Of a stretch of DNA of 54,024 nt, positions 1-54,024 are shown in pieces (within the stretch, counting starts at the first letter, position 1; each line of letters begins with the position of its first letter). This DNA is from Pseudomonas phage PMG1. The position numbers and the translations under genes are program-made. The notes below the pieces were generated by a model, which had not been told where the DNA came from, did no database searches, and saw only the letters and a program-made list of their open reading frames with translations. The stretch is taken from the sequence record NC_016765.1; one strand, given 5' to 3'.

Positions 1-36
1 AAGCACTTTCCATTTCCACAGAATTTAGGTTTCAAG

Positions 37-417
37 ATGGCACGACACAAACAGCCAGATGTCGTCGCCAAGTTCAAAGGCGCCGACAAGAAAAACCCTC
101 AGCGATACCGGAAAGAGTCCGCTCAAGGTGAGGGTGAAATTGGCGATGCGCCGATCCATCTCCAGGGGCCGGCAAGGCTTGCTTGGGTTGAGCTTTGCTC
201 CCAATCAATCAAGGGCGTCTTGACGGGCTCTGATCGAATCATCCTGGAGGTCACCGCCAACCTGCTTGCTGAGTACAGGTCGAATCCATCGGAGTTCGCT
301 GTAGGCAAGTACACCCACCTGATTGGCAACTTGGCGAGGCTTGGGCTAACCCCATCCGACCGCCAGAAGTTCGGCCTGGAAAAGCCGAAGGAGAAGGACG
401 AGTTCGAGGATTTCTGA
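37..417 (+). CDS. terS: terminase small subunit (P27-family-like)
   Basis: 126-aa basic N-terminus directly upstream of terL (stop/ATG adjacent); protein resembles P27-type small terminases. Confidence 0.7.
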   Translation: MARHKQPDVVAKFKGADKKNPQRYRKESAQGEGEIGDAPIHLQGPARLAWVELCSQSIKGVLTGSDRIILEVTANLLAEYRSNPSEFAVGKYTHLIGNLARLGLTPSDRQKFGLEKPKEKDEFEDF

Positions 418-418
418 G

Positions 419-2110
419 ATGACCCCCAGCGACATTGCGCGACAGTACGCTAGCGATGTCGTGAGTGGGGGTATCGTCGCGTGCCGGTATGTGAAGTTGG
501 CATGCCAGCGCTTCCTGAATGACCTGGAACGGCAGGGCGATGACGATTGGCCGTACGTTTTCGACGAGGCCAAGGCAGATCGCGCCGTAAAGTTCATGCA
601 GCTCATGCCTCACACCAAAGGCAAATGGAGCGCTTCGAAGTCGAAGCTAGTGTTCGAGCCTTGGCAGGTATTCATCGAGGCCAACATCTTCGGCTGGGTG
701 AAGAAGGACACCGGCAAGCGCAGGTTCCGCGAGGCCTACGAAGAGATTCCCAGGAAGAACGGGAAGTCGGCCCGTCTTGCCGCACGAGGCATTTACCTAT
801 TCGCCGCAGATGGCGAGTCGGGAGCCGAGGTCTACTCCGGCGCCACCACCGAGAAGCAGGCCTTCGAGGTTTTCCGTCCAGCGTGGATGATGGCGCACAA
901 GCTGGAGAACCTGCGTAACCGATTCGGTATCGAGCTTTCTGGCAACCAGAAGAACCCTGGCCCCATGTTCGTCATGGAGGATATGTCGAAGTTCGAGACG
1001 GTTATCGGCAACCCAGGGGACGGCGCGAGTCCCCATGCGGCCCTGGTGGACGAGTACCACGAACACGACACGGATGCCCTGGTTGACACCATGCAGACCG
1101 GCATGGGGGCACGAGAACAGCCATTGCTGTCGATCATTACGACGGCGGGATCGAATCTCGGCGGACCCTGCCACGAGAAGCGACGGGATGTGATCCGCAT
1201 TCTCGAGGGGCAGACGATCGATGAGACGATTTTCGGGATCATCTACACGATCGACGGGGATGATCCGTGGGATGACCCGGCCAGCCTGATCAAGGCCAAT
1301 CCGAATTACGGAGTGTCGGTATTCCCTGACTTCCTCCTGGCCCAGCTCCAGCAGGCCAAGCGTTCGGCGTCGAAGCAGAACGCCTTCCGCACCAAGCACC
1401 TGAACCAGTGGGTGGGAGCTAGGACGGTCTGGATGAACATGCTGGCCTGGCAGCGGCAGAAGCGCGACTTCACGATTGCGGACATGGCCGGATGTCGCTG
1501 CTGGATGGCGCTTGATTTGGCGAGCAAGAAAGACGTGGCCGCCTTAGTGATGCTGTTCGAGAAGGCGGGGCAGTTCTACTGCACCCCCCGCTTCTACGCT
1601 CCGGAGGCTGCCGCCGAGGAAAACGAGAAGTATCAGAACTTCGCGCTTGAGGGTCACCTGGTCCTGACTCCAGGGAGCATGACGGACTACGCCTTTATCG
1701 AGGCAGACATCCTTGACCTAGCAAAACAGATCGACCTGCAGGATTCCGCCTTCGACGACTGGCAGGCCAACTACCTGATTACACGCCTCTCGAACACCTC
1801 AATCCCGGTCGTGGACTTCAACCAGACGGTGAAGAACATGAGCGACCCGATGAAGGAGGTGGAGGCGAGGGTGATAGCGCGGACACTCTGGCATGACGGA
1901 AACCCAGTCATGACCTGGATGATGGGCAACGTGGCGGCAAAGATCGATGCCAAGGAAAACATCTACCCGCGCAAGGAAAACGACAACGACCCCAACTGCA
2001 AGATCGATGGTCCAGTGGCCTTGATCATGGCTATGGGGCGCGCCCTGGTTGCCGGCGTTGATGACGGCGACGACTTCATGAACGCCATACGGAACCCGAT
2101 CATCGCATGA
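419..2110 (+). CDS. terL: terminase large subunit
   Basis: 563 aa; ATPase plus nuclease architecture typical of HK97/lambda-like TerL; followed by portal. Confidence 0.9.
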   Translation: MTPSDIARQYASDVVSGGIVACRYVKLACQRFLNDLERQGDDDWPYVFDEAKADRAVKFMQLMPHTKGKWSASKSKLVFEPWQVFIEANIFGWVKKDTGKRRFREAYEEIPRKNGKSARLAARGIYLFAADGESGAEVYSGATTEKQAFEVFRPAWMMAHKLENLRNRFGIELSGNQKNPGPMFVMEDMSKFETVIGNPGDGASPHAALVDEYHEHDTDALVDTMQTGMGAREQPLLSIITTAGSNLGGPCHEKRRDVIRILEGQTIDETIFGIIYTIDGDDPWDDPASLIKANPNYGVSVFPDFLLAQLQQAKRSASKQNAFRTKHLNQWVGARTVWMNMLAWQRQKRDFTIADMAGCRCWMALDLASKKDVAALVMLFEKAGQFYCTPRFYAPEAAAEENEKYQNFALEGHLVLTPGSMTDYAFIEADILDLAKQIDLQDSAFDDWQANYLITRLSNTSIPVVDFNQTVKNMSDPMKEVEARVIARTLWHDGNPVMTWMMGNVAAKIDAKENIYPRKENDNDPNCKIDGPVALIMAMGRALVAGVDDGDDFMNAIRNPIIA

Positions 2111-2271
2111 ACATCGCTACTGGCCTCTACCTCTTCTTTGGCGTCCTTGGTCTGGCTCTTTTCGTAGCCGGAACCTTCGTGCTGCTGGGGCTCGGCTGGG
2201 CGCTCATTTCCGGTGCGGCGTCGGCGTTCGCCATAGCGGCGTTTATTCGCAAGGGGCTGACCAGTGAGTAA
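2107..2271 (+). CDS. small hydrophobic protein (54 aa) between terL and portal
   Basis: ATG overlapping terL stop (ATGA); product MNIATGLYLFFGVLGLALFVAGTFVLLGLGW... is predicted transmembrane; below track size cutoff. Confidence 0.3.
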   Translation: MNIATGLYLFFGVLGLALFVAGTFVLLGLGWALISGAASAFAIAAFIRKGLTSE

Positions 2272-3568
2272 GAGTCTCGGAAAAGTCCTGAGCAGTGCTA
2301 CGTCTGCGCCCAGGTCTTCATTGTTCGGCTGGGGGGGTAAGACCATCCGCCTGACAGATGGCGCGTTCTGGTCGCAGTTCCTGGGGCGAGAGTCGTCTAG
2401 CGGAAAAAAAGTCACTGTCGACAAGGCAATGAAGCTGTCTGCGGTATGGGCTTGTGTTCGCTTGATCTCTACTTCTGTCGCCGGTCTTCCGCTTGGAGTG
2501 TACGAGCGGAAAGCGGACGGAAGCAGAGTCGATGCTCGGTCGTTCCCGCTCTACGATGTTGTTCACAACAGCCCCAACGACGACATGACGGCCTTCCAGT
2601 TCTGGCAGGCCATGGTCGCATCGATGCTGCTTTGGGGTAACGCATACGCGGAGATTCGCCGCGCTGCGGGCAGACCGGCTGCGTTGGACTTCCTGCTTCC
2701 ATCGAGGGTCGACCTGGAGTGTGATGAAAACGGTCGGCTGAAGTACTTCTATACGACAAAGAAGGGTGCTCGTAGAGAGATCGAGCGTACTAACATGCTG
2801 CACATCCCGGCGTTCACGCTGGATGGTCGAATTGGTCTCTCTGCAATCAGATACGGCGTTGATGTCTTCGGCTCGGTCATGTCGGCGGAGGACGCAGCCA
2901 ACGGCACATTCAAGAACGGACTTCTACCCACGGTCGCATTCAAGGTTGATCGCATTCTCCAGCCTGCGCAGCGGGAGGAGTTCAGGGAGTATGTGAAGTC
3001 CGTATCGGGCGCGATGAACTCCGGAAGATCCCCGGTTCTGGAGCAGGGGATTACCCCTGAAACCATCGGCATCAATCCGGTCGATGCTCAGTTGCTGGAG
3101 ACGCGAGAGCATGGCGTGATCGAGATTTGCAGATGGTTCGGGGTGCCGCCCTGGATGATCGGCCAGACCGACAAGGGGAGCAACTGGGGGACAGGGCTTG
3201 AACAGCAGATGCTCGCGTTCCTGACATTCTCGATCAGCTCGATCACCAATCAGATTCAGCAGTGCGTCAACAAGCGGCTGCTAACTGCGCCCGAGCGGAT
3301 TCGCTATTACGCCGAGTTCTCACTTGAGGGGTTCCTGAAGGCTGATAGCGCTGGTCGCGCTGCCTGGTACAGCACTATGGCGCAAAACGGTTTCATGACC
3401 CGCAACGAAGGTCGCCGGAAAGAGAACCTGCCAGAACTCCCCGGCGGAGACATTCTCACCGTCCAATCCAACCTAGTTCCAATCGACCAACTCGGTCAAT
3501 CTAACGAGAGCCAGGCCGTCCGCGCCGCGCTCATGAACTGGCTCAGCCAGCCAGAACCACAGGAGTAA
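2264..3568 (+). CDS. portal protein, HK97 family
   Basis: 434 aa, GTG start; position between TerL and prohead protease; portal-like sequence. Confidence 0.85.
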   Translation: MSKSLGKVLSSATSAPRSSLFGWGGKTIRLTDGAFWSQFLGRESSSGKKVTVDKAMKLSAVWACVRLISTSVAGLPLGVYERKADGSRVDARSFPLYDVVHNSPNDDMTAFQFWQAMVASMLLWGNAYAEIRRAAGRPAALDFLLPSRVDLECDENGRLKYFYTTKKGARREIERTNMLHIPAFTLDGRIGLSAIRYGVDVFGSVMSAEDAANGTFKNGLLPTVAFKVDRILQPAQREEFREYVKSVSGAMNSGRSPVLEQGITPETIGINPVDAQLLETREHGVIEICRWFGVPPWMIGQTDKGSNWGTGLEQQMLAFLTFSISSITNQIQQCVNKRLLTAPERIRYYAEFSLEGFLKADSAGRAAWYSTMAQNGFMTRNEGRRKENLPELPGGDILTVQSNLVPIDQLGQSNESQAVRAALMNWLSQPEPQE

Positions 3569-3571
3569 CCC

Positions 3572-4462
3572 ATGACTCTGCGAAATCTTCCGGCAGCGCC
3601 GGAGGCTCGCCCGCGCTCGGGCGTCCAGTGCGACCTGGCGCCCAAAGCGCTAGATGCATGGCGTCCTGAGCTTCGAGCAGCTTCTGGCGATAACCCGGAC
3701 TCCACGATCACCATCTACGAGCCGATTGGCTACGACTGGTGGACCGGTGAAGGTGTCACGGCAAAACGCATTGCTGGCGCTCTGCGCTCCATCGGCAACG
3801 ATGTCGATGTGACCGTGAACATCAACAGCCCCGGCGGCGACGTATTCGAAGGCCTGGCCATTTACAACCTGCTGCGCGAGCACAAGGGCAAGGTCACGGT
3901 GAACATCATCGGCCTGGCTGCCTCTGCCGCCTCTTTCATCGCCATGGCGGGGGATGAAATCCGCATCGGCCGCGCCGCCTTCCTGATGATCCATAACGCC
4001 TGGCTGATCGCCATGGGTAATCGGAATGATCTCCGTGAGATAGCCGATTGGCTGGAGCCATTCGACATGACGCTGGCTGACATTTACGCACAGCGCACGG
4101 AAATCGACATCGACGACATCGTGAAACAGATGGACGCCGAGACCTGGATCGGCGGGCGCGAAGCCGTCGACAAAGGGTGGGCAGATGCCTTCCTGGAGTC
4201 CGACGAGATCTCCAGCGCTCCCAGCAACCGCAGCGAAGCCATCCTGGCCAAGCGCCGGATGGATGCCGCCCTGGCTCGCAGCGGAATGCCGCGAAGCCAG
4301 CGCAATGAACTCATCAACGACTTCAAGACCAGCATGCTTGGCGCTGCTGGCGGGGGTGGTGACACCCCGACCGATATGCCTGGCGCTGTCGCTCCTGACC
4401 TCTCCGCTGCACTACGGGCAGCACAAGACATCACCAAATTCCTCCAAGGAGAATCGCAATGA
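3572..4462 (+). CDS. prohead (head maturation) protease, ClpP/S14-like
   Basis: ClpP-fold motifs (NSPGGDVFEG..., GLAASAASFIAMAGDE), SD CAGGAG upstream; sits between portal and capsid as in HK97/D3. Confidence 0.8.
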   Translation: MTLRNLPAAPEARPRSGVQCDLAPKALDAWRPELRAASGDNPDSTITIYEPIGYDWWTGEGVTAKRIAGALRSIGNDVDVTVNINSPGGDVFEGLAIYNLLREHKGKVTVNIIGLAASAASFIAMAGDEIRIGRAAFLMIHNAWLIAMGNRNDLREIADWLEPFDMTLADIYAQRTEIDIDDIVKQMDAETWIGGREAVDKGWADAFLESDEISSAPSNRSEAILAKRRMDAALARSGMPRSQRNELINDFKTSMLGAAGGGGDTPTDMPGAVAPDLSAALRAAQDITKFLQGESQ

Positions 4463-5646
4463 GCGACTTCGAAAAACAAATCGGCGAACTGAACGCCAGC
4501 CTCAAGCAGGTCGGGGACCAAATCAAGTCCCAGGCCGAACAGGTAAACACCCAAATCGCCAATTTCGGCGAAATGAACAAGGAAACCCGCGCCAAGGTCG
4601 ACGAACTGCTGACTGCCCAGGGCGAACTGCAAGCACGACTGAGCGCCGCGGAACAAGCCATGCTGGCCAACGAGAAGCGTGACGGCGGCGAGGAAGCACC
4701 GAAGACCGCCGGCCAAATGGTCGCAGAGAGCCTGAAAGAGCAGGGTGTAACCAGCTCCCTGCGCGGCTCGCATCGCGTATCCATGCCGCGCTCGGCCATC
4801 ACCTCCATCGACGGCTCTGGCGGCGCCCTGGTGGCTCCTGATCGTCGCCCCGGTGTCGTTGCCGCTCCGCAGCGTCGACTGACCATCCGCGACCTGGTTG
4901 CGCCTGGCACCACTGAGTCGAACTCCGTCGAGTACGTCCGCGAGACCGGCTTCGTCAACAATGCCGCTCCTGTTTCGGAAGGCACCCAGAAGCCATACTC
5001 CGACCTGACCTTCGAACTGGAAAACGCGCCGGTTCGCACCATCGCACACCTGTTCAAGGCAAGTCGCCAGATCCTGGACGACGCTTCGGCCTTGCAGAGC
5101 TACATCGATGCGCGCGCTCGTTACGGCCTGATGCTGGTCGAAGAAGGTCAACTGCTCTACGGGAACGGGACCGGCGCCAATCTGCACGGCATCATTCCGC
5201 AGGCACAGGCCTACGCGCCGCCGAGTGGCGTAGTGGTAACCGCCGAGCAGCGAATCGACCGCATCCGCCTGGCGATCCTTCAGGCGCAACTGGCCGAGTT
5301 CCCGGCCAGCGGTATCGTGCTCAACCCCATCGACTGGGCGCTGATCGAGCTGACCAAGGACGCCGAGAACCGTTACATCATCGGCAGCCCGCAGAACGGC
5401 ACCACTCCGACCCTCTGGCGTCTGCCGGTGGTGGAAACCCAGGCCATCACTCAGGACGAGTTCCTGACCGGTGCGTTCTCTCTCGGCGCCCAGATCTTCG
5501 ACCGCATGGACATCGAGGTTCTGGTTTCCACCGAGAACGACAAGGACTTCGAGAACAACATGGTCACCATCCGCGCTGAGGAGCGGCTGGCCTTCGCGGT
5601 CTATCGCCCCGAGGCTTTCGTGACTGGTTCGCTGACCGCCAGCTAA
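4459..5646 (+). CDS. major capsid protein, HK97 fold with N-terminal coiled-coil delta domain
   Basis: 395 aa, strong SD AAGGAGA; coiled-coil N-terminus then HK97-like capsid body; followed by strong terminator. Confidence 0.85.
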   Translation: MSDFEKQIGELNASLKQVGDQIKSQAEQVNTQIANFGEMNKETRAKVDELLTAQGELQARLSAAEQAMLANEKRDGGEEAPKTAGQMVAESLKEQGVTSSLRGSHRVSMPRSAITSIDGSGGALVAPDRRPGVVAAPQRRLTIRDLVAPGTTESNSVEYVRETGFVNNAAPVSEGTQKPYSDLTFELENAPVRTIAHLFKASRQILDDASALQSYIDARARYGLMLVEEGQLLYGNGTGANLHGIIPQAQAYAPPSGVVVTAEQRIDRIRLAILQAQLAEFPASGIVLNPIDWALIELTKDAENRYIIGSPQNGTTPTLWRLPVVETQAITQDEFLTGAFSLGAQIFDRMDIEVLVSTENDKDFENNMVTIRAEERLAFAVYRPEAFVTGSLTAS

Positions 5647-5652
5647 CTGGAA

Positions 5653-5681
5653 GGGGCCGGTCTCCCGGCCCCTCTTTCTTT
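5653..5681 (+). terminator. rho-independent terminator after capsid gene
   Basis: GGGGCCGG-tctc-CCGGCCCC hairpin followed by TCTTTCTTT. Confidence 0.6.
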
Positions 5682-5690
5682 GAGGTGATT

Positions 5691-5978
5691 ATGTCTGACG
5701 TAATGATCAAGCCGGTTCGTTCCTACCTGGATGGCGGTCGTGTGAGAAAGGCTGGTGGTGATGCATACCTCGCATCCGAGTACCTGGCTCGCCAGTTGGT
5801 GGCGCGAGGCCTGTGCCAGATTGTGGAATCAGAGATCCCAAAGCCTGTGGCTGGCGAGTCGCTGTCTGCCTCGCAAGCGGCCCCAGCCTCACAGCAGAAG
5901 ACTGCGAACGAGTCCGAGAGTGGCGGAACTCCTCGCCGCAGAGGGCGGCCATCTGCACGAACACAACGTTCCGACTGA
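5691..5978 (+). CDS. hypothetical small protein (possibly shorter than the ORF)
   Basis: SD GAGGTGA then ATG; first ~45 aa look protein-like, C-terminal part is low complexity and overlaps the next gene out of frame. Confidence 0.3.
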   Translation: MSDVMIKPVRSYLDGGRVRKAGGDAYLASEYLARQLVARGLCQIVESEIPKPVAGESLSASQAAPASQQKTANESESGGTPRRRGRPSARTQRSD

Positions 5979-6409
5979 CTCCCTGGGCTGATGCGCTGTG
6001 GGCAATGGATAAAGTCTGGTGGGAGAGATACGCCGCCGAGGCTAAAGCAAACTTCTGCGGTGAGCTTCTGACACTCAGCGCCAATCCCTTCGGCATCAAA
6101 ACGGCACGCATTGAGCACTACAGGAACTCAGGCGGCGGCGCAGTTTCTTTGGCCATAGCCAGGGGCGCCAAGCGAATCATCCTTCTCGGCTACGACATGC
6201 AGAAAACTGGCGGGATGTCTCACTGGCATGGTGATCACCCCAGAGGGCTGGGTAGTGCAGGGAAGATATCCGAGTGGCCGGTAGAGTTCGAAAACCTGAA
6301 GCGCAAGAACCCTGGGATAGAAATCATCAATTGCACACGCGAAACGGCGCTTACCTGTTTCGCGCGTAGACCGCTGGAGGACGCGCTGAATGAGCCTGAT
6401 CCCGCTTGA
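5813..6409 (+). CDS. DUF115 / MptE-like (Maf-type) family protein
   Basis: GTG start; motifs VCLASGPSL, AICTNTTF, GGGAVSLAIARGAKRIILLGYDM resemble the DUF115/6-hydroxymethylpterin diphosphokinase MptE-like Rossmann family. Confidence 0.5.
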   Translation: MPDCGIRDPKACGWRVAVCLASGPSLTAEDCERVREWRNSSPQRAAICTNTTFRLTPWADALWAMDKVWWERYAAEAKANFCGELLTLSANPFGIKTARIEHYRNSGGGAVSLAIARGAKRIILLGYDMQKTGGMSHWHGDHPRGLGSAGKISEWPVEFENLKRKNPGIEIINCTRETALTCFARRPLEDALNEPDPA

Positions 6410-6710
6410 TACAGCAAAGTCCTTTCTTGATGTGATCCACGATTGGGATGACGCCAAGCTCCAGTTGCTGCTGGATGGAGCGGAGGACGAGGCCTGCCAG
6501 TTCATGTGGCGCCAGTCCCTTGATGGCCTTTGCAACTGCGAAGAGAGCAGTGAGGCTGTCAGTAGCGAACCGGGACTTCCGCCTAGCGTGGTCATCGGAG
6601 TGCTTCTTTTGCTTCAGGCCAGCTACCAGGCTGCTCCCGATGAAATCGCGACGCTGCGCAAGGCGGCCGAGGTGAAGCTGATGCCGTACCGATGCGGCTT
6701 GGGGGTTTGA
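6390..6710 (+). CDS. head-tail connector (gp6-like, Phage_connect_1)
   Basis: MSLIPLDTAKSFLDVIHDWDDAKLQLLLDGAEDEACQFM matches gp6-like connector N-termini. Confidence 0.7.
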   Translation: MSLIPLDTAKSFLDVIHDWDDAKLQLLLDGAEDEACQFMWRQSLDGLCNCEESSEAVSSEPGLPPSVVIGVLLLLQASYQAAPDEIATLRKAAEVKLMPYRCGLGV

Positions 6711-7067
6711 ATGCTGGCCTACCGTATGCGCCACCGCATTCAGTTTCAGCGGCAGGTCCACACACAAGACCCTGACACGGGAGAAGAGACGACGACCTGG
6801 GAGACGGTTCTGTTCTCCGGTCACGCTGACCTGCCCGCAGAGGTTCTGACTGGGCCAGGTCGCGAGTTCATCGCCGCAGACGCTACGCAGGCAGAGACCA
6901 CTGCCAGGATCAACTGTCGGTGGTTCCCCGTTGAGCGGTTGGAACTGTACACCTGGCGGGCCATCTGGGATGGCCGGGTCTACAACATCACCAGCGCGGA
7001 AACCGATGTCACAGCTCGGCGTGAATGGAGACTGCGCTGCTCTGATGGATTGACGGACGGTCGGTAA
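6711..7067 (+). CDS. head-tail adaptor / head-tail joining protein
   Basis: 118 aa; RHRIQFQR...TTWETV...VWA pattern of SPP1 gp16/HK97 gp7-like adaptors; ATG immediately after connector stop. Confidence 0.65.
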   Translation: MLAYRMRHRIQFQRQVHTQDPDTGEETTTWETVLFSGHADLPAEVLTGPGREFIAADATQAETTARINCRWFPVERLELYTWRAIWDGRVYNITSAETDVTARREWRLRCSDGLTDGR

Positions 7068-7184
7068 CCCTTTAGCCCGTAAGGGCGCTCAACACGCAGC
7101 TAGGCCCGTACAGCCGAACGGCGGATGTCCGCTCATCCGTCCGCCCCGCTGCGTTTCTATTCGTCTGATGAGCGAGGTAACAAC

Positions 7185-7733
7185 ATGAGCATGACCAAAT
7201 GGCAAGAGGCCCAGAAGGTTGCCCGTGAATTCTCCAAGCAGTCAGTTCTGTACTGCGTCAGGTTTTCTCACGGGCTAATGAAGGTTGGGCGAACCAAGAA
7301 CATGAGATCAAGGCTGAATGCTTTGACTGCTCACGGTGTGGTTACACCTCTGATTGAGGAGTTGATTGTTCAGCCTGTTGAAAACTGTGCCGCTGATGCC
7401 GAACGGCTGGCCATAAATTCGTTCTCTGCGATGACTGAGCAGCATGGGCCAGAGGTGTTTTCGTGCCTGACGGCGTGTGTGGTAAGAAAAGTCCTAGCAT
7501 GTGCGGCAAGTGAGGCGAAGGCCGCTCGCGCTCCAGTCGAGTCGAGCGACGAAAGCTTCGACGAGATGGCCAGATCCAGCAATATGTATGCGGCCCTCAT
7601 CCATCTGGCAGTAGACAGAGCGAGACGCAGCGGGCTACATGAAAGGGCCAACGAGCTTGAGGAGATAATCAAGAACGCTCCGCCCGGTATGCTGAACGAG
7701 ATCGCAAGAAATCTCTGCCACCAGGCAACCTAA
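7185..7733 (+). CDS. T5orf172 (MUG113, GIY-YIG-like) domain protein; moron
   Basis: LYCVRFSHGLMKVGRTKNMRSRLNAL...HGPEVF matches T5orf172 signature; lower GC than flanks; own SD and own downstream terminator. Confidence 0.6.
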   Translation: MSMTKWQEAQKVAREFSKQSVLYCVRFSHGLMKVGRTKNMRSRLNALTAHGVVTPLIEELIVQPVENCAADAERLAINSFSAMTEQHGPEVFSCLTACVVRKVLACAASEAKAARAPVESSDESFDEMARSSNMYAALIHLAVDRARRSGLHERANELEEIIKNAPPGMLNEIARNLCHQAT

Positions 7734-7752
7734 CCCACGCCACCCAACGGAA

Positions 7753-7781
7753 AGCCCGCCCTGCGCGGGCTTCGTCGTTTC
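7753..7781 (+). terminator. rho-independent terminator after T5orf172 gene
   Basis: AGCCCGC-cctg-GCGGGCT hairpin followed by TCGTCGTTTCT. Confidence 0.55.
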
Positions 7782-7796
7782 TGGAGTAGAGAAATC

Positions 7797-8624
7797 TTGT
7801 TCATCCGCGGAATGCTTGGCCTTGGTGACAATATCTACGCCCGCGCGTTCGTGAAGAAGCACCTTGGAGCCTATCTCGAAACGCCGTGGCCCCAGCTCTA
7901 TGCAGACATCGATGTGAAATGCGTGCGTCCGAGCACGCAGCTCCGCACGCAAGCGAAGAACGTCCAGCGCCCGGCGCAGTGGCATAAGCCATTCGGTGGC
8001 GGCCAGCTCCGAATCGCCTACGGCCAGATGCCGATCATCCAGGGCTTGCGCCAAGCGTTCCGCTGCGAACCCGGCGAGTTCGACCTGCCGGACTTCAGGC
8101 CTTCGCCGGTTGAGGGCCGGTATGTGCTGGTACGGCCTGCAACGGTTCGCGCTGAGTGGCGCGCAGACACGCGCAACCCACTTCCTGAGTACATCGCAAG
8201 AGCTGCCGCAGAGATGCGCCGCAGGGGCTGGAAAGTGGTTTCCGTGGCGGACTTGGAGCCGGGTAAGGAATGGGCGATCGATCCACTTTCTCCGGCAGAC
8301 ATCAAGTTCCATAAGGGTGAACTGCCGGTTGAGAAATTACTTGCCCTTTTGCAATACGCCGACGCAGTGATTGGCGGCATTGGCTGGATCGTGCCGGCCG
8401 CCATCGCCGCAAAGCGGCCGGCCTGGATCATCTGTGGCGGGCAGGGCGGCTACAACTCGCCGGAACACATCACCGACAAATGCATGGACCTGTCCCGCAT
8501 CACATTCGCGGTTCCCGACAGGTTCTGCCGCTGCACGTTGAAACAGCACAACTGTGACAAAAGGATCGCCGATCATGACGCACGCTTTGCCGCCTGGGCT
8601 GACCGACTGCCTGCTCTGGTCTGA
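7797..8624 (+). CDS. GT9-like (heptosyltransferase-fold, GT-B) glycosyltransferase
   Basis: N-terminal MLGLGDNIYARAF (GT9 GDxx motif), C-terminal LLALLQYADAVIGGIGWIVPAAIAAKRPAWIICGGQGG resembling the GT9 donor-binding region; alternative ATG start at 7812. Confidence 0.5.
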   Translation: MFIRGMLGLGDNIYARAFVKKHLGAYLETPWPQLYADIDVKCVRPSTQLRTQAKNVQRPAQWHKPFGGGQLRIAYGQMPIIQGLRQAFRCEPGEFDLPDFRPSPVEGRYVLVRPATVRAEWRADTRNPLPEYIARAAAEMRRRGWKVVSVADLEPGKEWAIDPLSPADIKFHKGELPVEKLLALLQYADAVIGGIGWIVPAAIAAKRPAWIICGGQGGYNSPEHITDKCMDLSRITFAVPDRFCRCTLKQHNCDKRIADHDARFAAWADRLPALV

Positions 8625-9192
8625 AGAGCTTGGCATGGGCTTCCACCCGCGCCCTCCAATGGACTATAGCGGGCCGTATTTCGAGAAGTATCAGGTGCTT
8701 GACGCTACCCCGATGGGCGCTGCGCTGACTCAGTGCCGCATCGATCTGGTGCGCCGTCACTTTGCCGGACAGGTGGTAGATATCGGTATCGGCGGAGGCC
8801 GTTTCGTCACCGAGTCCGGCGCCATGGGCTTTGACGTGAATCCGGAAGCGGTGGCTTGGCTGAAGGCGCAGGAGCTCTACTACGACCCGTACCAGCACCA
8901 CGCAGAGGCCGTGACCTGCTGGGACAGCCTGGAGCACATTCCCGAGCCGGAGAAACTGCTGGACCACGTTGGCGAGTGGCTGTTCGTGTCGATGCCGATT
9001 TATAAGGATCAGGCTGACTGCCTGTCCTCCAAGCACTACAAGCCGGGTGAGCATATCTGGTACCACACGATGCACGGTTTGATCGGATGGTGCGAGCGTC
9101 AAGGTTTCGAATGTGTCGAGCTAAACGACCAGGAGTCGAAACTTGGCCGAGAAGGCATCACCAGCTTTGCGTTCCGGAGAGTCCATGGCTGA
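8575..9192 (+). CDS. class I SAM-dependent methyltransferase
   Basis: motif I VVDIGIGGGRF and post-I acidic motif; WDSLEHIPEPEKLL; SD AAAGGA upstream of ATG 8575 (alternative ATG 8635). Confidence 0.65.
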   Translation: MTHALPPGLTDCLLWSEELGMGFHPRPPMDYSGPYFEKYQVLDATPMGAALTQCRIDLVRRHFAGQVVDIGIGGGRFVTESGAMGFDVNPEAVAWLKAQELYYDPYQHHAEAVTCWDSLEHIPEPEKLLDHVGEWLFVSMPIYKDQADCLSSKHYKPGEHIWYHTMHGLIGWCERQGFECVELNDQESKLGREGITSFAFRRVHG

Positions 9193-9679
9193 TACCGTTG
9201 AGTTCAGCATCACCGGTCTAGATTCACTGCTTGGCAAACTGGACTCGGTTACGGATGACGTGAAGCGGAGGGGCGGACGAGCCGCGTTACGTAAGGCCGC
9301 AATGATCGTGGTTCAGGCAGCGAAGCAGGGTGCGGAGAAAGTCGACGACCCAGGAACCGGCAGGAGCATTTCCGACAATATCGCGTTGCGCTGGAACGGT
9401 CGTCTGTTCAAACGCACGGGCGACTTAGGGTTCAGAATTGGCGTTCTGCATGGTGCCGTTCTTCCCAAGAAAGGGGAGCGCTCGGACAAGACTGCGAATG
9501 CCCCGACGCCGCACTGGAGACTTCTTGAGTTCGGGACAGAAGACATGCGGGCTCAGCCTTTCATGCGAAGCGCTCTGGCAGACAACATCGCAGAAGTCAC
9601 AAGCACTTTCGTATCTGAATACGAGAAAGGCATCGATAGGGCCATCAAGCGCGCAGCCAAGAAGGCTGCTCAGGGGTGA
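9185..9679 (+). CDS. HK97 gp10-family tail component
   Basis: MADTVEFSITGLDSLLGKLD N-terminus typical of HK97 gp10-like proteins; SD GGAGAG. Confidence 0.65.
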   Translation: MADTVEFSITGLDSLLGKLDSVTDDVKRRGGRAALRKAAMIVVQAAKQGAEKVDDPGTGRSISDNIALRWNGRLFKRTGDLGFRIGVLHGAVLPKKGERSDKTANAPTPHWRLLEFGTEDMRAQPFMRSALADNIAEVTSTFVSEYEKGIDRAIKRAAKKAAQG

Positions 9680-9681
9680 GT

Positions 9682-10047
9682 ATGTACCCGCCAATCTTTA
9701 AGGTCTGTTCAAGTAGCCCCGCTGTTACCGCGATCCTTGGCGCGTCCCCGCTGAGGATGTACCAGTTTGGCCTGGCCCCCCAACTCGTCGTCAAACCGTA
9801 TGCAACATGGCAGACCATATCGGGGTCGCCGGAGAACTACCTGTGGGGCCGCCCTGACGCCGATGGTTTCACCATCCAGGTGGACATTTTCTCAGCCACC
9901 GCTGCGGAGGCCAGAGATGCAGCAAAGGCCATCAGGGACGCAATTGAGCTTTCAGCTTATGTAGTCCGCTGGGGAGGGGAGTCTGTTGACCCTGATACCA
10001 AGACCTACCGAGTCAGCTTTGACGTCGACTGGATAGTCCAGCGATAG
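9682..10047 (+). CDS. tail completion/terminator-like protein (DUF3168-like)
   Basis: 122 aa immediately upstream of major tail gene; DUF3168-like pattern (MYPPIF...). Confidence 0.5.
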
Positions 10048-10064
10048 ACCAACCAATACCGACC

Positions 10065-10089
10065 AACCCGCCTTGAGCGGGTTTTTGCT
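10065..10089 (+). terminator. rho-independent terminator/attenuator before major tail gene
   Basis: AACCCGC-cttga-GCGGGTT followed by TTTTGCTT. Confidence 0.5.
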
Positions 10090-10117
10090 TCAAGAAGCCC
10101 GCCACAGGAGAAACACA

Positions 10118-10639
10118 ATGGCAATTTTGGCTCAAGGAACCCAGATCTATGCCCTGGTTCCGTCCAGAGATTCTAGCGGCAGCCCGACTGGTGATTACGA
10201 AGTCATGGAGGTCGAGTGCGCTACCGCGTTCAACCCCGGTGGCAACCCTGCCGACCAGATCGAAACCACATGCCTTAGCGAAACTGTTCGGCGCTACCTG
10301 CGCGGCCTGCGCACGCCGGGACAGGCGTCGCTGACCCTCAACGCTGACCCGCGCAACAGTTCCCATATCCGCCTCTACCAACTGTCCGAGTCCGACGACC
10401 AGATCGATCAGGACATCGCTTTCGCGGTTGGCTGGTCTGACGGTATTGGCGTTGCACCAACCGAGGCACAGGACAGCAACGGTGATTGGGATTTCGTTCT
10501 TCCGCCGACGCGCACCTGGTTCGTCTTCCGCGGCTATGTGAGCGACTTCCCGTTCGATTTTGCAGCCAACGCTGTGGTGACCTCTACCGCAACCATTCAG
10601 CGCTCCGGCGGTTCCGCCTGGATTCGCAAATCCGCTTAA
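10118..10639 (+). CDS. major tail protein
   Basis: 173 aa, SD CAGGAG, ATG 10118; position between tail completion genes and G/GT chaperones. Confidence 0.6.
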
Positions 10640-10648
10640 GGAGTGGTC

Positions 10649-11008
10649 ATGCATCTGTCGATTGATTCGCTTAAAGAAGCTGGCGCCTTCACTGGGGCTC
10701 CTATCGAGAAAGAGATCACCTGGAAACAGGGCGATAAGGAACTGACTGCAACCGTGTACGTCCGGCCCTTGTCGTACAGCACAGCTGTTTCTGACCTTCT
10801 GGCCATGAATGGCAAGGTGGATGGCGTAGCGGGTCGGATAGCCGCGTCAATCGTGGATGAAGAGGGTAAGCCGGTATTCACGCCGGCAGATATCACCGGC
10901 GAGGCCGATCCCGGTCGCGGCGCGCTGGATGGAAACCTGACCATCGCCCTGCTCACCGTGATCGCCGAGGTGAACAACCTGGGAAAGACGACCAGCTCAG
11001 CGAACTAG
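10649..11008 (+). CDS. tail assembly chaperone (gpG-like)
   Basis: 119 aa; SD AAGGAG; precedes tape measure; contains slippery heptamer near 3' end. Confidence 0.6.
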   Translation: MHLSIDSLKEAGAFTGAPIEKEITWKQGDKELTATVYVRPLSYSTAVSDLLAMNGKVDGVAGRIAASIVDEEGKPVFTPADITGEADPGRGALDGNLTIALLTVIAEVNNLGKTTSSAN

Positions 11009-11286
11009 ATGAGGTGTGGCATGAGCTGGTGATGTGCGGGATTGGCGGCAGAACCATCGCAGAAGCCAAGTCGCGTCTCACCTACCGGGAGTTCCTGAGC
11101 TGGTGCAAGTTCCGGAGCAAGCGCGGGAGTCTCCATATCGGCATGAGGGTAGAGCGTGGATCGGCATTGCTCGCCGCGCTCTACGCCAATACGCACGGCA
11201 AGGAGTCGTACAAGTTGTACGACTTCATGCCGCATGAAGAAGAGCCCGTAATCAGTCTAGATCAGGCCCTCGAGACCTGGGCCTAG
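10649..11286 (+). CDS. tail assembly chaperone G-T fusion (via -1 frameshift at 10987); T part is DUF1799-like
   Basis: -1 frame ORF 11014..11286 (ELVMCGIGGRTIAEAKSRLTYREFLSWCKFRSKRGSL) matches DUF1799 TAC proteins; fusion geometry identical to lambda G/GT. Confidence 0.55.
10981..10987 (+). promoter_or_regulatory. -1 programmed ribosomal frameshift slippery site G GGA AAG
   Basis: GGGAAAG read as G-GGA-AAG in the G frame, 7 codons before the G stop; the -1 frame stays open to 11286. Confidence 0.6.
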
Positions 11287-11297
11287 TCCTTCGTTTT

Positions 11298-11320
11298 GCC
11301 CGGATCATTCCGGGCTTTTT
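11298..11320 (+). terminator. terminator-like hairpin between chaperone and tape measure
   Basis: GCCCGG-atcatt-CCGGGC followed by TTTTT. Confidence 0.4.
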
Positions 11321-11335
11321 CATTGGAGCCCGGTA

Positions 11336-13840
11336 ATGGCATCACGCAGCCTAGGGACGCTTACGCTTGATCTCATCGCCAAGGTTGGCGGCTTCGTGGC
11401 CGGCATGGATGCCGCCGAGCGCCGGTCGGAAAAGTGGCGCAAAGAGGTCGAGAAAAATGCGGCAAAGGTGGGGGCTGCGATTGGCGCTGCCACTGCGGCA
11501 GGCATCACCGCGCTTGCCGCTCTCACTGTCTCTACCGTCCGCAATGCCAATGAAATCGCAAACCTTGCTAGCGTTGCCAATGCGAGCACGACCGAGTTTC
11601 AGAAGTATGCGGCTGGCGCAAAGCTGGTTGGCATTGAGCAAGAGAAGCTTGCTGACATCTTCAAGGACGTTAACGACAAGGTAGGCGACTTCCTCAATAC
11701 CGGCGGTGGCGCGCTTGCCGATTTCTTCGAGAACGTAGCGCCTAAAGTTGGCGTGACCGCAGACCAGTTCCGGAATCTGAGCGGCCCCCAGGCCCTTGGC
11801 TTGTACGTCTCGAGCCTGGAAAAGGCCAAGGTCAGCCAGTCGGACATGACCTTCTATCTTGAGGCTATTGCGAGCGATGCGACTGCGCTGCTCCCGCTGC
11901 TTCGCAATAACGCTGAAGGATTCAAGACCTTTGGTGACGCCGCCCAGGCCGCTGGCGCGATTCTCGACGAGAAGACGATTAAGTCGGCTAGCGAACTTCA
12001 GGCGGCCACTTGGCTTGTAGAGCAGAGCACCACGGGACTCAAGAACCAACTTACGTCTGCGCTGATTCCCGTGCTGAGCGACTTCGCCACGAAGCTACTC
12101 GATGTTTCAAAGGATGGGACATCGATGGTCGCCGTTGGGGAGTTTCTTGTCACCACGCTGAAGCTCGTTGCCGGAGCGGCGGTAGCCACTGTTGGAGCCT
12201 TCCAGCTTGTAGGCAAGTCGATTGCCGGTGCTGCGGCAGTAGCCTCTTCTGCGTTTGAGGGGATTACATGGCTTGAGATCGCCTCCGGGCCGGCTGGGTG
12301 GGCAAAGAGATTCGTTCAGAATCTGGACGGAGTGAAAGCAAGCACTTCGGTTTTCGCCGAAGACATGGTCGGCTCCGGCAAGAAGATCGTCGAAGTTCTG
12401 GAGTTCATTGGTAACGCCGGCACTGGTGACGTTAATGGCCGAGTGAAAGAGCTAGCCAAGCTCCTCGATGAGCTTAGGAAAAAGAACAAGACCGGGACGT
12501 TCGAGGCGCCGGGGAAAGAAGCCCAAGCTGCTGCTAAGAAGCTGCAAAGCGCCTACGAAACGGTTGAGCAGTCGTATCAGCGGCAGATAGCGCTGATCAA
12601 CACGGAAGTCGACAAGCGCAAGGATGCCACCGAGGTGGCAAAGCTTCAGTTCGAAATCGAGTCGGGCAAGCTGGTTGGAATCAATGCCGAGCAGCAGAAA
12701 CGCCTGAATGGCTTGGCAGAAGAGCTTGACCGCCTGAAGCAACTGAAGCAGGCGAACGAGGATGCAGCGAAGGCTCAGGCCTTCCGTGCAACGCTCAATG
12801 AATCGAACGCAACTGCTCGGGCAGGATTTGCGATTGATCTGGCCGGATCGGGCAGCGGCGACAAGCTGAGGGAGCGACTGCGCGCAGACCTGGAGATCCA
12901 GCAGGATTACAACAAACAGCTTGCCGATCTACAGAAGCAGTTCAACAGCGCAGAAATCAGCAAGGAACTCTACGACCAAGAAACTGACCTTCTGCGCCAG
13001 GCTCTCGCTGAGCGTCTGGAAATCCAGCATGAGTACTACGCGGCTCAGGATGAGGCTCAGAGCAACTGGCTGGATGGCGTCACGTCTGCCTGGGAGAACT
13101 ACCGCGACACGGCCACGGATTATCAACAGCAGGCTGCCGATTTCACCACGCAGACGCTGGACGGTCTCACTTCCGCTGTAGGGGACGGCATTGCGTCGAT
13201 GATCATGGACGGCGAGAGTCTTGCCGACGTTTTCAAGAACATTGCGCAGACGATGGCCACAAGCATCATCAACGCGCTTGCGCAGATGGCCGCCCAATGG
13301 CTGGTCTATCAGGCGGTGCAACTGGTGAGCGGGAAAGCTGCCCAGGCTAGTGCCGCCTCTACTCTCATCGCGAACGCACAAGCAACTGCCTTCCAGGCCC
13401 AGCTGGCGGCATTTGCGAGCACCGCTGCAATCCCAATCGTAGGCCCGCTGTTGGCCCCGGCGGCGGCTGCTTCGGCTGCCGGCATCACCGCTCCAATGGT
13501 TGCCGGAGTTGCTGCGTCCGCCCTTGCTGGCATGGCTCACGATGGGATTGATGCTGTTCCGGAGACCGGCACCTGGTTACTCCAGAAGGGCGAGAGGGTG
13601 ACGACGGCAGAGACGAGCGCAAAGCTCGACAGGACGCTTGATGACGTTCGGTCAAACCAGGGACAGAGCGGGAATACCACCGTCAACATCGTGGAGAACA
13701 AAGCCCGTGCAGGCCAGGTGGAGCGCCGGAGAGATGGGCGACAAGAGTTCCTGGAAGTGTTCGTGGCTGACATCAATGGCGACGGCCCGGCATCACGGGC
13801 GATTGCCCAGGCATTCGGAATTCGCAGGAGCGGGACATGA
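11336..13840 (+). CDS. tail tape measure protein
   Basis: 834 aa, Ala/Gly-rich coiled-coil with hydrophobic C-terminal segments; follows G/GT. Confidence 0.85.
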   Translation: MASRSLGTLTLDLIAKVGGFVAGMDAAERRSEKWRKEVEKNAAKVGAAIGAATAAGITALAALTVSTVRNANEIANLASVANASTTEFQKYAAGAKLVGIEQEKLADIFKDVNDKVGDFLNTGGGALADFFENVAPKVGVTADQFRNLSGPQALGLYVSSLEKAKVSQSDMTFYLEAIASDATALLPLLRNNAEGFKTFGDAAQAAGAILDEKTIKSASELQAATWLVEQSTTGLKNQLTSALIPVLSDFATKLLDVSKDGTSMVAVGEFLVTTLKLVAGAAVATVGAFQLVGKSIAGAAAVASSAFEGITWLEIASGPAGWAKRFVQNLDGVKASTSVFAEDMVGSGKKIVEVLEFIGNAGTGDVNGRVKELAKLLDELRKKNKTGTFEAPGKEAQAAAKKLQSAYETVEQSYQRQIALINTEVDKRKDATEVAKLQFEIESGKLVGINAEQQKRLNGLAEELDRLKQLKQANEDAAKAQAFRATLNESNATARAGFAIDLAGSGSGDKLRERLRADLEIQQDYNKQLADLQKQFNSAEISKELYDQETDLLRQALAERLEIQHEYYAAQDEAQSNWLDGVTSAWENYRDTATDYQQQAADFTTQTLDGLTSAVGDGIASMIMDGESLADVFKNIAQTMATSIINALAQMAAQWLVYQAVQLVSGKAAQASAASTLIANAQATAFQAQLAAFASTAAIPIVGPLLAPAAAASAAGITAPMVAGVAASALAGMAHDGIDAVPETGTWLLQKGERVTTAETSAKLDRTLDDVRSNQGQSGNTTVNIVENKARAGQVERRRDGRQEFLEVFVADINGDGPASRAIAQAFGIRRSGT

Positions 13841-14316
13841 AGCAGTACCCAAATATCTGCCCGCCTCAGCGGGAGGGCTATGGGCTTACTCCTGTTAGTC
13901 CTCTGACCCGCACAGAGATGCAAACAGGCAGGGCGAGGCAGCGGCGCCACTTCACCGCTACTCCAACGATGGCAAGTGTCAGGTGGAGGCTCAACGACAG
14001 TGAGGCAATGCTGTTTGAGGCATGGTTTCGTGATGTTCTAGTAGATGGTTACCACTGGTTCGAATGCCCGCTAAAGACGCCGGAGACTCCTGATGGTTTG
14101 CGTGCGTATGCCGCCAGATTCACCGACATCTATGACGGTCCAAAGCTGGTCAGCGGCAGTATCTCGCTCTGGGATTTCACCGCCACACTGGAACTTCGTG
14201 AGCGACCCATCATCGATCCTGGGTGGGCCGAGATTCTGCCCGAGTACATTCTCCTCGCTGACATCTTCGACATCGCGATGAACAGGGAGTGGCCTCGACA
14301 TGGCGACGGCTCTTGA
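13837..14316 (+). CDS. minor tail protein (distal tail, post-TMP)
   Basis: ATGA overlap with TMP stop; conserved position. Confidence 0.5.
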   Translation: MKQYPNICPPQREGYGLTPVSPLTRTEMQTGRARQRRHFTATPTMASVRWRLNDSEAMLFEAWFRDVLVDGYHWFECPLKTPETPDGLRAYAARFTDIYDGPKLVSGSISLWDFTATLELRERPIIDPGWAEILPEYILLADIFDIAMNREWPRHGDGS

Positions 14317-14791
14317 ACGGTTCTATGCATCGGATGGGCCGGATCTTCCGATTGCAACGATCGAGATTACTCGGCCCTCCAGGCCCGATCCGATCCTCAT
14401 CTGTCAGGGGTTCAAAGACCTGACCTGCATGACAGAAGACGGACGGCTACTGACATTCATCGCTGGCGCTATCGACGTTTCGATCCCGAAGCGCGACAAC
14501 AGCGGGAACCAGAACGTTGGCTTTGCGATCGATAACGTGACTGGCTTTGCTCAGCAGTATATTGCCGAGGCCATCGACGCCGGAGAGCCGGTCACGCTTG
14601 TCCTGCGAATCTACCTCGAAAGCGATCTGACTGCGCCGGCAGAGCGCCCGTATCGGATGCGCGTGAAGGGGGCTGACTTCGAAAGTCTCACTGTCCAGGT
14701 GGAGGCCGGCTACTACGACCTCATCAATACCGCCGCGCTGCGGCACATCTACAACGTGTCGGAATTCCCTGGCCTGAAGTACTGGCCGTAG
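14300..14791 (+). CDS. minor tail protein
   Basis: 163 aa overlapping previous gene; conserved position in phiE125/GTA-like tail tip modules. Confidence 0.5.
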   Translation: MATALERFYASDGPDLPIATIEITRPSRPDPILICQGFKDLTCMTEDGRLLTFIAGAIDVSIPKRDNSGNQNVGFAIDNVTGFAQQYIAEAIDAGEPVTLVLRIYLESDLTAPAERPYRMRVKGADFESLTVQVEAGYYDLINTAALRHIYNVSEFPGLKYWP

Positions 14792-14880
14792 TAGGATGCT
14801 GGTGTGGCTAGGGTCGCTCCCGAAAGCGCGTAACGCCTGCGCGTTGCCACATCTCAAAGGCGATAGCGCAAGGTGACGTT

Positions 14881-15252
14881 ATGCAGAGTTCGAACATTCC
14901 AAGGGAAGGATTCTATTGGCGCCAAAACAGGTCAACTGACAGGTGGGAGGTCGTGGAGTTTGACGGGGAGTCTTTCTGTCAGAGCCACGCGGGCGGTGGC
15001 GGGAATATTTTCTCGCCAGATGAGGTTGGCCAGGTCCTTGGGCCGCTGCACCCTCCTGCTGGATTAGCGGATGGATGCGCAAGGCAGGGTATGTTGAAGA
15101 TTTCGATTGCTATCGACTACGGTGACGGTACAGGACGCGTAATTGAAGAAACCTGGATTCCTGATATTCCAGCTTCTGAGGCGTTGTCATCTGCCGCAGC
15201 ATCAATCGTGGAGCGAGGAATCCAACGGTTTATTGATAGCGGGTTGGCTTGA
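14881..15252 (+). CDS. hypothetical protein (low-GC tail moron gene 1)
   Basis: SD AAGGTGA then ATG; ~50% GC versus ~62% flanks; no recognisable domain. Confidence 0.5.
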   Translation: MQSSNIPREGFYWRQNRSTDRWEVVEFDGESFCQSHAGGGGNIFSPDEVGQVLGPLHPPAGLADGCARQGMLKISIAIDYGDGTGRVIEETWIPDIPASEALSSAAASIVERGIQRFIDSGLA

Positions 15253-15262
15253 GGAACTGACA

Positions 15263-15457
15263 ATGCAGAAAGAGCCTTTTTCTGATTCTTCTCAATATGA
15301 TTACATTTCACAAATTCTGCATGGCATATCCCGCCAGAAAGCACTCGACATGAAGTATGTCCTGACGACGCTTCAAGCGCGTCTTCGCGAGAATCGGCCA
15401 ATCGATAACAGTGAAAGGCTGCTCCTTCTCAACTTGGTAAACGCCTCTTTGGTCTAA
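15263..15457 (+). CDS. hypothetical small helical protein (tail moron gene 2)
   Basis: SD GAGGA 7 nt upstream of ATG; 64 aa; followed by strong terminator. Confidence 0.45.
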   Translation: MQKEPFSDSSQYDYISQILHGISRQKALDMKYVLTTLQARLRENRPIDNSERLLLLNLVNASLV

Positions 15458-15472
15458 GTCGGCCACTCCAAG

Positions 15473-15497
15473 AAACCCGCTTCGGCGGGTTTTTTAT
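15473..15497 (+). terminator. rho-independent terminator ending the tail moron
   Basis: AAACCCGC-ttcg-GCGGGTTTTTTATT. Confidence 0.65.
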
Positions 15498-15511
15498 TGC
15501 CTGGAATTCCC

Positions 15512-15919
15512 ATGCCGAACAGATACCTCACCGCCATCTATACCGAGGGCGGGCGGGCCCTGCCGTGCATTGACTGCTGGGGCCTGACGCTCATAGCGCG
15601 GGTTGAGCTGTTCGGACTGCCGATGCTGAGCAACTTCGGCGGTGTGACTCGACTCACCCCAGTTTCGATGCAGCGGGCGTGCGATACGGAGATCCAGCGC
15701 GCGCTTGAGCAGTGCGAGCCAGGGCCTGGGGTCATCGCTGCGGCCTACAGAGGGCGGCTGCTCGATCACGTAGGCCTGCTGGTCGAGGTAGATGGACGCC
15801 TGCGGGTTCTCGAAATCAATCCGGGGAGCGGGGTGTCGCTCACCCCGCTACAGAAGTTCTCCGACAAATATTCCAAGGTGGTCTTCTACCGTGATCGAAA
15901 TCTACCCATCGCTCCTTGA
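15512..15919 (+). CDS. phage cell-wall peptidase, NlpC/P60 family (gpK C-terminal-like)
   Basis: LPCIDCWGLTL (catalytic Cys) and LLDHVGLLVEV (His) motifs; ~135 aa as in TIGR02219-type tail proteins. Confidence 0.6.
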   Translation: MPNRYLTAIYTEGGRALPCIDCWGLTLIARVELFGLPMLSNFGGVTRLTPVSMQRACDTEIQRALEQCEPGPGVIAAAYRGRLLDHVGLLVEVDGRLRVLEINPGSGVSLTPLQKFSDKYSKVVFYRDRNLPIAP

Positions 15920-18620
15920 CGGAGAACCGCTGGAGCGGCATCCGATCGGCCGCAGGATGACGATCCATGCGTGGCTGACTGCGAACTCTCCGGGATACTG
16001 CTGCCACGACGTTCACCCGTTCTCCATCGGAGTCGTCCCCGCCGAGGTTGCGCTCTGCGGTGACCTGACCGACAAGCAGAAAAAGACCCATGAGGAGTTC
16101 ATCCATCCCGGTGAGTGGGCCGAGCGCATCATCGACCGCGGCGACATTGTGAGGATCTACAAGCTCCCGCGCGGGACCGATCCGTTCACGATCACGGCAG
16201 CGCTGTTCAAAGGTGCGCAGTCCGTTTTTCGGATGCTCATGCCTCAATTGCCTGGCATGCCAACGAACCCTGGGCAAGGCGCGTCGCTGTCTGAAACCAG
16301 TGCGCGTGGAAACAAGGTCAAGCTCGGCGATGCGATCCGCGAAGTCGCTGGCCGTCGTCTGATTTATCCCGACTACATCCTGCCGCCCCGGAAGTATTTC
16401 GCCGGTCCGCGTGAGCAGTGGACCGAAATGCTGTTGTGCATTGGGCGTGGTCGATTCCAGATCGCCGAAGGTGCTGCGAAAATCGGTGACACGTCGTTCC
16501 TGGCACTGGGCGCTGATGCCTCTTTCCAGATTTTCGAACCAGGGCAGAACGTCAGCGGGCACCCGGCATCGGTCTGGTGGCACCTGGTTGAGGAAGTTGG
16601 TGCGAGCTCAACTGGTAATGCCGGCCTGGACCTGACCGAGAGCTCCAATCTCACCCCGAACCCGTCGGCAACTACGTTCACGTTTTCCGGAACGAACATC
16701 ATCATTTCTGCCGGAGCCGGGTCGTTCCCCTCTGACTGGGTTGCGGGGACGATCCTGCGGGTTGAGGCGATGTACCCCTATTCGGTGAACGATGGCGGCG
16801 GGACGAATCGCGACGTCGTGACGGGGGATATCGCTCAGCTCGGGCTGGATGTTGGCGATGAGATCGAGGTGGTCGGCACCAACGGCGGCCTCTACCTGGT
16901 GAACGACATCACCTCAACGTCGATGACGCTCAACTACAGCAACGGTTCGCCGGCCAATGCGTTGCAGACCGGCTCCGGAAATGCAGCAATCGGCCCGCGT
17001 GGGCTGCGCTATCGGATCACGGCGTACAGCGCGCAGCAACTCACCGTCGAGCGGCTGACCAGTGCGGGTGGTGTCGATGTTGACTGGCCAGGATTCACCG
17101 CTCTCAACTCGTCTACGTCCCGAGTCACCATTGATCCGACCAGCCTAGAAGGGGGCTGGCGTGGTCCCTTCCCGGCGTGCCCTGTATCGGAGAAGACCAA
17201 CTTCGTCGAGATCGACGTATTTTGCCCGGAAGGGCTTTGCGGTGTAGGCAGGGAAGGGCAGATTTACCAGATCCGCACTTATTACGACATCCAGTGGCGA
17301 GACATGGCCATCGGCGGCGCATGGACGACGGTCAGCAAGAACCATGCTGGCAGTTCTCTCGACCAGCAGGGTTTTACGGACGGCATCCCGCTGCCGTACA
17401 TGATGCGGCCCGAGTTTCGCATCAGAAAAGTGTTCGTCAACCAGGGCGGCAACTCAACATCCGAGTACCGAGACCGCACCCAGTGGTACGGGATGCGCGC
17501 GCGCCTCCAGGCTCCGTCGTCCTACGCCGGCGTCACAACAATGGCCGTCAGGTATCGGTCGTCTGACCGTATCGCGGCGCAGACAGAAAGCCGCGTCTCG
17601 GTAGAGGCTACCCGCATGCTACCGACTCGGCAGAACGGTGCATGGACACCCGAGATAGCAACGCGAGACATCGTCCCATTCCTCTGCTACATCGCGAAGG
17701 AACGCGGCTACACCGATGCGGATCTCGATCTTGAGGAACTCGATCGGCTGGACGCAATCTGGAAGGCCCGCGGCGACACGTTCGACATGATCTACGAGGA
17801 CGGCAAGGTAACTGTCGCGCAGATCATGGATGACGTGCTTGCGGCCGGATATGCGGAGAAGACCATTAAGCGCGGCGTGATCTCTGCGGCCCGAGACGAG
17901 CCAAGGACCACATTCGGGCACATGTACTCGCCGCAGAACATGGATGGTCCACTGAGGATCAGCATCAGCGCGCCGTCTGAGGACGACTACGACGGCGTCG
18001 ATGTAGAGTTCGTCAATGCCAACGGCTGGATCGAAGATACCGTCCAGTGCCGCCTGCCCGGCGATGTTGGCAGGAAGGTCGAGAAGATCACGGCTGTCGG
18101 CGTGACAGACCGTAACAGGGCGTGGCGATACGGAATGCGCCGCCGGATGGCTCAGCGATACCGGAGAACTGAGTATTCGTTCGATACCGGCCTAGACGCG
18201 CTGAACAGCGAGTTCTGGGATTATGTGGCCCTTGCCGGCGATGTTCCCGGCCCTGGCCTGGCGCAGAGCGCATACCTGAAATCGTTCGTGACCTCGGGAA
18301 ACTCGGTCCTGATCGAGTCCAGCGAGCCGCTCGACTGGTCACTGCTGAACTCGCCAGCGCTCTACCTGCGGCGCCCAGACGGAACGGTTTCCGGTGGATA
18401 TCCGGCGTCGAGGATCGACGACTACCGGCTGAGCATTCCCAGCATCGATTTCGTCCCTGATGTTTCTTGGGAGATCGAACCTCCACACCTGCTGCTGGGA
18501 AACCCATACCCGGCCCTGATCAGTTCCATCGATCCCAGCGGCAATACCGCGGCGTCCGTTCGCGCGACGAACTACGACGAGCGCGTCTACACATACGACA
18601 ACGCCAGCGCCCCCAACTGA
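15891..18620 (+). CDS. tail tip / host specificity protein (gpJ-like)
   Basis: ~909 aa from GTG 15891 (SD AAGGTGG) or ATG 15957; central region resembles Phage-tail_3 (gpJ) domain organisation. Confidence 0.6.
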   Translation: MIEIYPSLLDGEPLERHPIGRRMTIHAWLTANSPGYCCHDVHPFSIGVVPAEVALCGDLTDKQKKTHEEFIHPGEWAERIIDRGDIVRIYKLPRGTDPFTITAALFKGAQSVFRMLMPQLPGMPTNPGQGASLSETSARGNKVKLGDAIREVAGRRLIYPDYILPPRKYFAGPREQWTEMLLCIGRGRFQIAEGAAKIGDTSFLALGADASFQIFEPGQNVSGHPASVWWHLVEEVGASSTGNAGLDLTESSNLTPNPSATTFTFSGTNIIISAGAGSFPSDWVAGTILRVEAMYPYSVNDGGGTNRDVVTGDIAQLGLDVGDEIEVVGTNGGLYLVNDITSTSMTLNYSNGSPANALQTGSGNAAIGPRGLRYRITAYSAQQLTVERLTSAGGVDVDWPGFTALNSSTSRVTIDPTSLEGGWRGPFPACPVSEKTNFVEIDVFCPEGLCGVGREGQIYQIRTYYDIQWRDMAIGGAWTTVSKNHAGSSLDQQGFTDGIPLPYMMRPEFRIRKVFVNQGGNSTSEYRDRTQWYGMRARLQAPSSYAGVTTMAVRYRSSDRIAAQTESRVSVEATRMLPTRQNGAWTPEIATRDIVPFLCYIAKERGYTDADLDLEELDRLDAIWKARGDTFDMIYEDGKVTVAQIMDDVLAAGYAEKTIKRGVISAARDEPRTTFGHMYSPQNMDGPLRISISAPSEDDYDGVDVEFVNANGWIEDTVQCRLPGDVGRKVEKITAVGVTDRNRAWRYGMRRRMAQRYRRTEYSFDTGLDALNSEFWDYVALAGDVPGPGLAQSAYLKSFVTSGNSVLIESSEPLDWSLLNSPALYLRRPDGTVSGGYPASRIDDYRLSIPSIDFVPDVSWEIEPPHLLLGNPYPALISSIDPSGNTAASVRATNYDERVYTYDNASAPN

Positions 18621-18679
18621 TCGCACACGCAAATCCAGATCCCGCCATAGAGCGGGCTTTCTTATGCTTGGAGAAAAGC

Positions 18680-27217: not shown

Positions 27218-28257
27218 ATGCGGCCTTCACGGACTTGATCAAGAACCCCAACAGCATCCCTTACTCTGGCCGGAGCAAGGTGGGCATATCGTTCAGTCAT
27301 CGCGACTGTCGAGTGTCCGAGCAGATCCCGAACATCCGCCAGCGGAACGCCGGCGCTGACCAGCCATGCCGCGCAGGTGTGGCGCAGGTCGTGAATCGTA
27401 AAGTCCGCAATCTTCGCTGCCTGGCAGGCCTGCTTGAAGCCGGCCGAAAGCGATATCACTCGATCACCGTTAGCGCGCGCAAAGACCCAGGGGCATTCCG
27501 GGCTGGTCTCGGACCTGAATGCCATTCGTCGCTTTAGTGCTGCCATCGCCCCTTCGTTGATCGGGATGCTCCGGCGCTTGCCTGCCTTCGTGTGGGATGC
27601 TTCCAAGTAGATCAGTCGATTTGCGAAATCGACCCTGCGCCACTCCAGGCCAAGCATTTCCTCCCGCCGGCACCCTGTGTTGACGGCCAGGCGGATAAAG
27701 TCCTCCAGCATCGGGCCAAACTTCTGCCCGCGCGCGGCTCGGCACAGGGCCTCGACCTCTGCCCTTGTCAGCCAACGATCACGCCCCTCTGCCTCGCGCA
27801 TCTTCCGTCCCTTAACGGGATTCGGGAGGGCCCACTCCAGTTCTGTGTTGCAGTGGTTGATCGCCGCGGACAGTGCGGCGAGTTCTCGGTTGATGGTTGC
27901 CGGGGATGCGCCCGCATCCAATCTGTGCGAACCGTATCCCCGGATGTCCTGGCCCCCTAGATCGTTGACCACGCGTCCGGCAAAATACTCGCGCAGCGGC
28001 TTTATGCGGTGCACGGTCGTTTCGTAGCTGCGCTGATGCTGGCGAGCGTGTTGCAGGTACGGAATGATCACCTCCTCAAAGGTCCTGGGCGGATTAACGC
28101 CCATTTCCTTTTCCTTCCACGCTTTCGCGCGCTCCTGTTGCTCTAGTGCTTTCGCCGCCGAGTAGTCGGCAGTTCCAGAAGAGCGTCTAACAAGCTTTCC
28201 TGTTGCTGATTTGAAAGAGATCCACCAGTAGGCGGAGTCGTTTCTCTTGTACGGCAT
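27148..28257 (-). CDS. int: tyrosine integrase (phage integrase family)
   Basis: 369 aa; R...HxLRH...Y catalytic signature (IHDLRHTCAAWL, MTERYAHL); adjacent to tRNA-like att core. Confidence 0.85.
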   Translation of the reverse strand: MPYKRNDSAYWWISFKSATGKLVRRSSGTADYSAAKALEQQERAKAWKEKEMGVNPPRTFEEVIIPYLQHARQHQRSYETTVHRIKPLREYFAGRVVNDLGGQDIRGYGSHRLDAGASPATINRELAALSAAINHCNTELEWALPNPVKGRKMREAEGRDRWLTRAEVEALCRAARGQKFGPMLEDFIRLAVNTGCRREEMLGLEWRRVDFANRLIYLEASHTKAGKRRSIPINEGAMAALKRRMAFRSETSPECPWVFARANGDRVISLSAGFKQACQAAKIADFTIHDLRHTCAAWLVSAGVPLADVRDLLGHSTVAMTERYAHLAPARVRDAVGVLDQVREGRISRSVHADNPAHLHGGPLKLVNT

Positions 28258-28457
28258 ACTTCCTCCGGTACGCCGACCGCGTCGCGCATGCTAGCAGCGG
28301 CTTCCTCTTCAAGCATCTGTTCGAGCTTTTCCTTGTGTACCCGGATGGTCTTTTTGAACCTGACCACCGGGATCAGCTTTTCGTCCGCGTAGCGGTACGC
28401 GGTCCTGCGGCTCACGCCGAGAATGCCGGCGGCCGCCTCAACTGAAATCAAAGACAT
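28143..28457 (-). CDS. xis: excisionase/AlpA-like HTH protein
   Basis: MSLISVEAAAGILGVSRRTAYRYADEKLIPVVRFKKTIRV (MerR/AlpA-type HTH); overlaps int start. Confidence 0.5.
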   Translation of the reverse strand: MSLISVEAAAGILGVSRRTAYRYADEKLIPVVRFKKTIRVHKEKLEQMLEEEAAASMRDAVGVPEEVCRTRETTPPTGGSLSNQQQESLLDALLELPTTRRRKH

Positions 28458-28602
28458 AGCGAGACCTTGGCCGATCAACGGCATCGGGTTGGCGGGTAGA
28501 ATTCGTGGAGGCTTGGCCGGGCAGGGCGCCCGCATCGGGCAATATGGGGGTTAACTGCTCGGTCAGGCCTTCTGGTAGGATTTGGAGCCCAGCCGGGTTA
28601 GC

Positions 28603-28941
28603 TCAGGGAGAGCTAGTGGCGCCCTGCGGGTTCATTGCTTTGATGATCTTCGGCCACAGGGTGTTGTCGTTGCTGCGCCAGGTTGGATCATCCACTACGG
28701 CCTGTAGCGCTCCCCGCAGAACCTCGTTCTCCGCCTTGAGCCTGTCGTTCTCGTCCAGCAGGGCAAGGACGGTCTTGGGGTTGGCGGCTGCGATGTAATC
28801 CACGTCTCCACCTGCGTGCTCGCAGACAACGAATTCGCCGGACAAAACGCAGTCAGGAAGCGAATCGTCGCCGTCCCCGGTTCGCCATTCCCCAGGCGTT
28901 GCCACCTCAGACAGCCTCCGCAGCTCTGCGTGGTCGGTCAT
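28603..28941 (-). CDS. Ead/Ea22-like early protein
   Basis: AANPKTVLALLDENDRLKAENEVLR hallmark of Ead/Ea22-like family. Confidence 0.5.
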   Translation of the reverse strand: MTDHAELRRLSEVATPGEWRTGDGDDSLPDCVLSGEFVVCEHAGGDVDYIAAANPKTVLALLDENDRLKAENEVLRGALQAVVDDPTWRSNDNTLWPKIIKAMNPQGATSSP

Positions 28942-29156
28942 GGCTTCTTTGCCTCCATAACGATGTTCGGTTCATACCAAGGCGCGCAGAAAATCACTCT
29001 CGCCCGCTTGTGCCGCTCAGTCATAGCGTTTACAGCCGCACACATGGCAGCTTTCGGTTCATTGAATGGCTCGCCTACTGTCTCCCATAGCCGGCACCCG
29101 TACCCCTTGATCTGGGCAACGTAATCGCCTTCTGGGGCGTGAATGTGTAAGGTCAT
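28938..29156 (-). CDS. hypothetical early protein
   Basis: 72-aa ORF translationally coupled in early-left operon. Confidence 0.4.
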   Translation of the reverse strand: MTLHIHAPEGDYVAQIKGYGCRLWETVGEPFNEPKAAMCAAVNAMTERHKRARVIFCAPWYEPNIVMEAKKP

Positions 29157-29449
29157 GGCGCCACCTCGATTCCGGCTTGCTGGAGGGCTTCTTTCACGCG
29201 CTCAAGGCAGTCGTTGAAGCCTGTGCGCTCGCAGTAGAGAAGCCTGTGCTCGGTGTATTCAGGTAGAACAGCACGCTCCGGCAACTCCACCTTCAGAGCC
29301 GCGCGGCTGGCTTGCCAGGCTTTCCATGCCGTTGCCACGACATAGAAGCCATAGTGACCGTTAGGTCCTTTCTTGAGCGGATTGCCGCTTCCTACGTCTA
29401 CGAAATGACTGGAAGCCCACGCTTCAAACTCTTCTCTCATGTCATGCAT
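29153..29449 (-). CDS. hypothetical early protein
   Basis: 98-aa ORF, coupled. Confidence 0.4.
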   Translation of the reverse strand: MHDMREEFEAWASSHFVDVGSGNPLKKGPNGHYGFYVVATAWKAWQASRAALKVELPERAVLPEYTEHRLLYCERTGFNDCLERVKEALQQAGIEVAP

Positions 29450-29451
29450 GG

Positions 29452-29616
29452 TCAGTCCCTCGCTTCAATTCCGGCTTCGCGCAGCGCCTTTACAATCTCT
29501 GCGCGCTCTCGCTGTTGAGCCTTGACATCGACGACGCCACGGCCATTGCAAACGTGACACCAGCGACGCTCTAGGTCATAGCCTCGGCAATAGGGGCATG
29601 GTCTAAGCTCAGGCAT
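29452..29616 (-). CDS. small zinc-ribbon protein (54 aa)
   Basis: SD AAGGAG 8 nt upstream of ATG; CPYC...CHVC tetrad. Confidence 0.45.
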   Translation of the reverse strand: MPELRPCPYCRGYDLERRWCHVCNGRGVVDVKAQQRERAEIVKALREAGIEARD

Positions 29617-29618
29617 GA

Positions 29619-30104
29619 TCAGGACTCCTTTGGATGGCCGCGCAGCCGGTCGGCTAGCTCCATCTCTGCGTAATAGGCGCTCATGCTTTCGGCGTCGTTG
29701 AGGTTCAACGTTCCGTAGACGTGGCGGTTGTAGAATTGCGTAGTGCCTAAGCAAGGCTTCGACAGGTTCAAGGTGTAGCCGCGCTTGTCGGCCAGGAACT
29801 TGGCGACCGCAGCGGATCGGCTCATGCCTGCTTGGCAGTGAACGATGATCGGTTCATCACCACACTCGTTCACGAAGTCGTGGATCTGCTTGGCGTCAAT
29901 GTGGCTGAACACCCGAAAACCATCGCTTCCCAGGTATCCGTCTACATCATCAAATTCCAGCCGCAGAACGCGCTTGTGATTGCAGGCAAAGGCGTACCAA
30001 TCACCCTTGCTGCCGATGCTGATCACGTTACTCGGCGTCTCGATCCTGCTGGCATCCACTGCGGAGAGGAATGTCACCTCTCGCCTGTTCACTGCTTGCT
30101 CCAT
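29619..30104 (-). CDS. dual-specificity / tyrosine protein phosphatase-like (CX5R P-loop)
   Basis: VHCQAGMSRSAAV = HCxxGxxRS phosphatase active-site loop; 161 aa. Confidence 0.6.
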   Translation of the reverse strand: MEQAVNRREVTFLSAVDASRIETPSNVISIGSKGDWYAFACNHKRVLRLEFDDVDGYLGSDGFRVFSHIDAKQIHDFVNECGDEPIIVHCQAGMSRSAAVAKFLADKRGYTLNLSKPCLGTTQFYNRHVYGTLNLNDAESMSAYYAEMELADRLRGHPKES

Positions 30105-30384
30105 CCGCTCAACTCCTGTCCTTTCAGTTCTGTCTGCTCGTAGAGGTTCTGGAAGTCCCCGACAACCCGGAAGACTCCCAGGACGAAGAGAACGATGACT
30201 ATCACTGCGACCAGGGTTTCGTTTTCGTTGTCCACGGTTGGTCCTCCGGGGGTCGGATTCGTTGGTTTGGGGTGGCGGGCTCCTGGCCCAAAATCGGCCA
30301 GTTTTTGTGCTGAAACCCAGCTGGAATGCGGGTCTCATCCTGGCCGAAGGTGGCGGTGTCGATGCCGGGATTCCGGCATCGGTA

Positions 30385-30687
30385 TCAGCCGCCCGCAGCT
30401 TTGACGATCAGGTGCATGAGCATTTCGCGCAGTTGCTCGCGCTCTAGCACCTGGCCGGTACGGGCGTACTCGTCGGCCTGGCGCAGGATCGCGTCGATCT
30501 CGATGTTGAACATCGGCGAGAGCACGTCTGGCTCGCACTGCTCCATCAGAAGCTCAATGGCGCGTGTAGGATGGGCCATAGCTACGCCGAGCCAGTTGTA
30601 AGCTGACGCGGTGCGGTAGTAGCGGAGGCCGGCGATCTCATGCCGCTGAGGCGGGCGGTATTGCGGTGGTTGGTAGGGCATATGCAA
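30385..30687 (-). CDS. hypothetical early protein
   Basis: 100-aa ORF. Confidence 0.4.
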   Translation of the reverse strand: MHMPYQPPQYRPPQRHEIAGLRYYRTASAYNWLGVAMAHPTRAIELLMEQCEPDVLSPMFNIEIDAILRQADEYARTGQVLEREQLREMLMHLIVKAAGG

Positions 30688-30753
30688 TCCGGGTAGGTTG
30701 AGCCTACATTTTCCAGATTGCTGTATATGTGTACAGTGGTTGGCGATGGGTGG

Positions 30754-30957
30754 CTATGCCTGCTCCGACAGGTACTGCAACTCCCAGGTCTGGTGGAACT
30801 TCCTTGGCTTGCTTTCGCTGTCGAGCTTGATCATGAGGTGGGCGCCCTTGGCGCTTGTGATTGTCCCTCGCTCTTCGGTGCCACGCCCTCGGTAAATGAC
30901 TTGGCCGCCGCGCTTGCATGGAACGGCATAGGCCTTGCGGATGAACTCCATGCTCAT
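30754..30957 (-). CDS. hypothetical early protein
   Basis: 67-aa ORF overlapping next gene stop. Confidence 0.4.
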   Translation of the reverse strand: MSMEFIRKAYAVPCKRGGQVIYRGRGTEERGTITSAKGAHLMIKLDSESKPRKFHQTWELQYLSEQA

Positions 30958-31319
30958 TGCTTCCCTCCCTCCTGCTCGCTCAGCAGGGCGCGGAGTTCCA
31001 GGAACAGGCGAGCGTCATCGTTCACCGGCTGAGTCTCTGGCGGGTATGTCGGATCGAACTCCGCTCGAAGATCGAGTTGAGACCTGATTCGCTCCAGCAA
31101 CTCCCTCGGAACTACCACATGACCTACGGGGACTGCTCGGGCGTTCCAGTCAGCGATGGCGATTTCACGCTGATCTTCTATGTCTGGGACCATCATGGTT
31201 TCGCTGTCGAGAAACACGCACTCGGCCGAGTGATCGCCTACGATCCGGTGCCAGTCGTGGTTGCTCACCAGGCGCATCGAACATCCGCAGAACGGACACG
31301 GTTTCAGTTCTTCAGCCAT
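30954..31319 (-). CDS. Lar-family restriction alleviation-like protein
   Basis: N-terminal LKPCPFCG and downstream ADWNAR motif as in Lar family. Confidence 0.55.
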   Translation of the reverse strand: MAEELKPCPFCGCSMRLVSNHDWHRIVGDHSAECVFLDSETMMVPDIEDQREIAIADWNARAVPVGHVVVPRELLERIRSQLDLRAEFDPTYPPETQPVNDDARLFLELRALLSEQEGGKQ

Positions 31320-31803
31320 TGCCGTTCTCCTTGTCCTGGTTGAGCAGGGCGCGAAGTTCTTCCATCACTTGGCCTGCGTAGTACTCACCAGCATCTATCG
31401 GAGCATGACCATCTCCGATACCGTGGGAATCAACGGGCGATCCGCACATGCAATGGCCTTCGCGGTAGTCGCCGTGCTCCATCAGTTCCAGCCATTTTCG
31501 CAACAGCCCCTCGCTGACCGTCTTGCCGTTGAGGCGCGATTGAGCTTCCAGCGCTACCTGAATGTTCTCAGGACTTGTGAATAACCGCTCCCGAGCATCG
31601 AGCGCCGCGTACACCGTGCTCGCATCAGGTAGAACCACCACCCTTGCGCGCAGTGCCGCGACTTCCTCCCTGAGCGCCTGGGCCTCGGCGGCGAGGGCGT
31701 CGTAGTCGGAGGCCTTCACCCACGCTCCTTCGGGGTTCTCAATGTGCTCACAGTCATCAACGTGAGCATGGTTCACGTGGTCGAACCGCTTCACCTCACT
31801 CAT
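31312..31803 (-). CDS. hypothetical early protein (coiled-coil)
   Basis: 163 aa. Confidence 0.45.
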   Translation of the reverse strand: MSEVKRFDHVNHAHVDDCEHIENPEGAWVKASDYDALAAEAQALREEVAALRARVVVLPDASTVYAALDARERLFTSPENIQVALEAQSRLNGKTVSEGLLRKWLELMEHGDYREGHCMCGSPVDSHGIGDGHAPIDAGEYYAGQVMEELRALLNQDKENGNG

Positions 31804-33673
31804 GACCTACCTCCTTGCCGGGCGCGGCGGCTTTCAGTTCTGCCTCTGCATGAACCTTCCAATTGGCTCCATTGGCAAGGTAGTGGTTTAGCATCCAGTG
31901 CAGACAAGCCGCTTGCTCGGCCTCGGCCTTGCGATCAATCACGAAGCCAATTTGGCGTAGCGCCTGCGCGAGGTGGGTGCACGTGAAGTTAGGGCGACCG
32001 AGGATATTCTTCAGATCATCGGTAAGTTCCAGGCGCTCCGGCACGCTGTGCTGAGCCTGGGCGGCATCCTCGGACGCCTTCACGCATGACTTGATCGAGG
32101 CCAGCAGGTAGGACCATGCGAAACCGCGCTCCTGGGACGGGCGCAAGCCGAGCGCACGCGCTACGTCATCGCGGCACTGCTTGTCCAGGTCGTGGAGTTG
32201 CTGAGCCTGGGCTACAGGGGCGGCTATCTCTTCGCTGGCAACAAGGACATATCGGGCACCACACTGCGGGCAGGCTGCGGCCATGCAATTCTCCCTCTGG
32301 CAACCAGGGCACTTGTCCTCTTCCGGCTCTGGTCCGGCCCAATCGCATTCGTGGCAGGCAGCCACGCCCGTGGCGGAATCGTTGATCCCGCCATGCTGGC
32401 ACTCGTCGCATCGCCTGGCCTCGACGTAGACCTTGCCGCGTTCCAGCTCCGCGACCCTGGCCAGGGCGACTTTCAGTTGCTCCTCCAACTGCTTGGAATG
32501 AGCGCGGATTCCCTGCACGGTCCAGCCACCATCGATGGCGTCTTGCGGCAGCCCTTCGCAGATGCGTTCGAACTGGCGCAGGCGCTCGACTTCGGACAGG
32601 GCGGCGTCGCGCTGCTGCTCCAACTGCGCGATACCAGCAGACAGGTAGCCGTCGAGCGCCTTCTGCGTGTCTCGGTTGCGCCATGCCTCGGCGAAGTGGC
32701 GGGTCATCATACCCATCATGCGGTGTTCGAGAGTGTCAGCGCGGTCCTCAGCAGCTTGCAGCTCCGCCCGCAGCGCCCCGACGATGCGCTCGTACCGAGC
32801 AGCTAGCGTGTTCGACAGGGACAGGAATGAATCAAGGCTGATGCCGTCGGCCATCGCCGTTTCGAAGGCGCTGCGCGCGATGTCTTCACGCTCAAACTCG
32901 GAGACTTCCTCAACCTCCGGCCGCTCCGCCTCCGCCTGCTCGGCCGCCGCCTCGGCCACGTCCGCCACGAAGAACCCGCAGTGCCGGCACTCGCGGCCGG
33001 TTTTGGTCTCGCCGTTGTCGTTCCACCACACGCCAGCGAAGTCGTGCCGGCAGTTCTGTTCGTTGGTGCTGAAGCGGTGTTGCGTACCGCGCTCTGGGAG
33101 CTCAGGAGTCGGGGAGGGTTGCGCCAGGGCGGCTCGCAGGTCTGCAATCTCTGCCGCCATGTGCTCAACCAGTAGTGCGTCCGGCCAGAAGCCAGGATCG
33201 CTGTTGGGATGCGCCGCCAGAATTCGTTCACGCCAGCCAATCACGCGCTCATCCCCGCCTGCCTGCTCTACCGATTCCTGTTCGGGATCGATGCGCTCTG
33301 CCGACATGAGGGCAAGCACCGCCTCGGCCGGAGTCGCGCCCTCGGCCTTCGCAAGAGGAATCTCCCGATCCAGGTAGAGGTCCGCGTGCCACTGGCCTTC
33401 GTACTCCGGCGTCAGAGCGATTCGGTTGGTCGCCACCAGGTCCAGAATCGCGCTGCCAGAGTGCTTGGCACACAGCGTCACGTAGATCACGTCGGAGTAC
33501 TCGCCTCCACCGCTGCTGTATTCCACTTGGCACCCGCACATGGCGGGCCTTCCGTTGATGAAGGTCAGCTTGGCAGCTACGCCCGTCAGCTCTACCGACT
33601 CCGGATGTGCCGGGCAGGGATGGCGGAGGGAGCCGTTGCCGGAAGGGCAGGTGCAAATCTTTGATTCGGTCAT
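31796..33673 (-). CDS. large Cys-rich coiled-coil protein of unknown function
   Basis: 625 aa, several CxxC/CxC clusters and long coiled-coil; no recognised catalytic motif. Confidence 0.5.
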   Translation of the reverse strand: MTESKICTCPSGNGSLRHPCPAHPESVELTGVAAKLTFINGRPAMCGCQVEYSSGGGEYSDVIYVTLCAKHSGSAILDLVATNRIALTPEYEGQWHADLYLDREIPLAKAEGATPAEAVLALMSAERIDPEQESVEQAGGDERVIGWRERILAAHPNSDPGFWPDALLVEHMAAEIADLRAALAQPSPTPELPERGTQHRFSTNEQNCRHDFAGVWWNDNGETKTGRECRHCGFFVADVAEAAAEQAEAERPEVEEVSEFEREDIARSAFETAMADGISLDSFLSLSNTLAARYERIVGALRAELQAAEDRADTLEHRMMGMMTRHFAEAWRNRDTQKALDGYLSAGIAQLEQQRDAALSEVERLRQFERICEGLPQDAIDGGWTVQGIRAHSKQLEEQLKVALARVAELERGKVYVEARRCDECQHGGINDSATGVAACHECDWAGPEPEEDKCPGCQRENCMAAACPQCGARYVLVASEEIAAPVAQAQQLHDLDKQCRDDVARALGLRPSQERGFAWSYLLASIKSCVKASEDAAQAQHSVPERLELTDDLKNILGRPNFTCTHLAQALRQIGFVIDRKAEAEQAACLHWMLNHYLANGANWKVHAEAELKAAAPGKEVGHE

Positions 33674-33879
33674 GGGAGCTTTCTCCAGGCCTCGCTATCG
33701 AGGTCAGAAACGGTTATCAGTCGGCGCCGTCGCTCGATGTTTTCGAGCTGAATGACCTCCCCCAGGCTGTCGATGACGACCCAGTGAATTCCTGTTGGGA
33801 GGTGGAGGTAGCGGGCTGGCGCAGTGGTTGAGCAGAGGGCGTTTATGCGGCGGTATGCGGCGTTGTCGTCGAAGGGCAT
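33670..33879 (-). CDS. hypothetical protein
   Basis: 69-aa ORF coupled to upstream gene. Confidence 0.35.
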   Translation of the reverse strand: MPFDDNAAYRRINALCSTTAPARYLHLPTGIHWVVIDSLGEVIQLENIERRRRLITVSDLDSEAWRKLP

Positions 33880-34055
33880 GGCTCATCCTCCGGGTAGCAC
33901 AGAACGCCCTCGGCGCCCTGGGCTTGGTTGATCGCTATCTGCCTCACCGCTCTCGCGAATAGCAGAATGTCGTCTGGGGTCATGAGCTGGCTTTCTTCGG
34001 GCCAGCCGGTGACCGTCACACCGCCAGGGCGGTGATTCGCTGTTAGCTGGTGCAT
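33843..34055 (-). CDS. hypothetical protein
   Basis: 70-aa ORF. Confidence 0.35.
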   Translation of the reverse strand: MHQLTANHRPGGVTVTGWPEESQLMTPDDILLFARAVRQIAINQAQGAEGVLCYPEDEPCPSTTTPHTAA

Positions 34056-34073
34056 GGGGTTATTCCTGTTGGG

Positions 34074-34280
34074 TCAGGCTGACTTCTTCTTGCCGGTCAT
34101 CTCTTTCGCTCGTTTTCGGGCGAAGACCATGCACTCGTTGAAGGCACCTTTGGGGAAGGTCTGCTTGCGCTTGTAGTAATCAAGCGCCTCGTCGGCGATG
34201 ACCATGCAGATTCCCGAAGGGAACCCGTCGCGCTGCAACTGCTGGTCTACCTGCTTCTTGATGAATTCGTGAGTGTTCAT
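34074..34280 (-). CDS. hypothetical protein (68 aa; alternative upstream starts to 34490)
   Basis: ATG with GGTGGAAG upstream; basic C-terminus. Confidence 0.35.
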   Translation of the reverse strand: MNTHEFIKKQVDQQLQRDGFPSGICMVIADEALDYYKRKQTFPKGAFNECMVFARKRAKEMTGKKKSA

Positions 34281-34549
34281 GCTTCCACCCACTTGTTTTC
34301 GCCGTCGTAGTAGCCGCTCCACCCCGGAATGCTGAACTTCAGGGTTCCAGGCGTACATAGCCACGCCCCCCCCTAGAGGCCCGCCGAATAGCTCCCAGTG
34401 ACTCTTTCGTGCATACAGGCGACGGCGGCGCTCGAAACGTTTTTGACGCAGGTTGATGCTCTTGTTGCGTGGAATGCTGGTCAGCCTCATGACGTTCTCC
34501 AGGCAATAGTCAGCCGCGCCGCATTGCAGCGTCAGGCATTAGGAATGGT

Positions 34550-34708
34550 TCAGGGATGGCAGACTTCGACAACGCGGTGATAGTCGCCACGGAAGGGCAT
34601 GGCCTTGTAGCCCTGGTTCATGGGGTAGATTTCCCAGGACTGGCGAGAGCAGGCCGCCATCATCGCCGCGTACTTGATGACCTCGATGACGTCTTTCTTG
34701 ATGTACAT
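34550..34708 (-). CDS. small ORF (52 aa)
   Basis: ATG with GAGGG 8 nt upstream; below track cutoff; fills gap between annotated genes. Confidence 0.3.
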   Translation of the reverse strand: MYIKKDVIEVIKYAAMMAACSRQSWEIYPMNQGYKAMPFRGDYHRVVEVCHP

Positions 34709-34718
34709 GACATGGCCC

Positions 34719-35054
34719 TCATGCACCCATCGCCGACTTGATCTGTGCCGAGTGGCTGCGGCTGACTGGAATCCAGTTCTCGGTTCCGAGCAGCAGCACT
34801 TCGCCGGCCTGGGTGTCGTCTGGCCGGCGCTTGAACCTGCTGATCAGAGACCGGCGAACCAGGGCTTTCCGGTGGGTGCGGATGAAGTCGGCGGAGAACT
34901 CTGATTCCAGTTCCCTGATCGTGTCGCGCAGCAGCAGGAATCCATCCGCGTAGTACGCGATGACGTACTTATCCTCGGCGACGAAGTGGGTGATCTGCTC
35001 AACCGGGATTTCCTTGGAATGTTTGCCGCATGTGGCTTTGAGTACGGTTCGCAT
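34719..35054 (-). CDS. LytTR-family DNA-binding domain protein (standalone)
   Basis: ITHFVAEDKYVIAYYADGFLLLRDTIRELE...FIRTHRKALV matches LytTR consensus. Confidence 0.6.
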   Translation of the reverse strand: MRTVLKATCGKHSKEIPVEQITHFVAEDKYVIAYYADGFLLLRDTIRELESEFSADFIRTHRKALVRRSLISRFKRRPDDTQAGEVLLLGTENWIPVSRSHSAQIKSAMGA

Positions 35055-35061
35055 ATCGGCC

Positions 35062-35559
35062 TCACTTGATCCTGATTGAAGACTTCGCCCGCTCCAGATG
35101 AGCGCCGGGTACGTCCTTGCCGTCTTTCAAAGCCCGCGCGATTGCATTCTTGTCAGGACTGGTTTCGACCTTCACCTTGACCAGTTCGTCGGGCAGCTTC
35201 TTTTCGTCGTCGATCACGGCGATCTCTCGCCCCTCAACGCAGGTGATGGAAAAGAGGGGGCAACTGATCTTCTTGATGCCGGCTGCTTCCATGTTTTCCC
35301 GCAGGTATTCCTTCATCGAGTCCTGGCGAGCCTTGATTGCCCTCTTCCGGTCGTTCAGTCGCTCTATTTCACGGTCGAGCGCTTCGACGTCGGTATCCAT
35401 GTTCAGGACGACCGTTGCCAGGGCCTTTCCTTTTTCTTCGAACTCTCCCCCGATTGCTTGCATGGTGTCCCGGACAGCCACAGCCATGCCTTCATCAGCC
35501 GTTTCTGCCAGGGCTGCAAGTTCGAGAAACTGCTCGGTTAGCTTGTAGAGTTGGGTCAT
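35062..35559 (-). CDS. Sipho_Gp157-family protein
   Basis: 165 aa, coiled-coil; family typically adjacent to Erf/RecT; ATGA coupling with erf. Confidence 0.6.
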   Translation of the reverse strand: MTQLYKLTEQFLELAALAETADEGMAVAVRDTMQAIGGEFEEKGKALATVVLNMDTDVEALDREIERLNDRKRAIKARQDSMKEYLRENMEAAGIKKISCPLFSITCVEGREIAVIDDEKKLPDELVKVKVETSPDKNAIARALKDGKDVPGAHLERAKSSIRIK

Positions 35560-36302
35560 GCCGCCTTCTCCTCGGTGAATCGCTTGATCTGCTCGGAGAA
35601 TTCGCGAGCAATGCGCTTGACGCCACTATCGTCTTTGCGCGCAGTGAGCTTGCGCACGGCAACGTCGTGGATCTTCTTGAGCTCGTACTGGGACTGGGCG
35701 CCTTGCATCGTCTCGATAATCGATTTGATGTAGGCGAGGCGCTCTTCCTTCGCCTGCTCTTCTGCGGCCTGCTGGTCCTCGGCCTTGGCGATCTGCTCCT
35801 CTTCACGACGTGCTTCCACATAGTCGCGGTCGTCGAACAAGCCAAGGAAGATGTCCGCACTGAACCCGAGCATCGCAAGAGATTTTTTCACGGCGTCCGT
35901 GAGTGATTTTTTCGGCGCCTCGGTGTCGGTGGTGATTCCCCACTTGGACCGGTAGGAGAACGGCGTGCAACCGTATTGCTCTACCTCTCCGCGCTTGCCG
36001 TCCAATTCGAACCACAGTTTGATGCGCACGGTGTGCCCGACTTCGTGACCAATTAGTTCGCTGACCTTCTTGCCTTCAGCATCGTTGATTTCACGGAAGA
36101 TCGGGCCGCCCTGGTCAAAGCGCTCCTCGATGACCGTCCAGCCCCACCCGATCCCGACAGGGCCGAACATCTGGGTAGCCTTCATGATCATGTGCTGGCC
36201 GCTGATCGACGTGATCTGCTGACCATCGACTTTTGCGCTCTTGGTGGCCGATGGGTCAGTTGCTTGAACCTGATCCCATAGCCGCATGTTTTGGGTATGC
36301 AT
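35556..36302 (-). CDS. erf: ERF-family single-strand annealing recombinase
   Basis: WDQVQATDP...FGPVGIGWGW N-terminal region typical of P22 Erf family. Confidence 0.75.
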   Translation of the reverse strand: MHTQNMRLWDQVQATDPSATKSAKVDGQQITSISGQHMIMKATQMFGPVGIGWGWTVIEERFDQGGPIFREINDAEGKKVSELIGHEVGHTVRIKLWFELDGKRGEVEQYGCTPFSYRSKWGITTDTEAPKKSLTDAVKKSLAMLGFSADIFLGLFDDRDYVEARREEEQIAKAEDQQAAEEQAKEERLAYIKSIIETMQGAQSQYELKKIHDVAVRKLTARKDDSGVKRIAREFSEQIKRFTEEKAA

Positions 36303-36344
36303 GAGTGATCCTCGCCGCGCATGCGCAGCCAGTGAAGGGAGGGG

Positions 36345-36533
36345 TTAGAGAAATCCAAGATCCTTTACGAGCCTTTTGCCCGCATGGGCCCTGGCATATG
36401 CTTCTGCTCTTTCAACGTTCAGGTGCGTGTTACAGAGACCGCATTGAATCCAGAAGGGAAACCACCATCTCTTGATCTGAACTTCGTAACCGGCATAGTC
36501 GTCGCTAACGATTCGGTATCGGTTCTTCAGCAT
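36345..36533 (-). CDS. hypothetical small protein
   Basis: 62-aa ORF upstream of erf. Confidence 0.4.
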   Translation of the reverse strand: MLKNRYRIVSDDYAGYEVQIKRWWFPFWIQCGLCNTHLNVERAEAYARAHAGKRLVKDLGFL

Positions 36534-36682
36534 CTTGCGCTCCAGTTAGAAAGGGAAGGCGCTTACGGCGCCACTCGGCAGCGTCACCCCTGCGGGATGA
36601 ATAGCGTTGCGCTAGAAGCCGCTGCTGCGGGTGTTTTCTTCATGCCGCCCACCGCCCGCTGGGGAGGCCGCAGTTATCCGGA

Positions 36683-36847
36683 TTACCGGCCTGCTGCGGA
36701 CAAGTGCGTAATGGGCTGTTCTGCGGTGGACTCGCCAGTGATTGCGCCGCCGAGATCGATTGCCTTGAACACGATCAGGATCGCAACCATCGCGCCTAGC
36801 AGGGTGCGCTTGGTGTAGAGCATGATTCGCTTGAGGTGGGTGTTCAT
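36683..36847 (-). CDS. small membrane protein (54 aa)
   Basis: ATGA overlap with MTase stop; SD GGAGA; single TM (LLGAMVAILIVFKAI). Confidence 0.35.
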   Translation of the reverse strand: MNTHLKRIMLYTKRTLLGAMVAILIVFKAIDLGGAITGESTAEQPITHLSAAGR

Positions 36848-37677
36848 GATGTCTCCATGTAAGCGGCTATGAACTGCGTCGCCGCTTCAGCATTGATGGC
36901 GTTTCCGTAGGCGCGCAGGCGTCCCACTCGGGAGGGAGCCCCATGAGCCAGCGGGAATGTGCCGGGTTCAACTGGCCGCCACTTTCCATCCCGGCAGAAG
37001 ATCCAGTCAGCATCTGCCCAGAGGCCGTTAACCGGGCCGGGCCTGATAGAGTCGCTATCGCATTCAGCCCATTCGGGGCGTTCTCCCGATAGCTCACCTT
37101 GCCGCGCTTCTCTGCATCGTTCGCTGTACAGGTCGGCCAGCCTGCCAGGGTGAACGCCTGTTCGCTCAGTGGCTTGCCCCTGGAATGTTCCAGTCTTCCT
37201 GCCAGCCATTCTTCGGTTGCCGATGCGCTTTTCCAGTCCCTTGCCGACGGCGTGCCCCACCCAGTACGTCCGGTCTCGGATGTGCGGGGCACCGACGCCC
37301 GCAGACGGGAACGCAACAGCCCCGAAGGCATACTCCATGGCTTCCAGGTCAGCTTGTACAAGGTCGAGCCAAGGCTCCGCGTCCTTGCTTGCAACCTGCT
37401 CACCAAGGACTTCTCCAGGGCGGCGCTGGCGGATGAGCCAGGCAAAATGTGGCCAGAGATGACGCGGGTCATCAAACCCAGCTCCTTCGCCTGCCGAGGA
37501 GAAAGGTTGGCAAGGACAGGAACCGGTCCAAACAGGTCGATCATCTGGCCAGCCGGCGCGGCGAAGGGCGAGCGACCAGACGCCGATTCCCGCGAAGAAG
37601 TGGCATTGTGTGTAGTGCTTGAGGTCATCTGGGTGAACATCCTCGATCGATCGATCGTTCGTCGACGTCGCCAGGTG
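36844..37677 (-). CDS. DNA (cytosine-5)-methyltransferase; start codon unresolved
   Basis: Same frame contains motif I FFAGIGVWS, motif IV CPCQPFS, motif VIII PHIRDRTYWVG, motif X GNAINAEAA; in-frame TAG at 37678-37680 with no ATG/GTG/TTG between it and motif I. Confidence 0.6.
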   Translation of the reverse strand, partial: HLATSTNDRSIEDVHPDDLKHYTQCHFFAGIGVWSLALRRAGWPDDRPVWTGSCPCQPFSSAGEGAGFDDPRHLWPHFAWLIRQRRPGEVLGEQVASKDAEPWLDLVQADLEAMEYAFGAVAFPSAGVGAPHIRDRTYWVGHAVGKGLEKRIGNRRMAGRKTGTFQGQATERTGVHPGRLADLYSERCREARQGELSGERPEWAECDSDSIRPGPVNGLWADADWIFCRDGKWRPVEPGTFPLAHGAPSRVGRLRAYGNAINAEAATQFIAAYMETS

Positions 37678-37838
37678 CTATGTGGCCGGCGGCGATCAGG
37701 TTTCGAAGCCACTGAGCGGCATATGGGTCGAATTCGTTGTAGTAGGCGCCAGGCATGGCGTTTCCTCAGGAGGCCGGCACCGGATGCAGTTGCATTGCCC
37801 GATGCGCTGGCCTGTTGTGCGGCAGTAGATGGGGGCGT

Positions 37839-38189
37839 TCACAACGGCGCTCCCTGCAACTGACACTGGATGGCAAGCTTCAGTAGGTTGCGAGTGGTCG
37901 GCTTGAAGCCTTCCGTATCCGGGAAGTACTCGTAACGATGACCCTCCGGGTACGTCTCGAACGGCCCGTACCATTCCCAATTCATTAGCCAGTCTTGCCA
38001 GACCGTGTAGGCGTCCTGTCCTTCGCCCCAGTAGTCGACACCGCCGCCGACGGAGAGAACATGCCGAACTCGGGTGCCTTGCTCATATGCGAGTTCAGAT
38101 GGTTCTTCGTCGCGCCAGGCGCTGCGGTAGAGCGCTGGGTAAAGCTCCACCAGCCTCTTGCTCAATTTCTTCTCGATGCGCGCCTTCAT
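37839..38189 (-). CDS. hypothetical protein (116 aa)
   Basis: ATGA overlap with upstream gene; SD GGTGA. Confidence 0.45.
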   Translation of the reverse strand: MKARIEKKLSKRLVELYPALYRSAWRDEEPSELAYEQGTRVRHVLSVGGGVDYWGEGQDAYTVWQDWLMNWEWYGPFETYPEGHRYEYFPDTEGFKPTTRNLLKLAIQCQLQGAPL

Positions 38190-38842
38190 GGTGTCACCCG
38201 CTTGAACTCGACGACCCAGACCCAGGGGTTGGCCTGCCAGGCGCCGGCTCCGTTCAACTGCTCCCAGAGGAAGCCGAATGCGCCCTTGGCGGTATCGCCC
38301 CAGCAGCCAATGTCCGAGCATGCCTGCCGAGCGTGGTCGCATGGCTCGCCGCGCACTCCCTCTGCCAACGCCTGCTCTTCGCTGATGTCCTGCAGGCGCT
38401 CGACGCGAACAGCGGTGATCTCCAGCAGGATGCGGGAGGCCCAGCGGGGCATGTGGATACTTGGCTTCCATTTGCAGTGGAAGTAACCGTCGGGATCGAC
38501 GTATTCGTTGTTGTCACCGCTGGCGCGATAGGCGCAGTGCGCTTGGTCCTGGAACTTCGTCATGTCCTTCCACCATGACTGGTTGGCGGCCTGCTCCTCA
38601 TCGGAAATCAGAGGCCCTTGCCATGCTTCCCGCACCCACAGCCGATCGCCGGGCTGGCCGTAGGGGCATGCTCGGTCGAAAACATGCTGAGGCTCGTGCT
38701 CCAGCACCAAGGCGCCCGGGGCGTAGATGTTTCCTAGATCAGGATGTTTGACGGGCTTTGCGATGCGCCGGGTGACCGTCTTCCGGCCTTCCAGGATGGC
38801 TCGGACCATCTGGTCGTTGAACAGGATTGGCCGCTCTTTCAT
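38186..38842 (-). CDS. ASCH-domain-like phage protein
   Basis: N-terminal ILFNDQMVRAILEGRKTVTRR typical of ASCH/PUA-like prophage proteins. Confidence 0.5.
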   Translation of the reverse strand: MKERPILFNDQMVRAILEGRKTVTRRIAKPVKHPDLGNIYAPGALVLEHEPQHVFDRACPYGQPGDRLWVREAWQGPLISDEEQAANQSWWKDMTKFQDQAHCAYRASGDNNEYVDPDGYFHCKWKPSIHMPRWASRILLEITAVRVERLQDISEEQALAEGVRGEPCDHARQACSDIGCWGDTAKGAFGFLWEQLNGAGAWQANPWVWVVEFKRVTP

Positions 38843-39009
38843 TCCTCTTGCTCCTCAAGCTTCGTCAGTCGGGCCAGCATTTCACTGGTTAGCTGCTCAT
38901 GGTCTTCTTGACTAAGGACTGGCATGGGCACGAACAGGACGCCCGTATTTTTGAGGATCTGTGCGGCCTCTATGGCCTTGCGGAGTAAATCGACTGGTGC
39001 GTGCTTCAT
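38839..39009 (-). CDS. hypothetical small protein (56 aa)
   Basis: ATGA-coupled at both ends. Confidence 0.4.
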   Translation of the reverse strand: MKHAPVDLLRKAIEAAQILKNTGVLFVPMPVLSQEDHEQLTSEMLARLTKLEEQEE

Positions 39010-39119
39010 AGCCCCGCGACCTCCACAAACGCCACGGCGAACATGAACACGCTGCCCACAAAAAAGCCGCCGAAGATCAGGACTTGGGCGGCCTCTTTCA
39101 GGTCTATGGTGATGGTCAT
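39006..39119 (-). CDS. hydrophobic peptide (37 aa)
   Basis: SD GGAGCG; MTITIDLKEAAQVLIFGGFFVGSVFMFAVAFVEVAGL; ATGA-coupled. Confidence 0.35.
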   Translation of the reverse strand: MTITIDLKEAAQVLIFGGFFVGSVFMFAVAFVEVAGL

Positions 39120-39286
39120 GGCGTGCGCTCCTTTACCTTCATTCCGATCTCAATTCCTTTGCAGAATCCTTCGAAAACGCACACTGTTAGGAAGTCTGTG
39201 TATTCGCCTTCACCATGGTTGTGGCGCTTCTTCTTGTAGATGGTTAACTCTCTCTCGAAGAGTTCGCGCATTTCATCCTTTGTCAT
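39116..39286 (-). CDS. hypothetical small protein (56 aa)
   Basis: same 16-nt initiation region as 39119 gene; ATGA-coupled. Confidence 0.4.
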   Translation of the reverse strand: MTKDEMRELFERELTIYKKKRHNHGEGEYTDFLTVCVFEGFCKGIEIGMKVKERTP

Positions 39287-39546
39287 GGCGTGCGCTCCAT
39301 GGCGGCGTCGATGGCTTTGTCCATCACCTGTCCGCACATCATGTACTCGTTGAAGTACTTCTCTACCTTGCTGTTTGTGCAAACAACTCCGGGAATTGAG
39401 TTCTTGTCCCGCAGCCACCGATACCGCTTAGCATCAGCCTCAGCAGCGATAAGTCGCTCAGCCAGTTCATACAGCGCAGAGATGGGGCACGGAATCGAAT
39501 CTATGCAGCCATCTGCCAACTCCGCCAACTGCTCATCACTGATCAT
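39283..39546 (-). CDS. hypothetical protein
   Basis: 87 aa, ATGA-coupled. Confidence 0.45.
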   Translation of the reverse strand: MISDEQLAELADGCIDSIPCPISALYELAERLIAAEADAKRYRWLRDKNSIPGVVCTNSKVEKYFNEYMMCGQVMDKAIDAAMERTP

Positions 39547-39968
39547 GCTGCATCCTCCATGTTCTGTTCCTGATACTGTGCAAGGGCTTCTGCTGCGTAG
39601 CCTGCTGCGATTGGTTCGGCAAGCGCCTTAATCGCTTCGGCTGCATCGCCTTCCGGGAAGAAGTTGTGCAGGTTCGCCAGGGCGTCGCATGGACGGCGGT
39701 CGGCCACGGCCATGATCACCGTAGCCAGCAGGCGCTCCCGGTCGTTCTGCAACAAATCGATCAGTTTCTTGTGAAGCTCCTCGCGCAGCAGATCGGCCTT
39801 CAACTTGCTGCACCAGAACCCTTTGCTGTGCAGATCAACATCGCAGTCGCCGAGCAGCGACTCCACAGCATCGAGCTTCCAGTTTGCGTACTCGTCTGAG
39901 GCGAGCCAGAGTTCCATCGGATCCTCTGCTGATGGAGGCTTGCGGTTGGCTAGTGCTGCTATGTTCAT
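39543..39968 (-). CDS. hypothetical protein
   Basis: 141 aa; strong SD GAGGTGAGAC; first gene of ATGA-coupled chain. Confidence 0.45.
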   Translation of the reverse strand: MNIAALANRKPPSAEDPMELWLASDEYANWKLDAVESLLGDCDVDLHSKGFWCSKLKADLLREELHKKLIDLLQNDRERLLATVIMAVADRRPCDALANLHNFFPEGDAAEAIKALAEPIAAGYAAEALAQYQEQNMEDAA

Positions 39969-40026
39969 GTCTCACCTCGCGTTCGCGTGCATGCGGCAGC
40001 GTCCTGTCTCGCTGTCGTCATACAGG

Positions 40027-40053
40027 CGAAAAAATGCCCGGACTTGCCGGGCT
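40027..40053 (-). terminator. rho-independent terminator (minus strand)
   Basis: minus-strand GCCCGG-caagt-CCGGGC followed by ATTTTTTCG. Confidence 0.5.
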
Positions 40054-40210
40054 AAGAGGGGGAGGGTGGGGATGGCCTGGATGCCAGCCAGGCAAGCGGT
40101 GGTAAAACGTCAACAGTGGCGTCACCATTGGTGGAGAGGACAACAGCTCGCCGCTATTCGTACGCCCGCCTTGGCAGGCCCGCTTACTTCATCCTCATTG
40201 AAGGGTGGCG

Positions 40211-40438
40211 TTAGGCGGTGGCCTTTACCTTTGCTAGCTGTTTCTCCAGCCATTCGATAGCAGATGCTTTAGCTTCTTCCTTACTACCAAGACGCTCAGC
40301 GATCGATAGGCTTCTGCGGGCCTTGCATCCGTACTGGTTGATACTTTCAAAGATGTCGCATCCATCAATTCGGACAAAATATCCGTTACCGCACTTGCCG
40401 ATATCTACATCCTCTATCCAGTTCTTGAAATCGCTCAT
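40211..40438 (-). CDS. hypothetical protein (75 aa), low GC
   Basis: SD AGGAGA 6 nt upstream of ATG; Cys-rich MSDFKNWIEDVDIGKCGNGYF... Confidence 0.45.
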   Translation of the reverse strand: MSDFKNWIEDVDIGKCGNGYFVRIDGCDIFESINQYGCKARRSLSIAERLGSKEEAKASAIEWLEKQLAKVKATA

Positions 40439-40454
40439 TCTGTTCTCCTGCCTG

Positions 40455-40640
40455 TCAGGCGTCTTGCGGTGGTTCGGGTATGGGCGTCCAGTGAGTAGGC
40501 TCATGAAACCTATTCCCGCAGCATTTTCCGTTCACCACCCAGTCAACGAATGCCCATCCGCGAACATCCTTTGCTTTCATGTCGCACATCAAGACAAGTA
40601 CTCCTTGTGGTGCTGTCTCGATTGGCTTCCACTCACTCAT
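40455..40640 (-). CDS. DUF551-like small phage protein
   Basis: MSEWKPIETAP... with W-rich C-terminus as in DUF551. Confidence 0.45.
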   Translation of the reverse strand: MSEWKPIETAPQGVLVLMCDMKAKDVRGWAFVDWVVNGKCCGNRFHEPTHWTPIPEPPQDA

Positions 40641-40736
40641 CTCTCACCTCACCAATACATAGTCAGAAACAGCACAACGAACAGCGCTGCGAACTCGCCA
40701 AGTGATGGCATGGATTCCTCTCTTGCGCGCGACTTG

Positions 40737-41225
40737 CTACTGAAGGATGAGAATCTTGCGGACGGGGCGGACACGGAGGACGCACGTCTTGCTTAAGTCG
40801 TTCGTGTTGCCGTCGTGGAAGCCCGTGCCGAAGGCGCGGTTGGCGGAGTACTGCGAACTCGACCAGTACCAGCGATCCGAAAAACCGGGCAGCTCGCCTG
40901 CTTGTTTGGCGGAGAACAGAAGAGCCAGTTCCAGAGCAGAGGGAATGAATACGCCGGCTCCGATCTCCAAAGCCTGCTTGGCAATCGGGCTGCCAGCTTC
41001 AGCCATGGCGACCGTATTCGAGGCGCCGTCTCGGTAGCTGACGGCGCCGCCCACGTCCTGGCCGTATTCGCCCCATTCGCCAGTGAACTCTGCGCTATTG
41101 CCAAGATCGATGTAGGCGTATTCCTTGCCATTCAGCCAGTGGCGGGCAAAGAAGGTTCCATCGGCCAGGGGTTGGCCGATTTCAGGAAGTTCACTCGGGT
41201 GAATCGAATCGGGAATGGTGGTCAT
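40737..41225 (-). CDS. DUF1566 (Lcl C-terminal-like) domain protein
   Basis: LPGFSDRWYWSSSQYSANRAFGTGFHDG...VLRVRPVR matches DUF1566 consensus. Confidence 0.55.
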   Translation of the reverse strand: MTTIPDSIHPSELPEIGQPLADGTFFARHWLNGKEYAYIDLGNSAEFTGEWGEYGQDVGGAVSYRDGASNTVAMAEAGSPIAKQALEIGAGVFIPSALELALLFSAKQAGELPGFSDRWYWSSSQYSANRAFGTGFHDGNTNDLSKTCVLRVRPVRKILILQ

Positions 41226-41298
41226 GGCTGGTTTCCTTTTTAGGTTTGCCCTGGGTTGGGCGATAGGGCGCCCGGATGGGTAAATGGGTTGGAGCTGG

Positions 41299-41505
41299 TT
41301 ATGCCCCGCGAACCGGGGCGGTTGGATTTCCTCGATGCGCCTGTCTCCAAGCGCATCTGAGAAATCTTGGTGTTTCTCGCAAACCCTCACGCCGGTAGCC
41401 GGTGGTGAGCGCATTGCGCATTTCGTACCGTCCAACAGGTCTCACTTGCCTACCTCCGCAAACGATGCCCGATTGCAGAAGCGTTACTGGCGCCTGTTGG
41501 CTCAT
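41299..41505 (-). CDS. Arg-rich 68-aa ORF in early-left leader (speculative N-like)
   Basis: first ORF downstream of PL-like promoter; very basic; region also rich in RNA hairpins. Confidence 0.25.
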   Translation of the reverse strand: MSQQAPVTLLQSGIVCGGRQVRPVGRYEMRNALTTGYRREGLRETPRFLRCAWRQAHRGNPTAPVRGA

Positions 41506-41570
41506 ACCTGGTTGTTAAAGAGCGGTCGGCTCGGTGGCCTGGCGCTGCGTTGTTCTGCGGCGTTGAGGTG

Positions 41571-41599
41571 AGTATGAGATTGCTCATATTCGTTGTCAA
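41571..41599 (-). promoter_or_regulatory. PL-like early-left promoter with operator palindrome
   Basis: minus-strand TTGACA-17 nt-CATACT; perfect palindrome TATGAG-attg-CTCATA overlaps spacer/-10; adjacent AATGAGTTTCCCC related to OR repeats. Confidence 0.4.
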
Positions 41600-41630
41600 T
41601 GAGTTTCCCCATATTTTTTCTTGAGGACAT

Positions 41631-41655
41631 GAAAAAGCCCGCGCTAGGCGGGCTT
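41631..41655 (-). terminator. terminator after cI-operon membrane gene
   Basis: minus-strand AGCCCGC-ctagc-GCGGGCT followed by TTTTT. Confidence 0.55.
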
Positions 41656-41674
41656 ATGGCTCCTTTGGAAGGTT

Positions 41675-41944
41675 CTAGCTGCGGCGTCTTAGGGTGAATC
41701 TCCTAGCGGCCATGCCAAACAGGCAGAAAATGGCGCCTGCCGCTGATTTGGCCAGAAGGATAGTAGTAGGGTGCTGCTCCCAGGCAGGGATACTGCCTGA
41801 AAAGGCAAGCGTGATAGCAACATATACACACGCAGAAATCAGCACCGAGACTCTGTTACCTACGAAGAATCCGATAGCCGCGCAAAGAACGAACGCTAAG
41901 GGGTCAAGAAGGGAAGCTGCTAGGTAAGCGATGAACACAACCAA
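41675..41944 (-). CDS. small polytopic membrane protein co-transcribed downstream of cI
   Basis: 89 aa, ~3 TM helices, 10-nt gap after cI; occupies the position of lambda rex/sieB-type exclusion genes. Confidence 0.5.
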   Translation of the reverse strand: MVVFIAYLAASLLDPLAFVLCAAIGFFVGNRVSVLISACVYVAITLAFSGSIPAWEQHPTTILLAKSAAGAIFCLFGMAARRFTLRRRS

Positions 41945-41953
41945 AGTGACCTC

Positions 41954-42625
41954 CTACCCAATGCCGCCACCGCGCCATATGACGCGACCTATGATTGGAA
42001 GTTCATGAACTGAGCTTTCACTAGCCATCTCATCCGGATAAGCGGACTTATCTGGATTGTCGCTACGGATTAGCCACGCTCCTGTTAACTGCTGGTTAAG
42101 GCGCTTGATGCTCACGCCGCCATCCGGCCTCCGGATAACATAGACCTGCTTGTCCTGTGGGTCTGTCTTAGAGGTGTCAAAGAGGACCACATCTCCCTCG
42201 AATATGTAAGGCTCCATGCTGTCGCCATCGGCATAGATGACAAAGAGGTTTTCCGGCTTGGAGTTGACGCGCTTCAGCCAGTCCCGCTTGAAGACAAGGC
42301 CCTCGGTGGTCTCAACATGATCATTGAAATACCCGTCTCCGCACTCGCCGCGGGCAGTGTACTGAGGTATCAAGGCGTAGTCCTTTTCGCTCGGAGCTCC
42401 TGGAAGAGCCTCCTTATTGCTGTTCATTTCGCCGTGCCCAGCAGCAAGCCATAACGCACTCACCCCACAGGCGGACGCCAATTGAGCAATATAGGACGTT
42501 CCTTGAGATTTTCCCTGCTCAAGGTTGGAAATTGAGGTCTGATCCAGGCCGACTCTCTGAGCTAGTTGAGCCTGGGTTAGTTTGGCGTGCTTACGCGCGG
42601 CCTTGATGCGATCTTTGAGTTCCAT
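41954..42625 (-). CDS. cI: CI-like repressor (XRE-HTH plus S24 LexA-like peptidase)
   Basis: N-terminal HTH ([21 protein letters not shown]); C-terminal S24 (GDSM...KR) autocleavage domain; ATG 42625 has no SD, alternative TTG 42661. Confidence 0.8.
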
Positions 42626-42662
42626 CCGAAAATTATCATGGGCACTCCCATGTCCTTGCAAA

Positions 42663-42697
42663 TGAGTATTCCCTGCGTTACCGTATGAGTATTCCCA
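42663..42697. promoter_or_regulatory. OR operator: two direct 12-bp repeats ATGAGTATTCCC spaced 23 bp
   Basis: exact repeats at 42663-42674 and 42686-42697 in the cI-cro divergent region, directly upstream of cro SD. Confidence 0.45.
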
Positions 42698-42711
42698 TAA
42701 GGAGGGATGCT

Positions 42712-42933
42712 ATGACCACCATCTACAAAGAGCTCGTCGCCCATTTCGGGACTCAAGACGAGACCGCCGCGAAGCTCGGCGTTGACCAAAGCACTGTGTC
42801 TGGATGGGTCCGGGGAAAGCACGGGATGTCTCCTGTTGTTGCGAAGCGGGCTCAGGTTCTGACCGACGGGAAATTCAAGAAAGAGGACCTGTGTCCGGCT
42901 TTCCCGTGGGAAGTGCTGTCGGCGGTTGCCTGA
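42712..42933 (+). CDS. cro: Cro-like HTH regulator
   Basis: SD AAGGAGGG; 73 aa; HTH AAKLGVDQSTVSGWVRG. Confidence 0.6.
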   Translation: MTTIYKELVAHFGTQDETAAKLGVDQSTVSGWVRGKHGMSPVVAKRAQVLTDGKFKKEDLCPAFPWEVLSAVA

Positions 42934-42934
42934 C

Positions 42935-43243
42935 ATGACAGCCAGCCAATTAAACCCCGAGCAGGAAGCAAGGGCCCGCAAGAACTACAGCCTCATCGTG
43001 CAACGACTTGCATCGGTTGGAAATGCGCCGGTTGCGCATGCAGTCGGTTGCGACGAGTCGACGATCAGCCGGATGAAGCCGGAGAAGTTCTTGGAGTTCG
43101 CCCGGATCTTGGCTGTGCTGGACCTGAAGGTCGTAGGCAACGAGATGAAGTGCTTCAACGAGAAGGAGATCGCCGCGATCTTGCACCTGGCGAAGTCGAA
43201 GCTCTCTGAGGTCGAGAGTGTCGAGCAGTTGGAGTGGGACTGA
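42935..43243 (+). CDS. cII: CII-like transcriptional activator
   Basis: VAHAVGCDESTISRMKPEKFLEFARILAVLDLKVVG parallels lambda CII (AEAVGVDKSQISRWK...LLAVLEWGVV). Confidence 0.65.
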   Translation: MTASQLNPEQEARARKNYSLIVQRLASVGNAPVAHAVGCDESTISRMKPEKFLEFARILAVLDLKVVGNEMKCFNEKEIAAILHLAKSKLSEVESVEQLEWD

Positions 43244-43506
43244 TGGCTAGACGTCCCAAGCACATCAACGCGCTACTGGACCGGGCCCTGGCCGGAATGG
43301 GCGGGGTGTCTGGAGAGCCGGCCGCTTCTCGAGAGGAGTACCAACAGCTAGCCGCTGCTGCGGCTGAAATGGTTGGTTCGAGCTTTACCAAAGACCGGAA
43401 ACGAAAAACCGCAGGACTGTGCTTGCAGTACCTGCGGCTTTCATTGCGTGCGCCGGCTGCAACCGGTGAACGCAGGGAACATCACGAACGGACGGACAGA
43501 GTATGA
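43243..43506 (+). CDS. hypothetical protein
   Basis: ATGA-coupled to cII; 87 aa. Confidence 0.4.
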   Translation: MARRPKHINALLDRALAGMGGVSGEPAASREEYQQLAAAAAEMVGSSFTKDRKRKTAGLCLQYLRLSLRAPAATGERREHHERTDRV

Positions 43507-44492
43507 GCAATATCGTTTCATTACGCAACACCGGGGGGTTTACCCGGATGGACAACAGCTTGATGGAATCGCTGGCCAAGGTGGATTTGCCTGCCCGCGA
43601 GTTCCGAGTGCTTTTCGCGATATGCCGCCAGACGATTGGATATCAAGTTGAGGCAAAGCGCCTCACCGCTGACGAGATTGGCTCGCTGACCAACATGCGC
43701 CGCGACGTGGTGTCAAAGGCGATCAGCCATCTGCTGGAGAGGCGCATCCTGTTCCGCATCGGGGGAAGCCGCGGTGAGCTGGGCGTTTCTCCCGACAGCG
43801 AATGGGTATTCCATGAGCAGAAGAAAGAACGTCTCAGTGAGACCAAATCATCTCACTCGGACAATGTGATCTCACTCGGCGATAAGGTGAGTGAGACCAA
43901 AACTGCTCACTCCCTTCTCTATACAAAGAAAGAAGATCTACCCCCTGAAACTGTTCCTTCGGAACAGATTTCCGCCCCCCAGGGGGCTGATCACGCTCCG
44001 GTCAAGAAATCCAACGGGGTTTCGTTCGATGGCGAGGACTTCCAAGTCGAACCGGCCCTGATTACCAAATGGGCCAACGCGTACTCCCCGGTTGACGTCG
44101 AGGCAGAGATCGCACGGGCTGCCGTGTGGGCTGCTGCAAATCCCCGGAAGGCCAAGAAGAACTGGCGCATGTTCCTGGTCAAATGGCTGGCAAAGAGCGC
44201 CACCAACTCCGTGAGCGAGACTGGCGTTCCGGTCGACAAGATCATTGACCTGTACCACCGTGTTTGCCCGAACCTGCCGGCTGTCTCGGTTGTCGGCGAC
44301 AAGGTTCTCCGCGCCCTGATCGTTGAGCGCTGGAACGAGAGCGATAAGCACCAGGCGAGCCCGCTGTGGAAGACCGTGTTCGAGCGGGCCAATCGCTTGA
44401 GCCAGGTCTGGTATCGCGGAGCCAATGTCATGCCGCGCCTTGAGGTGATCTGCTCGCGTGCCGTGTTCCGACAGTTGGAGGAGCAGGCATGA
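43503..44492 (+). CDS. replication initiator, lambda O-like N-terminal domain
   Basis: FTRMDNSLMESLAKVDLPAREFRVLFAICRQTIGY matches Phage_rep_O domain; followed by DnaB. Confidence 0.7.
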   Translation: MSNIVSLRNTGGFTRMDNSLMESLAKVDLPAREFRVLFAICRQTIGYQVEAKRLTADEIGSLTNMRRDVVSKAISHLLERRILFRIGGSRGELGVSPDSEWVFHEQKKERLSETKSSHSDNVISLGDKVSETKTAHSLLYTKKEDLPPETVPSEQISAPQGADHAPVKKSNGVSFDGEDFQVEPALITKWANAYSPVDVEAEIARAAVWAAANPRKAKKNWRMFLVKWLAKSATNSVSETGVPVDKIIDLYHRVCPNLPAVSVVGDKVLRALIVERWNESDKHQASPLWKTVFERANRLSQVWYRGANVMPRLEVICSRAVFRQLEEQA

Positions 44493-45829
44493 TCGAACTT
44501 CACAGCCTGGAGGCGGAGCACGGCGTGCTTGGCGCCATGCTCAAGCAGCCTCATCTGATCAGCGTTCTGTCGGAAGAGCTTTCCCCTGATGCGTTCGCAT
44601 ACAGCGTCAACGCAGACCTGTACCGGCTGATTCTTGATCTCGAGTCCGCCGGCACGCCGATTGACATCATCACCCTCGCAGAGGCCAAAGAGTTCCTTTG
44701 CGACGACACGCGCACGATGGCTTACGTCGGAGAAATTCTAACCAACATCGTCAGCGTGGCGAATGCCAAAGAGTACGCGCGGATCGTTCGTGAGCGAGCT
44801 ATCTCGCGCCAGATAGTTGATGTGGCCAGCGGGATCGAGGAGGTTGCCCATCAGAATTGCTCAATCGAAGACAAGATCGCTCAGGCTCAGGCCCTTGTAC
44901 TCGGTTTGGATGCGGGCGGTACTACCGGTGAGTGCCAAATGGTTGGAGACATTCTGCGCGACCACGTAGAGGTGCTTCAGGAGCGCCATGACCGAGCGCA
45001 GAAAGGCGATATGTTGGACGGTTTGAGCACCGGGATTCCCGACCTAGACCAATACACGCAAGGCCTGAAGTCTGGACAGATGATTGTCATTGCCGGCCGC
45101 CCTGCAATGGGTAAAACCACCCTGGCAATGAATATCGCAGCAGACGTGGCCATCAAGCAGGGAAGGCCTGTTCTGGTGGTCAGCCTTGAGATGACAAAGG
45201 CTCAATTGATGGATCGCCTGATCGCGGCTGTCGGAGGCATCTCTCTGCAAAACCTGAAAGATGGTTCCTGCACTCACAAAGATTACACCGAGCTCAACGC
45301 GGCAGTCCTCAAGCTCCGGGACGCAAAGATCGCCGTGAGCGACGTGCCTGTAATGACGATGCCGCGCATACGGTCCATCGCCCGCCGACAGAAGCATCGC
45401 ATGGGCGACCTGGGGCTGATCGTCATCGACTACCTAGGACTCGTAGAGGGCGATGGCAAGGGGCGTGTAGATGACGTAACCACCATGTCGCGTCAGATGA
45501 AGCTGTTGGCAAGGGAGATTGGGTGTCCTGTGCTTCCCCTCTGCCAGCTCAACCGAGGTTGCGAGTCTCGCCCCGACAAGCGTCCGGTCCTCAGCGACCT
45601 GCGCGAGTCCGGCGCCATTGAGCAAGACGCCGACATCGTCATGTTCGTGTACCGCGATGAAGTCTATTTCCCGAACAGCGACAGGAAGGGTATCGGCGAA
45701 ATCCTGATCCGGAAGAACCGGGACGGAGAGATCGGCAGCGTATTCACCTCCTTCCAGGGGAGCAAATCCCGATTCGTTCCTCTTGCAAGCCACTACCGCG
45801 AGCAGTCTGAGCAGAAGGAGGACTGGTGA
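44489..45829 (+). CDS. dnaB: replicative DNA helicase DnaB
   Basis: N-terminal DnaB domain, Walker A GRPAMGKTT, Walker B/RecA-like C-terminus. Confidence 0.9.
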   Translation: MIELHSLEAEHGVLGAMLKQPHLISVLSEELSPDAFAYSVNADLYRLILDLESAGTPIDIITLAEAKEFLCDDTRTMAYVGEILTNIVSVANAKEYARIVRERAISRQIVDVASGIEEVAHQNCSIEDKIAQAQALVLGLDAGGTTGECQMVGDILRDHVEVLQERHDRAQKGDMLDGLSTGIPDLDQYTQGLKSGQMIVIAGRPAMGKTTLAMNIAADVAIKQGRPVLVVSLEMTKAQLMDRLIAAVGGISLQNLKDGSCTHKDYTELNAAVLKLRDAKIAVSDVPVMTMPRIRSIARRQKHRMGDLGLIVIDYLGLVEGDGKGRVDDVTTMSRQMKLLAREIGCPVLPLCQLNRGCESRPDKRPVLSDLRESGAIEQDADIVMFVYRDEVYFPNSDRKGIGEILIRKNRDGEIGSVFTSFQGSKSRFVPLASHYREQSEQKEDW

Positions 45830-45948
45830 TGAAGCGCTCCTGGACCGTGATCGTAGGCAACAAGCGCTTCACGATGATTCTGATGGAGGACTGCGACCCG
45901 CTCGCGGTCGTGAAGAGCATTTGGCCTGAAGGGAGGATCGAGCAGTGA
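45829..45948 (+). CDS. small ORF (39 aa) coupled to dnaB
   Basis: ATGA overlap with dnaB stop; next gene starts GTGA-overlapped. Confidence 0.3.
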   Translation: MKRSWTVIVGNKRFTMILMEDCDPLAVVKSIWPEGRIEQ

Positions 45949-46454
45949 CGCCCGCAAAACAGGAGTCCCTCATGCAGGGACAGACCGGCATCGCTAAGAA
46001 GGTCTATGAGTGCGTACCGATCTCTGAGCCCTGGCGTTCGTTCCAGGTGCTCACAGCGCTCCGCAACATGACCGGAAGCACGCCGGACGTTCGGATTGTC
46101 CAGGGCTGTCTGCGCGATCTGGTCGATTCCGGACTGATCCGCCGCACTGGTACTGACCACTACCAACGAATCCAAGTCGAGAAAAAGACCAAGCCTCAGG
46201 AGCCGAAGATGGGCGAGCCCGCGAAGAAGATCGAAACCCAGTCCGAGCCGAAGCGCTCCGCCTCCCCGCTGGAGATGTTGGGCGAACTGGCAAACGAGCT
46301 CGCCGGCATGGCCGAACACATGAAGCGCCTGTCTGATCGCATCGAGGACGTCGCGCTGGCAGTTGAGCAGGAACGCGAATCGAACGCCAAGTCGATGGAA
46401 AGCTATCGCCAGCTCAAGGCACTACTGAAGAGCCTGCAAGGGGAGGGCGAGTGA
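45945..46454 (+). CDS. hypothetical protein (possible winged-helix N-terminus)
   Basis: 169 aa; C-terminal coiled-coil. Confidence 0.45.
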   Translation: MTPAKQESLMQGQTGIAKKVYECVPISEPWRSFQVLTALRNMTGSTPDVRIVQGCLRDLVDSGLIRRTGTDHYQRIQVEKKTKPQEPKMGEPAKKIETQSEPKRSASPLEMLGELANELAGMAEHMKRLSDRIEDVALAVEQERESNAKSMESYRQLKALLKSLQGEGE

Positions 46455-46455
46455 C

Positions 46456-46659
46456 ATGGATATCGTAGACATCGCCAACGATTACGCCGAGCGTGAACTC
46501 GCTGAACGCCTGTACTCCCGAGTCAAGTACGTCGGCGAGAGCCTGTCCGAATGTGAAGACTGCGGCGAGGAGATCCCGGTAGCGCGGCGGGAACTCGTTC
46601 CTGGGGTTCGGAAGTGCCTTTCTTGCCAGGAATACTTGGAGGAAATCAATGGACGCTGA
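46456..46659 (+). CDS. TraR/DksA-family C4 zinc-finger protein
   Basis: CEDCGEEIP...CLSCQ four-Cys finger in 67-aa protein. Confidence 0.6.
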   Translation: MDIVDIANDYAERELAERLYSRVKYVGESLSECEDCGEEIPVARRELVPGVRKCLSCQEYLEEINGR

Positions 46660-47281
46660 AAGCATCATCGGGCTTCGGGTGGGCAAGGTGGTTGTTGAAG
46701 CATTCTCCCACTGTGCCGGCAAGGCTTCCCATTGGGTTTGCCGTTGCGACTGCGGTAACCGAGTCATTATGCGCCGAGGAAATCTGATGAGAAACCGAAC
46801 TACGACCAGTTGCGGTTGCTCTCGGTTTTCTCACGGGATGACCGGAACTCCAACGTACAGCTCATGGAGCAACATGATTGATCGCTGTACGAATCCCTCT
46901 AACAAGCGATACGTCGACTACCAAGGCAGGGGAATCACTGTTTGTGAAAGGTGGATGACGTTCGCCAACTTCCTGGCTGATATGGGCGAAAGGCCAGACG
47001 CCACCTCCCTTGATCGAATTGACAACGACGCAGGTTACTTCAAGGAAAACTGCCGCTGGGCAACTGCCTTAGAACAGATGAATAACACTAGAAGAAACAC
47101 CTTCGTTGAGTATCTAGGTAGGCGGCAAACAGTTTCTCAGTGGGCAGGCCAGCTTGGAATTCCCGAATGCACTCTGCGCAGCCGGCTAAATCGTGGTTGG
47201 TCGATTGAAGATGCAATGCAGAAGCCTATCAGCAAGCAGCGCCGGGAGTGCAAGCAGAAGAAGGGAAAGCGCCATGGCTGA
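46649..47281 (+). CDS. zinc-ribbon plus HNH_3-like (degenerate) protein, paralog of 24787..25527
   Basis: WVCRCDCG...SCGC; TPTYSSWSNMIDRC; YVDYQGRGITVCERW; SLDRIDNDAGYFKENCRWATALEQMNN. Confidence 0.5.
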   Translation: MDAESIIGLRVGKVVVEAFSHCAGKASHWVCRCDCGNRVIMRRGNLMRNRTTTSCGCSRFSHGMTGTPTYSSWSNMIDRCTNPSNKRYVDYQGRGITVCERWMTFANFLADMGERPDATSLDRIDNDAGYFKENCRWATALEQMNNTRRNTFVEYLGRRQTVSQWAGQLGIPECTLRSRLNRGWSIEDAMQKPISKQRRECKQKKGKRHG

Positions 47282-47861
47282 ACTCGCTCTCATCCGCACC
47301 GCCCAGGGCCTGGTCCCGGCGACCGAGGCAGATCGCGAAACCGTTCAGAAGTGGAAGGCCGGCCAGGTCGTCCACGGGAAATTCACCCGGATGCGCAATG
47401 CCAAGTTCCACGGCAAGTTCTTCGCCATGCTGGATCTCGCATGGGAGTATTGGGAGCCGAAAGGTGGTCTTGTGCCGCGCCAGGAGATGCGCGGTATCCG
47501 TGGGCTGGCCAAGTACTTCGAGGATCTGAATGGCCGCCCTGGCCAATTGCAGAACGCCGTCGCCGCGTACATCGCCAAGCTTGAGGCCGATCGCGCCGAC
47601 CGCTTCCCCGCAGTCGAGAAGAGCCGAGAGGCTTTCCGGGAGTGGATCACCATCGAGGCCGGGCACTTCCACCTGATCCACACGCCTGACGGCGTTCGCA
47701 AGGAAGCCAAGTCGATCAGCTGGGCCAGCATGGACGATACGGCCTTTGAGCCTCTCTATCGGGATGTGTTCGCGGCCTGCTGGAGGCTGGTCCTTTCCTC
47801 TCACTTCGAAACCGAGGCTGACGCCATGGCGGCGGCTGATCAAATGGGGACTTTCGCATGA
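47274..47861 (+). CDS. DUF1367-family phage protein
   Basis: NAKFHGKFFAMLDLAWEYWEP matches DUF1367. Confidence 0.5.
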   Translation: MAELALIRTAQGLVPATEADRETVQKWKAGQVVHGKFTRMRNAKFHGKFFAMLDLAWEYWEPKGGLVPRQEMRGIRGLAKYFEDLNGRPGQLQNAVAAYIAKLEADRADRFPAVEKSREAFREWITIEAGHFHLIHTPDGVRKEAKSISWASMDDTAFEPLYRDVFAACWRLVLSSHFETEADAMAAADQMGTFA

Positions 47862-48121
47862 GCAAGTTCAAGCCTGGCGATCTCGCTCTTAATCTGCAAG
47901 ACATCCCCAGCTGCATCAGTGCGGGAGTGGTAGTCGAGTTGATGTCTCGACTTGCCCCTGGTGATCTGTTTGCCGAAGACGGCCAGACCTTTCGGGTGAT
48001 TCGGCCAGCTTGGTGGGTGCTCCATGAAGGAGACCGGCTCTACATACCTGAACGGTATCTCATGCCCCTGCGCGGCGACTTCCAGCCCGAGCAGCAGAAG
48101 GCGAAGGAGGTGGAGGCATGA
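47858..48121 (+). CDS. hypothetical protein
   Basis: ATGA-coupled, 87 aa. Confidence 0.4.
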   Translation: MSKFKPGDLALNLQDIPSCISAGVVVELMSRLAPGDLFAEDGQTFRVIRPAWWVLHEGDRLYIPERYLMPLRGDFQPEQQKAKEVEA

Positions 48122-48483
48122 GCTACTGCCGTTGGAGCAGCGATGATTTCCAGTGCGATGTTTACGTCTACGAAAGCGTAGCCGGTGGCTTTGTGACTCA
48201 AGTGGCTGCCAATAGGGTGGTTTTCAAGGAGGAGCTTCCTGCCCCGCTTCCTTTCGAGCCTGAATACGTGAAGGAATACCTGGAGCGTCACCACAAGGTG
48301 ATGGCGATGGTTGGTGCGTCTGACCGTGTGCAGATTGGCCTCCCGCATGACGGCGATAGCTTCGATGATGCCGATCAAGAGGCCTGCGCAGACCGGCTTG
48401 AGTATCTGAAAGGGCTTGGCTATCGCGTTCCGCAGTACGCCATTGACGCACTGCGCGAGGAAGCAGAGGAGGGCATTGCATGA
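48118..48483 (+). CDS. hypothetical protein
   Basis: ATGA-coupled, 121 aa. Confidence 0.4.
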   Translation: MSYCRWSSDDFQCDVYVYESVAGGFVTQVAANRVVFKEELPAPLPFEPEYVKEYLERHHKVMAMVGASDRVQIGLPHDGDSFDDADQEACADRLEYLKGLGYRVPQYAIDALREEAEEGIA

Positions 48484-49076
48484 CGCTTCCCGTCCGCAGT
48501 TCGAAGCCCAGGAAGTGCCAGAACCCAGCCTGCGGCAAAGAGTTCATCCCGCAGCGCCTTGGCCAGTGCGTGTGCTCTCCTGCCTGCGCCCTGGCCATCA
48601 AGGACAAACACTCCAAGCCGGCGCGGAAGGCAATCGCAGACCGCGAGAGGCGAGAGGTCAGGGTTCGGAAGGAGAAGTTGAAGAGTCGGTCGGATCACCT
48701 GCGCGAGGCTCAGCAGGCGTTCAACGAGTTCATTCGGTGGCGCGACCGCATCGCCGGTCACGCCTGCATCTCCAGCGGCCTGCCCCTGGATTGGTCTGGA
48801 AACCAGACGGATGCCGGGCACTACAGGTCGACCGGAGCCGCGCCGCATCTCCGCTTTAACGAGAACAACTGCCACGCCCAGCGGAAGCTGGATAACCGCT
48901 ATCTCTCCGGCAATGCAGTGGATTACCGGGTCGGCCTGATCGCTCGGATCGGTCTGGCCGCTGTCGAGGAGTTGGAGGCGGACAACTCCGTCCGCAAGTA
49001 CACCGTAGAAGACCTGAAGGCCATCAAGGCCCACTACCGCGCCAAGGTGCGCGAGCTGAAGAAGAGGATCGCCTAA
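48480..49076 (+). CDS. ninG: NinG/Rap-family recombination protein
   Basis: N-terminal CQNPACGKEF...CSPAC zinc cluster and basic tail as in lambda NinG. Confidence 0.65.
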   Translation: MTLPVRSSKPRKCQNPACGKEFIPQRLGQCVCSPACALAIKDKHSKPARKAIADRERREVRVRKEKLKSRSDHLREAQQAFNEFIRWRDRIAGHACISSGLPLDWSGNQTDAGHYRSTGAAPHLRFNENNCHAQRKLDNRYLSGNAVDYRVGLIARIGLAAVEELEADNSVRKYTVEDLKAIKAHYRAKVRELKKRIA

Positions 49077-49393
49077 TGCAAACCGCCATCTCGATCATTA
49101 TTAGCATGACGCTGAGCCTTTCCCTGCTGTCCGGCGTAGCGCAGCTGTCACAATTCGCCTTCTACGTCTGCGTCATCATGAACGTGCTGGCCTGGATAGG
49201 CGTGCTCTGCGGCATGGTCAAGGACGAAATCAGCCAGCGAATCCGCCGGACCTTCTGGATTCAACTCCTTCCCTCAATTTTTTACGTTTACGCGCTGATC
49301 TTCAGTGGGCATCCCGTGCTCGGCGCATCTGCCTTCATGGTGCAATTCCTGATCGTCGCCACCGCCTTCCGAAAGGAGGCGAAACCTGCATGA
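49076..49393 (+). CDS. membrane protein (3-4 TM), unknown
   Basis: ATGA-coupled to ninG; hydrophobic 105 aa. Confidence 0.45.
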   Translation: MQTAISIIISMTLSLSLLSGVAQLSQFAFYVCVIMNVLAWIGVLCGMVKDEISQRIRRTFWIQLLPSIFYVYALIFSGHPVLGASAFMVQFLIVATAFRKEAKPA

Positions 49394-49460
49394 CACTGGC
49401 CGAATACGTATCCCAGCAATGGGTAATCCTTCGAGAGTACGGGCTGATTAAGGGGGAAGC

Positions 49461-50039
49461 ATGATCTACACCAGCATTCTGTCAGCGGTCGTCTCCGCCC
49501 TGGCGGCGGAAACCATCGACAACACTGCTAAGCAAGCTTGGCAGAAGCTCTACCAGCCGGGTTACGCCGAAAGTGAGGGGTTGGCAGGGCTGATCAGGGC
49601 CTCTAACAGTTCGGGAATCAAGCGCATCGATGCCGATTGCTGGGTGCATGCCAGGCTACACAGCCAGCTAAAGCCTCGGCACTGGAACGCATTGGTGGCC
49701 AAGTACAGTACTCACAAGGGCAAGAAGGTCCAAGCTATCAGTGCATTGGCCCCGGTGATCGCTAGCCATGCTCCGCAACTGTTCGTGATGAAAGCCGTAA
49801 CCGCATGGGCGATCCCGCAGATGAAGGGGGTTGATGGAAAGCGCTCCACCGACATGATCGTCCTTCCTCAGCATTTCTACGACATCAACTCCTGGGACTC
49901 TCAGGGGCTGAACCGGACGACCTATTGGAGGTGGAAGAGGGGGGTAGAACGCACATTGGACGAAATGATCAACGAGGCATTGACTGAATCGGAGAATATT
50001 CTTCGAATGGAAGGTGTTTTGGTTGCAGATGTGGCTTGA
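49461..50039 (+). CDS. hypothetical protein at the position of a late-gene regulator (Q-like by position only)
   Basis: SD AAGGGGGAAG; 192 aa; followed by promoter-like TTGACA and hairpin-U tract. Confidence 0.4.
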   Translation: MIYTSILSAVVSALAAETIDNTAKQAWQKLYQPGYAESEGLAGLIRASNSSGIKRIDADCWVHARLHSQLKPRHWNALVAKYSTHKGKKVQAISALAPVIASHAPQLFVMKAVTAWAIPQMKGVDGKRSTDMIVLPQHFYDINSWDSQGLNRTTYWRWKRGVERTLDEMINEALTESENILRMEGVLVADVA

Positions 50040-50150
50040 CATTTGCGCAACCGTGCAACAAACTTTTCCCATCCTGCTGATCTTGCGCGTTTGAGGATTG
50101 GCAGCTTTGAAGCCCTGGCATCTGCCGGGGCTTTCTGTTTCGACGCAGGG
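50036..50150 (+). promoter_or_regulatory. candidate late promoter plus hairpin/U-tract (qut/tR'-like region)
   Basis: TTGACA at 50036 overlapping upstream stop; AAGCCC...GGGCTT hairpin followed by TCTGTTTCG at ~50110-50150. Confidence 0.3.
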
Positions 50151-50164
50151 TGGAGAAGTGGTAG

Positions 50165-50599
50165 ATGGAGAAGGAGTGCACCAAGTGCGGCACCCTAAAA
50201 CCATTGGCCCAATTCCCTCTCAGAGGTGAAGGTCGTCGGCATTCCCAATGCAACGCCTGTAAGGCTTTCGCTACAAAGCTGCACTACCAGAGAAATAAAG
50301 AGGCGTATGTGCGACGGGCGAAAGCCAGAAAGTCAGCACTCAAGGATGATTTTAGAAAGCTGGTTGACGACCTTAAAAGCCATCCGTGCGGCGATTGCGG
50401 CCATAGCTTCCCGCCATTCGTGATGGACTTCGATCACCGCGAAGGTGAGTTGAAGATTGATAATGTTGCGAATCTTGTTGCCAGCCCTCACAGCATGAAA
50501 AAGCTGTTAGAGGAAATAGCGAAATGCGATCTAGTCTGTGCAAACTGCCACCGAATCAGGACGCATGCGCGCCGCCACAAACCAGCACCTAGCGCATAA
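50165..50599 (+). CDS. HNH endonuclease-like protein (low GC)
   Basis: CGDCGHSF...FDHREGE...N...CANCH zinc/HNH layout; ~50% GC. Confidence 0.5.
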   Translation: MEKECTKCGTLKPLAQFPLRGEGRRHSQCNACKAFATKLHYQRNKEAYVRRAKARKSALKDDFRKLVDDLKSHPCGDCGHSFPPFVMDFDHREGELKIDNVANLVASPHSMKKLLEEIAKCDLVCANCHRIRTHARRHKPAPSA

Positions 50600-50916
50600 G
50601 TCAGCCCTTGCTACCAAATCCCTTCGGGTTGCGACTACGCGGCTGGGGATCGCCTTGGACACGCAGGCGTTAAATTGAAGTGGGAGCCGGTGGAAGCCCG
50701 GCACGGAGTGAATGCGCAGGCTGATGCGCTAAGAGGATACGCGGCGGCAACGTTCAGTGGGCGTTATGGCCAGTTCACCGCCATGTCGGATTCAGCCCCG
50801 GTCACTCCAAATCACGCATGCGGCAGAAGAAAGCAAGGGTCACCACTGGTGATCAAGGCGAAAGCCCCGGCTCCTTGCTCTGCGGGCGTGACGCCGGGTT
50901 CGCCGGCACCTATTCC

Positions 50917-50992
<76 letters not shown>

Positions 50993-51048
50993 GACTACAA
51001 GACCCAGCCTGGACCAAGCCTTTCGCGCTACCGCGCTTGGAGAAGCAC

Positions 51049-51252
51049 GTGAAAAGTGAATACCGTCAAGCTGTTGAGTCCGTTATCGCTCAAGAGAAAA
51101 AGCTGGCCGAGATTGAGGATATGTATGCTTCGGCGGCCGCCCAAGAGCGGAGGTTGGCTGAAGATCTGCGACTCAACCGAGAGACACTTTCCAGATATGA
51201 GGATCGTGTAGCTGAGATTGAGTCGCAGATTCTCGGCTCCGAGCGGACCTAG
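51049..51252 (+). CDS. small coiled-coil ORF (68 aa) downstream of tRNA
   Basis: GTG with GGAGAAG upstream; the longer 50818 ORF is excluded because it overlaps the tRNA. Confidence 0.3.
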   Translation: MKSEYRQAVESVIAQEKKLAEIEDMYASAAAQERRLAEDLRLNRETLSRYEDRVAEIESQILGSERT

Positions 51253-51552
51253 CTAGAAGCCGAGGTAGGAGTCCAGCAGCGCGGGGTACTGGATCGGACC
51301 TTTCGTGGCCTTCTCTCGATTGGACACATCGATAACCACCATTATGTCTTTGGTTGCGTTGAACTCGCTGCCGGTGTACAGCTCAGAGCAAAGTCTTTGG
51401 GCTGTGTAGTCCAACTCGAAGCAATAGAAAGAGGTTGTCTCATCCCAGTGCTTGTAATTGGTTAACTCATTGATTTTCTTTTTAAAAGAACTATATCGAG
51501 ACTGGTAGGTATCATCGGCCTTGATTTGAAACGTGACAATGAAGTTTGCCAT
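51253..51552 (-). CDS. hypothetical protein (99 aa), AT-rich antisense moron
   Basis: only minus-strand gene in a plus-strand block; ~47% GC; product MANFIVTFQIKADDTYQSRYSSFKKKINEL... Confidence 0.5.
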   Translation of the reverse strand: MANFIVTFQIKADDTYQSRYSSFKKKINELTNYKHWDETTSFYCFELDYTAQRLCSELYTGSEFNATKDIMVVIDVSNREKATKGPIQYPALLDSYLGF

Positions 51553-51605
51553 GGGTCCGTCCTGTTTCGTGGTGTAGGAATCGCGAGGATAGCACGGGGC
51601 CATCC

Positions 51606-51632
51606 CCGCCCTTCGGCGGGTTTTTCTTCGTG
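51606..51632 (+). terminator. plus-strand rho-independent terminator
   Basis: CCCGCC-cttc-GGCGGG followed by TTTTTCTTCG. Confidence 0.5.
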
Positions 51633-51692
51633 AGAGCCACACTACAAGGCCCAGGCAATGACCTGGGCTTTCTGCATCTGGAGTACGTGAAT

Positions 51693-52061
51693 ATGGCCGA
51701 GCCGAGTGGTGCGGTAGCAGTCGCCGGCTTGGTCGGTATTGGTGCGTCTGCGTTGATCCCTGGCATTGATGCCAATGCAGTGATCGGGTCTTTTGCTGGG
51801 GCTATCTTCTTCGTGGTGTATGCCAAGGACATCTCGGCCTGGGCTCGCCTTGGTTACTTCGCTGCGTCCTGGATCGTTGGCTACTACGTCGCCGGCGAAT
51901 TCATCGGGCGGGAGTGGGCAAGAACATCGGGCCTGGTCGCCTTTGGTGGGGCATTGTTCTGCGTCGCAGTGGGCACCAGCTTGCTGGAGTGGGTGCAGGG
52001 GGGGAAGACGCCTGGTTGGCTCCGCTTCATAGCGGACCGCTTTGGAGGTCGTAATGGTTGA
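51693..52061 (+). CDS. putative holin (3 TM)
   Basis: 122 aa, three TM helices, charged C-terminus; first gene after terminator in late block. Confidence 0.5.
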   Translation: MAEPSGAVAVAGLVGIGASALIPGIDANAVIGSFAGAIFFVVYAKDISAWARLGYFAASWIVGYYVAGEFIGREWARTSGLVAFGGALFCVAVGTSLLEWVQGGKTPGWLRFIADRFGGRNG

Positions 52062-52338
52062 CCCTTGGACTCTGGTGGCTGCGATGATTTGCGGCGCTAT
52101 CTGCATGCGGCTGGCGACATACCGCCGGCAAGGCGCGAGGTATCGCCGGGGAGTGTCTTGGCTCGCATACCTGCTGTGCGTTGGTAGTGGGTGTTTTGCC
52201 CTGAGCGTGATGCTCGATGCACTCCACGGCTACAGACTGAATCCTGTCTCCCCTTGGCTGACCCTGGTCCTGGCAATCCTGCTCGGCCTTGTGTGTCGTG
52301 CGCGGGGGAATCTTGCCCACATTCTGAGGGTGTACTGA
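52054..52338 (+). CDS. membrane protein (possible second holin/antiholin)
   Basis: SD GGAGG; 94 aa, 2-3 TM, dual-Met-like N-terminus. Confidence 0.45.
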   Translation: MVDPWTLVAAMICGAICMRLATYRRQGARYRRGVSWLAYLLCVGSGCFALSVMLDALHGYRLNPVSPWLTLVLAILLGLVCRARGNLAHILRVY

Positions 52339-52571
52339 TGGATGCTCCGCTTCTACTGAAGAACACCGGCACATCCCTGATTTTGTGTGACAGCAACGGG
52401 AAGCCGCTCCCTGGCCAGCTTTCGTTGAGCGTCAGCAACGATGGTCCTGTTCCAACCGTCACGGTCACGTTCGCACTCGTTAACAAGCGGGTGAGGCTCT
52501 GCGGCGAAGAGATGGAGTCGCGCATCTCATACGATGCGTATCTTGAGACAATTAAGGGAAGGCGCAGCTGA
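52338..52571 (+). CDS. hypothetical protein
   Basis: ATGA-coupled, 77 aa. Confidence 0.4.
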   Translation: MDAPLLLKNTGTSLILCDSNGKPLPGQLSLSVSNDGPVPTVTVTFALVNKRVRLCGEEMESRISYDAYLETIKGRRS

Positions 52572-52699
52572 TGACCAAGTGCACCTTCTGCAACAAGACA
52601 CGAGAATGGGCGAAGAAGTGGGCTCGTGTTGCGGTAGAGCGCGCGGCCTCTGCTATGGCTGCTAAGCCGAAGCGATCTGGAGTGGATGATGAACGATAG
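52571..52699 (+). CDS. small Cys-containing ORF (42 aa)
   Basis: ATGA-coupled; CTFC motif. Confidence 0.3.
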   Translation: MTKCTFCNKTREWAKKWARVAVERAASAMAAKPKRSGVDDER

Positions 52700-53048
52700 C
52701 CAGAAGTCTCTATTGGTGCTCAGTACGGGCCTCGCCCTGTCCCAGGAGAAGGTCGACCGTATATCTGAGTCTATCCAGCCGCTGGCAGAAAGCCTTGGCT
52801 GTAGGGCTTTGGTCCTGAACAACGGACTTCAGGCTGGGATTCACAGCGACATTCGACCATTGCTCGGAGACTTGCTCGATGAGCAGCGCAAGACCAATCA
52901 GCTATTGCACCTCCTGATCCAAGCTCTCGCCGAAGATGGCGAGGATCCTGAAGCCATGCCTGCCAGCTATCTGGATGGAACATCAATCCAAGGGCATCAG
53001 CCGGTACGCAGTAATAGCCTTTTGGCAACACCGCCAGGGGAACGATGA
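52686..53048 (+). CDS. hypothetical protein
   Basis: 120 aa. Confidence 0.4.
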   Translation: MMNDSQKSLLVLSTGLALSQEKVDRISESIQPLAESLGCRALVLNNGLQAGIHSDIRPLLGDLLDEQRKTNQLLHLLIQALAEDGEDPEAMPASYLDGTSIQGHQPVRSNSLLATPPGER

Positions 53049-53299
53049 TGTCGACGTTTATGGGCTCCGCCAGGGAAACCCAGATAGCTGCTGTTCGAGT
53101 CCGCCGCGGATGGTTCGGCAAGCTGATTGTCCAGGTTCGCTACAAGATCGAGCGCCCCGAAAGCCCGCTCCCTGGACGGGAGTTGATCTACCACGTATGC
53201 GGGCTATCCCGTTGGCGAGATGCCAACGCAAATGATTTCGCCGAAGCCCTGATGGTCGCGAAGCTCATCGGGATGTCTGATGAAGGAAAGCCGACATGA
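53045..53299 (+). CDS. hypothetical protein
   Basis: coupled, 84 aa. Confidence 0.4.
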   Translation: MMSTFMGSARETQIAAVRVRRGWFGKLIVQVRYKIERPESPLPGRELIYHVCGLSRWRDANANDFAEALMVAKLIGMSDEGKPT

Positions 53300-53541
53300 A
53301 GAACCGTCCAATTCCTGCTGGCGTCGAGATCAACCCCGGTCGTGCCTGGGCCCGCGATGACGTAACCGGATACAGCGAAGAAGTAGAGAGCGCGATAAAG
53401 ATTCTGGAACCCCTACTGCGATCTGGCCTCCTGGCTCTCCATCCTGATGAATGGCAGGGTGGCAAGCTCTCATTCCTCAGGCCAGCACAAGCCAGGCTTC
53501 AAGGTTGGACTCCGCCGAATCGGGAGCGCCTCAATGCCTGA
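53296..53541 (+). CDS. hypothetical protein
   Basis: ATGA-coupled, 81 aa. Confidence 0.4.
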   Translation: MKNRPIPAGVEINPGRAWARDDVTGYSEEVESAIKILEPLLRSGLLALHPDEWQGGKLSFLRPAQARLQGWTPPNRERLNA

Positions 53542-53848
53542 CCTCCCTCAGCGTCACACCAAGCCAAAGGCCAAGGGAGTGACCAAGCACGAGGTAGAGG
53601 ACAAAGCATGGGGGAATGGGCGCGGTGGCAGGCCGTGGCGCCGCAAGCGTGAGCGCATCCTCAAGCGAGATGGCTACATGTGCCAGTGCTCAGAGTGCAA
53701 GGGAGTGAAGAGGATCGCCACAGAGGTGGACCACATCATCCCGCTGAGCCAAGGCGGCACTGATGATGACTCGAACCTGATGGCTATTGCTGGCCACCCA
53801 TGTCATGCGAGGAAGACGGCGAGGGAGTCGGCGGCATCTAGGAGATAG
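53534..53848 (+). CDS. HNH endonuclease (terminase-associated)
   Basis: CQCSEC...VDHIIPLSQGGTDDDSNLMAIAGHPCHARKT = HNH motif; located just upstream of terS across the window ends. Confidence 0.7.
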   Translation: MPDLPQRHTKPKAKGVTKHEVEDKAWGNGRGGRPWRRKRERILKRDGYMCQCSECKGVKRIATEVDHIIPLSQGGTDDDSNLMAIAGHPCHARKTARESAASRR

Positions 53849-54024
53849 TCGGGTTCCATAAGCGATTGTGCACGACGATTCGAGATATTTACGAATAATG
53901 GCAGTGGTTTTCACTGGATTCGTGCGGTTTTACCGAAAAATCGAGTTAAATGAGAAAAAGTCTCATTTATAGGGGTGGGGCGGGTCAAAACCTTAGAACC
54001 TTTCGTTAGGACACCGCGCCCCCA

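Follow-up and report, generated by a model that had tools for sequence, protein, structure and literature searches.

A conserved late-gene cassette of Maf-like, GT9-fold and methyltransferase proteins in Pseudomonas phage PMG1, a candidate virion-glycosylation system

The window, that is the whole 54,024-nt stretch of Pseudomonas phage PMG1 DNA that was analysed (NC_016765.1), carries three enzyme-like ORFs, all on the + strand within 5691-9192 (Table 1). A sequence-only reading had described them as a DUF115/MptE-like protein, a GT-B/GT9-like glycosyltransferase and a SAM methyltransferase placed in the late structural operon. These fold and family calls are correct for all three, the location of orf7, orf12 and orf13 in the late structural operon is borne out, and the flanking MCP, Ad1, Hc1 and HK97-gp10-like genes match the earlier description; gene boundaries had to be corrected at two points.

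Table 1. Features of the orf7-orf12-orf13 region of PMG1 (positions in the window)
Feature	Position	Strand	Description
Terminator-like hairpin	5652..5673	+	9-bp stem, 8 G-C pairs, T-rich tail; directly 3' of the major capsid gene; consensus scan only
orf6.5	5691..5978	+	95 aa; zero-frame product
Candidate -1 slippery heptamer C CCA AAG	5837..5843	+	In phase with orf6.5
orf7 frame	5813..6409	+	DUF115/Maf-like transferase
Ad1 head-tail adaptor (6390-6710), Hc1 head closure (6711-7067)	6390..7067	+	Structural genes
Variable moron slot	7185..7772	+	182-aa ORF (7185-7733), then terminator-like hairpin (7752-7772)
orf12	7797..8624	+	275 aa, TTG start; GT-B glycosyltransferase-like, GT9 fold
orf13	8575..9192	+	Class I SAM-dependent methyltransferase, UbiG-like
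HK97-gp10-like/Neck1 tail-completion gene	9185..9679	+	Downstream boundary of the cluster

How is this cluster embedded in its surroundings? In GC content the cassette matches the structural operon, and it overlaps structural genes; orf13 shares 50 nt with orf12 and 8 nt with the Neck1 gene. No sigma-70-like promoter was found in 4400-10700, and the hairpin that follows the capsid gene is probably an attenuator ahead of the cassette. Ad1 and Hc1 interrupt the cassette in D3-type phages only. The slot upstream of orf12 is empty in PP9W2; D3 has a KilA-N gene there, and P7869 an anti-CRISPR gene. In PMG1 its ORF had been called a T5orf172 moron; an ORF in a variable slot is indeed what is found, but the T5orf172 match stays below threshold (E 0.002, 19.0 bits against a gathering cut-off of 20). 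The slot has a terminator-like hairpin of its own and no sigma-70-like promoter was found for it. Searches with Rfam gave no family at gathering score in 5600-9300, and PADLOC gave no match for any of the five ORFs.

The product of orf7 has a Rossmann-like Maf/MptE fold with an N-terminal GxGPS loop. Its match to PF01973 is faint in PMG1 itself (E 0.017, 15.3 bits, cut-off 34.6), and 30 of the 34 members of the orf7 family match this profile at E <= 0.1, the best at 1.1e-6, all of them below the cut-off. Thirteen residues are invariant in the family (S22, G23, P24, S25, D30, N50, D66, N105, D128, Q130, H137, H142 and R176), and the invariant polar residues here and in the orf12 family are what an enzyme would be expected to keep. 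Among the solved structures nearest to the two transferase-like proteins are Maf and TibC, both cytoplasmic protein O-glycosyltransferases; counting against a transferase, the orf7 fold is common to pyrophosphokinases too. Compared with the Maf flagellin glycosyltransferases (DUF115/PF01973, structure 5mu5), which have 632 aa in Maf, gp7 corresponds to the catalytic core of about 190 aa only, without the flanking Maf domains, and its Pfam scores lie below the gathering score.

For orf12, the earlier assignment to a heptosyltransferase-fold GT-B protein holds as far as the fold is concerned, since its GT-B fold is closest to GT9 structures, but the likeness to GT9 exists at fold level only. By sequence orf12 has no match in Pfam, NCBIfam or the PDB, in single-sequence and profile searches alike; PF01075 matches none of 34 family members even at E 10, and the homologue in the jumbo phage Eowyn reaches E 0.069. 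The D-T-G...H donor-site motif, invariant in WaaC, WaaF and WaaU, is absent: D261, T262, G263 and H266 of WaaC align with I195, G196, W197 and P200 of gp12 (hhalign; the alignment is weak, E 0.1). Set beside the GT9 heptosyltransferases WaaC and WaaF and the protein O-heptosyltransferase TibC, gp12 is shorter by 45-100 residues. The family has its own invariant residues (G10, D11, R126, E158, C244, C246, H251 and C253), the last four of which form a Cys3-His cluster near the C-terminus; this we take to be a possible parallel to the TibC iron finger. The family is large, with 817 clusters at 50% identity, and is found in P. aeruginosa, Bordetella and enterobacterial prophages and in the jumbo phage.

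For orf13, the score against Methyltransf_23 (E 1.7e-10, 41.3 bits) exceeds the gathering cut-off of 27, and a family profile matches UbiG (E 7e-4). Motif I (VxDxGxGxG) is present as VVDIGIGGG, with D69, G71, G73 and G75 invariant. Could these enzymes glycosylate and methylate phage DNA against restriction? DNA-hypermodifying phage glycosyltransferases are known, the cassette adjoins HNH-TerS-TerL in one prophage, and DNA modification has been proposed in PMC10449497. Nevertheless, orf13 is UbiG-like and matched no DNA methylase family, only Methyltransf_23 and UbiG (in prophage L099, by contrast, a true N6_N4_Mtase is found elsewhere in that prophage); no hydroxymethylase, TET-like or other base-activating enzyme is annotated in D3, and no known DNA-acting member is found among the GT9-fold or Maf-fold matches. 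A role on DNA is thus very improbable.

Conservation of the trio in related genomes, a check proposed with the sequence-only reading, proved complete in the viral set: orf7, orf12 and orf13 occur together in 82 of 82 related viral loci where sequence is available, and also in Eowyn. In prophage loci from Alpha-, Beta- and Gammaproteobacteria, orf12 lies next to orf13 in 25 of 27 cases, and orf7 is present in 23 of 27. In most lineages the cassette lies directly 3' of the major capsid gene, in PAJU2-type phages between Hc1 and Neck1, and in an enterobacterial prophage between lysis genes and HNH-TerS-TerL. In every context examined it is among late genes on the same strand, in three different positions, and the notion that it belongs to the head-tail joining module has to be given up. 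The genes are also joined physically, orf7 and orf12 forming one ORF in five lineages, and further relatives are fused to methyltransferase, LicD or bona fide PF01075 (true GT9) domains. Judged by sequence comparison, the trio is a mobile late-gene cassette that behaves as one unit. The wide distribution and the natural orf7-orf12 fusions had been overlooked in the sequence-only reading, as had the -1 frameshift link between orf6.5 and orf7 described below.

Relative to the small orf6.5, orf7 is read in the -1 frame; orf6.5 is an ORF of which the N-terminal 45 aa or so are DUF7210-like (the ORF matches phrog_7993 at E 4e-62, and relatives match PF23843 DUF7210 at E 6e-7), the tail being an alternative-frame reading of the beginning of orf7. 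The overlap holds an X XXY YYZ heptamer in zero-frame phase, located before the essential region of the -1 ORF. This C CCA AAG is invariant across 54 unique D3-type sequences while its flanks vary, and in other lineages AAAAAAC, CCCTTTG or GGGAAAA replaces CCCAAAG at the same place; in all, 9 of 13 lineages have an in-phase heptamer (four heptamer sequences), the background being 0.26% per codon. Upstream of 5837, and only there, substitutions are placed at third codon positions as read in the orf6.5 frame. In 14 related loci there is no ATG, GTG or TTG upstream of the invariant ASGPSL motif of orf7. A 6-bp stem (GCUGGC/GCCAGC) begins 6 nt 3' of the heptamer; 13 of 15 sequences retain it, and in the PMG1 window it is imperfect. 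No covariation was seen in it, and the folding z-score is -1.7. From this signature, the orf7 enzyme appears to be made by programmed -1 ribosomal frameshifting from orf6.5. A fraction of the ribosomes translating orf6.5 in D3-type phages would slip at C CCA AAG to give a DUF7210-Maf-like fusion (5691-5843 joined to 5843-6409, 239 aa), and most would yield gp6.5 alone; the shared DUF7210 domain would probably tether or target the enzyme.

Is frameshifting needed at all? In the PMG1 window orf7 has a GTG at 5813 from which it could be initiated on its own, giving a stand-alone product of 198 aa, in which case the heptamer would be kept only because both overlapping frames encode Pro-Lys. This GTG is preceded by a GAGG, at a spacing of only 3 nt; a GTG or TTG stands at -60 from the motif in all D3-type sequences, although the difference between the two is synonymous in the orf6.5 frame; and PAJU2-type and enterobacterial cassettes have stand-alone orf7 genes with ATG. 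Further observations argue in the other direction: within 5811-5840 the third position of orf6.5 codons is still where substitutions preferentially occur, and four close relatives with 82-87% orf7 identity (L056, L065, L073 and L078) have no start codon whatsoever and keep CCCAAAG. A GTG start is the doubtful option, if one with a real chance, and frameshifting is retained here. The conserved tail of orf6.5 (SSASPAAPAS) was also considered as an O-glycosylation acceptor, a candidate that was rejected: the segment arises when the invariant C(I/L)ASGPSLT of orf7 is read in the +1 frame, and it is the orf7 frame that substitutions across it follow.

What, then, is the cassette doing? We put at about even the chances that orf7, orf12 and orf13 constitute a late-expressed glycan-building cassette acting on a component of the progeny virion, with orf7 made by frameshifting in D3-type phages. 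Virion-directed glycosylation and methylation is the best reading, and it would comprise two glycosyl-transfer steps, by the Maf/DUF115-like and the GT9-fold GT-B enzymes, and one SAM-dependent O-methylation by the orf13 product, yielding a small methylated sugar chain on a component of the virus particle. Computation supports the folds and families, the conservation of the cassette, the fusions, the location in the late operon and the frameshift signature; the catalytic activities, donors and acceptor, like the efficiency of the frameshift, are inferred. The acceptor would most likely be a virion component modified in the cytoplasm while it is assembling, and since no nucleotide-sugar genes are annotated in PMG1, all sugar donors would come from the host. 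The cassette accompanies at least three unrelated capsid types, so a single conserved acceptor is not obvious, and no shared Ser/Thr-rich C-terminal tail or motif is evident in the capsid or tail-tube proteins of cassette-bearing phages. The searched literature contains no experiment reporting a glycan on a D3-type virion protein, and the D3 capsid cryo-EM paper (virion vertex map, 2.7 Å) makes no mention of glycosylation, modification or extra density. A more specific and far-reaching version, in which a capsid-tethered frameshift DUF7210-Maf-like fusion, the GT9-fold transferase and the methyltransferase build a methyl-capped glycan from host inner-core-type donors (such as CMP-Kdo or ADP-heptose), giving particles a host-like sugar coat through a virion O-glycosylation system widespread in temperate phages of Gram-negative bacteria, is unlikely.

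Might gp7 be mainly a virion component? It could be a decoration, neck or ejected protein that has retained an enzyme-like fold, with any catalysis taking place in the next host once it has been delivered there, and not on the virion. In the original PAJU2 record the orf7 homologue (ORF010) is called a 'structural protein', a label its depositors gave to only four ORFs while marking every predicted function 'putative'; this label counts in favour of the virion-directed reading as well. The domain to which gp7 would be joined in D3-type phages is encoded immediately behind the capsid gene. On the other hand, the orf7 family has all the invariant polar residues of its nucleotide-binding motifs preserved and is fused to a second transferase in five lineages, the D3 capsid has no reported decoration protein, and the P1 virion-proteome paper does not refer to PmgO, the phage P1 homologue, in its main text. 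A mainly structural gp7 is therefore decidedly unlikely.

It is likewise quite unlikely that the cassette alters a host glycoconjugate, be it the LPS core, another glycan of the envelope or a host protein such as pilin or flagellin, during late infection or in lysogens, for example to keep progeny from adsorbing to debris or to exclude other phages. The LPS inner core is the normal target of GT9 enzymes, D3 is a known O-antigen converter, and a published prophage survey (PMC10449497) proposed that the pair of GT9 and methyltransferase modifies the O-antigen or DNA. However, the conversion genes of D3 (iap, O-acetylase and wzy-beta) sit in a separate low-GC locus, whereas the cassette resembles the structural operon in GC, overlaps its genes and lies in a region (4400-10700) where no sigma-70-like promoter was found. 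Moreover, the GT9 donor motif is not kept in orf12, and LPS synthesised only minutes ahead of lysis would scarcely displace the outer membrane already in place.

The trio is widely conserved yet unstudied in the searched literature: searches on D3/Detrevirus glycosylation, phage heptosyltransferases, PAJU2 and PmgO turned up no study of function, in agreement with the sequence-only reading, which had called the combination functionally undescribed for D3-type phages. Should the cassette prove to glycosylate virions, that literature would have no earlier example from phages of Gram-negative bacteria, and the system would be a common one. The frameshift, if true, would place an enzyme among the few recoded proteins of phage late operons and would account for truncated public annotations of orf7. 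Glycan coats of mycobacteriophages alter antibody recognition of the particles, which could matter likewise for P. aeruginosa phage therapy. In D3, which is genetically tractable and whose capsid structure has been solved, both the cassette and the frameshift claims can be tested directly.

The system proposed here would be a Gram-negative counterpart of mycobacteriophage virion glycosylation. As described in PMC11256854 and PMC12582341, Che8 and further phages of cluster F1 (Freeman et al. 2023) modify their own capsid proteins by phage glycosyltransferases with host-supplied sugars, as an accessory function. The likeness lies in phage glycosyltransferases acting on the phage's own particle, host sugars and an accessory role, all of which are proposed from sequence on the PMG1 side. 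The mycobacteriophage genes are found in phages of actinobacterial hosts, near the right genome end, whereas the PMG1 cassette, made up of Maf-like, GT9-fold and methyltransferase proteins, occupies the late operon of proteobacterial phages. A true homologue of gp7 exists in phage P1 PmgO (P7 HdmB), with 33% identity over 90% of the protein (E 1e-23). There, the small ORF pmgN overlaps the 5' end of pmgO as orf6.5 does that of orf7, but pmgO is in the +1 frame of pmgN and orf7 in the -1 frame of orf6.5. The pmgO operon has a C1-controlled promoter, and P1 combines two DUF115 paralogues (PmgO and PmgP) with a different putative glycosyltransferase, PmgQ, without orf12 or orf13; PmgP was considered as the methyltransferase counterpart and rejected, being the second DUF115 paralogue. 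Deletion of pmgO gives no plaque phenotype and pmgO is not one of the five essential genes, a dispensability that fits an accessory modification. As to the recoding, the lambda G/GT tail chaperone and T7 10A/10B likewise have an X XXY YYZ in an overlap, and they give a short abundant and a longer minor product with a common N-terminus, as PMG1 is predicted to do. Their extensions are structural or chaperone, whereas the predicted PMG1 extension would be an enzyme domain, with the site just after the capsid gene.

Judged by sequence comparison, orf7, orf12 and orf13 are one cassette. The trio is complete in all 82 viral loci that cover the region, out of a sample of 84 (four phage records and the best 80 of 471 viral-contig matches). 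A bacterial sample of contigs, limited to one genome per species, yielded 27 loci from Pseudomonas, Azorhizophilus, Cellvibrio, Alcanivorax, Bordetella, Castellaniella, Citrobacter, Buttiauxella, Mixta, Bradyrhizobium, Mesorhizobium, Phenylobacterium and others; orf12 and orf13 are neighbours in 25 of them, and in 23 orf7 is a neighbour or fusion partner. Conservation of the trio in related genomes, a check named in the sequence-only reading, is thus found in both samples. Five lineages have orf7 and orf12 merged into one ORF. An exhaustive profile search put the relatives of orf12 in 817 clusters at 50% identity; about ten of the top 150 are DUF115 fusions, and others among these 150 are fused to SAM methyltransferases, LicD or genuine PF01075 GT9 domains, as expected if the enzymes work on one glycan. 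The relatives include the giant multi-domain proteins P0356 (1032 aa) and P0335 (1214 aa); one giant relative combines a true GT9 domain, a LAGLIDADG-containing intein and an orf12-like domain, and another contains one DUF115 and one GT9 domain plus three orf12-like stretches.

Where does the cassette sit? The window comes from a temperate Pseudomonas phage of the D3 type, with 94% nucleotide identity to phage D3 over 89% of the length of 5000-10000. The capsid gene is followed by orf6.5 and orf7, then by Ad1 (head-tail adaptor), Hc1 (head closure) and a variable ORF, and then by orf12 and orf13; 3' of orf13 come the HK97-gp10-like Neck1 gene and the genes for the tail terminator and major tail protein. 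In most lineages the cassette lies immediately 3' of the capsid gene. The split layout of D3, in which Ad1 and Hc1 part orf7 from orf12, is exceptional. PAJU2-type phages carry the cassette between Hc1 and Neck1; in PAJU2 itself the three genes adjoin and overlap one another, and the trio is next to a capsid gene without detectable similarity to that of D3. A Buttiauxella prophage carries the cassette between holin-endolysin and HNH-TerS-TerL-portal, and in the jumbo phage Eowyn it stands alone. Because position differs among lineages, the cassette does not belong to the head-tail joining module as had been proposed; the proposed late-operon location is confirmed, with same-strand late genes around it in each context examined. 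The two strong hairpins of the table occupy positions compatible with attenuators tuning structural-protein ratios. The low-GC island has the same position as the D3 serotype-conversion locus (iap, O-antigen acetylase, wzy-beta).

Coordinates of the cassette genes and of neighbouring features in the window
Feature	Position	Strand	Remark
Major capsid protein gene	4459-5646		after terminase, portal and protease; order as in D3 annotation
Strong terminator-like hairpin	5652-5673		immediately 3' of capsid gene
orf7	frame open from 5813, end 6409	+	
Heptamer C CCA AAG	5837-5843	+	orf6.5 phase; fixed 36 nt 5' of ASGPSL motif
Conserved leader	7093-7170		5' of moron slot
orf12	7797-8624	+	
orf12 CxC...H.C	8526-8558		
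orf13	8575-9192	+	class I SAM methyltransferase, over Pfam threshold
Strong terminator-like hairpin	10065-10083		just 5' of major tail protein gene
Low-GC island	20500-24500		GC 0.42-0.52 vs ~0.58 elsewhere

The ORF between Hc1 and orf12 had been called a T5orf172 moron. It is moron-like, with a terminator-like hairpin of its own and a slot that in relatives is empty or holds a KilA-N or an anti-CRISPR gene; the family is unsecured, the T5orf172 match being slightly under threshold. The window and D3 share the initial ~60 nt of the slot despite different cargo, and the leader has a sub-threshold match to the Rfam int-alpA RNA (23.8 bits vs gathering score 35.8, E 0.078). The orf12-orf13 gap is a second small variable slot within the cassette: in some D3-type phages it holds an ORF of ~61 aa or an insert of 180-350 nt (collected loci L003, at 5016-5201, L045, L058-L061 and L073).

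All three enzyme assignments of the sequence-only reading are upheld, that of orf12 by fold alone. The orf7 family (~190-200 aa) has invariant ASGPSL, NSG, G-D-Q and H...H motifs; PF01973 (MptE-like/DUF115) matches 30 of 34 members, every match under the gathering score, and the PHROGs label is sialyltransferase. For orf12, single-sequence and profile searches of Pfam, NCBIfam and PDB assigned no family. Compared by hhalign with the heptosyltransferases WaaC, WaaF and WaaU of E. coli K-12, its C-terminal domain alone aligns, weakly (E 0.1), and in this weak alignment I195-G196-W197...P200 falls opposite their invariant D-T-G...H. Its invariant G10-D11 ends strand 1, resembling their invariant G12-D13, a pattern argument rather than an alignment. 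The protein is thus GT9 by fold and not a GT9 member by sequence, so its donor sugar is not readable from it. Residues C244, C246, H251 and C253, invariant in 34 homologues, sit in a lower-confidence loop of the predicted model (244-253) and may form a metal site; TibC carries a C-terminal iron finger. The product of orf13 is nearest to UbiG-type O-methyltransferases, and its family matches include no DNA-methylase signature.

But how is orf7 translated? It lies in the -1 frame relative to orf6.5, the small DUF7210-like ORF, with an overlap of 166 nt. In 14 related loci no ATG, GTG or TTG occurs from the upstream orf7-frame stop to the ASGPSL motif, an open stretch of just 12-18 codons in some; the motif is under protein-level selection, since its Ser codon switches between AGC and TCC. 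The heptamer of the table recurs at the same 36-nt distance in all Pseudomonas-type relatives. The equivalent site is A AAA AAC in Cellvibrio and C CCT TTG in Castellaniella, in two MAGs a G GGA AAA lies 9 nt further 5', and four lineages retain the C CCN proline site alone. The background rate of in-phase X XXY YYZ heptamers, taken from long ORFs of these loci, is 0.26% of codons; within the short permitted interval one occurs in 9/13 lineages, in four different sequences (P about 5e-9 assuming an independence that the lineages do not have). Cassettes without orf6.5 (PAJU2-type, enterobacterial) have an ATG 21-42 nt 5' of the motif and no heptamer. The 54 distinct D3-type sequences all keep the heptamer unchanged, with variation at neighbouring positions, and the codon-position pattern of substitutions changes there from the orf6.5 to the orf7 frame. 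A 6-bp stem starting 6 nt 3' of it is conserved, shows no covariation and is imperfect in the window. A -1 frameshift probably produces the orf7 product. The predicted trans-frame protein of 239 aa would join gp6.5 residues 1-51 (…EIPK) to ACGWRVAVCLASGPSL…; the N-terminal ~45 residues common to both are DUF7210-like. In the window orf7 could also be initiated from the GTG at 5813, which leaves two possible routes. Public annotations (D3 RefSeq, PP9W2, P7869, D14O) begin orf7 46-64 codons late, at 5951 or 6005 (loci L001, 5951-6409, and L004, 2004-2408), and lose the ASGPSL nucleotide-binding loop, likely because no ordinary start codon is available, as a frameshift would explain.

What does the cassette modify? 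The best reading, which we infer, is a virion component. Late genes surround it in every context examined, the capsid gene adjoins it in most lineages, the predicted D3-type fusion joins the orf7 enzyme to a domain encoded immediately 3' of the capsid gene, and both transferases are structurally near the cytoplasmic protein O-glycosyltransferases Maf and TibC. In PAJU2 the depositors call the orf7 homologue (ORF010) a 'structural protein', which is no more than a lead; the record otherwise gives this name to capsid, tail-tube and tail-fibre ORFs only and prefixes every predicted function with 'putative'. The same label on the Eowyn homologue may have been copied from PAJU2. Mycobacteriophage capsids glycosylated by phage enzymes offer a precedent (PMC11256854, PMC12582341). 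Against a virion target, the D3 capsid cryo-EM paper mentions no modification and the cassette accompanies unrelated capsid types; the C-terminal tails of capsid and tail-tube proteins of cassette-bearing phages showed no acceptor motif. Prophage surveys that noticed the GT9 and methyltransferase pair guessed at DNA or O-antigen modification (PMC10449497). DNA is an unlikely substrate, as orf13 is UbiG-like and the D3 annotation lacks base-activating enzymes. LPS is likewise improbable: the D3 conversion genes form a separate low-GC locus, and no sigma-70-like promoter for the cassette was found in a consensus scan of 4400-10700. Since the D3 annotation has no nucleotide-sugar synthesis genes, the donors must be host metabolites.

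The orf7 product has a true homologue in phage P1, PmgO (33% identity). An in-frame pmgO deletion has been made, and the five pmg genes that are essential do not include pmgO, which fits accessory modification. P1 has two DUF115-like paralogues, PmgO and PmgP (pmgN-pmgO-pmgP, 3847-5130 of the P1 locus L117). The small ORF pmgN (51 aa) shares ~59 nt with the 5' end of pmgO, recalling orf6.5 and orf7, but pmgO is in the +1 frame of pmgN and orf7 in the -1 frame of orf6.5. The literature searched gave no functional description of the cassette, in agreement with the sequence-only reading. Its unity and breadth, the natural fusions, the PmgO link and above all the candidate frameshift signal appear to be new; the kind of system is not, as phages that glycosylate their own particles are known among the mycobacteriophages.

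Follow-up and report, generated by a model that had tools for sequence, protein, structure and literature searches.

What is the function of the small gene that directly follows the cI repressor gene in D3-like phages of Pseudomonas? The window analysed here is the whole 54,024-nucleotide sequence of Pseudomonas phage PMG1 (NC_016765.1), in which a preliminary description, made from the letters alone, had noticed a reading frame for an 89-aa membrane protein, here called ORF89, and had proposed it as a candidate superinfection-exclusion or abortive-infection factor. The 3.1-kb stretch around this reading frame is 100% identical to Pseudomonas phage phi_D3 (PP944329.1) and 99.8% identical to the reference D3 record (AF165214.2/NC_002484.2), whose annotation of cI, three operators, cro, cII and the CII-dependent promoter pE coincides in position with the window. 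The window is thus phage D3, a reference temperate phage of P. aeruginosa, and ORF89 has been left out of its reference record. The gene and its upstream neighbour are laid out as follows.

41675–41944, minus strand: ORF89, 89 aa, with a TTG start at 41944 and a TAG stop at 41677–41675; the predicted distal gene of the cI operon
41950–41955, minus strand: ribosome-binding site of ORF89 (AGGAGG, read from the sequence), overlapping the cI stop and 5 nt upstream of the TTG
41954–42625, minus strand: cI repressor (phrog_4, 223 aa), carrying an HTH_3 and a Peptidase_S24 domain; the same gene is labelled cI in AF165214.2

The TTG start and the ribosome-binding site of ORF89 are kept in all nine independent DNA copies and in nine further IMG/VR copies. 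The ribosome-binding site reads TAGGAG(G/A)TC in every P. aeruginosa copy except L008, where it is replaced by an insertion sequence that entered 11 nt before the ORF89 start. An in-frame GTG two codons downstream, at 41938, serves as the start of ORF89 in PP944329.1; this codon is GTA in L011, and the TTG is therefore preferred. A PHROG scan matched ORF89 to phrog_28098 over its full length (positions 1–89 of 89, E = 1e-55), and among 5.8 billion proteins its homologues fall into seven close clusters with 73–99% identity, all of them from P. aeruginosa. Pairwise dN/dS, which was computed only for pairs of copies with at least 17 nucleotide differences, ranges from 0.27 to 0.66, and the gene is intact in every copy examined. 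ORF89 is thus a real coding sequence and not a chance reading frame, and it is under purifying selection, although dN/dS values of 0.3–0.6 indicate that the constraint is only moderate.

The missing annotation in AF165214.2 is accounted for by the older sequence, in which two compensating 1-nt differences inside codons 3–13, near the start of ORF89, break the frame. The GC3 of ORF89 is 0.556, close to that of cI (0.603) and below those of the early genes cro (0.69), cII (0.80) and orf68 (0.71). On the plus strand, an antisense 77-aa ORF (41694–41927) lies over the ORF89 region; it was considered as a gene and rejected. The literature search, which did not reach the D3 genome paper (PMC94740) or the phage-moron paper (PMC6199475), returned no mention of ORF89.

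When and with what ORF89 would be expressed can be read from the signals on either side of it, which are listed here from the upstream end of the cI operon to the early-left leader.

42685–42698, about 42662–42675 and 42638–42651: OR region with three 14-bp operators, from the AF165214.2 operator annotation and pattern matches
42632–42661, minus strand: pRM-like promoter (TTGCAA, 18-nt spacer, GATAAT; 9/12 consensus positions), assigned by analogy with lambda pRM
41630–41655, minus strand: predicted intrinsic terminator of the cI–ORF89 operon, AAGCCCGC-CTAGC-GCGGGCTT followed by TTTTT
41599–41571, minus strand: pL-like promoter (TTGACA, 17-nt spacer, CATACT; 10/12 consensus positions)
41599–41612 and 41574–41587, minus strand: two OL operator-like 14-mers, which overlap the pL-like promoter and match the OR operators
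41512–41524, minus strand: boxA 13-mer CGCTCTTTAACAA, exact and the sole exact match in the window; nutL-like, in the early-left leader

The −10 element of the pRM-like promoter ends 6 nt before the cI ATG, which would imply that the cI mRNA is leaderless, as in lambda. At the other end of the operon, the terminator has a stem of 8 bp with 6 G–C pairs (41655–41635), and this hairpin dominates the local fold (−18.5 kcal/mol, z = −1.8 versus shuffles) and is conserved in PP9W2, JBD44 and L011. The one Rfam match within 41100–42800 was a Trp_leader over the terminator hairpin, which at 22.7 bits stayed below the gathering score of 41 and was taken as chance. The pL/OL-like region, likewise conserved in JBD44, PP9W2 and L011, is followed by the boxA about 45 nt downstream of the pL-like promoter, and the region past the terminator can be read as pL/OL with a nutL-like site. 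A 42-aa ORF at 41502–41630 covers pL together with its two operators and was rejected as a probably spurious frame.

The interval between cI and ORF89 contains no predicted promoter or terminator. The conserved 40–50 nt before ORF89 were also considered as the site of an internal promoter, but none was predicted there, and these nucleotides are the remains of a cI 3′ end, as described below. Most of what the preliminary description had said about the arrangement stands. Its 89-aa ORF does begin 10 nt past the cI stop, since the coordinates read directly give a TAG at 41956–41954, 9 intergenic bases and the TTG at the tenth base; the terminator that it placed after ORF89 is found as the 8-bp G+C-rich hairpin and TTTTT, 19 nt past the ORF89 stop codon; and its claim that ORF89 shares the transcription unit of cI is supported by the short gap, the lack of a predicted signal within it and the terminator behind it. 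The straightforward reading is that ORF89 would be co-transcribed with cI from both pRM and pE, and it is probably made in every lysogen. The description had also assigned ORF89 to a slot like that of rexAB or sieB. The first half of this assignment is supported, as ORF89 lies between cI and pL/OL in the manner of the lambda order cI–rexA–rexB–OL. However, the second half is wrong, because sieB of lambda and P22 lies past N/24 on the opposite strand, whereas ORF89 lies between cI and pL.

Comparison with related phages shows that ORF89 is an optional insert between cI and the operon terminator. Phage JBD44 shares the D3-type cI, the terminator and pL/OL, with ORF89 cleanly absent: in alignments of JBD44 with D3, PP9W2 and L011, homology ends at the cI stop and returns just before the common terminator. 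F10 and VB_EV13 are also without ORF89. The terminator is kept in JBD44 and is thus part of the backbone, not of the insert. Morons, as defined for the lambdoid phages HK97 and HK022, are recognised by sharp-edged presence or absence in otherwise homologous genomes, by a promoter and terminator of their own, and by a base composition that departs from that of the neighbouring genes. ORF89 shows the first of these properties but not the second, since it borrows the signals of the cI operon, and its GC3 sets it apart from the early genes but not from cI; lacking its own promoter and followed by a backbone terminator, it is therefore a moron by presence and absence and not an autonomous transcription unit.

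Outside this close group, the ORF89 family was found as the last gene behind an S24 repressor in nine of nine IMG/VR viral contigs and in most of the prophages examined. It stands behind at least six S24 repressors that share only 19–51% identity, namely the D3 type and repressors of 287, 283, 273, 222 and 270 aa. The following members represent these contexts.

D3-type repressor: D3, PP9W2, L010–L013, L019 and L040–L042
283-aa or 287-aa repressor, then a 216-aa BRCT-like protein, then ORF89: L006, L014–L016, L018 and L043–L048
273-aa repressor: L035–L037
222-aa repressor: L038

The repressors of these listed contexts are only 19–35% identical to one another. In the contexts that are not of the D3 type, 20–50 nt of a decayed D3-type cI 3′ end (encoding …IGKVIWHGDGY and the stop) lie directly upstream of ORF89. 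This relic shows that the ORF89 cassette originated in a D3-like immunity region, from which it was captured before it spread. Further rearrangement is seen in the L004 type, a rearranged island that retains just the 3′ end of the 216-aa gene upstream of ORF89; this is the commonest context of the variant P0002 (about 16 of the 24 contigs read), with no repressor directly upstream. In phage Lodos, the order is integrase, a BamE-like gene, the 216-aa gene, an ORF89 homologue and P63C.

ORF89 therefore varies without linkage to immunity specificity, given that the cI protein of JBD44 is 100% identical to that of prophage L011, which alone of the two carries the ORF, and given the unrelated repressors listed above. 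The preliminary description had named variability of this kind as an outcome that would speak against exclusion. However, it is normal for accessory exclusion genes, and it does not refute the exclusion idea. The recurrent placement at the ends of repressor operons would argue for recurrent selection for expression in lysogens, and the comparative context as a whole favours a lysogen-expressed accessory role.

The relatives beyond P. aeruginosa are few. An exhaustive profile search, run on 1.84 billion representative proteins, returned just two remote relatives; with those two added to the profile, a further search gave another four, each from either the P. putida group or a metagenome; the relationship is supported by hhalign with 97% probability. 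These remote homologues, which are at 31–42% identity and include proteins of other Pseudomonas species, have the same length, topology and motifs, among them ASLLDP...C...G and AGA. Their genes occupy several different positions. P0008 is encoded downstream of an S24 repressor gene that is divergent from cro, as the seventh gene on the same strand, and P0012 directly follows a tyrosine recombinase (integrase). In Ab31-like podovirus prophages, P0009 and P0010 are flanked by an 855-aa internal-virion protein (phrog_684) on one side and by the tail fibre on the other; Ab31 itself lacks the gene, and the corresponding interval there measures only 63 nt. The slot of P0009 and P0010 is the counterpart of the P22 sieA position, which directly follows ejection-protein gene 16: both adjoin genes for ejection proteins and precede the tail spike or fibre. 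The slots of the remote relatives are classic places for prophage cargo and exclusion genes.

The protein itself was examined by hydropathy, structure prediction and conservation. ORF89 has three hydrophobic segments (residues 2–28, 33–50 and 61–79) with a GRAVY of 1.15, and ends in a basic C-tail, ARRFTLRRRS, containing 5 Lys/Arg. AlphaFold also predicts three helices, with low confidence (pLDDT 60–65 in two runs with 8 and 14 sequences), so that the polytopic membrane protein of the preliminary description holds as a prediction. From the positive-inside rule, the topology would be N-out/C-in. A signal peptide or a lipoprotein was considered and rejected on inspection, as the N-terminus is without a basic region and no lipobox precedes Cys21. 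Residues F4, A6, A10, S11, L12, L13, D14, C21, G25, P53, A69, G70, A71 and G77 are invariant across the family, and helix 3 has a conserved Lys/Arg four residues ahead of the AGA motif. This Lys/Arg probably pairs within the membrane with Asp14 of helix 1, and it is plausible that the buried pair, together with small-residue packing faces, forms the core of the protein.

Searches against known families placed ORF89 outside every characterised one. Alignment by hhalign with lambda RexB, P22 SieA and P22 SieB gave probabilities of 0.4%, 0.2% and 0.1%, respectively, i.e., no homology to any of the three, and the SieA motif FxRYPxEAxxFNK is absent from the 89-aa sequence on inspection. The PHROG scan gave no match beyond phrog_28098, a tiny Pseudomonas-only orphan family that carries no functional annotation. 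The lack of obvious similarity to RexAB and SieB that had been remarked on at the outset is thus confirmed for RexB and SieB. Among the 5027 PADLOC models, none matched ORF89 at E ≤ 1 and none matched P0008 or P0009 at E ≤ 0.01. The best hits in scans of Pfam, NCBIfam and PADLOC were PTS_EIIC (E = 0.087) and SpoIIM (E = 0.08), both of them compositional only. A tblastn search of 50,697 phage records found ORF89 in six Pseudomonas records only, a scan of genome contigs with one genome per species found no relative, and a Foldseek search of a viral library with the low-confidence ORF89 model found nothing below E = 2.

What, then, does ORF89 do? We tentatively favour, at a confidence somewhat short of even, a lysogen-expressed inner-membrane protein that provides narrow-spectrum superinfection exclusion at the step of DNA entry. 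Since ORF89 has no promoter of its own, its transcription would depend on the promoters of cI, namely pRM in all lysogens and, while lysogeny is being established, the CII-dependent pE, and it would be translated from a strong ribosome-binding site and a weak TTG start. The product would be placed in the inner membrane with three helices, its N-terminus outside and its basic C-tail inside, where it may disturb a conduit or a host membrane component that incoming phages use for DNA delivery, in a mode like that of P22 SieA, HK97 gp15 and Tuc2009 Sie2009. In a D3 lysogen, cI immunity and O-antigen conversion would hide most of this effect.

The closest parallel is with P22. SieA is both required and enough by itself for the block to DNA injection, which affects only P22 relatives, and in P22 it comes on top of repressor immunity and O-antigen conversion (PMC10883804). 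D3 has both of these other layers, and ORF89 would be stacked with them in the same way. Both proteins are prophage-expressed (by prediction for ORF89), are predicted to have three membrane helices, lack a signal peptide and are encoded by optional genes (PMC10883804). We note several differences between the two. First, SieA has 162–164 aa, whereas ORF89, with 89 aa, is about half as long. Second, ORF89 is without the cytoplasmic FxRYPxEAxxFNK motif. Third, sieA has its own promoter, whereas ORF89 lies within the D3 cI operon.

The gene for Sie2009 lies in the lysogeny module of its phage, near the repressor. Both HK97 gp15 and Sie2009 of the lactococcal phage Tuc2009 block DNA entry of related long-tailed phages (summarised in PMC10883804). 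As is predicted for ORF89, they are small, prophage-expressed membrane proteins, and they are likewise encoded by optional inserts in temperate siphoviruses. However, gp15 is encoded by a classic moron with its own promoter near the tail genes, whereas ORF89 is promoterless, and neither protein has a sequence relationship to ORF89 detectable by tblastn in the 50,697 phage records.

The behaviour of D3 lysogens limits how broad such a block could be. In a 2026 preprint, the PAO1(D3) lysogen was found to block just D3, LUZ7 and PEV2, with Pbunaviruses, Ab03, and pilus- and flagellum-dependent phages unaffected; this pattern was attributed to the O-antigen change (PMC13307970), and it requires no additional factor. 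A 2024 review of exclusion mechanisms has Oac as the sole D3 entry (PMC11436027). Because only these three phages are blocked, broad heteroimmune exclusion or abortive infection by a D3 lysogen is unlikely. The narrow spectrum fits a homotypic block and not a broad one, which leaves room for ORF89 behind immunity and O-antigen conversion. The argument for exclusion draws on position and predicted topology, both of which are common to proteins with other functions.

If ORF89 does block DNA entry, D3 would possess a P22-like triple protection, in which an inner-membrane injection block is added to repressor immunity and O-antigen conversion. ORF89 would then also offer a handle on the inner-membrane step of DNA delivery by Pseudomonas siphophages, a step that matters for predicting prophage-mediated resistance in phage therapy. 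ORF89 is a rare accessory gene in a familiar arrangement and belongs to a known kind of prophage cargo, for which we infer that helping to keep related phages out is the most likely role.

It is unlikely that ORF89 is instead a lysogenic-conversion factor unrelated to phage defence, which would modulate a host inner-membrane machine, e.g., a transporter, a sensor kinase, or envelope or pilus assembly, and thereby alter host physiology or surface. An accessory protein predicted to be lysogen-expressed and membrane-embedded is consistent with such a role, and its small-residue packing motifs (AGA, G25 and G77) and buried Asp are typical of helix–helix binders. Small prophage proteins that hit membrane machines are known in P. 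aeruginosa, e.g., PfsE and Zip, and the ORF89 family also occurs outside immunity contexts, both beside an integrase and in a ParA-bearing element. However, the slots that it occupies at the repressor-operon end and at the sieA-like position are enriched for exclusion genes, and the sequence names no candidate target. Moreover, D3 lysogens spare pilus- and flagellum-dependent phages, which argues against inhibition of the type IV pilus or the flagellum (PMC13307970).

Quite doubtful is an abortive-infection effector, RexB-like or holin-like and kept at a low level, which on infection would depolarise or permeabilise the inner membrane, with the cell dying before progeny release. The phenotype of lambda Rex is membrane depolarisation on infection, and RexB has 4 membrane helices. 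ORF89 resembles RexB in its slot, in that it is likewise downstream of cI, on the predicted pRM transcript, with a terminator just before pL/OL, and both are polytopic inner-membrane proteins (ORF89 by prediction). However, ORF89 has 89 aa and three predicted membrane helices, whereas RexB has 144 aa and four, and D3 has no RexA-like partner, since only the 9 nt between cI and ORF89 and then the terminator are found there. This weighs against the effector, which could act alone or with a cytoplasmic sensor. One candidate for the sensor is the 216-aa BRCT-like protein, which shows a weak match to the PADLOC defence candidate PDC-S48 (2e-6) and which in many prophages stands between the repressor and ORF89; yet the two genes are separated by about 50 nt of the relic from a D3-type cI 3′ end, and their pairing is therefore secondary.

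The likeness to class I holins of the lambda S type is one of form, i.e., similar size, three predicted helices, N-out/C-in orientation and a highly basic C-tail, and the conserved weak TTG start is what would be expected of a potentially toxic product. ORF89 lies in the lysogenic operon, however, and not in the late operon, and the holins of D3 are encoded elsewhere, at 51.5–52.3 kb in the lysis cassette.

51546–52061: Phage_holin_8
52042–52338: Phage_holin_3_7

ORF89 is unrelated to these holins and has no match among the Pfam holin families, and a holin function was rejected on these grounds; nor does it show similarity to RexB. Abortive infection is further opposed by the normal plating of pilus- and flagellum-dependent phages, Pbunaviruses and Ab03 on D3 lysogens (PMC13307970).

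A more speculative proposal, to which we likewise give little weight, is that ORF89 is either the membrane effector of an undescribed Rex-like module or the founder of a new family of DNA-entry blockers in Pseudomonas tailed phages. For the former, the order of S24 repressor, 216-aa BRCT-like protein and ORF89 echoes cI–rexA–rexB, and by this analogy ORF89 could be a portable depolarising or exclusion effector that stands alone in D3 and is elsewhere coupled to a DNA-end or phosphoprotein sensor. For the latter, the invariant membrane-embedded Asp14 and the conserved Lys/Arg of helix 3 would be the functional core.

A role in lysogeny control appears highly improbable. In lambda, CII is degraded by the membrane protease FtsH, and ORF89 might modulate a membrane-bound step of the lysis–lysogeny decision, such as FtsH turnover of CII, or the induction threshold. 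D3 encodes a lambda-type CII (PF05269), and the predicted co-transcription of ORF89 with cI from the maintenance promoter and from the establishment promoter pE, which is annotated in D3, would suit this role. However, the gene is missing from JBD44 (with identical cI) and F10, phages whose cI/cro/cII modules are identical or nearly so, and it is found behind unrelated repressors and in tail-gene and integrase slots, both of which argue against a role tied to one regulatory circuit.

Finally, a non-functional or decaying ORF carried as a passive passenger of the immunity region would fit the very narrow family of seven close clusters in 5.8 billion proteins, the frequent loss of the gene and its omission from the reference D3 annotation, but this carries only a slight probability, as all copies examined are intact with their start and ribosome-binding site kept and dN/dS below 1, the remote homologues retain length, topology and motifs at 31–42% identity, and the omission is explained by the two compensating 1-nt differences in AF165214.2.

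In many prophages, including L043–L048 from Pseudomonas aeruginosa, the gene for ORF89 (the 89-aa predicted membrane protein distal to cI in D3) is preceded by a gene for a 216-aa protein, located as follows.

L014, 4250–4900: gene for the 216-aa protein, ahead of ORF89
L006, 4251–4901: the same gene
L026 (Lodos), 1691–2344: the same gene

The 216-aa protein is annotated as BRCT-domain-containing, belongs to family phrog_3989 and matches the PADLOC defence candidate PDC-S48 weakly (2e-6). The order repressor, 216-aa protein, ORF89 in these prophages recalls the cI–rexA–rexB order of lambda, with a relic of a D3-type cI 3′ end separating the 216-aa gene from ORF89.

A family member of 87 aa was found at 5001–5264 in two Pseudomonas putida-group prophages (L024 and L032) related to the temperate podovirus Ab31, where it is placed between an internal-virion protein and the tail fibre. 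The member is missing from Ab31, whose equivalent site (5565–5629) is only a 63-nt gap. The ORF89 family thus shows presence/absence polymorphism a second time, independently.

In L008, another P. aeruginosa locus, an insertion eliminated the ribosome-binding site of ORF89, which is identical to the copies in L004 and L006.

L008, 4699–5001: IS of the transposase_mut family, inserted 11 nt ahead of the TTG start of ORF89

Compared with the window, the reference D3 sequence (AF165214.2) has two 1-nt indels that compensate for each other within ORF89 codons 3–13 (41900–41940), and it is because of these that ORF89 is absent from the reference annotation. AF165214.2 also carries one additional C in the middle OR operator (~42668), and the coordinates of orf68 are not the same across D3 records.

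The following features flank the operon.

42637–42632, minus strand: pRM-like −10 element GATAAT, ending 6 nt ahead of the cI ATG
41502–41630, minus strand: 42-aa ORF, a CDS in the PP9W2 and phi_D3 annotations
41512–41524, minus strand: exact boxA 13-mer, CGCTCTTTAACAA, ~45 nt past the pL-like promoter
41299–41505, minus strand: 68-aa Arg-rich ORF after boxA, inside the ~340-nt leader ahead of orf68

In this region (42625–42661, minus strand), the position of the −10 element, together with the lack of a ribosome-binding site, implies that the cI mRNA would be leaderless, as is that of lambda cI. The 984-nt repressor CDS annotated in PP944329.1 (phi_D3) looks over-extended. The header of this record gives the taxonomy Mesyanzhinovviridae/Rabinowitzvirinae/Yuavirus, although the phage it matches, at 99.8% sequence identity, is D3 (Detrevirus); this is probably a database mislabel.

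The boxA looks like a nutL site, suggesting that D3 may use N- or boxA-type antitermination; the annotation lists no N analogue. The 42-aa ORF, which begins immediately past the terminator, covers the pL −35/−10 elements and both OL operators and has no PHROG or Pfam match, is probably a spurious call.

Two holin-family genes and a further ORF lie elsewhere in the window.

49076–49393, plus strand: 105-aa ORF apart from the holin genes, predicted to have three membrane helices
51546–52061, plus strand: Phage_holin_8 gene
52042–52338, plus strand: Phage_holin_3_7 gene

The 105-aa ORF has no family assignment, and the two holin-family genes are neighbouring and overlapping.
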